Sequence record: SRR2962707_659
Direction: 5' to 3' (one strand)
DNA length: 35,423 nt
In this document: piece by piece, positions 1 through 35,423 of the stretch
Layout: every line of letters begins with the position of its first letter
Position numbering within the stretch: position 1 is the stretch's first letter
Notes under the pieces: model-generated
Seen by the model: the letters and a program-made list of their open reading frames with translations, nothing else
Told to the model about the DNA's origin: nothing
Databases searched by the model: none
Translations under genes and position numbers: made by a program

Positions 1-447
1 AATGTCGGCGAGCGGCTGATGGCGGTGGGCAACCGGCATTACGGCAACATCCGCAACACCGCGATCGAGTGGCTTTCCCGTGTCGAGATCGACGAGGACC
101 GGGTTGACGATCAGCCGCGCACCTTCTCCGGCGGCATGCGCCAGCGGCTGCAGATCGCGCGCAATCTGGTGACCGAACCGCGGCTGGTGTTCATGGATGA
201 GCCGACGGGCGGACTGGACGTCTCGGTACAGGCGCGGCTGCTCGATCTGTTGCGCGGGCTGGTCTCCGATCTCGGACTGGCGGTGGTGGTGGTCACCCAT
301 GATCTTGCGGTGGCGCGATTGCTGTCGGACCGGATGATCGTGATGAAAGAAGGCAGGGTGATCGAGGCTGGTCTGACCGACCGGGTGCTTGATGATCCGC
401 GTGCGCCGTACACCCAGCTTCTTGTCTCCTCGATCTTGCAGGCCTGA
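1..447 (+). CDS. phnK: C-P lyase ABC-type ATPase PhnK (5' truncated by window edge)
   Basis: Frame open from base 1 (NVGERLMAVGNRHYG...); FSGGMRQRLQIARNLV signature, MDEPTGGLDVSVQARLLD Walker B, ends YTQLLVSSILQA; directly upstream of phnL. Confidence 0.95.
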   Translation, partial: NVGERLMAVGNRHYGNIRNTAIEWLSRVEIDEDRVDDQPRTFSGGMRQRLQIARNLVTEPRLVFMDEPTGGLDVSVQARLLDLLRGLVSDLGLAVVVVTHDLAVARLLSDRMIVMKEGRVIEAGLTDRVLDDPRAPYTQLLVSSILQA

Positions 448-450
448 CCC

Positions 451-1154
451 ATGAAAACACTTCTCGTAGCCTCGGAAGTTCAAAAAACCTTCGTCATGCA
501 TATGCGTGGCGGCGTCGAATTGCCGGTCGTCACCAATGTCTCGTTCTCGTTGAAAGCCGGATCCTGCGCGGTGCTCGGTGGCCCGTCAGGTGTCGGTAAA
601 AGCTCGATCCTGAAAATGCTGTATGGCAATTACGGCTGCGACAGCGGTCAGATTCTGGTCAGCCATCACGGCCGCCACATCGATGTCGCCAGCGCCGATC
701 CGCGCATGGTGCTGGAGATCCGGCGGGACACGATCGGCTATGTCAGCCAGTTTTTGCGCGCGGTCCCGCGGGTGTCGGCACTCGATGTCGCTGCCGAACC
801 GCTGATGATCCGGGGTGTGGCGCAGGACATCGCCCATCAGCGGGCGCGGGATTTGTTTGCCGAACTCAATCTGCCGGAAAAACTCTGGTCGCTGCCTCCG
901 GCGACATTTTCGGGCGGCGAGCAGCAGCGGGTCAATATCGCCCGTGGCTTCATTACCGATCACCCGATCCTGTTGCTCGATGAGCCGACAGCATCGCTGG
1001 ATGCAGCCAACCGCGAAGTCGTCATCGATCTGATCGCCCGCAAGAAGGCCAATGGCGCGGCCCTGCTCGGGATCTTCCATGACCATGATGTGCGCAACGC
1101 AGTGGCCGATCACATCATCGATGTGTCCGCCTTTGCTACAGGAAAGTCGGCGGC

Positions 1155-1158
<4 letters not shown>
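451..1158 (+). CDS. phnL: C-P lyase subunit PhnL (alpha-D-ribose 1-methylphosphonate 5-triphosphate synthase subunit)
   Basis: Walker A GPSGVGKS, IGYVSQFLRAVPRV, LPPATFSGGEQQRVNIARGF, LLDEPTASLD, GIFHD. Confidence 0.95.
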
Positions 1159-2665
<1,507 letters not shown>

Positions 2666-2753
2666 CGCATAGGGCCACGGCCGAGACGGGAGCGCAAGCC
2701 GGAAAACCGCGCAAATTCTCTGGTGCTTGTTCATTTGGATCCGGGGCTGTGGA

Positions 2754-2793
2754 TCGTAACAAATCTGACATCAAACCGACATCGGCCTTTCAC
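2754..2793 (+). promoter_or_regulatory. Tandem PhoB-binding (Pho) boxes upstream of phnC
   Basis: Four 7-mers at exact 11-bp period: TCGTAAC-aaat-CTGACAT-caaa-CCGACAT-cggc-CTTTCAC (consensus CTGTCAT-N4); about 65 nt upstream of the phnC ATG. Confidence 0.8.
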
Positions 2794-2857
2794 ATGGCTG
2801 GGCTAGTCCAATCCTCGAAAAACAAAAGAACTCACAGTGATCTTAGGGGACTGGACT

Positions 2858-3739
2858 ATGCTCGAACTGAAAGACGTGACCCGCCGATTTGGCGTGAACA
2901 CCGCAGTTGATGCTGTCACCTTGTCAATTCCCGAAGGGCAGATGGTCGGGGTGATCGGGCGTTCGGGAGCTGGCAAGTCAACTCTGCTGCGCATGATCAA
3001 CCGCCTGACGCCGACAAGCAGTGGCGAGATCCGGTTCAAGGGCAAGACCGTGTCGGGACTGCGCGGCAACGAGCTGCGCAACTGGCATCGCGATTGCGCA
3101 ATGATCTTTCAACAATTCAATCTGGTGCCGCGGCTAGATGTGCTGACCAATGTGCTGCTCGGCCGCCTCAATCACCGCTCCACGGTGCTCAACATTCTCA
3201 ACATCTTTACCGTCGAGGAGCGCGCCAGCGCGCTTGCTGCACTGGAGCGTCTCGGTATCGCGCAGACAGCGTTGCAGATGGCTGGCACCTTGTCTGGTGG
3301 CCAGCAGCAGCGCGTCGCCATTGCGCGGGCACTGATGCAGTCGCCATCGATGGTTTTGGCCGATGAGCCGATCGCCTCACTCGATCCCCTCAATGCGCAG
3401 ATCGTGATGGATGCGCTTCGCGATATCAATCAGCGTGAAGGCATCACCGTGGTCACCAATCTGCACACGCTTGATACAGCGCGTGCCTATTGCGAGCGGG
3501 TGATCGGCATGGCCGGCGGCAAGGTGGTGTTCGACGGCTCGCCTGACGAACTGACCACCGATGCGGTGCGGATGATCTACGGCGCGTCGGGTGACGGCAC
3601 CGAGATTTCCGAAAGCATTACCTCGACTTCGATTTCAGCCGAACGCCCCGTCGTTCCGGCGAAACCCAAATCCAACGGTCAGCTGCAACCTGCGCTCAGC
3701 GTCAAGCCTGCAGCCGCCGAGATCGCCTTGCCCGCGTAA
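2858..3739 (+). CDS. phnC: Phosphonate ABC transporter ATP-binding protein
   Basis: [56 protein letters not shown] 2858 after a GGGGA/GGA RBS-like sequence. Confidence 0.95.
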
Positions 3740-3795
3740 TGGGCCCAACCCACGGAATTGCCGGCATGCCGCCGGTTCGAACCAGGAGCAGACAA

Positions 3796-4707
3796 ATGTT
3801 CAAGAAAGCCCTTCTCGCCGCGGCGTCGTTCGCTGCCATCATCGCTGTCCAGCCTGCAGGCGCAGAAGACCTCAAGGACTTCCGTATCGGCATCCTTGGA
3901 GGTGAAAACGAAGCCGACCGTCTGCGCAGCTTCCAGTGCATGGTCGACACGCTTCCCGCCGTTCTCGGCGTTGAAAAGGTTTCGCTGTTCCCGGCAGCCG
4001 ACTATGACGGCGTCATCCAGGGCCTGCTTGGCGGTACGCTTGATTATGCCGAACTCGGCGCATCGGGCTACGCCAAGGTCTATCTTGATGACCCGAAGGC
4101 TGTCGAGCCGATCCTGACCACCATCCAGACAGACGGCGCCACCGGTTACTATTCCGTCATGGTTGCGCGCAAGGATTCGGGCATCACCAAGCTCGAAGAC
4201 CTCAAGGGCAAGAAGCTGGGCTTTGCCGATCCGGATTCCACCTCCGGCTTCCTGGTTCCTTCGGTGACGCTGCCTGCCGCCATCGGCATGCCGATTGCCG
4301 AGTATTTCTCCGAGACCGGCTTCGGCGGCGGTCACGAAAACCTGGTCCTGGAAGTCGTCAAGGGCAACTTTGATGCGGGCACGACCTGGGCTTCGGGCGT
4401 TGGCGAGTTCAAGGACGGCTACACATCGGGCAACCTGAAGAAGATGGTCGACAAGGGCATCGTCGACATGGGTGATCTTGTTCAGGTCTGGCAGTCGCCG
4501 CTGATCCCGAACGGCCCGATTGTTGTCCGCTCGACCATGGACACCGACATGAAGGCCAAGTTCAAGGACTTCATGATGACCCTGCCCGAGAGCGATCCGG
4601 AGTGCTTCGCCTCCATCCAGGGTGGCGATTACAAGGGTTACACCGAAGTTGATCCGTCGTTCTACCAGGCGATCATCGACGCTCGCAAAGCCAAGATCGG
4701 CTCGTAA
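3796..4707 (+). CDS. phnD: Phosphonate ABC transporter substrate-binding protein
   Basis: Sec signal peptide (MFKKALLAAASFAAIIAVQPAGA), FADPDSTSGFLVP, GGGHEN, SPLIPNGP; AGGAG RBS before ATG 3796. Confidence 0.95.
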   Translation: MFKKALLAAASFAAIIAVQPAGAEDLKDFRIGILGGENEADRLRSFQCMVDTLPAVLGVEKVSLFPAADYDGVIQGLLGGTLDYAELGASGYAKVYLDDPKAVEPILTTIQTDGATGYYSVMVARKDSGITKLEDLKGKKLGFADPDSTSGFLVPSVTLPAAIGMPIAEYFSETGFGGGHENLVLEVVKGNFDAGTTWASGVGEFKDGYTSGNLKKMVDKGIVDMGDLVQVWQSPLIPNGPIVVRSTMDTDMKAKFKDFMMTLPESDPECFASIQGGDYKGYTEVDPSFYQAIIDARKAKIGS

Positions 4708-4726
4708 GTTTCAATTCGACCAGTTG

Positions 4727-4760
4727 ACCACGGCTCCTTTTGCAAGGGGCCGTGGTTTTC
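4727..4760 (+). terminator. Stem-loop after phnD (partial terminator or mRNA-stabilising hairpin)
   Basis: ACCACGGCTCCTT-ttgc-AAGGGGCCGTGGT (13 bp with one G-U) followed by TTTC. Confidence 0.6.
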
Positions 4761-4782
4761 CCTGTCTTCGCAGGAAGCCATC

Positions 4783-5748
4783 ATGACAAAGCCCCCACAT
4801 TCATCACTGGTCTTCGAGACCGAGCAGCACTGGCAGGCACTCGCCCGCCAACGTCGCATCTACACCGGGTTGGGGCTTGTGCTTCTCTTGCTGGCGCTGA
4901 CCGGTTCGTTGTGGTTTGCCAACGAAACCAATGCCGGAAAGTTCTGGGACCGGCTGCCGCATTTTTTCGATTTCTTCGGGGATATGATCCCGCGCGACGG
5001 TTGGGAGATCTGGCGGGCGCTGTTTGATCTGGAAAGCCCCTATGCCGACGGATCCCTGAAATATGATTATCCCGTCGGCCGGATCTGGCTGACGGACAAC
5101 CTCTACATGCCCGAATATGTGTTCAAGATGATCGAGACCATCAACATCGCGATCGTCTCGACATTGATCGGCTTTTTCTTCGGTTTCCTGCTGTGCTTCC
5201 TGGCGGCGTCCAATTTGACCACAAGGGGCTGGTTGCGCAGTTTCGTGCGGCGCTTTCTGGAAATTCTGCGCGCCTTCCCGGAAATCGTCATTGCCGGTTT
5301 CTTTGCCGCGATCCTGTCGCTCGGGCCGGTACCAGCGATCATCGCCGTGGCCATTCATACCATCGGTTCACTTGGCAAGATGTTTTTCGAAGTGGTCGAG
5401 AACGCCGATATGAAGTCCGATGAAGGCTTGCGCGCGGTTGGCGGCAATTGGGTCGAGCGGGTGCGTTTCGGCATGGTTCCGCAGGTTTTGCCAAATTTTT
5501 TGAGCTACACCCTGATGCGGCTTGAAATCAATGTCCGGGCCTCGACCATTATTGGCGCGGTTGGCGGTGGCGGCATTGGGGAAGCGCTGCGCTTGTCGAT
5601 CAGTCGTGGCCACGAGGCAAAAACCATCGCTATCATCCTGTTGCTTTTGTCGACGGTGATTGCGGTCGACCAGTTTTCCGCATGGCTGCGCAAGCGTGTG
5701 GTTGGCGAGCAGGCATTCGCCAGTGCTCGCGGAGGAGCCTTGTCATGA
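4783..5748 (+). CDS. phnE: Phosphonate ABC transporter permease
   Basis: Multi-TM protein; RAFPEIVIA, GSLGKMFFEVVE, LEINVRASTIIGAVGGGGIG. Confidence 0.93.
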   Translation: MTKPPHSSLVFETEQHWQALARQRRIYTGLGLVLLLLALTGSLWFANETNAGKFWDRLPHFFDFFGDMIPRDGWEIWRALFDLESPYADGSLKYDYPVGRIWLTDNLYMPEYVFKMIETINIAIVSTLIGFFFGFLLCFLAASNLTTRGWLRSFVRRFLEILRAFPEIVIAGFFAAILSLGPVPAIIAVAIHTIGSLGKMFFEVVENADMKSDEGLRAVGGNWVERVRFGMVPQVLPNFLSYTLMRLEINVRASTIIGAVGGGGIGEALRLSISRGHEAKTIAIILLLLSTVIAVDQFSAWLRKRVVGEQAFASARGGALS

Positions 5749-7289
5749 CCGCGATGACCGCAAACCAGCTGGACGATCTTGTCGGACGCTATCCCGATGT
5801 CTTCAACCGGTCGTTCCTGAGCCGCTACAGCAAATTGCTGATCGTCGCAGCGGTGGGGATCTATCTGGTTTTCGCCTGGAACCTGTTTGCCGTAGGACAG
5901 GTGTTTCAGCGCGGCAGCTGGGATATCGCCGGCAGCTATCTGGCCGACTGGATTTCTTACGAAGTCCGTCCCGATATCGTCTATCACGACGGATATCTTG
6001 AAGTTGAGTTTCCAAAATACTCGCCGCTCGGTTCCGACCCCAAGCCGGACTGGCTGGTGACCGAAAACGCCGAAGTAACGGTCGTGACCAAAGCGACGAC
6101 CGCGGCGCCCGTTGCAACGCCGCCAGCGGCTACGGGCTTTCTGGTACCAGGCGCGAAGGGAACTTCGACCGGCTTCATGGCGCCGGGTGCGGCAACTGGG
6201 GGGGCTACGGCAGATGCCGGGCAACCGGCTGTCGAGACGCCGGCATCATCGGAGCGTAAAGTGCTGCCGGTTCGCTCCGAGGTTTCCATGGGCTCTGCGG
6301 GGTCAGTACTGGTGGAACCTTATCGGGTGACGCTGGAACGCGGTAACCACACGGTTCTGGTCAAAATCGGATCCGACGGCATCGTCCGCGCCGAGGGGAC
6401 GTTGCCGGACTGGATTGACGTGCGCCGGGGCGGCGAGAAGATCATTGCCAGTTTCGGGTTTGCCGGCCGGGTCGAGATCGAAGACGACGAGGTGAAAATC
6501 CGGCAACGTTTTCTCGGCTGGGAGAATTTTGTTTTCGATACGTCCTCGCCGTTCTGGAACCGTGGCTTTGGCGATGTGATGGCAACCATCCTGTGGGGCG
6601 AGCGGATCAAGCCGGCTCAGTCGAACCTGTCGCTGGCCGTGGACAATTTCGTCAACAATGCCGAATGGCAGCATGGTGATGTCTTTATCAAGCTGGGCCA
6701 GACCATCGTCATGGCTTTTGTCGGGACGCTTTTTGCCACGGCCATCGCCTTTCCGCTGTCGTTCATGGCGGCGCGCAATATCACACCGAGCTTTCTGACC
6801 AACCAGGTCACCAAGCGGCTGTTCGATTTCCTGCGCTCGGTCGACATGCTGATCTGGGCTCTGTTCTTCACCCGGGCGTTTGGCCCCGGGCCGCTTGCCG
6901 GTATTTCCGCCATTTTCTTCACCGATACGGGAACGCTTGGAAAACTCTATTCCGAAGCGCTGGAGAATATCGACGAGAAACAGCGCGAGGGTGTACGCTC
7001 GCTGGGGGCAAACCCGGTACTGGTGCAGCGATTTGGCGTCGTGCCGCAGGTTTTGCCGGTGTTCGTCAGTCAGTCGCTGTATTTTTGGGAATCGAACACC
7101 CGCTCGGCAACTATCATCGGTGCTGTGGGCGCCGGTGGCATCGGCCTCAAATTGTGGGAGGCAATGCGCACCAATGCGGATTGGGAAAATGTCGCCTATA
7201 TGGTGCTGTTGATCCTGTTCGTGGTTTATGTATTTGACACGATTTCCTCGCGCTTGCGCGGTGTGCTGATCGGCAGGGGGCAGGTGTGA
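5745..7289 (+). CDS. phnE: Second phosphonate ABC permease (PhnE-type, long periplasmic N-terminal region)
   Basis: C-terminal PhnE domain (RSVDMLIWAL, GTLGKLYSEALE, WESNTRSATIIGAVGAGGIG); ATGA overlap with preceding stop, GGAGGAG RBS. Confidence 0.9.
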   Translation: MTAMTANQLDDLVGRYPDVFNRSFLSRYSKLLIVAAVGIYLVFAWNLFAVGQVFQRGSWDIAGSYLADWISYEVRPDIVYHDGYLEVEFPKYSPLGSDPKPDWLVTENAEVTVVTKATTAAPVATPPAATGFLVPGAKGTSTGFMAPGAATGGATADAGQPAVETPASSERKVLPVRSEVSMGSAGSVLVEPYRVTLERGNHTVLVKIGSDGIVRAEGTLPDWIDVRRGGEKIIASFGFAGRVEIEDDEVKIRQRFLGWENFVFDTSSPFWNRGFGDVMATILWGERIKPAQSNLSLAVDNFVNNAEWQHGDVFIKLGQTIVMAFVGTLFATAIAFPLSFMAARNITPSFLTNQVTKRLFDFLRSVDMLIWALFFTRAFGPGPLAGISAIFFTDTGTLGKLYSEALENIDEKQREGVRSLGANPVLVQRFGVVPQVLPVFVSQSLYFWESNTRSATIIGAVGAGGIGLKLWEAMRTNADWENVAYMVLLILFVVYVFDTISSRLRGVLIGRGQV

Positions 7290-7999
7290 TGCGGTACGCG
7301 TTCTATTTCAGTCCTGATGCGGGCGATACGCTTCATGAGCTTGGTACGACGTGGCTGGGCAGGGATGCTGCTGGCGGCGATGTGATTGAGCATCCTGATC
7401 TGGAGGGATTGGGCGCAAGCGAGCTCGCGTCGATTACAGGTCCGGCGCGACGCTACGGTTTTCACGCGACGCTGAAGGCGCCGTTTCAGCTGGCTGAGGG
7501 AAACAGCGAAGCGGATCTGATCGAAGCCATGGAATCCTTTGCCGATCAGGCTGAAGCCTTCGAGATCCCGTCGCTGGTTGTTGGCAAGCTCGAGGGATTT
7601 CTGGCGCTTGTGCCTGGAAGCCCTTGCGCTGAGCTGAATGCGTTTGCGAACTCTGTTGTTGAGGCCTTCGAACCGCTTCGCGCACCGCTTTCGGAAAAGG
7701 GCATTGAACGCCGTAATCCGGAATCGCTGTCTTCGGCCGAGCTGAGGAACCTGATGCGCTGGGGCTATCCTTACGTCTTCGACCAGTTCCGCTTTCACAT
7801 GACACTGACGACACGGCTTTCCGAGCCTGACATCACGCGCATCGCCAATGCCGCAAGCACTCATTTCGCGCCGGCTCTGGCCGGGCCGATCATGGTCCGG
7901 GCGCTCACGCTTTTTGTCGAGCCTGAACCCGGCGCTCCATTTGAAATTCACAGCCGGACGGGTTTGCGTTCGGCCAGCATGGAAAGACTGTCTGAATGA
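7289..7999 (+). CDS. DUF1045 2H-phosphoesterase family phosphonate metabolism protein
   Basis: MRYAFYFSP start, two HxT motifs (YGFHATLKAPF, FRFHMTLT), RWGYPYV; TGATG overlap with phnE stop (GTG at 7286 is an alternative start). Confidence 0.9.
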   Translation: MRYAFYFSPDAGDTLHELGTTWLGRDAAGGDVIEHPDLEGLGASELASITGPARRYGFHATLKAPFQLAEGNSEADLIEAMESFADQAEAFEIPSLVVGKLEGFLALVPGSPCAELNAFANSVVEAFEPLRAPLSEKGIERRNPESLSSAELRNLMRWGYPYVFDQFRFHMTLTTRLSEPDITRIANAASTHFAPALAGPIMVRALTLFVEPEPGAPFEIHSRTGLRSASMERLSE

Positions 8000-9135
8000 C
8001 CACCGAGACCATATTGACCAATGCCCGGCTTGTGCTTGAAGACCGGATTGTTTCCGGAAGCCTTGTCGTCAAGGACGGTTTGATATCCGAGATCTCGGAA
8101 GGAAACTCGGCCAACGGCGTGGATATGGACGGGGATTACATCATCCCCGGCCTGGTGGAGCTTCATACAGATCATCTTGAATCGCATTATTCGCCACGCC
8201 CCGGCGTGCGCTGGAATGCGATTTCGGCCATTCAGTCACATGATGCGCAAATTGCCTCTTCCGGCATTACGACGGTATTTGATTGCCTGCGGCTAGGATC
8301 TGACGCTGATGACGGGTTCGTGGTGGGTGAAATGCGCGCGATTGCCGATGCGCTGGCTGAAGCGAGGTCTGAAAACCGCTTGCGCGCAGATCACCTCATT
8401 CATTTGCGATGCGAAGTCTCGGCGGCGGATGTGCTTGAGCACTTCGCCGATTTTCAGACCGATGGGCAGGTCCGTCTGGCCTCGCTGATGGATCACGCGC
8501 CGGGTCAGCGCCAGTTCCAGACCATGGAACAATACACCCTCTATTATAAAACCAAGCGTGGGTTGTCAGATGAGGCTTTTGCCCATTTCGTGGCCCGGCG
8601 GCAGGAGTCGTCGGCTCGCTATTCTGATGAGCATCGCAGATTTCTTGCCAGCGCGTGCGCAGAGCGGGGCATCACGATTGCCAGTCATGATGATGCGACG
8701 CTTGATCATGTCGAGGAAGCTGCAGGTTTCGGCGTCAAGCTAGCCGAGTTCCCGACAAGCATCGAGGCGGCGCAGGCGTCCCACAAGGCCGGCATGAGTG
8801 TATTGATGGGGGCACCCAACGTGGTGCGGGGCGGATCTCATTCGGGCAATATTGCTGCAACCGATCTGGCCCGGGCGGGTGTTCTGGATGTCTTGTCGTC
8901 AGACTATATTCCGTTCAGCCTGATTCACGCACCGTTCGTCTTGGCCGACCAGATTGATCATCTTGATTTGCCGGCGGCCATCCGGCTGGTGACGGCAACG
9001 CCTGCGAAAACGGTTGGTCTTGATGACCGCGGCAGCCTGAGCTCGGGAAAACGTGCGGATCTTGTTCGTGTCCGCCGGCAGAGCGGCGTTCCGGTGGTGC
9101 GTTCGGTCTGGCGGCAGGGGGAACGGGTCGCCTGA
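7996..9135 (+). CDS. phnM: Alpha-D-ribose 1-methylphosphonate 5-triphosphate diphosphatase
   Basis: Amidohydrolase PGLVELHTDHLE, SLMDHAPGQRQF, ASHDD, AEFPT, MGAPNVVRGGSHSGN, LSSDY. Confidence 0.96.
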   Translation: MTTETILTNARLVLEDRIVSGSLVVKDGLISEISEGNSANGVDMDGDYIIPGLVELHTDHLESHYSPRPGVRWNAISAIQSHDAQIASSGITTVFDCLRLGSDADDGFVVGEMRAIADALAEARSENRLRADHLIHLRCEVSAADVLEHFADFQTDGQVRLASLMDHAPGQRQFQTMEQYTLYYKTKRGLSDEAFAHFVARRQESSARYSDEHRRFLASACAERGITIASHDDATLDHVEEAAGFGVKLAEFPTSIEAAQASHKAGMSVLMGAPNVVRGGSHSGNIAATDLARAGVLDVLSSDYIPFSLIHAPFVLADQIDHLDLPAAIRLVTATPAKTVGLDDRGSLSSGKRADLVRVRRQSGVPVVRSVWRQGERVA

Positions 9136-9731
9136 TGCCGGTTTCAAAGACCATCACAAGCGCGGCGACCGGCCCGCTTATCGTCGTGCTTGGGCCGAGC
9201 GGGTCGGGCAAGGACACGTTGATGTCCTATGCCCGCAATGCACTTGCCGACACGGCGGACGTGCTGTTTGTCCGGCGGGCGATCACCCGGCCTGCAGATG
9301 CGGGAAGTGAAGACCATGTCGCCATGAGCGATGCCGAGTTTGATGCGGCTATCGATGAGGGACAGTTTTCGCTGACGTGGGCTGCAAACGGATTGCGTTA
9401 TGGCCTGCCGCGCGCCATCGGGCCGCATTTGGCAGAAGGCAGGCTCGCAGTCGTCAATGGATCGAGGGGAGCCTGGAGCATCATCCAGCAGGTGTTTCCG
9501 AGTGCGGTTGCGGTGGAAATCAGGGTGGACCCTGACATTCTGGCCGAGCGGCTTGAGGCGAGGGGGCGCGAGAGCGCTTCGGAGATCGAGGCCAGGTTGG
9601 CACGGGCTTCAGCTCTGAAGTCCCGGTTCGATGCAGATGTGATCATCGACAATTCGGGTGAGGTGCAGGCTGCGGGGGCCGCATTGGTCGCCTACATGAC
9701 AAGGGCGATGTGTGCTTCAAAGGGTGCCTGA
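9135..9731 (+). CDS. phnN: Ribose 1,5-bisphosphokinase
   Basis: GPSGSGKDTL P-loop, RRAITR, WAANGLRYG, NGSR, RGRES motifs. Confidence 0.93.
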   Translation: MPVSKTITSAATGPLIVVLGPSGSGKDTLMSYARNALADTADVLFVRRAITRPADAGSEDHVAMSDAEFDAAIDEGQFSLTWAANGLRYGLPRAIGPHLAEGRLAVVNGSRGAWSIIQQVFPSAVAVEIRVDPDILAERLEARGRESASEIEARLARASALKSRFDADVIIDNSGEVQAAGAALVAYMTRAMCASKGA

Positions 9732-9760
9732 CCGGCAGTCGTGAGGTTTTCGTGCCTATA

Positions 9761-9778
9761 GGCCGGGAAAAACCGGCC
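9761..9778. terminator. Short hairpin between convergent phnN and hypothetical gene
   Basis: GGCCGG-gaaaaa-CCGGCC; no clear U-tract. Confidence 0.3.
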
Positions 9779-9806
9779 CGTGTTCGGTCTTGGCGAGCCG
9801 AATGGC

Positions 9807-10061
9807 TCAATCCTCGTCCTCTTCGGCATCAGGCCCGCCATCAAGACGATGTTTTATGGCAAGGGCATAAATCACATTGAGAACGTTGCGGTCCTGGACG
9901 TTGGGATCGCTGAGCGCCAGCAGTGCGGCGCGGACCAGCCGCTTGCTGGTGGCCTTGGGGCAATTCTTGAAGACATAGTCGTGCAATTCGATGTCAGACA
10001 ATCCCTGATAGGCGCCCTCGATGAGTGCATCATACACTTTGCGGATTTTCTTCTTCGGCAT
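9807..10061 (-). CDS. Small hypothetical protein (84 aa, predicted helical)
   Basis: Strong GGAGG RBS before ATG; protein-like sequence with acidic tail; resembles a small conserved rhizobial protein (from memory). Confidence 0.75.
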   Translation of the reverse strand: MPKKKIRKVYDALIEGAYQGLSDIELHDYVFKNCPKATSKRLVRAALLALSDPNVQDRNVLNVIYALAIKHRLDGGPDAEEDED

Positions 10062-10378
10062 TTGGCCTCCTGCTGTGCTCGCCGGTTTTGGAAATGTCTA
10101 CTGATCCCTAGAGATTGCCATTGTCACAAACAACCTTCCCGGCGTTGCCGATCTCATATGGATCAGACGAGATGTCGTGGTGTGCGAGATTGTGAGGAGA
10201 ATTATTCAGATTTCGTACATTTATGTCAGTTTTGACCCCCTAAGAATTAAGGGTAATTAAACTTGTTCAGGACAGTTTGTAGCAAGGAAATTCTAGGCCA
10301 AGCGACAGATATGAAGTCTGCCCATCCGCAATGATTGCAAACCTGGAAGTTGGCTTATGCACTTGTTGAGGGGGTTAC

Positions 10379-12295
10379 ATGGGATTGAATCTGGAAAAAG
10401 GCTTGGCGGGCAAAGCCAAAGGGTCTGCGCGTAGCATAACGCAGAAAATTGCCATTACCGTCATTCTGGTCAATTTGCTTGGTCTTGCTGTTACAAGCTT
10501 TGCAATTTCACAAATGTCGGGTTCCAGCCAATTGGCAATGGCTGAACGCAATTGGCTCAAGGATACCACCCAAATAGGCGCTCAGGCAGCCGGCGGGGTG
10601 AAGTGGGGCAAGACCGAGTCTATCCGGTCAGCCTACGAGATTTTTCAGGATGATCCCAAGCTCGCTCTGGTCGGCTTCACAGCCTTCAATCAGGCTGGAG
10701 ACCAGGTCGACGTCTGGACCCGTTCAGAGACGCCGGACGCTGCAATAACCCAGGCGCTGGGATCCAACCCGGGTGAGATGACGAAAGCCATCTTTGAGGA
10801 AGGTGCGGACACGGTTGTCGTTTCGGCTCCATTGCCTGCTGGCAAGGATGGTGTTTCCCTGGGGCAGATCAAAACGGTCTGGTCGACAGCCGACATTACC
10901 GTATCAGCACGCGAGTTTGCCCTCAAAGCAATGGTATCGCAGATCGCGGTCCTGATTGTTGCGGTTGCCATCCTGCTGTTTGCCATGCGCAAGTTCGTTG
11001 GCAGGCCGCTTGCCGAGGTCAATCAACGTATCGGCGAGTTGCAGGCCGGAGATATCACAGCTCCCGTGCCACATGCAGAGAAAGGCGATGAAATCGGCGT
11101 TGTCGCCCGTGCATTGACCGAGTTCTGCGGGGCAGCGCAATTGAAGCTTGATGCCGATGCCGAAATGGTGCGTCAGCGCGAGCAACTGGACGCGGAGCGG
11201 CAGGCCAACATGAGCGAATCCGAGCGCTCGTCGCAGTCGCAACGCAAGGTCGTTCAGGAATTGGGTACGGCGCTTGAAAAACTTGCGGCTGGTGATTTGA
11301 CCGCGCGGGTACCTGATCTGGGTGGCGAGTTCGCTGCCTTGCAGGACAATTTCAACAAGGCGCTTTCGGCACTTGAACAGACAGTCGGCACGATTGACAG
11401 CGCCCAACAGGCTGTCAAGCATGCTTCTGACAGCCTCGGTTCTTCCACCGACGAATTGGCTCGCAGGACTGAACAGCAGGCTGCTGCGCTGGAGCAGACT
11501 GCGGCGGCGCTGGACGAAATCACCGCGACGGTGAAAGCCTCTTCCGAGCAGGCAACAGATGCCGGCAATCTGGTTGGGTCCACCCGCGATGCAGCGACGT
11601 CGTCCTCCGAGATTGTCCGCTCGGCGATTACAGCCATGGGCGGCATTGAGGAATCTTCATCCCGCATCGCCCAGATTCTCAAGGTGATTGACGATATTGC
11701 CTTCCAGACCAACCTCCTGGCACTGAATGCCGGCGTTGAGGCCGCGCGTGCCGGTGAAGCCGGCAAAGGCTTTGCAGTGGTTGCGCAGGAAGTGCGTGAC
11801 CTGGCTGGCCGTTCGGCAAAGGCAGCCAAGGAAATCAAGGATCTGATCGAGGAGAGCGGAACCCAGGTGAGCAATGGTGTCGATCTGGTCAACAAGACCG
11901 GCCTCTCGATGGCACAGATCGAAAAGCAGATCACCGAAGTTGCGCAGAAGATCGATGCCATATCGAGAGCGTCACGCGAACAGTCGACAGGCTTGTCGCA
12001 GGTCAACATGGCGATCAACGAGATGGATACCATGACGCAGAAGAACGCGGCCATGGTCCAGGACAGCAATACGTCGTCACAGAACCTGGCTGGAGAGTGC
12101 CAGCGCCTTGCGGATGTTGTCACATCTTTCAAGCTGACCGGCTCTGCGTCTCATGCTCGTGTGGCGTCAAGTCCGCGGCCGGTGCCTGCAAACGCCGCGA
12201 AGACTGGCGCGCCGCGCGCGGCGGCTCAGCCACACTACCAAACACAGGGAAATGCAGCTCTCGCCCCAAGCACAGACACTTGGGAAGAATTCTAA
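10379..12295 (+). CDS. Methyl-accepting chemotaxis protein (2 TM, periplasmic sensor, HAMP domains, C-terminal pentapeptide)
   Basis: [37 protein letters not shown] signalling hairpin; DEIG HAMP motif; C-terminal TWEEF CheR/CheB tether. Confidence 0.96.
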
Positions 12296-12364
12296 GCCTG
12301 CATCCTGCAACCAGAAACGGCCAACTATGGTCGCGATCGATTTCAAACCGAGGAGAATACCCCA

Positions 12365-12952
12365 ATGAAGACCAAGATTCTTGCATCAGCCCTGCTCGCA
12401 GCCAGCGTTCTCGCATTCGCGCCTGTATCGGCGATGGCCGAAGAGGCGCATGTTGCGCCAGTGAAGGAATTCATCAGCCAGAACGTTGAAGGCTGGTTGA
12501 ACGATCCAGTCGTCATCAGCGCGATCAACGAACAGAACGCCACGACCGGCGGTCTGGACCAGGCTGCAATCGACGCGCTCGACAAGGATTGGCGCGCCCA
12601 GGCAACGGCTTCCGACAAGCCTTTGGTCGATGAAGTTCTGGGACGTGCGCTTTCCAAGTTCCTGATGGAAAAGAAAGACGGCAGCCAGGGCATGATCACG
12701 GAAATGTTCGTGATGGATGCCAAGGGTCTCAATGTTGGCCAGAGCGATGTCACATCCGACTACTGGCAGGGTGACGAAGCCAAATGGCAGAAAACCTATG
12801 CTGTTGGCCCTGGCGAAGTGTTCGTTGATGAAGTCGAGGAAGATGAATCCACCCAGGCGTTGCAGTCGCAGGCCAGCGTGACCATTTCCGATCCGGCCAC
12901 CGGCAAGGCAATCGGCGCCATCACCGTCGGCATCAACCTCGACATGCTGTAA
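12365..12952 (+). CDS. Secreted stand-alone Cache/PDC-like sensor-domain protein
   Basis: GAGGAG RBS; signal peptide ending AMA; EMFVMDAKGLNVGQS, DYWQGDEAKWQKT and ISDPATGKAIGAITVGINL resemble Cache/PDC strands; no TM after the signal peptide. Confidence 0.75.
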   Translation: MKTKILASALLAASVLAFAPVSAMAEEAHVAPVKEFISQNVEGWLNDPVVISAINEQNATTGGLDQAAIDALDKDWRAQATASDKPLVDEVLGRALSKFLMEKKDGSQGMITEMFVMDAKGLNVGQSDVTSDYWQGDEAKWQKTYAVGPGEVFVDEVEEDESTQALQSQASVTISDPATGKAIGAITVGINLDML

Positions 12953-12970
12953 TAGCCGTTTTCCAGATCG

Positions 12971-13003
12971 CTGCTTCGGTCCGATAATTCCGGACTGAAG
13001 CAG
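12971..13003 (+). other. 13-bp stem-loop downstream of the PDC protein gene
   Basis: CTGCTTCGGTCCG-ataattc-CGGACTGAAGCAG (one G-U pair). Confidence 0.6.
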
Positions 13004-13018
13004 TTATCAGCTGCATTC

Positions 13019-13070
13019 ACGCCGCGCTTTCTTTCCGCTTCAGGAACACAGAGCGCGGCGTTTGCCGTTT
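13019..13070 (+). terminator. Probable intrinsic terminator of the mcp-PDC transcript
   Basis: ACGCCGCGCTTT...AGAGCGCGGCGT stem followed by TTGCCGTTT (imperfect U-tract). Confidence 0.5.
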
Positions 13071-13151
13071 GGCGACAGAGTGGGCTGAAGCCAGCCACAC
13101 CATTGAGAGCTTTACAGCCGGTCTTAGATGGTCACATTTTGCCATGAGTGG

Positions 13152-13169
13152 CTGTCATAGCGCAGCAAT
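13152..13169 (+). promoter_or_regulatory. Candidate Pho box upstream of the metallophosphoesterase
   Basis: CTGTCAT-agcg-CAGCAAT: perfect first half-site and 11-bp period, about 40 nt before the ATG. Confidence 0.5.
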
Positions 13170-13210
13170 AAAATTCCGATAGTTACAGCAAGGTTGCAGT
13201 GGGGACCGCC

Positions 13211-14032
13211 ATGAAGCTGGTGCATATTTCAGACATTCACATCCACGCCGAGCCGATCCTCGGACTGGACTCGATCGCCAACTTCAAAAAGTGCCTGGCC
13301 TATGTCGAAGCGCATGATCAGGACGCAGATCGCGTGGTGATCACTGGAGACCTGACGCATCACGGGTTGGAGAAAAGCTACCGCGAACTGGCGCAAATTC
13401 TGGCCGGCAGTTCACTCAAGGACAAGCTCGAACCGCGGCTGATGATCGGAAACCACGACAACCGCGAGATGTTTGCGTCTGTGTTTGACACCCCGCGTGA
13501 TGATGAAGGCTTCATTCAGTGGACAGAGGAAACGCCGGCAGGCGTGTTTGTGTACATGGATACGGTTGATCAGGGGCGGCACAGCGGGCGCTATTGCGAG
13601 AGCCGCATGGCCTGGCTGAGACGCGTGCTCGATGACGCGCGGCGGAAAGGGCAGAAAGCCTATCTGTTCATGCACCACAATCCGGTGCGGGTGCATGTGG
13701 CCAATGCCGATATCATCGGGAATGTCGATGAGCGCGCGTTGCAGGCCCTGCTCAGGGAGTACAACGATACCGCCGCGCACCTTTTCTTCGGTCATTGCCA
13801 TTACACGCTGAGCGGTGCCGTCTCGGGCGTGCCCTATTCGGCTCCGCGGTCGACGAACCATAGCTGCTGGCCGGAATTTTCAGGGCAGATAAACCGGATG
13901 GGCTACGGAGATCTTGCTCCCAACTACAATGTCTGTTTTCTCAGCGAAAACAGCACTGTCGTCCACTCGATCGATTTTCTCGAGGCCGAAAAGGTCAAGT
14001 GGAAAATCTATGAGGATGTCGAGCATCATTGA
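13211..14032 (+). CDS. Calcineurin-like metallophosphoesterase (CpdA/GpdQ-like phosphodiesterase)
   Basis: All five motifs present: SDIH, TGDLTH, GNHD, MHHNP, FGHCH; no signal peptide. Confidence 0.9.
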   Translation: MKLVHISDIHIHAEPILGLDSIANFKKCLAYVEAHDQDADRVVITGDLTHHGLEKSYRELAQILAGSSLKDKLEPRLMIGNHDNREMFASVFDTPRDDEGFIQWTEETPAGVFVYMDTVDQGRHSGRYCESRMAWLRRVLDDARRKGQKAYLFMHHNPVRVHVANADIIGNVDERALQALLREYNDTAAHLFFGHCHYTLSGAVSGVPYSAPRSTNHSCWPEFSGQINRMGYGDLAPNYNVCFLSENSTVVHSIDFLEAEKVKWKIYEDVEHH

Positions 14033-14067
14033 TTGTTATCTGCCGGGCAGGGTGTCTGAAAACGCTG

Positions 14068-14472
14068 CTATGGTTTGTGTTCGGGTGGGAACTCGACCGG
14101 TCCGCCCTGGGCCTCCCAGGTTGAAAACCCTTCTTTGAGATGGGCCGCTTCAAAGCCCATGTCGTTGAGTGTTGCGGTGGTCAGTGCCGAGCGCCAGCCC
14201 GATGCGCAATGGAAGACGAATTTCTTGTCCTGGCCGAAGACATCCTTGTAGTAGGGGCTTTGCGGGTCGATCCAGAATTCGACCATACCGCGCGGGCAAT
14301 GGAAACTGCCGGGGATGAAGCCTGAACGCTGGCGTTCGCGCACATCACGCAGATCGACGATGACGACCTCAGGGTCGTCGACCATGGCGATTGCAGCGGC
14401 GGTTTCGATTTCCTCGATACGGGCGCGGGCGGCGGCAACGAGGTCCGCGACGGGGGTGATTGTCCTGGCCAT
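14068..14472 (-). CDS. Single-domain rhodanese-like sulfurtransferase
   Basis: IVDLRD, GFIPGS, active-site FHCASGWRS, HLKEGFSTW; AGGA RBS before ATG 14472. Confidence 0.92.
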   Translation of the reverse strand: MARTITPVADLVAAARARIEEIETAAAIAMVDDPEVVIVDLRDVRERQRSGFIPGSFHCPRGMVEFWIDPQSPYYKDVFGQDKKFVFHCASGWRSALTTATLNDMGFEAAHLKEGFSTWEAQGGPVEFPPEHKP

Positions 14473-14610
14473 GGGCTTTCCTGTCCAAACTGCGATCTGC
14501 ATTCAAATGCATGATTGACGCATCACGAGCCTTGGTTCAACACTTGGCGCGTCATGCACGAATTCCGCTGTGGATCAGCATGGCTTTATCACCAATCAGG
14601 ACGTGCAGGC

Positions 14611-15882
14611 ATGGCAAATTCTTCGACGTTGTCCTTGTGGGATCAGACTGCTGCAGAACCTGATCCTGTATCGCCGATGACCGCGGATGTGGTGACCGAT
14701 ATCGCTGTTGTCGGAGGTGGCTTTACCGGCCTTTCAACCGCACTGCATGCCGCTGGAAATGGGCTCGATGTCTGCGTTCTGGAAGCCATGCAAATTGGGT
14801 ATGGTGGCTCCGGACGCAATGTCGGGCTGGTCAATGCAGGCCTGTGGTTGCCGCCTCAGGATGTGCGCGCGCATTTTGGCGAGGAACGTGGCGCCAGACT
14901 TGTTGAGGTGCTTGGCGAAGGCCCCAATTATGTGATGTCGCTGATCCAGAAGTATCAGATCCGCTGCGAACTGACCCGGACAGGTTCTATTCATGCAGCG
15001 CATTCTCCCGGTGGTTTCAGAGACTTGACGCGTAGGGCCGAGGAATGGGAGCGGCTGGGTGCACCGGTGTCGTTACTCTCGAAAGAAGAGGCATGCGAGA
15101 AGATCGGCTCGTCCGCTTTTTATGGTGGCTTGCTGGATTCGCGTGCCGGCACGATCAATCCCATGGGCTATGTTCGCGGACTGGCCCGCGCCGCCAAGGC
15201 AGCCGGGGCGCGGATTTACACCGGCGTTTGTGTAACCAAGCTTTCCCGTCAGGGCGACGGCTGGTTGCTTGAGACAGACGGCGGAACAGTGTCCGCAAAA
15301 TCAGTGGTTCTTGCCACCAATGCCTATACCGACGATTTGTGGCCGGGCCTGCAGAACAGCTTCGTGCCGATCAACTACTTTCAGGTTGCTACCGTACCGC
15401 TGGGTGACAGGGTTGCATCGATCCTGGCAGAGCGACAGGGACTGTGGGACACCGGGACGGTGATGTTTTCGCTCAGGCGCGATGCGGAGGACCGGCTGAT
15501 CATCGGTTCGATGGGCTCGGTCATCGGAGGTGCAAAGGGACTCTCGGAGCGCTGGGCTGCGCGGCAGCTCAAACGGTTGTTTCCGGATCTCGGACCTGTG
15601 GCTTTCGAGAAGAGCTGGCATGGGCAGATTGCGATGACAGCCGATCATATCCCCAGGATCCACCGTCTGGCCGAGGGGCTTTACACACCGATCGGATACA
15701 ATGGCCGAGGCATTGCGCCGGGCACGATTTTCGGCAAGGCAGTTGCAGACTTGCTGGCCGGCGGTGACGAGGCGGATCTGCCGTTGCCGGTGACAGGGGT
15801 GAAGCAGGAAGCCGCGCGCAATCTGAAGGCAGGTTTCTACCAGACAGTTTTCGCTGCCAATCAACTGGTCAAAAGTATCTGA
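14611..15882 (+). CDS. FAD-dependent amine oxidoreductase (DAO/DadA family; L-pipecolate oxidase-like)
   Basis: VVGGGFTGLS FAD motif, GGSGRNVGLVNAGLW, RAGTINPMGY, GYNGRGI; resembles Pseudomonas pipecolate oxidase AmaA (from memory). Confidence 0.85.
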   Translation: MANSSTLSLWDQTAAEPDPVSPMTADVVTDIAVVGGGFTGLSTALHAAGNGLDVCVLEAMQIGYGGSGRNVGLVNAGLWLPPQDVRAHFGEERGARLVEVLGEGPNYVMSLIQKYQIRCELTRTGSIHAAHSPGGFRDLTRRAEEWERLGAPVSLLSKEEACEKIGSSAFYGGLLDSRAGTINPMGYVRGLARAAKAAGARIYTGVCVTKLSRQGDGWLLETDGGTVSAKSVVLATNAYTDDLWPGLQNSFVPINYFQVATVPLGDRVASILAERQGLWDTGTVMFSLRRDAEDRLIIGSMGSVIGGAKGLSERWAARQLKRLFPDLGPVAFEKSWHGQIAMTADHIPRIHRLAEGLYTPIGYNGRGIAPGTIFGKAVADLLAGGDEADLPLPVTGVKQEAARNLKAGFYQTVFAANQLVKSI

Positions 15883-16016
15883 TGGATCTCCAAAATGTGC
15901 AGTGCCCGCGCAGCATGTCGCTTCGAGGGTGGTGCAGTGTTGCCGGACTGGCCTGAATGCTTTTTGATACATCGGTGACAAGACGGGCAACGATAATCAG
16001 GAATGGGTGAGGCGAG

Positions 16017-17669
16017 ATGGACAGTTGTGATGTGATCATAGTCGGCGGTGGACTTGCCGGTCTTGCTGCCGCAGCCGAGCTGGCGGATCGGGGGAAGACT
16101 GCCATCATCCTTGATCAGGAGCCTGAAAATTTCCTTGGCGGGCAGGCGTTCTGGTCGCTGGGCGGATTGTTCCTTGTCGATACGGCAGAGCAGCGGCGGA
16201 TGGGCATCAAGGACAGCCGGGACCTGGCACTCAGCGACTGGATGGGGTCGGCGCAGTTTGATCGCGAGGAAGACTTTTGGCCGCGCAAATGGGCGGAAGC
16301 CTATGTCGACTTCGCCGCCGGAGAGATGCGGCCGTGGTTGCACGAGATGGGCATGCGCTGGTTTCCGATTGTCGGATGGGCGGAGCGCGGAGGATCATTT
16401 GCCGACGAACATGGCAATTCGGTGCCGCGGTTTCACCTGACCTGGGGCGTTGGCCCGGGCATTGTCGAGCCATTCGTAAAACGCGTTCGCGCCCATGTGA
16501 AGGCGGGGCGGATTGAGCTGAGGTTTCGCCACCAGTGCTCCAACATCATCACCGAAAACAATGTCGTCAAAGGCGTGTCCGGCGAGGTCTTGGTTGATGA
16601 CGTCAAGGAGCGTGGCCAGTCGACCAGCCGGGAGATCGTTGGCCAGTTCGAGTTGCGTGCGCCAAGTGTGCTGGTGACGTCGGGGGGTATCGGCGGGAAT
16701 TTCGATCTGGTGCGCAAGGTCTGGCCGCGGGACCGGCTGGGGGAGCCGCCGCGCGAGATGATTGCCGGGGTGCCGGCGCATGTCGACGGACGGATGATCG
16801 CGATCACCGAAGCCGCAGGCGGACGGGTGATCAATGCCGACCGGATGTGGCACTACACGGAGGGCGTGAAAAACTGGAACCCGATCTGGCCCAATCACGG
16901 GATCCGCATTCTGCCGGGGCCCTCGTCGATGTGGTTGGACGCGGAAGGCAACCGCTTGAAGCCGCCGTGCCTGCCGGGGTTTGATACGCTGTCGACGCTG
17001 CGCGAGATCCTGTCCACTGGCCATGATTATTCCTGGTTCGTCATGACCCAGAAAATTCTCAAGAAGGAAGTGGCGCTTTCGGGGTCCGAGCAGAACCCCG
17101 ATTTCGCCGCCAAGAGCTGGCTGAAGGTTATCCAGCAGCGACTTTTGAACAGCCGGGCGACGCCGGCGGTTGAAGCTTTCAAGCAGCATGGCGAAGACTT
17201 CATCGTCGCCGATACGCTTGAGGAACTGGTTGCAGGGATGAACCAGAAGGGGGGCGATCTCATCGATCTTGAGAAGCTTCGGGCGCAGATCGTGGCTCGC
17301 GACAGGCAGATCGACAATCCTTTCACCAAGGATGCGCAGTTGATGGCTGTGCATGCGGCCCGGAACTATCGCGGTGACAAGCTGATGCGCACCGCCAAGC
17401 CGCACCGCTTCCTTGACGCTGAGAATGGCCCCCTGATCGCGGTCAAGCTGCACATCATCACCCGCAAGACACTGGGCGGTTTCGAGACAGATCTGAATGG
17501 ACAGGTTCTCAATGCGCAGGGCGAACGGATCGAAGGCCTGTTTGCTGCCGGTGAGGTGAGTGGCTTTGGCGGGGGGGGCTATCATGGGTACAACGCGCTT
17601 GAAGGCAGTTTTCTGGGAGGCTGTATCTTCTCGGGTCGCCAGGCCGGTCGAGGCGAGGCTATCGCATAA
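16017..17669 (+). CDS. FAD-binding dehydrogenase (FAD_binding_2; COG3573/PRK12834-type, KsdD-like)
   Basis: IVGGGLAGL, LGGQAFWSLGGLF, GNSVPRFHLTWG, RKTLGG, GYNALEGSFLGGCIFSGR. Confidence 0.88.
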   Translation: MDSCDVIIVGGGLAGLAAAAELADRGKTAIILDQEPENFLGGQAFWSLGGLFLVDTAEQRRMGIKDSRDLALSDWMGSAQFDREEDFWPRKWAEAYVDFAAGEMRPWLHEMGMRWFPIVGWAERGGSFADEHGNSVPRFHLTWGVGPGIVEPFVKRVRAHVKAGRIELRFRHQCSNIITENNVVKGVSGEVLVDDVKERGQSTSREIVGQFELRAPSVLVTSGGIGGNFDLVRKVWPRDRLGEPPREMIAGVPAHVDGRMIAITEAAGGRVINADRMWHYTEGVKNWNPIWPNHGIRILPGPSSMWLDAEGNRLKPPCLPGFDTLSTLREILSTGHDYSWFVMTQKILKKEVALSGSEQNPDFAAKSWLKVIQQRLLNSRATPAVEAFKQHGEDFIVADTLEELVAGMNQKGGDLIDLEKLRAQIVARDRQIDNPFTKDAQLMAVHAARNYRGDKLMRTAKPHRFLDAENGPLIAVKLHIITRKTLGGFETDLNGQVLNAQGERIEGLFAAGEVSGFGGGGYHGYNALEGSFLGGCIFSGRQAGRGEAIA

Positions 17670-17890
17670 AAGCCGCCGAGGGGCATTTGGCCCGCCGATG
17701 AGGTTGGCCCAAGCAGTTCGTACTGCGTCCGAAGTATCGCGGTGTTTTCGAATGGCGAGACCAGCACGTTTCTGATGGGTGGTGATCTTGAGCGAGGAAT
17801 GTGCAAAAAGGACACGTTCAGGCTCTCACCAAGTCGAAAATCGCAAACACAAGAGCCAGTTCGTTCACTGTGGCTCCGGAGAACATTACA

Positions 17891-18730
17891 ATGTCAGGCC
17901 AATCGTTAGCCGCCTATTTGAGCTCGGATTCCCTTGCCCGGAAGCCAGACATAATGGCTGTTGCTGCGACCGTGGCGGCGCTGGCGAAAGCTTCTCTGGA
18001 GGTTCGCAAGCTGACGACCCAAGGCGCCCTGAACGCCGGCTTTGCCAGCTCCCGCGGCAGCGAAAACAGCGACGGTGACATTCAGAAAGACCTTGATGTC
18101 GTGGCCGACGACATTTTTCTCGCGGCAATGCGCAATGTGCCTGTCGCGCTTTACGGATCAGAGGAAAATACCGGAGCAATTTTGATTGATCCGGCCAAGC
18201 CGCTGGCTCTGGCAATCGATCCGCTCGATGGTTCATCGAACATTGAAACCAATGTTTCGATCGGAACCATATTCTCGATCATGCCGGTGACGGGCAATCC
18301 GGAAACAGACCCGGAGCAATCTTTCCTGCAACCGGGAACGGGTCAGCTGGCCGCAGGCAGCGAAGGTCCGCGCGAAAAGAATTTCAACATGCGCTGGATC
18401 GCCTCGCTGGTAGCCGATTGCTATCGCATCTTCATTCGCGGCGGCGTGTTCCTTTATCCTGCCGACAAGCGCGAGGGCTATGGATCGGGCCGCTTGCGGA
18501 TTGTCTATGAAGCCAATCCGATTGCGTTTCTTGTCGAGCAGGCAGACGGTGCGGCGACAGATTCGGTCAACCGCATTCTCGAGATCAGGCCAACCCGTTT
18601 GCACCAGCGCACCCCGCTGGTCTTCGGCTCCAAATCGAAAGTCGAGCTTGTTGCCCGTTATCATGTTGATCCCGAGTTCATCCGTGAGCAATTGACGTTA
18701 TCCGACAAGAGCGATCCTCTCGACAGTTGA
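17891..18730 (+). pseudogene. cbbF: Class 1 fructose-1,6-bisphosphatase (cbbF-type) with an in-frame internal deletion of about 70 codons
   Basis: QKDLD, SEE, AIDPLDGSSNIETNVSIGTIFSI, NMRWIASLVAD, GRLRIVYEANP present. QLAAG is fused directly to SEGPRE; the normal YGP...EFAINxSN...DDC segment is absent (279 aa versus about 350 aa expected). Confidence 0.82.
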
Positions 18731-18898
18731 TCGAGCCCTGCTGCAGGACTTCATAGCTCGCGGATACTGTCGTCTTTCCTCGCGAAGTCGCTGGTGGACA
18801 GCCCATGAAAAATACTGCCTCAGCATGTTCCTGAGCATTGCGTCCGATTGCTGTGCCGTGACATTGAGGGGCCTGCTGATTTATCGGGGAGAGATTCC

Positions 18899-20917
18899 AT
18901 GACGTCATTCATGCCGGACATAGAGACAGACTTCCCCCGCGAAGTTGTCGAGATTGCGGATCAGCCGATCGTGATACCCGATGGCTGCCGTTTGTCGGCG
19001 CGGATGTGGTTGCCGCGTGACGCGGATGAAAATCCGGTTCCGGTTATCCTTGAGCATCTGCCCTATCGCAAGCGTGATGGAACCATTGTGCGTGACGCCA
19101 TCACCCATCCGTGGATGGCGGGGCAGGGCTATGCCTGCATTCGTGTCGACATGCGTGGCAACGGTGATTCCGAAGGCCTGATGGAGGATGAGTACACCGC
19201 GCAGGAACTGCAGGATGCCTGCGATGTCATCGTCTGGGCGACTGCTCAGCCTTGGTGCTCGGGGACGGCCGGGATGATGGGAATATCCTGGGGCGGGTTC
19301 AATTCGTTGCAGGTCGCTGCACTCAGGCCGCCGGCGCTCAAGGCGATCATCACGATTTGCTCCACCGCCGACCGCTTTGCCGATGACATTCACTTCAAGG
19401 GCGGTTGCCTGCTCGGCGAGAATTTTGCCTGGGCGGCGAACATGCTGTCTTATTCGTCACGCCCGCCGGACCCGGCGCTTGTTGGGGACAAGTGGCGCGA
19501 GATGTGGCTTGATCGACTGAACAACATGCCGTTTCTGGCGCGTGACTGGATCTCGCGGCAGACGCGGGACGATTACTGGAAGCACGGTTCTGTCTGCGAG
19601 GATTACAGCGCGATCGAAGCTGCAGTGCTCACGATCGGCGGTTGGCACGATGGGTATCGAAACACGATTTCCAATCTGGTCGAAAATCTGCAAGCTCCGG
19701 TCAAAGGCCTTGTCGGGCCGTGGATTCACAAATACCCGCATTATGCCGGGCCCGAGCCGCGCATCGGCTTTTTGCAGGAAGCAAAGCGCTGGTGGGACCA
19801 TTGGCTCAAGGGCGTTGACAACGGAGCTGAAGAACTGCCCGCCTACCGCGCATGGCTGATGGACTCCATTGCGCCTGAGCGTTGGGTGGATGAACGCCCG
19901 GGCCGGTGGATAGCCGAGGCTGAATGGCCGTCAGAAAACATTGGTGTGACGGCGCTGCAACTTGGGAACAACACTCTCGGCGAAACGCCGATACAGGAGG
20001 CAGTTTCCGTCAGTTCGCCGGCGGATTGCGGCAGCCAGACCGGTGAGTATTTCCCCTTTGCCTACAGTCAGGAACTGCCGGATGAGCAAACACCGGATGA
20101 TGTGAAGTCCGCATGCTTCGATAGTGATGTTCTTGTTGATCCGGTGGATATTGTCGGCGCGCCGAAACTGCGCATCCAGGGACGTGCGGACAAGCCGATG
20201 GCGCAACTGGCGGTACGGCTTTGCGATTTGCGCCCGGATGGAACCTCGGCGTTGATTACCATGGGCGTGCTCAATCTCACCCATCGCAAATCGGCGGAAC
20301 AGCCAGAACTGCTGACGCCTGGAGACATGTTTGAGGCCCTTGTTACACTCGATCAGATTGCCTATCGCATTCCCGCAGGGCACCGGTTGCGGATAGCGGT
20401 GTCGACTAGCTATTGGCCGTTCATCTGGCCGGCTCCGGAGCGCACGACTGTGGCGCTCGAAGCGGCGACACTGGAAATTCCGTTCCGCAAAACAAAGGCC
20501 GAGGCTGACGAATGCAGCTTTGAAAAGCCGGTTGGTGCTGAGCCTTGGCGCTATGAAAGCCTGAGGCCGTCGATCTACACCCGGCAGAGCGAAACAGATC
20601 CTGCTAGCGGCGTTGTCACCACCACCGTTCTGGATGATGCAGGCGAGGCCCGCGATCTGGAGCATGGACTGATTTCAGGCAGTCTCACCCGCGAAATTTG
20701 TTCAATCCACCCCGATGACCCTCAATCTGCGACGACACAAATCCATTGGGAGCAGACCGGCGGCCGTGATGACTGGCGCACTGCCACGATCCTGGACATG
20801 GACATGCGCTGCGACAAGGACTGGTTTTATATCACCGGCAAACTGGTGGCGACGGAGAATGATGCGGTGATGTTCGAGCGGGAGTGGGACGAGCGGATTG
20901 AACGCCGCTTCGTCTGA
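18899..20917 (+). CDS. CocE/NonD family serine hydrolase (peptidase S15-like)
   Basis: PYRK oxyanion motif, VDMRGNGDSEG, nucleophile GISWGG, GPWIHKYP, C-terminal jelly-roll region; GGGGAGAG RBS. Confidence 0.92.
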   Translation: MTSFMPDIETDFPREVVEIADQPIVIPDGCRLSARMWLPRDADENPVPVILEHLPYRKRDGTIVRDAITHPWMAGQGYACIRVDMRGNGDSEGLMEDEYTAQELQDACDVIVWATAQPWCSGTAGMMGISWGGFNSLQVAALRPPALKAIITICSTADRFADDIHFKGGCLLGENFAWAANMLSYSSRPPDPALVGDKWREMWLDRLNNMPFLARDWISRQTRDDYWKHGSVCEDYSAIEAAVLTIGGWHDGYRNTISNLVENLQAPVKGLVGPWIHKYPHYAGPEPRIGFLQEAKRWWDHWLKGVDNGAEELPAYRAWLMDSIAPERWVDERPGRWIAEAEWPSENIGVTALQLGNNTLGETPIQEAVSVSSPADCGSQTGEYFPFAYSQELPDEQTPDDVKSACFDSDVLVDPVDIVGAPKLRIQGRADKPMAQLAVRLCDLRPDGTSALITMGVLNLTHRKSAEQPELLTPGDMFEALVTLDQIAYRIPAGHRLRIAVSTSYWPFIWPAPERTTVALEAATLEIPFRKTKAEADECSFEKPVGAEPWRYESLRPSIYTRQSETDPASGVVTTTVLDDAGEARDLEHGLISGSLTREICSIHPDDPQSATTQIHWEQTGGRDDWRTATILDMDMRCDKDWFYITGKLVATENDAVMFEREWDERIERRFV

Positions 20918-20941
20918 TCAGTCCCACCCGGTGTACAGGTC

Positions 20942-21895
20942 TCAATAGGGCCAATTGCCTGCGCCAAGTGCTGTGAAGCCGGAGATCATCCGGGTGAAAC
21001 TCTCACGGGCGCGGGCGACCGAATGGCGGGCCCGCAGGTAGCCGTGGACAAGGCCCTTTTCCTCAAAGCAGACAGCCTTGCTGCCCGCCCGGATCAGCCG
21101 CTCGCAATATTCCGGAGCGTCGCCCGATAGCGGGTCGCATTCGCCTGTGATGATGATGGTGTGCGGCATGCCGGTAAAATCATCTGCGGCAAGCGGCGTA
21201 AACGACGGGTCGTCTTTCGGGGATGTGCCGCCTGAACGCAGGCTGTCATAATAGAGCACGTCGGCGGTGCTCAGCATCGGCGCTTTGGCATGGCTGACAA
21301 AACTGCCCTTGCTGGTGTCCGCGCCAAGCAGCGGATAGATCAGCAATTGTCCTGCCGGCCTGGAGCCGTCGTTGCGGGTTGCCCATGCCACAGCTGCCGC
21401 GAGATTGCCCCCGGCGCTGTCACCGGACAGAATGACCGGCCGTCCGGCGCTGCCAGCCACGTAACGAAAAGCCGCCATGGCATCGTCGAACTGAGCAGGG
21501 TGGCGGTGTTCGGGCGCCAGACGGTAATCGACCGCCGTCACGGCATAACCGGTCCGGTCGCAGATTTCCGCGCAGATGCTGTCGTGGCTTTCCAGCCCGC
21601 CAAGGATGAAGCCGCCGCCATGCAGATACATGATGCTTGCGGCAGTTTCTCCGGATCCAGGCAGATATTCACGCAGGGGGATTTCGCAACCGGGGCCGGG
21701 AATTGTAAAATCACGAACGGATACGGCTGATGGTCTGCCAGCGTCAAAGGCTTTGCAGAGTGCGTCGTAAACGCCGCGCTGGCCCTGATGGTCGAGGCTG
21801 GTGGCGTTTTCGGGGTAGAACGCGATCGATTTGTCGATGAATGCCCAGGTTTCGTCGTCAAGCAGCGTGTCGTAGGGGGCGGGGCGCAAGGGCAT
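20942..21895 (-). CDS. Alpha/beta hydrolase, hormone-sensitive lipase (Aes-like) family esterase
   Basis: HGGGF oxyanion motif, DYRLAPEH, GDSAGG nucleophile, DPL, HGY; GAGG RBS before ATG 21895. Confidence 0.92.
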   Translation of the reverse strand: MPLRPAPYDTLLDDETWAFIDKSIAFYPENATSLDHQGQRGVYDALCKAFDAGRPSAVSVRDFTIPGPGCEIPLREYLPGSGETAASIMYLHGGGFILGGLESHDSICAEICDRTGYAVTAVDYRLAPEHRHPAQFDDAMAAFRYVAGSAGRPVILSGDSAGGNLAAAVAWATRNDGSRPAGQLLIYPLLGADTSKGSFVSHAKAPMLSTADVLYYDSLRSGGTSPKDDPSFTPLAADDFTGMPHTIIITGECDPLSGDAPEYCERLIRAGSKAVCFEEKGLVHGYLRARHSVARARESFTRMISGFTALGAGNWPY

Positions 21896-21969
21896 GTCCT
21901 CAAATTGGTTTCTGATGTTGACGCCCATGCAATCGCGAGGCACAGCTTCTGTCAAACGGGAAAAGCATC

Positions 21970-22689
21970 ATGACATGGAAATTGGGGCACGAGATCAAGG
22001 CAATCCTGTTCGACAAGGATGGCACGCTGGTCGATTTTGACAAAACCTGGGCAGCGACCAACCGCAAGGGGGCGTTGATTGCGGCGGATGGCGACGTGGC
22101 GCTGGCCGATGTGTTGCTGCAAGCATGCGGCATGGACCCTGTTTCCGGCAAGACCCGCGCCGACAGCATGTTTGCGGCGGCGAATGCCGGCGAGATCGCC
22201 GCGCATATGGTGGCGCATGGTAGTCCGTTCGAGGCTGAAGTCCTGATGCGCCGGCTCGACAAGACCTTTGTCGAGGGGGCGGAATCTCCCTGGCCGATCT
22301 GTGATCTCAAAGAGCTGATGCAGATGCTCTCCGGTGCCGGGTTTGCGGTCGGTATCGCTTCGAGCGACGGGGAGGCCAGCATCCGCCGCACTGTCGAGGT
22401 GCTCGAATTGTCGTCTGAAATCAATTTTATAGCTGGCTATGACAGCGGGCATGGCCCGAAACCCGAAGCGGGTATGGTGCTGGCCTTTGCCGCGCATTTG
22501 GGCCTGGAACCTTCACAAATCGCCATGGTGGGCGACAATGGTCACGACATGGAAATGGCGCGCGCAGCTGAGGCAGGTGCGGCCATAGGCGTGCTGTCGG
22601 GAACAGGGACGCGCCAGACCCTGGAGGCGCTGGCGGATATCCTGATTGGATCGGTGGCGGATCTGCCTGCACTGGTCGCGGCGCGATAG
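21970..22689 (+). CDS. HAD-superfamily phosphatase (phosphoglycolate phosphatase-like)
   Basis: Motif I ILFDKDGTLVD, ASSD, KPEAGM, MVGDNGHD. Confidence 0.9.
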   Translation: MTWKLGHEIKAILFDKDGTLVDFDKTWAATNRKGALIAADGDVALADVLLQACGMDPVSGKTRADSMFAAANAGEIAAHMVAHGSPFEAEVLMRRLDKTFVEGAESPWPICDLKELMQMLSGAGFAVGIASSDGEASIRRTVEVLELSSEINFIAGYDSGHGPKPEAGMVLAFAAHLGLEPSQIAMVGDNGHDMEMARAAEAGAAIGVLSGTGTRQTLEALADILIGSVADLPALVAAR

Positions 22690-22722
22690 CTGCGCGGCCA
22701 AACCACTCAGGTGTCGCGTGGC

Positions 22723-24342
22723 TCAGTTGTCGCGGTTTGCCAGCAGATTGGTGAGCCAGTCGGGGTCCATTTCCGGAACCGACGACAGAAGCAGCTTGGT
22801 GTAATCGGGGAAGGGTGGTGACAGGATCTCGCTCTTGAGGCCCTGTTCGACAACCTTACCCTCCAGCATCACCACGATCTCGTCCGAAATCGCTTTCACC
22901 GTGGCAATGTCATGGGTGATGAACATATAAGTGATGTCGTATTTCTTTTGCAGCCGCAGCAGCAACTGCAGGATGCCTTCCTGCACGATCTGGTCGAGCG
23001 CGGATGTCACCTCATCGCAGATAATGATGTCCGGCCGGGCGGCAAGCGCGCGGGCGATGCAGATCCTCTGCTTCTGGCCACCGGACAGTTCGGATGGCAA
23101 CCGGTCCATGAAACTCTCGTCGAGCTCGATCATGTCCAGCAGTTCGAGGATACGCTCCTCGCGTTCTTTCCCCTTGAGCCCAAGATAGAATTCAAGCGGG
23201 CGACCGATGATATCCTCGACGGTCTGGCGGGGGTTCATCGCCGTGTCCGCCATTTGGTAGATCATCTGGATGCGCTGCAGCTGTTCCTTGCTGCGATCCT
23301 TCAAAGCAGCCGGCAAAGGTTCGCCGTTAAAAATGACTTCTCCGGCCGATGGCGGCAACAGGCCGGTGATCACCCGCGCGACGGTTGATTTTCCTGATCC
23401 GGATTCGCCGACCACCGCGACAGTTCGGCCACGCGGAAACGACATCGAGACATCATGCAAAACCTTGATGTCGCCATAGGCCGCATCAACATTGTTGACT
23501 GACAGGACGATGTCCTCGCCTTTGACCTCGGGTTTTTCCAGCGCCCGTACCGACCAGAGTGATTTGGTGTAGGGCATTTCCGGCTTGGTCAGCATCTGAC
23601 GCGTCGGTGCCTCTTCGACCTCTTCGCCGTAGCGAAGCACCTGAATGAAATCAGCCATCTGGGCAACCACTGCCAAGTCATGGGTGATGTAGATCGCAGC
23701 TGTGTTGAATTCCTCGACGATATTGCGCATCGACGCCAGAACTTCAACCTGAGTGGTGACGTCAAGCGCGGTTGTCGGTTCGTCAAAGATGATCAGGTCC
23801 GGGCGTGGCGACATTGCCATGGCTGTCATCACACGCTGCAACTGTCCACCGGAGACCTGGTGCGGATAGCGGTTGCCGATGGTTTCGGGATCGGGCAATT
23901 GCAGGGCGCGGTAAAGCTCCACGGCGTCCGCGCGGGATTCTGCATCGGGGCGGATGTGACGTCTGTTGGAGGCTTCCACGGTCTGGTCGATCAGCCGGTG
24001 GGCCGGATTGAAGGACGCGGCGGCCGATTGCGCCACATAGGCGATGCGGGTTCCCCAGAGTTTCCGTTTTTCCCGATCCTTGGCCTTTGCCAGGTCGATG
24101 CCGTCAAACATAATCGAGCCGCCGGTCAGTTTGCAGCCGGGCTGGGTGTAGCCCATGGCGGCCTTGCCGAGCGTTGATTTGCCCGCGCCGGATTCGCCGA
24201 TCAGCCCCATGATTTCGCCACGGCGCAGCGTCAGGTCAACGCCCTTGATGATGGGGTGCCATTGCTCGTCGGAGTAACCGTCGATGCGGATGTCGCGCAT
24301 CTCGAGGAGGATGTCGTTACTCTGTTCGGATGTGCCGGTCAT
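22723..24342 (-). CDS. Dpp/Opp-family ABC transporter ATP-binding protein (fused double ATPase)
   Basis: Two Walker A motifs ([18 protein letters not shown]) and two signatures ([24 protein letters not shown]). Confidence 0.95.
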
Positions 24343-25253
24343 TCGCGAAGTCCGCTTGTTTTCTGCAGGAACCAGTCAACGATGAAGTTGACGGCCACGG
24401 TCAGCAGCGCGATTGCCGCAGCCGGCAGAAGCGGTGTGATGGCCGCTGTGATGTCGTATTTTGCAAACTGGATCAGCGAGGCATTGGCGCGAACCATCGA
24501 GCCCCAGTCAGCGGTCGGCGGCTGAATGCCGACACCCAGGAAAGACAGGGCTGCGATGGTGAGGAACACGAAGCAGAACCGCAGTCCGAATTCGGCCACT
24601 AGTGGCGGCATGATGTTGGGCAGGATTTCGCGGCGCATGATCCAGCCAAGGCCTTCGCCGCGCAATTTGGCCGCTTCAACATAATCCATCACCGCCACAT
24701 TGACGGCGACAGCGCGTGTGAGGCGGAACACGCGGGTGGAATCGAGCACCGCGATGATCATGATCAGGCTGGTGATGGTGGAGCCGAAGATCGACAACAG
24801 CATCAGTGCGAAGATCAGGCTTGGGATGGCCATGAGAACATCGACGAAGCGGCTCAGGCCCTGATCGAGCCAACTGCGGTTGATTGCCGCCACCAGACCA
24901 AGGCCTCCGCCAATCAGGAACGACAGGAAGGTGGTCGCCAGCGCGATGCCCATGGTGTTGCGGGCGCCGTAGATCAGACGGGTGAGGACATCGCGGCCGA
25001 TCTGGTCGGTGCCGAAGAAGAACTCACCCCCCCATGGCGCGAAGGGAATGGGATGGATCTCGGCTTCGCCATAGGGGGCAAGCACATCTGCGAAGATCGC
25101 CACCAGAATATAGAGCGAGACGACAATCATGCCGAACCAGGCGCTCGGGGGGGCGGATTTCAACAGCAGGCCAACGCGTTCCAGCCGGCTCCGGCGTTTG
25201 CGGACAGCCCCGACTTCTGCGGAGGCTGTGTAAGTGTCTGGTTGCTCGCTCAT
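24339..25253 (-). CDS. Dpp/Opp-family ABC permease (DppC-like)
   Basis: FGTDQIGRDVLTRLIYG, EAA motif DYVEAAKLRGE, LSFLGVGIQPPTADWG. Confidence 0.95.
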   Translation of the reverse strand: MSEQPDTYTASAEVGAVRKRRSRLERVGLLLKSAPPSAWFGMIVVSLYILVAIFADVLAPYGEAEIHPIPFAPWGGEFFFGTDQIGRDVLTRLIYGARNTMGIALATTFLSFLIGGGLGLVAAINRSWLDQGLSRFVDVLMAIPSLIFALMLLSIFGSTITSLIMIIAVLDSTRVFRLTRAVAVNVAVMDYVEAAKLRGEGLGWIMRREILPNIMPPLVAEFGLRFCFVFLTIAALSFLGVGIQPPTADWGSMVRANASLIQFAKYDITAAITPLLPAAAIALLTVAVNFIVDWFLQKTSGLRE

Positions 25254-26230
25254 CGTGGGTGCAACAATCGGGGGTTGGTGACAATGCCAATGATGTCGGC
25301 GGTCAGGTTAAGCAGGATGTAGGTCGCTGCGAAGATCAGCGCACAGGCCTGCACGACGGGAATGTCGCGGCTGGTCACAGCGTCGACCATCAGCTGGCCG
25401 ACGCCCGGATAGACAAACACCACTTCAACAACGACCACACCGACCACGAGATAGGCCAGGTTGAAGGCGATGACGGTGGCGATCGGCGCCCAGGCGTTGG
25501 GCAGCGCGTGTTTGAGAATGATCTGGGAGCGCGATGCGCCCTTGAGCCGGGCCATCTCGATATAGGGACTGGCCAGCAGGTTGATGATCGCGGCGCGCGT
25601 CATGCGCATCATGTGCGCTACGATCACCAGGGTCAGCGTCAGGGCAGGTAACGCCACGCGGTAGAGCCGTTCCCCCAGTGCAGTCGAGGCGTCGATATTG
25701 GCGAGTGAAGGAAATACCGGCCAGAGCGAAGCGAAGAACAGGATCAGGATGTAGGCGACGAAGAATTCCGGCGTGGAAATCGTTGTCAACGTCGCCGCGT
25801 TGACGATCCGGTCATAGGCGGTGTTGCGGTAGAGCGCGGCTGTCAGGCCCAAAAATAAGGCCAATGGCACGGCGATCAGGGCTGTGACACCGGCCAGAAA
25901 CAAGGTGTTCCACAGTCTCGGCATGACAAGGTCGCTGACCTGGCGGGAGCGATCCTGGCCGGAAGCGTTGCGGCCTGAGAAGGAGGTTCCGAGATCACCC
26001 TGAAGAACCGAGCCTACCCATTCGAAATACCGGACCGGCGCGGACTTGTCCAAACCCAGCTCCTTGCGGAAGGCTGCCACGGTTTCCTTGGTGGCCGCTT
26101 GACCAAGTACGGCTTCACTGAAATCGCCTGGGAGCATCGAAATGGAACTGAAGATGATTGCCGAGACAACGAAGAGGGTGGCTACGCCCATCCCCAGTCG
26201 TTTCAATATGGTCGACAGCACAGCGTTCAA
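25250..26230 (-). CDS. Dpp/Opp-family ABC permease (DppB-like)
   Basis: LGLDKSAPVRY, GDLGTS, YIEMARLKG, VFVYPGVG, RDIPVVQA; probable TTG start at 26230 with GGGGGA RBS (start uncertain). Confidence 0.92.
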   Translation of the reverse strand: MNAVLSTILKRLGMGVATLFVVSAIIFSSISMLPGDFSEAVLGQAATKETVAAFRKELGLDKSAPVRYFEWVGSVLQGDLGTSFSGRNASGQDRSRQVSDLVMPRLWNTLFLAGVTALIAVPLALFLGLTAALYRNTAYDRIVNAATLTTISTPEFFVAYILILFFASLWPVFPSLANIDASTALGERLYRVALPALTLTLVIVAHMMRMTRAAIINLLASPYIEMARLKGASRSQIILKHALPNAWAPIATVIAFNLAYLVVGVVVVEVVFVYPGVGQLMVDAVTSRDIPVVQACALIFAATYILLNLTADIIGIVTNPRLLHPR

Positions 26231-26627
26231 ACGCAAATTCCCCCGGTTGGTCAGTGGTCTTGTTGCCACCTGTCCAAGTCGATCAAGGTAATCACACCCC
26301 GTCCGCTCGACATTGGTTCATATTGTTGTCCAGTGCGGGGCACTTGTAAACCGGCTGATCGGATTATGCCGGTATAATGAGATTGCAGGTACCCGCATGG
26401 CGTGCGCGTTGACCCGAAAGCACCCCGCCGGTTTTGCAAATGTTCCCGTTAAGTGCGTCTTGGCCCTACATTTTTTGGGGCTGATGCGGTATAGCGGCAG
26501 TATCACTGACAGCTGCCGGTCTGTTGACACTCCCGGCTGGCGGGGCAGGATAAGGAAAACCTCTACGGCATCGCATCTCGCGCCACGCCGCCAATCAATA
26601 ATCACGGGAACCTAACGGAGACGTACC

Positions 26628-28235
26628 ATGAAAGACGATTATCTGAAAAAACAAGCGCGGTGGCTCAGCGAAGGCCAGATCGACCGCCGTCAGTTCATCA
26701 AGACCGCCATTGCAGCAGGTCTTGCCGTTCCTTCAGCGCTGACGCTGGCGACCGATGTGCTCGCCGCGACGCCCAAAAAGGGCGGCAAGTTCCGCATGGG
26801 CTCGTCCTACGGTTCGACCACCGATGCGCTGGATCCCGGCACTTCTGAAAACGGCATGTCGCAGAACATCATTTATGCGCGCGGCAACCATCTCACCGAA
26901 GTCAACAATGACGGCAAGCTGATCGCGGAACTGTCCTCAGGGTTTGAGCCGTCAAATGGCGCCAAGACCTGGATGTTCGATCTGCGCCAGGGCGTTGAAT
27001 TCCACAACGGCAAGACCATGACTGCCGACGATGTGATCGCGACATTCAACTATCACCGTGACGAGAATTCGAAGTCCGCTGCCAAGGGCCTGCTTTCTGC
27101 TGTCAAGGAAATCAAGAAGGACGGCGACAACCGCGTCATTTTCGAGCTTGATGCCGGCAATGCCGACTTCCCGTTTATCGTTTCCGATTATCACATCATG
27201 ATCATGGCGTCTGAGGATGGCGCGATCTCCGATGCGAACAGCCCGATCGGAACCGGCGGCTACATCGTCGAAAAATACGAGCCCGGCGTGCGCGCCCTGT
27301 TCAAGCGCAATCCCAACTACTTCAAGGAAGGCCGTGCGCATTTCGATGAAGTCGAGATGATCACCCTGTCCGACACGACTGCGCGTCAGAACGCGATCAT
27401 GAACGGTGATGTCGATTTCATCGACAATGTTGATCCGAAGACAGTTTCGCTGCTCGGCCGGGTGCCGACGCTTGATATCCTCAAGACCAACGGCACGCAG
27501 CATTTCACCTTCCCGATGCGGGTGAACTCGACTCCGTTCGACAATTACGATCTGCGCATGGCGCTCAAATACGCCATCAAGCGCCAGGAGCTGGTCGACA
27601 AGATCCTGCTCGGCAATGGTGAGGCTGGCAATGACGTGCCGGTGAATGCCTCGATGCCATATTTCAACACCGAACTTCCGGTGCATGAATTCGATTCCGA
27701 GAAGGCTGCCTTCCATTACAAGAAGTCCGGTCATTCGGGTGCGATCCAGCTGTCTGTTTCCGACGCCGCCTTCCCGGGCGCCGTTGATGCGGCCCAGCTG
27801 ATTGCGGCTTCGGCCAAGGAAGCCGGGATCGAGATCGAACTCGTGCGCGAGCCGAGCGACGGCTACTGGTCAAACGTCTGGAACAAGAAGCCATGGTGCG
27901 CCTGCTACTGGGGCGGCCGTCCGACTCAGGACTGGATGTATTCGGCAGCCTACACGTCGGACACCGAGTGGAACGACACCGCCTGGAAAACCGGCGAATC
28001 TGCAGACAAGTTCAACGAACTGGTGGTCATGGCGCGGTCGGAAACCGACGATACCAAGCGCAAGGACCAGTATTGGGAAGCCCAGAAGCTGCTTCAGGAC
28101 GATGGCGGCGCGATCGTCGGCATGTGGGCCAGCTTCATCCATGCGCATGGCAAGACGCTTGCTCATGACGACGCAGTCGCTGCCAACTGGTTGAGCGATG
28201 GCGCCAAGGTTTCCGAACGTTGGTGGTTCGCCTGA
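26628..28235 (+). CDS. Family-5 ABC substrate-binding protein with twin-arginine signal
   Basis: IDRRQFIK Tat motif, LRQGVEFHNGK, IGTGGY, RNPNYF, ends ERWWFA; GGAG RBS. Confidence 0.93.
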   Translation: MKDDYLKKQARWLSEGQIDRRQFIKTAIAAGLAVPSALTLATDVLAATPKKGGKFRMGSSYGSTTDALDPGTSENGMSQNIIYARGNHLTEVNNDGKLIAELSSGFEPSNGAKTWMFDLRQGVEFHNGKTMTADDVIATFNYHRDENSKSAAKGLLSAVKEIKKDGDNRVIFELDAGNADFPFIVSDYHIMIMASEDGAISDANSPIGTGGYIVEKYEPGVRALFKRNPNYFKEGRAHFDEVEMITLSDTTARQNAIMNGDVDFIDNVDPKTVSLLGRVPTLDILKTNGTQHFTFPMRVNSTPFDNYDLRMALKYAIKRQELVDKILLGNGEAGNDVPVNASMPYFNTELPVHEFDSEKAAFHYKKSGHSGAIQLSVSDAAFPGAVDAAQLIAASAKEAGIEIELVREPSDGYWSNVWNKKPWCACYWGGRPTQDWMYSAAYTSDTEWNDTAWKTGESADKFNELVVMARSETDDTKRKDQYWEAQKLLQDDGGAIVGMWASFIHAHGKTLAHDDAVAANWLSDGAKVSERWWFA

Positions 28236-28259
28236 TTTCAGGCTCTGATTGAGACAACT

Positions 28260-28291
28260 CGGCCGCGGAGAGATCCGCGGCCGTTTTCGTT
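28260..28291 (+). terminator. Rho-independent terminator of the binding-protein gene
   Basis: CGGCCGCGGA-gaga-TCCGCGGCCG perfect 10-bp stem with GNRA loop, followed by TTTTCGTT. Confidence 0.88.
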
Positions 28292-28304
28292 GGTGGCCTC
28301 TGGT

Positions 28305-28754
28305 TCAGCTCCCGCTTGGAGTGGCGCGTTTGTCTGGCGAGGTTGCGGGAATGGGAAACACGAGATCGTAGGCCCAATTGAAGACGAAGGCGTAGACCAG
28401 GTAGAAGGCCGCAAACGAAATATCCATCGCGAAGGCTTCGAGCAGGCTTATGCCGAGGTACCAGGCGATGAACGGCAACAGCACCAGCAATAGTCCGGCT
28501 TCAAACAAGACGGCGTGGAACACACGCATGGCAATCGATTTTGTCACATGGCCGGTGAAGCGCAGCAGGGCATTGTCGAAGAGCAGATTGTAGAGATAGT
28601 TCCAGCCAGTGGCGATTGTCGCGCTGACCACGGCAACGATGCCGATCTCGTTGAGCGGTTGCGCAAAGAGCCAGGCGCCAAGCGGCGTGACGATAAACAG
28701 CGCGATGATCTCGAAACTCAACGCGTGGCGAAGTCTGTCTTTGGTGGTTCGCAC
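28305..28754 (-). CDS. PACE-family (AceI/BTP, chlorhexidine efflux-type) transporter
   Basis: Two BTP repeats: RLRHALSFE...WNYLYNLLFD and RVFHAVLFE...FNWAYD; GTG start with GAGGT RBS. Confidence 0.92.
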   Translation of the reverse strand: MRTTKDRLRHALSFEIIALFIVTPLGAWLFAQPLNEIGIVAVVSATIATGWNYLYNLLFDNALLRFTGHVTKSIAMRVFHAVLFEAGLLLVLLPFIAWYLGISLLEAFAMDISFAAFYLVYAFVFNWAYDLVFPIPATSPDKRATPSGS

Positions 28755-28772
28755 AGGACACCTCAACTCATT

Positions 28773-28817
28773 GCCGGGTCGTCCCGGCGGTGTTTCCCGG
28801 ATGGGGAGGTCGTCCTC
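28773..28817 (-). ncRNA. Guanidine-II (mini-ykkC) riboswitch candidate
   Basis: Minus strand: P1 GAGG-ACGA-CCTC (28817-28806), 17-nt linker, P2 GCCGGG-ACGA-CCCGGC (28788-28773), then AATGAGTTGAGGTGTCCT-GTG start. Two GC stems capped by ACGR tetraloops just upstream of an RBS define this class. Confidence 0.85.
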
Positions 28818-28829
28818 GCTTGCCGTTCC

Positions 28830-28860
28830 ATGTAGGCTCTTGCGCGGCCTGCGCAAGAGC
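28830..28860 (-). promoter_or_regulatory. Putative sigma70 promoter of the PACE gene overlapped by a perfect 10-bp inverted repeat
   Basis: Minus strand CTTGCG-N16-CTACAT (rhizobial consensus CTTGAC-N17-CTATAT), which would place the start just 5' of riboswitch P1; GCTCTTGCGC-N5-GCGCAAGAGC at 28836-28860. Confidence 0.55.
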
Positions 28861-29019
28861 ATTCGCTGTGTCAGATTGGCCCGGAGCGGGGCTTTGTTAG
28901 CCGAAGTGGACTTTAAATCAGCCCTTGGGTGAAAGGGTTTTCTGCCTCTTTTCCTGTCTGGAAAGTGCCGTAATCCTGATCTTATTCAATGTTTTGCGGC
29001 GTTTTCCGGTCAGTCTGAT

Positions 29020-30603
29020 TCAGTTCTGCAACGCGGTATCGGCCTGGCCGGCAAATGACCGCACTGTCTTGAGTGCGCCTTCCAGTTGGTCGCCTTTCTC
29101 ATCAGCCAATGCCGCTTCGCGCAGTAATTTGCACCAATGTGCGGCGTCATCGCGCCCGGCAAGCAAAGCCACACCATCCATGACCCGGTCAAACTTTGAC
29201 AGGCCACGGGTGTGGGTGTCGGAATAGCCCTTGACCAGACGCCGGTTGCGCAAGGCTTCGACGCCGAGCGCGTAGTCGATCTTGCGGTAGGCCATCGCCC
29301 GATCAAGCCAGTTTTCCATGTGCTCTTTCTCAATCGCATGGCGCAGAGTGCCACGGCGGTACTTGCGAAGCCCGCCGAGTATGTAGAGCTGGGCAAAGGG
29401 CAGCAGCCGGTCTGTGCGTAGCCTGCGGCCCTTGTTGACCACCCTGTCGATCAATCGCATTGATCTTTCACTCTTGGAAAGGCGGCGGCCAAGCCGGGAC
29501 GGCATCATGCCGACGACTTCCTCTGCGCGTGGATGCATGAACTCGGTGAGCTTCATCTGCGTGCCTTCGGCAGGCGAGATCTCATTGCGTACACGGGCGA
29601 AGCGGCTGCCGCGGGTCTTCAGATCAGCCACACGAAACACGTCGTCATAGGCCATGGCCTTGGCAATATATTTGGCGGCCTCCAGGGTCAGTTCGTGATC
29701 TCTGGCTGGATCGTCCTGCGCCAGCACGGTCTCGAGCCGGTCGAGATACTCAGCCCCGTAGTCAAGATCCTGGAAATCAACGACTGCCCGCAGGCCGGTC
29801 TGGGCCATGTCGCGCACAGAGGCGGGCAGGGCGGCGGCCCGCGCTTCGAGGCTCTGCCATTGATCAACGAGATGCTTCGGGCCTGCAGGTGTGTTGCTCG
29901 TTGCGGTCGTTTTCGCTCCGGAATGCGGACGCTCGACCCAGCCGCGGGCGGCGCCTTCATACCCGCCTGCAAAGGCGCGCAAGCTGGCCTCGACACCGCG
30001 ACCGGATGCCTTGATAGCCGCTTCGAAGCTTTCGCGCTCGAAGGGCAGGGCGCCGGAGCCTGCGAGTGCGCCAAACAGGCTTGCCGAGATCATCGATCCG
30101 GCGTCAACCGCCATCTTTTCCATGTCGAAGGCGATGAAACGCCGGGAAGCAATTTCAGCTGCTGCAATCACTTCTTCGGAGTCTGCAATGCCATCTCCTG
30201 GCACCATTTTTTCAGACACCGCAAGCGCCCGGTGCGATGAGGCAATCAGGGTGGTGCGGTCAGGCGTCACAAAACCGCGCATGATGGCGCGTCCGGCTTC
30301 CATCATTTCGGCCGCCACCAGGATGTCGACGTCACCCGCAGCCGGCATCAGCGAAAACACAGGCATGCGGTCCTGAGCCGGGGCCATCTCCATGTAGTAG
30401 ATGGTCGCGCCGGTGCGCTGGGCGACGCCGGCCACGGATGTCGCCTGGACCACATAGCCGTTGCGGTGGGCACAATCTTCCACCCAATTGGTCAGAACGC
30501 CGCCGCCCTGGCCGCCAACGGCCATGATGGCGATCTTGATGATCTGATCGAGTGCGGTGTCGGGCTGCTTTGATTGCAGTTCTGTCTGTATGCTGGTTGC
30601 CAT
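29020..30603 (-). CDS. iorB: Indolepyruvate oxidoreductase subunit beta family protein (long form with C-terminal extension)
   Basis: AVGGQGGGVL, TSVAGVAQRTGATIYY, VADLK, RLVKGYSDTH; starts at ATG 30603 just after the iorA stop. Confidence 0.88.
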   Translation of the reverse strand: MATSIQTELQSKQPDTALDQIIKIAIMAVGGQGGGVLTNWVEDCAHRNGYVVQATSVAGVAQRTGATIYYMEMAPAQDRMPVFSLMPAAGDVDILVAAEMMEAGRAIMRGFVTPDRTTLIASSHRALAVSEKMVPGDGIADSEEVIAAAEIASRRFIAFDMEKMAVDAGSMISASLFGALAGSGALPFERESFEAAIKASGRGVEASLRAFAGGYEGAARGWVERPHSGAKTTATSNTPAGPKHLVDQWQSLEARAAALPASVRDMAQTGLRAVVDFQDLDYGAEYLDRLETVLAQDDPARDHELTLEAAKYIAKAMAYDDVFRVADLKTRGSRFARVRNEISPAEGTQMKLTEFMHPRAEEVVGMMPSRLGRRLSKSERSMRLIDRVVNKGRRLRTDRLLPFAQLYILGGLRKYRRGTLRHAIEKEHMENWLDRAMAYRKIDYALGVEALRNRRLVKGYSDTHTRGLSKFDRVMDGVALLAGRDDAAHWCKLLREAALADEKGDQLEGALKTVRSFAGQADTALQN

Positions 30604-30607
30604 GCGA

Positions 30608-32755
30608 TCAGGTCCGGACGAATTCGATGCGGCCGCTTGAGCGGCGCTGTTGAAGCCAAGCAATGGTGTTGCTGCGGATGGTGCCCAGCTTGCGTTCCAG
30701 CCATCCCGGATTGTGGACAACCTCGGCACGGAAGAACGATGGGCAGAGCACGGCGGCGTCTGCGACTTCGCCGCAATTGCCGCATCCGACGCAGCTCTGG
30801 TCGATGCTGGCGACAGGATCGTCCCTGAGCGGATCATCCAGTTTCTTGAGGGAAAGCGAAGGGCAGCCCGACAGGCGAATGCAGGCGTGATCGCCGGTGC
30901 AGACGTCTTCATCGATACCGAAACGCGGCTTTTCAACCCGACGGCCTTCTTTGATCGCCTTGTTCATCAGCGGCTTTTCACGGCGCTGCTTGTTGAGCAT
31001 GCATTCCGATGACGCGACGATGACCTTTGGACCGACATGGTCGGTGGTCAGGGCCTCATTGAGGATCTCGCGCATCTTGGGAACGTCATAGGTCCTGTCG
31101 ATCTGCCGGACCCACTTGACGCCGATACCCTTGAGCGCGTTGGCAATCGGTTGGCCGGTGGTTTTGGTGGGGTTGTTGGCGCGCGAGGACAGGATATCCT
31201 GTCCGCCGGTTGCTGCCGAATAGAAATTGTCGACAATCACGATGACGCCGTCGGATTTGTTGTAGACGGCGTTTCCTATGGAGGTGGACAGGCCGTTGTG
31301 CCAGAAGCCGCCGTCACCGATAATCGAAATCGAACGTTTGTCTCCGCCGCCATCGAAGGCCGCGTTGGATGCAGGGCCGAGGCCGTAGCCCATCGTTGAT
31401 CCGCCAATCTCGAACGGCGGCAATGTAGCAAACAGATGGCAGCCGATGTCGGCGGCGATCTGGTGCTTGCCATGCTCCATCTCTGTCAGTTTGATTGCGG
31501 CAAAAATTGGTCGTTCCGGGCAGCCGGTGCAGAAGCCTGGCGGGCGCATCGGAACCGTCTTGGAGAGATCGGGAAGGGCGGGCTTCTCCTCGGAATTGGG
31601 CGCGCGCAGACGCGCCGGCAGCAATTCGGGTGCTGCTTTCTTCAGGAAGGCTTCAAGGCCGTCGAGCATCACCTGGCCGGTGTATTCGCCGGCCATCGGC
31701 AGCATGTCCTTGCCATGCAATTTGATGGTGCGTCCGCTCTTGTAAAGGGCTGCCCCGAGGGCCTGTTCAATAAACTCAGGCTGGCCTTCCTCCACCACAA
31801 GAACCGCCGATTTGCCTTCGCAAAACTCGAAGAACTCATCATTGACCAGCGGGTAGGTGACGTTGAGCACGTAGAGCGGGATTTCGGTATCGCCGTGAAT
31901 GTCGGCCAGGCCAAGACGTTGCAGGGCGCGGATCACGCCATTGTACATGCCGCCCTGCAGAACGATGCCGACCGGTGCCTCGCTGGGGCCGAAGAACTCG
32001 TTGAGCTTGTGCTCGACGATGTATTTCTGTGCCGCCGGCCAGCGATTGTTGATCTTGTCGTGTTCCTGCAGATAGGACATCGGCGGCAGCACCACGCGAG
32101 CGTAGTCGCTGCGCGGCGTGGCGAGAGCGTCCTTGACGGTAAATGGCGGGCGCTTGTTGTCCTTCGCCTGGAAACTGCCGGTGACATGGCAGGAACGGAT
32201 ACGCACCATCAGCATGACCGGGGTGTTGGTGGCTTCCGACAGCTCAAACCCCTGATGCACCGATTGAACAATCGACGGCAGGTTGGGGCGCGGGTCGAGC
32301 AGCCACATCTGCGATTTCATCGCGAAAGCATGGCTGCGCTCCTGCATGATCGAGGAGCCTTCGCCGTAATCCTCGCCGATGATCACCAGCGCACCGCCGG
32401 TAACGCCGGAAGAGGACAGGTTTGCCAGTGCATCGGAGGCGACGTTGACGCCGACCGGTCCCTTGAAGGTGACGGCCCCCCGGATCGGGTAATGCACGGA
32501 CGCGGCCAGCATGGCCGCGGCTGCGGCTTCAGACGCATTGGCTTCGTAGCGAACCCCGAGCTCGGTAAGGATTTCCTCGGCATCGGCCAGCACATCCATC
32601 AGATGGCTGATCGGCGCACCCTGATAGCCTCCGACATAGCCCACTCCGGCTTCGAGAAGTGCTTTGGTCAGCGCCAGAATGCCTTCACCGGAAAAGGTTT
32701 CGCCTTCCCCGATCTTTAGTTTCTGGACTTCCTTGGCAAATGAACGTTCAGCCAT
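30608..32755 (-). CDS. iorA: Indolepyruvate ferredoxin oxidoreductase subunit alpha
   Basis: GYQGAP, RPPGFCTGCPER, TPP motif GDGGFWHNG...DN, C-terminal Fe-S motifs CTGDHACIRLSGCP and CVGCGNC. Confidence 0.93.
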   Translation of the reverse strand: MAERSFAKEVQKLKIGEGETFSGEGILALTKALLEAGVGYVGGYQGAPISHLMDVLADAEEILTELGVRYEANASEAAAAAMLAASVHYPIRGAVTFKGPVGVNVASDALANLSSSGVTGGALVIIGEDYGEGSSIMQERSHAFAMKSQMWLLDPRPNLPSIVQSVHQGFELSEATNTPVMLMVRIRSCHVTGSFQAKDNKRPPFTVKDALATPRSDYARVVLPPMSYLQEHDKINNRWPAAQKYIVEHKLNEFFGPSEAPVGIVLQGGMYNGVIRALQRLGLADIHGDTEIPLYVLNVTYPLVNDEFFEFCEGKSAVLVVEEGQPEFIEQALGAALYKSGRTIKLHGKDMLPMAGEYTGQVMLDGLEAFLKKAAPELLPARLRAPNSEEKPALPDLSKTVPMRPPGFCTGCPERPIFAAIKLTEMEHGKHQIAADIGCHLFATLPPFEIGGSTMGYGLGPASNAAFDGGGDKRSISIIGDGGFWHNGLSTSIGNAVYNKSDGVIVIVDNFYSAATGGQDILSSRANNPTKTTGQPIANALKGIGVKWVRQIDRTYDVPKMREILNEALTTDHVGPKVIVASSECMLNKQRREKPLMNKAIKEGRRVEKPRFGIDEDVCTGDHACIRLSGCPSLSLKKLDDPLRDDPVASIDQSCVGCGNCGEVADAAVLCPSFFRAEVVHNPGWLERKLGTIRSNTIAWLQQRRSSGRIEFVRT

Positions 32756-32773
32756 GCTGTGTAATTCCCGTCA

Positions 32774-33265
32774 TTAGAAATCGTGCTTGCGGATGTTCTT
32801 GAGCATTTTCTGCAGCGTCGTGACGAAGGCCTGGCGCTCCTCGGCACGGATATCCTTGAACATCTGGGCGTAGCTCTGCGCCATTGATGGCCAGAGTTGA
32901 TCAAGGGCTGCCCGGCCTGTGTCGGTGATGCCGATCCGGGTCACCCGGCTGTCATTGGGGTCGGAATCACGCCGTACCATTCCATCCGATGCAAGCTGGT
33001 CGAGAGCGCGGCTCAGCGTGGACTGTTCGACAACGGCGTAGACCGCCAGCTCGCTGATCGGCAGGGAATCAATGACAGAGAGCACCGCGAGCGCACGCAT
33101 CTTGGGCGTCGTCAGCCCAAGGCCGGTCATCTCCTGCCTCAGATCGGCATTGTAGCGCCCCATGATCCGGTTCATCAGGTAAGGCGCAAAATTGGACAGG
33201 CCGATTTCGCCCAGCCGCTGCAACGGCTCCAATTTTTCTGTTTCGGGTTTCGTGGTTTCGTTCAT
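32774..33265 (-). CDS. MarR-family transcriptional regulator
   Basis: Winged HTH: LTTPKMRAL, ISELA...EQSTLSRALDQL...DSRVTRIGIT. Confidence 0.93.
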   Translation of the reverse strand: MNETTKPETEKLEPLQRLGEIGLSNFAPYLMNRIMGRYNADLRQEMTGLGLTTPKMRALAVLSVIDSLPISELAVYAVVEQSTLSRALDQLASDGMVRRDSDPNDSRVTRIGITDTGRAALDQLWPSMAQSYAQMFKDIRAEERQAFVTTLQKMLKNIRKHDF

Positions 33266-34839
33266 CCGCCCAACCTCTTGGCCAACAGGAAGCCTGATCC
33301 TCCGCCAAGTCCCGGACCGGGATGGGTAGAGGCGCCGATGTGATGCAGGTTCTCAATGGCGGTTGCATTGTTCTTGCTGTGGGAAAACGGGCGCCAGATG
33401 AAGAACTGGTCCACCGCACAGGACCCGCCATAAGGGTCGCCGCCGACGAGATTGATGTTCATGGTTTCCAGATCCACCGGTGAGTAGGCCTTGCGCGCCA
33501 AAACGCTTTCGCCAAAACCTTCGATATGGTGAGCGAGGATCGCCTCGATGCGGTCGGCGAACGCCTCGCGGGTGGCCTCGCTCCAGACGCCGCCGGTGTC
33601 GATTTCGCCCGCAGCATCGCCCTTGATGCTGCGCGGTGCGTCCGGGATCTGCAGCCATAGGATGGACTTGCCGTCCGGGCAGCGGGTGGGATCGAGACGA
33701 TGAGGCTGGCCGACACAAATGGTTGGCGTTACCGGCAACATGCCGCGCTCGGCCTCGTTGGATGACTTTGAAACGGAATTGATGCTGTCTGCCAGATGGA
33801 TGAGGGCGACGTCGTCCAGCCCTTCCGTCTTCCATTTGACCGGACCATCAAGCGCGTAGTGCAACTGAAAATTGCCGCGGCCGTGGCGGAATTCGCCCAG
33901 ACCGGAAGTGACCTGTTCGGGAAGCGTCGCAGTGTCTTCGCGCAGCAGGCGATTGTAGAGCTGCCCGGGCGCTACCGAGCATATCACGTGGGAGGCCGAT
34001 ATCTCGCTGCCGTCGGCGAGCCTGACACCGGCTGCCTTGCCATTGCGCAGCAGGATTCGGTCGACGTCGGCATCGGCGCGCAGCTCGCCGCCATTGGCCT
34101 CGATCAGGCACTTGAAAGCAATGACGGCCTGGCTGGCGCCGCCCTTGATCACCGGTGCGCCGGCAGCCTCCAAGGCGAAGGCAATGACCTTGCCCATCTG
34201 GCTGCCATAGGCGGATTCGGTGGTCAGGCCGGTGTGCAATGCCCATGGTGCCCAGAGAGCCTGAACCAATTCTGACGTGTAGGTGCTTTCAAGCCAGGCG
34301 CGGGTGGGGCGCAGGGCCTCGCCCGTCCATGCGGCCAGACCACGCAGGCCGCGTTTCCAGGCCTGACTGATCATCAGCTTTGCCGTGGGCCAGCTCCACA
34401 ACTCGCCGCCGAGCAGTGCAAACAGGAAAGGTGCGTCGGCTTCGATCGCGCCGACATCGGCGCGGTGGCGGTCGCCTTCGCCAGCTGCGAGCATGTTGAA
34501 TGTCTTGATGTTGGAGGCCCGGTCGGTGGTCAAAACCAGTGACGAGCCGTCAGGGCGCAACACCGCCGTAGGGTGCGGCGTGTGGCAGAATTCCAGCCCA
34601 TGCCGCGCCAGATCAGATCCGAGCGCGGCATGGGCGGGGGAAGTCAGGAACAGTACAAAGGTGGCTGCCATCACGTCATGGTGGAAACCGGGCAGAGTAA
34701 TTTCCTCGGTACGCATGCAGCCGCCGAAGCGGCTCTCACGCTCGAGAACCAGCACACGCTTGCCTTTTGAGGAAAGCATGGCCGCGGCAACGAGCGAATT
34801 GATCCCGCTGCCCACGATGATGTGGTCAAAATCTGCCAT
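33262..34839 (-). CDS. NAD(P)/FAD-dependent oxidoreductase, phytoene dehydrogenase-like (COG1233)
   Basis: IVGSGINSLVAA, LPGFHHD, NLVGGDPYGG, IGASTHPGPGLGGGSG. Confidence 0.9.
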   Translation of the reverse strand: MADFDHIIVGSGINSLVAAAMLSSKGKRVLVLERESRFGGCMRTEEITLPGFHHDVMAATFVLFLTSPAHAALGSDLARHGLEFCHTPHPTAVLRPDGSSLVLTTDRASNIKTFNMLAAGEGDRHRADVGAIEADAPFLFALLGGELWSWPTAKLMISQAWKRGLRGLAAWTGEALRPTRAWLESTYTSELVQALWAPWALHTGLTTESAYGSQMGKVIAFALEAAGAPVIKGGASQAVIAFKCLIEANGGELRADADVDRILLRNGKAAGVRLADGSEISASHVICSVAPGQLYNRLLREDTATLPEQVTSGLGEFRHGRGNFQLHYALDGPVKWKTEGLDDVALIHLADSINSVSKSSNEAERGMLPVTPTICVGQPHRLDPTRCPDGKSILWLQIPDAPRSIKGDAAGEIDTGGVWSEATREAFADRIEAILAHHIEGFGESVLARKAYSPVDLETMNINLVGGDPYGGSCAVDQFFIWRPFSHSKNNATAIENLHHIGASTHPGPGLGGGSGFLLAKRLGG

Positions 34840-34867
34840 TGTCCCGGTCTCCGGCGCGTAAAGCGTG

Positions 34868-35423
34868 CTAGCCGCGAGCGACCAGCGCCATGGCGCGGAT
34901 CGGGCTGCCTGTGCCCTTGACGATCTTCAGCGGTGCCGCAATCAGGATGGCGCCCTTGGCAGGCAGCTTGTCGAGATTGGCGAGCGAAGCCAGACCGTAT
35001 TTGTTGGCCGCGTGCAGCAGATTGTGTGCCGGATAGGGCGGTTCCATGCCGCCGGCCTGGCCAGCGTCGGTGCCGATGCACTGGTTGCCCCAACCGATGA
35101 CGCCCTTGGACAGGATGTACTCGATGCAATCAACGGTCGGGCCAGGTGAATGCGGGCCGGTTTCATCGGCGTTGAGATAGGCTGCCTCATCGCCGGCGCG
35201 GGCATCCCAGTCGGAGCGCATCACGACCCATTCACCGGCCTTGATTTCACCATGCTTGGCTTCCCATGCCTTGACGCCGGCGGCATCGAGCAGGAAGTCG
35301 GGGTTCTTGGCGACTTCGGCGGAGCAGTCGATCACGTTGACCGGTGCGACGAAATTCTGTGGCTTAATGGAATCGGTGTAACCGTCGGCATAGTCCTTGC
35401 CGGTGATCCAGTGGTGCGGCGCA
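34868..35423 (-). CDS. Cyclase-family metal amidohydrolase, isatin hydrolase-like (5' truncated by window edge)
   Basis: Frame open to the window end (APHHWITGKDY..., the tail of the HxGTHxDAP motif); GPHSPGP, CIGTDAGQAGGMEPP, LASLANLDKLP, PLKIxxGTGSP; closely resembles Labrenzia isatin hydrolase as recalled. Confidence 0.88.
   Translation of the reverse strand, partial: APHHWITGKDYADGYTDSIKPQNFVAPVNVIDCSAEVAKNPDFLLDAAGVKAWEAKHGEIKAGEWVVMRSDWDARAGDEAAYLNADETGPHSPGPTVDCIEYILSKGVIGWGNQCIGTDAGQAGGMEPPYPAHNLLHAANKYGLASLANLDKLPAKGAILIAAPLKIVKGTGSPIRAMALVARG

Follow-up and report, generated by a model that had tools for sequence, protein, structure and literature searches.

A probable guanidine-II riboswitch in the leader of a PACE-family efflux gene points to guanidine-type compounds as the cargo of a separate pump clade

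Which compound is the natural cargo of a PACE-family pump whose gene is preceded by what looks like an RNA sensor for guanidine? This question is posed by a gene in the window, i.e., the whole stretch of 35,423 nucleotides from sequence record SRR2962707_659 that was analyzed here. The initial annotation had proposed that the gene encodes a PACE protein and that twin ACGA-loop hairpins 18 nt upstream of its GTG start form a guanidine-II (mini-ykkC) riboswitch. The PACE family was discovered through chlorhexidine resistance and, to our knowledge, short diamines are the sole physiological substrates put forward for it. According to a review (PMC12186494), guanidine-II riboswitches turn translation on, and the genes they control are mostly those of guanidine exporters. 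Full-text literature searches returned no paper linking PACE, AceI or BTP to a guanidine riboswitch; closed supplements may list the pairing.

The twin hairpins are present where they had been proposed (Table 1), and the Rfam covariance model places its match over them. It aligns over its full length (model positions 1-48 of 48), above its gathering threshold and with an E-value of 7.3e-5 when both strands of the whole 35-kb window are searched. Both loops read ACGA and are closed by GG...CC pairs, which is the ACGR-tetraloop arrangement of guanidine-II. P1 is extended by an outer pair, G28819-C28804, beyond a C.C mismatch, and the 3' end of P2 lies exactly 18 nt from the GTG (28754-28752). 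Judged from the letters of this leader and of its relatives, the element upstream of the PACE gene is probably a genuine guanidine-II riboswitch, and it would make up nearly the entire 5' leader of a single-gene mRNA.

Table 1. Features of the PACE locus in window coordinates; the features of the PACE leader and gene lie on the minus strand.
Feature	Position	Strand	Basis or remark
PACE-family transporter gene	28305..28754	-	149 aa, GTG start, TGA stop; PF05232 and NCBIfam PACE_transport
Shine-Dalgarno GAGG	28761..28764	-	6 nt upstream of start codon
P2 hairpin GCCGGG-ACGA-CCCGGC	28773..28788	-	read from sequence
Guanidine-II (mini-ykkC) aptamer	28774..28821	-	Rfam RF01068 match, 40.4 bits, gathering 32
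Linker mini-hairpin CCC-AUCC-GGG	28796..28805	-	hairpin conserved among orthologue leaders
P1 hairpin	28804..28819	-	core GAGG-ACGA-CCUC (28817-28806), read from sequence
Predicted -10 box CTACAT, 16-nt spacer	28830..28835	-	TACAT invariant in alignment of 6 Hoeflea-group sequences
Perfect 10-bp palindrome GCTCTTGCGC-N5-GCGCAAGAGC	28836..28860	-	read from sequence; overlaps predicted promoter
Predicted -35 box CTTGCG	28852..28857	-	CTTGC invariant in 6 Hoeflea-group leaders, flanks variable
GC-rich palindromic terminator-like hairpin	28260..28283	.	10-bp stem, T-run on + strand

It could be argued that these hairpins sense no ligand at all and represent a chance GC-rich pair, a dispersed REP-like repeat mimicking the Rfam model, or a protein-binding or terminator element, as the model comprises only 48 positions and a GC-rich genome yields the word GGACGRCC by chance; taken singly, the word shows no enrichment in the window (5 occurrences vs 3.5 expected). 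We consider this very improbable in view of the fixed position and strand of the element before one gene family. The orthologue loci compared were the 80 top-ranking of 262 relatives and not a random sample; in 70 of them, two GGACGRCC cores lie no more than 160 nt from the start. Each locus has a single such tandem pair, which is invariably on the coding strand and directly upstream of the PACE gene. The riboswitch-bearing loci belong to at least 20 named genera and five orders in two classes, the Alpha- and Betaproteobacteria. RF01068 scored above threshold in 33 of the 40 orthologue loci scanned and in none (0/20) of the control PACE loci without twin hairpins. When 150 of the 443-1936 first-look RNA candidates per genome were scored, the PACE leader was the only RF01068 match in nine out of ten genomes. 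The single match in these nine genomes, among the candidates scored, and the one tandem pair per locus argue strongly against a dispersed repeat, and no T-run follows P1 or P2 in the window sequence. The covariation in P2 described below also argues against a structure without a sensing role.

The architecture of the leader is well conserved among the 69 distinct orthologue leaders. In 68 of them the two cores are 21-29 nt apart, and in 66 the distance from the end of core 2 to the start codon is 19-26 nt. All 69 form the four core pairs of P1: pairs 1, 2, and 4 are G-C without exception (pairs 1 and 2 being fixed by the selection motif), while pair 3 is A-U in 67 leaders and G-U and G-C in one each; 61 leaders also form the outer G-C pair. 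Compensatory P1 variants occur as GGGG/CCCC (L077) and GAAG/CUUC (L136). In P2, pairs 1-3 are invariant (again with pairs 1 and 2 fixed by the selection motif), pair 4 is C-G in 68 leaders, and the CGGG/CCCG core is kept. Because they never vary, the inner stem pairs are uninformative on covariation. The fifth P2 pair, by contrast, is formed in 62 of the 69 leaders by different combinations (C-G in 24, U-A in 23, U-G in 9, and G-C in 6). The loops are confined to ACGA and ACGG (61 and 8 leaders, respectively, for P1; 55 and 14 for P2). The conserved, covarying ACGR hairpins that a guanidine-II assignment leads one to expect in orthologue leaders were thus found, and P2 pair 5 together with the P1 variants provides the stem covariation characteristic of this class.

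Between the two hairpins lies a further element. A linker hairpin of at least 3 bp starting within the first five linker nucleotides is found in 63/69 leaders, and its fourth pair varies (G-C, A-U, C-G). This CCC-N4-7-GGG mini-hairpin is absent from the Rfam RF01068 consensus structure, and in this respect the PACE leaders differ from the guanidine-II/sugE-gdx systems (e.g., E. coli sugE), with which they share the twin ACGR hairpins, the G-C closing pairs and the placement just upstream of the ribosome binding site in a gene for a small cation exporter. They differ also in their P1, which hardly varies (GAGG/CCUC, with a C-tract after it) and resembles an anti-Shine-Dalgarno sequence. The linker C-tract is the likely anti-Shine-Dalgarno element in most orthologues. 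Leaders with this conserved third hairpin form a subclass that may shed light on the coupling between the minimal guanidine-II aptamer and the ribosome binding site.

As in the sugE/gdx systems, translational ON logic is expected for the PACE leader, and an alternative fold sequestering the ribosome binding site had been postulated. Such a fold does exist in silico: the unconstrained minimum free energy (MFE) structure of the window leader (-35.3 kcal/mol) breaks P1, pairs its ACCUC with GAGGU of the Shine-Dalgarno region, and also pairs GCGAGGAC with GUCCU.GUGC, which includes the start codon. Forcing P1 and P2 gives a fold of -27.7 kcal/mol, in which ACACC still pairs with part of the Shine-Dalgarno region; this counts against the mechanism proposed below. 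In the orthologues, P1 is already part of the MFE structure in 34 of the 69 leaders and P2 in 47, and in several leaders (e.g., L027 and L035) the Shine-Dalgarno sequence stays paired with the C-tract even with both hairpins forced. Secondary-structure energetics alone therefore fail to explain switching in many orthologues.

We envisage the following mechanism, in which the switching itself and its ON direction, dimer formation, proton antiport and the nature of the substrate are predictions. Without ligand, the 3' arm of P1 (CCUC) and the neighboring C-tract/linker would pair with the Shine-Dalgarno region, and in the window leader the 5' arm of P1 would also pair with the start codon, so that translation would be blocked. 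Guanidinium bound in both ACGA loops would lock P1 and P2 into a loop-loop dimer, which would remove CCUC from the Shine-Dalgarno sequence, stretch or refold the linker (the CCC-GGG mini-hairpin) and free the ribosome binding site. The induced pump, by family analogy a proton-coupled PACE dimer, would then export cytoplasmic guanidinium and possibly also very small alkyl-guanidines. A translational ON switch driving an exporter of guanidinium or small guanidino compounds is, in our opinion, the best reading of the locus and a fairly likely one.

The assignment of the downstream gene to the PACE family was borne out. The protein matches the Pfam BTP family PF05232 in two stretches (E 3.4e-47, 158.7 bits) and the NCBIfam family PACE_transport NF033664 with 139.1 bits (cut-off 80), and it falls below the cut-offs of the AceI equivalog NF033663 (94.1 vs 180 bits) and the PCE equivalog NF033665 (135.3 vs 165 bits). 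By these models it is a PACE member, but of neither the AceI nor the PCE type. Its AlphaFold2 model (pLDDT 82.3) consists of four long helices (residues 4-30, 34-67, 74-100, and 104-132). The glutamate of helix 1, E15, is invariant in 143/143 aligned PACE proteins, and the family-wide residues retained include, besides E15, W51-N52, D60, R77, H80, E85, and D130. A second set of residues (R9, S13, G26, F30, T49, L57, G68, K72, Y99, and Y118) is specific to the clade in the PACE alignment. The start position aligns with the N-terminus MR(T/S)TxDRIRHA conserved in the 80 orthologues (the best 80 of 262 relatives). An upstream ATG at 28862, which would give a 185-aa ORF, was rejected as the start because the orthologues begin at MR(T/S)T behind a Shine-Dalgarno sequence of their own. 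A PDB sequence search with the protein returned nothing better than E 0.35, and a Foldseek search with its model gave no match at E <= 0.001.

The prototype PACE pumps, both with LysR regulators, are AceI of Acinetobacter baumannii and PA2880 of Pseudomonas aeruginosa, which act in proton-coupled efflux as dimers (PMC9045395). The window protein shares with them its length of ca. 150 aa, two BTP repeats, four helices and the TM1 glutamate, and, as far as position offsets indicate, E38, D83, H101, E106, and D132 of PA2880 probably correspond to acidic and histidine residues kept in the window protein. It differs in belonging to a separate clade, in which an RNA switch replaces the divergent LysR gene. 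In the PACE tree, all 79 riboswitch-linked entries (74 with an intact and five with a variant element) fall in one subtree of 89 (SH-aLRT 91) and none of the 54 entries outside it is linked to a riboswitch; the label requires five changes on the tree vs 47 in shuffles. On the other side, ten entries within the subtree lack the riboswitch and five have altered loops, which counts against the proposed reading. The coupling of riboswitch and PACE pump, as far as sequence comparison can probe it, is thus backed by both the 33 of 40 leaders over threshold and the confinement to a single PACE clade.

This clade also stands apart in its regulatory surroundings. The annotation had noted no adjacent regulator gene, and indeed none adjoins the PACE gene in the window, where its neighbors are a convergent SBP_bac_5 gene and an IorB-like POR/DUF6537 gene. 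Across the orthologue loci there is no conservation of flanking genes, and the pump is mostly monocistronic. With the upstream neighbors taken as the two longest ORFs within 1.5 kb of the PACE gene, a LysR helix-turn-helix protein is encoded upstream in 6/69 riboswitch loci vs at most 46/64 other PACE genes. For the most part, therefore, the riboswitch-linked clade has lost the LysR neighbor typical of other PACE genes.

The role proposed for the pump is that of Gdx, the SMR protein controlled by guanidine riboswitches elsewhere: a guanidine riboswitch would switch on a small pump, built of four helices and carrying a membrane-embedded glutamate in the first, that exports guanidinium. The regulated gene of the sugE-gdx systems belongs to the SMR family, whereas here it is PACE/BTP (PF05232 is the only Pfam family found). 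No relationship to Gdx was detected at the sequence level, as Pfam and NCBIfam returned only BTP/PACE models and neither PF00893 nor the SMR models of NCBIfam matched at E <= 0.01, and no SMR chain occurs among the 47 weak Foldseek matches of the window model. The protein lies outside the SMR family, though it may work in a Gdx-like manner. The strong positive charge of its N-terminus and 2-3 loop, as read from the sequence, suggests that the protein has a single fixed topology, unlike SMR dimers with their dual topology. The PACE pump would, in these genomes, take the role of the riboswitch-controlled Gdx pumps. No guanidine-I riboswitch was found in the five Hoeflea genomes, a SugE/Gdx-type SMR protein scored over the model cut-off in one of the ten genomes and near it in one more, and the single Hoeflea SMR protein is Qac/EmrE-like. 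The two genomes out of ten with a SugE-like SMR protein count against a replacement of Gdx.

A comparable case is formed by the MATE (MepA-like) and PnuC-like proteins behind guanidine-IV, which are likewise non-SMR families implicated in guanidine export solely via riboswitch association according to the available text of Lenkeit et al. 2020 (PMC7736828). That switch is transcriptional and of another class, whereas the PACE switch is guanidine-II, translational, and linked to a different transporter family; the main text of that source, the part available, makes no mention of PACE, AceI, or chlorhexidine. The cargo of AceI and PA2880 comprises chlorhexidine and diamines, whereas that implied for the window pump is guanidinium-like. 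The PACE substrates reported so far are either the much larger chlorhexidine or diamines, and not guanidinium, which counts against this cargo (PMC9045395).

With a genuine riboswitch, the pump could also move a substituted guanidine instead of free guanidinium, and the twin-site aptamer would sense this compound. Candidates are methylguanidine, agmatine, and two diguanidines, arcaine and audouine. Agmatine, arcaine, and audouine are guanidinylated forms of putrescine and cadaverine, diamines that are proposed PACE cargo, and chlorhexidine is a bis-biguanide on a C6 chain. PACE pumps have been reported to export short-chain diamines, of which arcaine and audouine are the guanidinylated forms, as well as this bis-biguanide (PMC9045395). 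The guanidine-II pocket is open to the side, and crystal structures with methylguanidine, aminoguanidine, and agmatine are described in the available text of PMC5486947, and C4 and C5 diguanidines (arcaine and audouine) bind ca. 10-fold tighter than guanidine according to that of PMC6426286. The extra linker hairpin of this leader subclass, missing from the Rfam consensus, fits the same idea. However, the loops and their closing pairs follow the GG-ACGR-CC pattern that is canonical for members responding to guanidine, the leaders give no sequence sign of altered specificity, and no gene for making or using substituted guanidines is conserved near the orthologue loci, so that we regard such a cargo as unlikely. 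Still more doubtful is the narrower proposal that the clade is a dedicated exporter of natural guanidino-amines or diguanidines (candidates being agmatine, arcaine, and audouine) that would be bivalently sensed by a twin-site three-hairpin riboswitch, with chlorhexidine mimicking the ancestral substrates. If true, this would be a counterpart to the Gdx-to-Qac story told for SMR proteins.

The riboswitch might also be genuine while the PACE protein moves something other than its ligand, e.g., as a general cation or polyamine pump or in another membrane function within a guanidine stress response. PACE pumps are indeed multi-substrate (PMC9045395), but the tested transporters behind guanidine riboswitches were guanidine-selective, as given in the available text of PMC12186494. 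Moreover, the pump is the sole target of the switch in nine of the ten genomes, within the candidates scored there, and the pumps form their own clade with clade-specific residues. We therefore think that a non-ligand cargo is quite improbable and prefer the export of guanidinium or small guanidino compounds.

From the position of the riboswitch, guanidine-type compounds would be the natural cargo of the clade. Since a riboswitch shows directly, and independently of any protein, which molecule a cell is to export, it supplies a specific and cheaply testable substrate hypothesis for the whole PACE clade. If true, PACE would join SMR (Gdx) as a family of small pumps exporting guanidinium, MATE and PnuC being so far only predicted exporters, and there would be a chemical rationale for the acceptance of a bis-biguanide biocide by PACE proteins. 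Bacteria without Gdx would then still have riboswitch-driven guanidine detoxification.

The alphaproteobacterial -35 consensus is CTTGAC, which the predicted -35 box resembles. Both promoter boxes were derived from a phylogenetic footprint of six Hoeflea-group leaders; a strict sigma-70 scan of the leader called no promoter. Transcription is predicted to start near 28826-28821, a few nucleotides 5' of P1. A search of sequencing runs for 28250-29050 of the window listed no RNA run, and the best DNA runs shared at most 0.24 of its sequence words. Conservation of the palindrome that overlaps the boxes is limited, in the Hoeflea-group alignment, to its outer parts. At the other end of the gene, the terminator-like hairpin is located between the convergent PACE and SBP genes.

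The leader of the PACE gene in the window contains a guanidine-II (mini-ykkC) riboswitch aptamer. The initial annotation had recognized two ACGA-loop hairpins, P1 and P2, ahead of this gene, and its description of the hairpins and the gene was correct to the base when compared with the sequence, Rfam, Pfam and NCBIfam. The Rfam mini-ykkC model, which it had named as a check, indeed exceeds its gathering score at the leader (E = 7.3e-5, calculated over both strands of the whole window). On the minus strand, the GTG start codon follows P2 at a distance of 18 nt. Rfam gives just one further match in the window, an unrelated cobalamin riboswitch (RF00174, 2676-2496, minus strand, 106.9 bits), and taken by itself the 8-mer GGACGRCC shows no enrichment there (5 observed, 3.5 expected). 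The reading frame contains two BTP stretches according to Pfam (E = 3.4e-47) and scores 139 bits with the NCBIfam PACE_transport model (cut-off 80), while it scores under the cut-offs of the AceI and PCE equivalog models. Upstream of the PACE unit (29020-34839, minus strand) lie same-strand genes for an amine-oxidase-like flavoprotein, a MarR regulator, a TPP enzyme and an IorB-like POR/DUF6537 protein, a string that looks like an indolepyruvate-oxidoreductase-type operon with its own regulator; of the 138 upstream ORFs scanned at 69 riboswitch loci, 8 are DUF6537 genes.

Features of the PACE leader and gene in the window
Feature	Position	Strand	Description
Predicted -35 box	28857-28852	-	footprint of six Hoeflea-group leaders
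Predicted -10 box	28835-28830	-	footprint of six Hoeflea-group leaders
Guanidine-II aptamer	28821-28774	-	RF01068, full model length, 40.4 bits (gathering 32)
P1 outer pair	G28819-C28804	-	flanks C.C mismatch
P1	28817-28806	-	GAGG-ACGA-CCUC, read from sequence
P2	28788-28773	-	GCCGGG-ACGA-CCCGGC, read from sequence
Shine-Dalgarno GAGG	28764-28761	-	read from sequence
PACE transporter ORF	28754-28305	-	149 aa, GTG start

The survey of orthologous leaders proposed in the initial annotation revealed that the ACGR hairpins are conserved. Among the best 80 of 262 relatives, taken from one-genome-per-species contigs (the nearest a Hoeflea MAG, 93% identity), twin GG-ACGR-CC hairpins occur at 70 loci in the 160 nt preceding the PACE start, with exactly one copy per locus, invariably on the coding strand and directly 5' of the PACE gene. 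For 40 of these 80 loci scanned with Rfam, RF01068 was over gathering at the leader position in 15 out of 20 and 18 out of 20, whereas no Rfam family reached gathering at 20 PACE loci without hairpins (Fisher p = 2e-10, which, with related sequences, is not a true probability). It is thus highly improbable that the hairpins represent a non-sensor element. The two loop-closing pairs of each hairpin are fixed by the selection motif and are, hence, uninformative as evidence of conservation. Each of the 69 distinct leaders forms the P1 core pairs, which are invariant G-C except for the third (A-U in 67, G-U in 1, G-C in 1), with compensatory variants GGGG/CCCC and GAAG/CUUC in the leaders of loci L077 and L136, respectively. 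The P2 core CGGG/CCCG is conserved (fourth pair C-G in 68/69) and its fifth pair covaries (C-G 24, U-A 23, U-G 9, G-C 6; paired in 62/69). Spacing is likewise constrained, i.e., 21-29 nt between the cores in 68/69 and 19-26 nt from the end of the second core to the start codon in 66/69.

Ten of the 80 loci fail the motif test, five having altered or decayed versions and five (four Halomonadaceae and Chelativorans) no remnant. In a Hoeflea locus (L011, 2870-3000) the P2 loop reads AUGA and P1 has decayed, two Cypionkella leaders (L060, L070) possess a P2 loop ACGC with P1 intact, and two others (L045, L073) contain degenerate hairpins; these five may be decaying switches or specificity variants. 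A Thalassospira MAG (L043, 2887-3003) has a linker of 63 nt that forms its own stable hairpin between P1 and P2 (-18.1 kcal/mol); in the remaining 68 distinct leaders the linker measures 17-25 nt. At two loci (L014, L058) extra sequence between P2 and the Shine-Dalgarno (SD) puts 51-60 nt between the aptamer and the start codon, where ~22 nt is usual.

The motifs CTTGC and TACAT, 16 nt apart, are invariant in six Hoeflea-group leaders, while the surrounding sequence varies. Taken as -35 and -10 boxes, they predict a transcription start a few nt 5' of P1, so that the aptamer would form the 5' end of the mRNA; a strict sigma-70 scan did not call this promoter. A perfect 10-bp inverted repeat (GCTCTTGCGC-N5-GCGCAAGAGC, 28836-28860, minus strand) spans the predicted -35 box and spacer; it is kept in locus L001 but not in L003 or L005, and might serve as an operator through which a protein adds another layer of control.

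Folding of the window leader with 18 nt of coding sequence reproduced in silico the alternative, ribosome-site-sequestering structure that had been put forward from the sequence. In the minimum free energy (MFE) structure (-35.3 kcal/mol) P1 gives way to pairing of ACCUC with the SD (GAGGU) and of GCGAGGAC with GUCCU.GUGC, start codon included; with P1 and P2 enforced the fold reaches -27.7 kcal/mol. Across the 69 leaders, the 690 positions of the SD window are paired mainly with the linker C-tract (208), the P1 3' arm (79) and P2 (73), with 222 unpaired, and the MFE structure already contains P1 in 34 and P2 in 47 leaders. Most leaders have CCUC followed by CCCC, a near-perfect anti-SD to their own GGGG(A) ribosome sites. 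In the Rfam guanidine-II consensus the linker is unstructured, whereas in 63 of the 69 leaders a GGG 3' of the C-tract is able to pair back, making a potential mini-hairpin, the fourth pair of which varies (G-C, A-U, C-G).

According to a recent review, the guanidine-II class acts translationally with ON polarity (PMC12186494), and from such class descriptions we infer the same mode for the PACE leader. In our model the SD would, without ligand, be sequestered by CCUC and the C-tract; ligand would lock P1-P2 kissing, by which CCUC is withdrawn and the SD released, while kissing would make the linker bridge a rod-like dimer or self-fold. Pairing energies by themselves do not account for such a switch in all orthologues: in two leaders (L027, L035) the SD remains paired despite both hairpins being enforced, so that this tertiary constraint would be an essential part of the model.

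Few Alphaproteobacteria have PF05232 (6 of 301 genomes sampled), which is commoner across the phylum (54 of 401). A tree was built from the window, the 80 loci and all PACE genes of both samples (143 rows), omitting identical proteins, a broken gene (L155), L091, which represents the L010 gene again, and L098, a duplicate entry differing in its start. A single 89-row subtree (SH-aLRT 91) contains all 79 riboswitch-linked rows, 74 with an intact and 5 with a variant switch, and hairpins are absent from all 54 rows outside it; the riboswitch label requires 5 changes, versus a shuffle mean of 47. This may be compatible with a single origin of the linkage on a tree of 148 columns and many unresolved forks. 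Hairpins in the sample are confined to PACE genes at least 58% identical to the window protein, and carriers comprise at least 20 named genera from 10 families and 5 orders of Alpha- and Betaproteobacteria (Nitrosomonas). Both PACE paralogues of locus L092 (G032:C1:586546-589731), ~1.2 kb apart in a small alphaproteobacterial genome, fall inside this clade yet lack the riboswitch.

Flanking genes vary between genera and, as the downstream gene is mostly convergent, the pump gene stands as a unit of its own. For every PACE gene, the two longest of the ORFs lying in the 1.5 kb upstream were compared with Pfam. A LysR HTH was found in 6 of 138 ORFs at 69 riboswitch loci and in 46 of 108 at 63 loci (64 genes) without riboswitch, i.e., at most 9% versus at most 72% of genes have a LysR neighbour (Fisher p = 2e-14, not phylogenetically independent). 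One gene in the latter group has, as a single case among the 108 ORFs, a pyruvoyl-dependent arginine decarboxylase (PF01862), the product of which is agmatine, just 5' of it. LysR genes are described as flanking PACE genes in PMC9045395, and, given their rarity beside riboswitch-linked pumps, the RNA switch has replaced the LysR activator typical of PACE genes. The original interpretation is thereby supported by comparative evidence (conserved leaders, one clade, LysR mostly absent).

In each genome searched with RF01068, 150 candidates were scored out of several hundred that had passed a first look. Four of five Hoeflea genomes gave one match each; the fifth, the P2 of which has a mismatch, gave none among the 150. 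Single matches were also obtained in Rhizobium, Sulfitobacter, Microvirga, Thalassospira and Bauldia, four of them over the cut-off and that of Microvirga (30.1 bits) under it. Coordinates place all these matches at the PACE leader, and with at most one match per genome among the candidates scored in 10 genomes a dispersed repeat is largely ruled out. The five Hoeflea genomes gave no guanidine-I aptamer. Each of these has one SMR gene, around which (~3-kb loci) Rfam gave no match at E <= 0.1; that of genome G004 (L088:1450-2563) is nearest to Qac/EmrE models (136 bits), SugE scoring far lower (57 bits). An ORF that appears TetR-like by eye overlaps it directly upstream on the same (minus) strand. 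The SugE model exceeded its cut-off in only one of the 10 genomes (G684) and narrowly missed it in another (G682, 116.6 bits, cut-off 126); in the other eight it scored 60 bits or less or was absent. A Gdx-type pump is thus absent from most carriers examined, and with its lone leader match the PACE gene is the sole visible guanidine-sensing output in most of them.

The guanidine-II/PACE association is thus confirmed, and comparative genomics supports the initial interpretation, in which guanidine would induce a PACE pump that may export guanidinium or related compounds. The association joins a known riboswitch class to a known pump family, part of which would accordingly have a new class of substrate. 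Full-text searches, which did not extend to supplementary tables, found no literature linking PACE, AceI, BTP or chlorhexidine efflux to a guanidine riboswitch. In the excerpts of the 2025 review of guanidine biology (PMC12186494) 'pace' occurs only as an author name; Lenkeit 2020 (PMC7736828) named two candidate families of new exporters, MATE and PnuC, its main text not mentioning PACE, AceI or chlorhexidine, and the word 'riboswitch' is absent from the PACE phylogeny of Zhao 2022. The pairing may well be listed without comment in supplements, notably Table S4 of Lenkeit 2020.

A serious, though rather unlikely, alternative is that the riboswitch is genuine while the real cargo is a substituted guanidine. 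The guanidine-II pocket has one open side and accommodates methylguanidine, aminoguanidine and agmatine (PMC5486947), and two diguanidines, arcaine (C4) and audouine (C5), are bound ten times more tightly than guanidine itself (PMC6426286). The latter two correspond to putrescine and cadaverine with guanidinyl groups added, and these diamines have been put forward as substrates of PACE pumps (PMC9045395). However, the PACE leader loops bear no sign of changed specificity, which keeps our estimate for this alternative low. Still less probable is a pump that does not carry the riboswitch ligand at all.

The AlphaFold2 model of the PACE protein (81-sequence alignment, pLDDT 82.3) has four long helices; Foldseek against the PDB gave nothing significant (best E 3.1), with no SMR chain among 47 weak rows, and no sequence-related solved structure was found. 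By every test applied, therefore, the pump lies outside the SMR family. It retains the residues near-invariant among 143 aligned PACE proteins (R7, E15, W51-N52, N56, F59, R77, H80, F84-E85, G87, P94, N126 and D130). Judged from position offsets, the conserved residues E15, D60, H80, E85 and D111 are probably the counterparts of E38, D83, H101, E106 and D132 of PA2880, which have been functionally probed (PMC9045395). Ten residues (R9, S13, G26, F30, T49, L57, G68, K72, Y99, Y118) are clade-specific, occurring in 90% or more of the riboswitch-linked members and in no more than 15% of the remaining PACE proteins. Several of these bring hydroxyls at positions that hold Leu, Met, Trp or Phe in other clades, which may reflect a pocket made more polar to suit a small hydrophilic cation.
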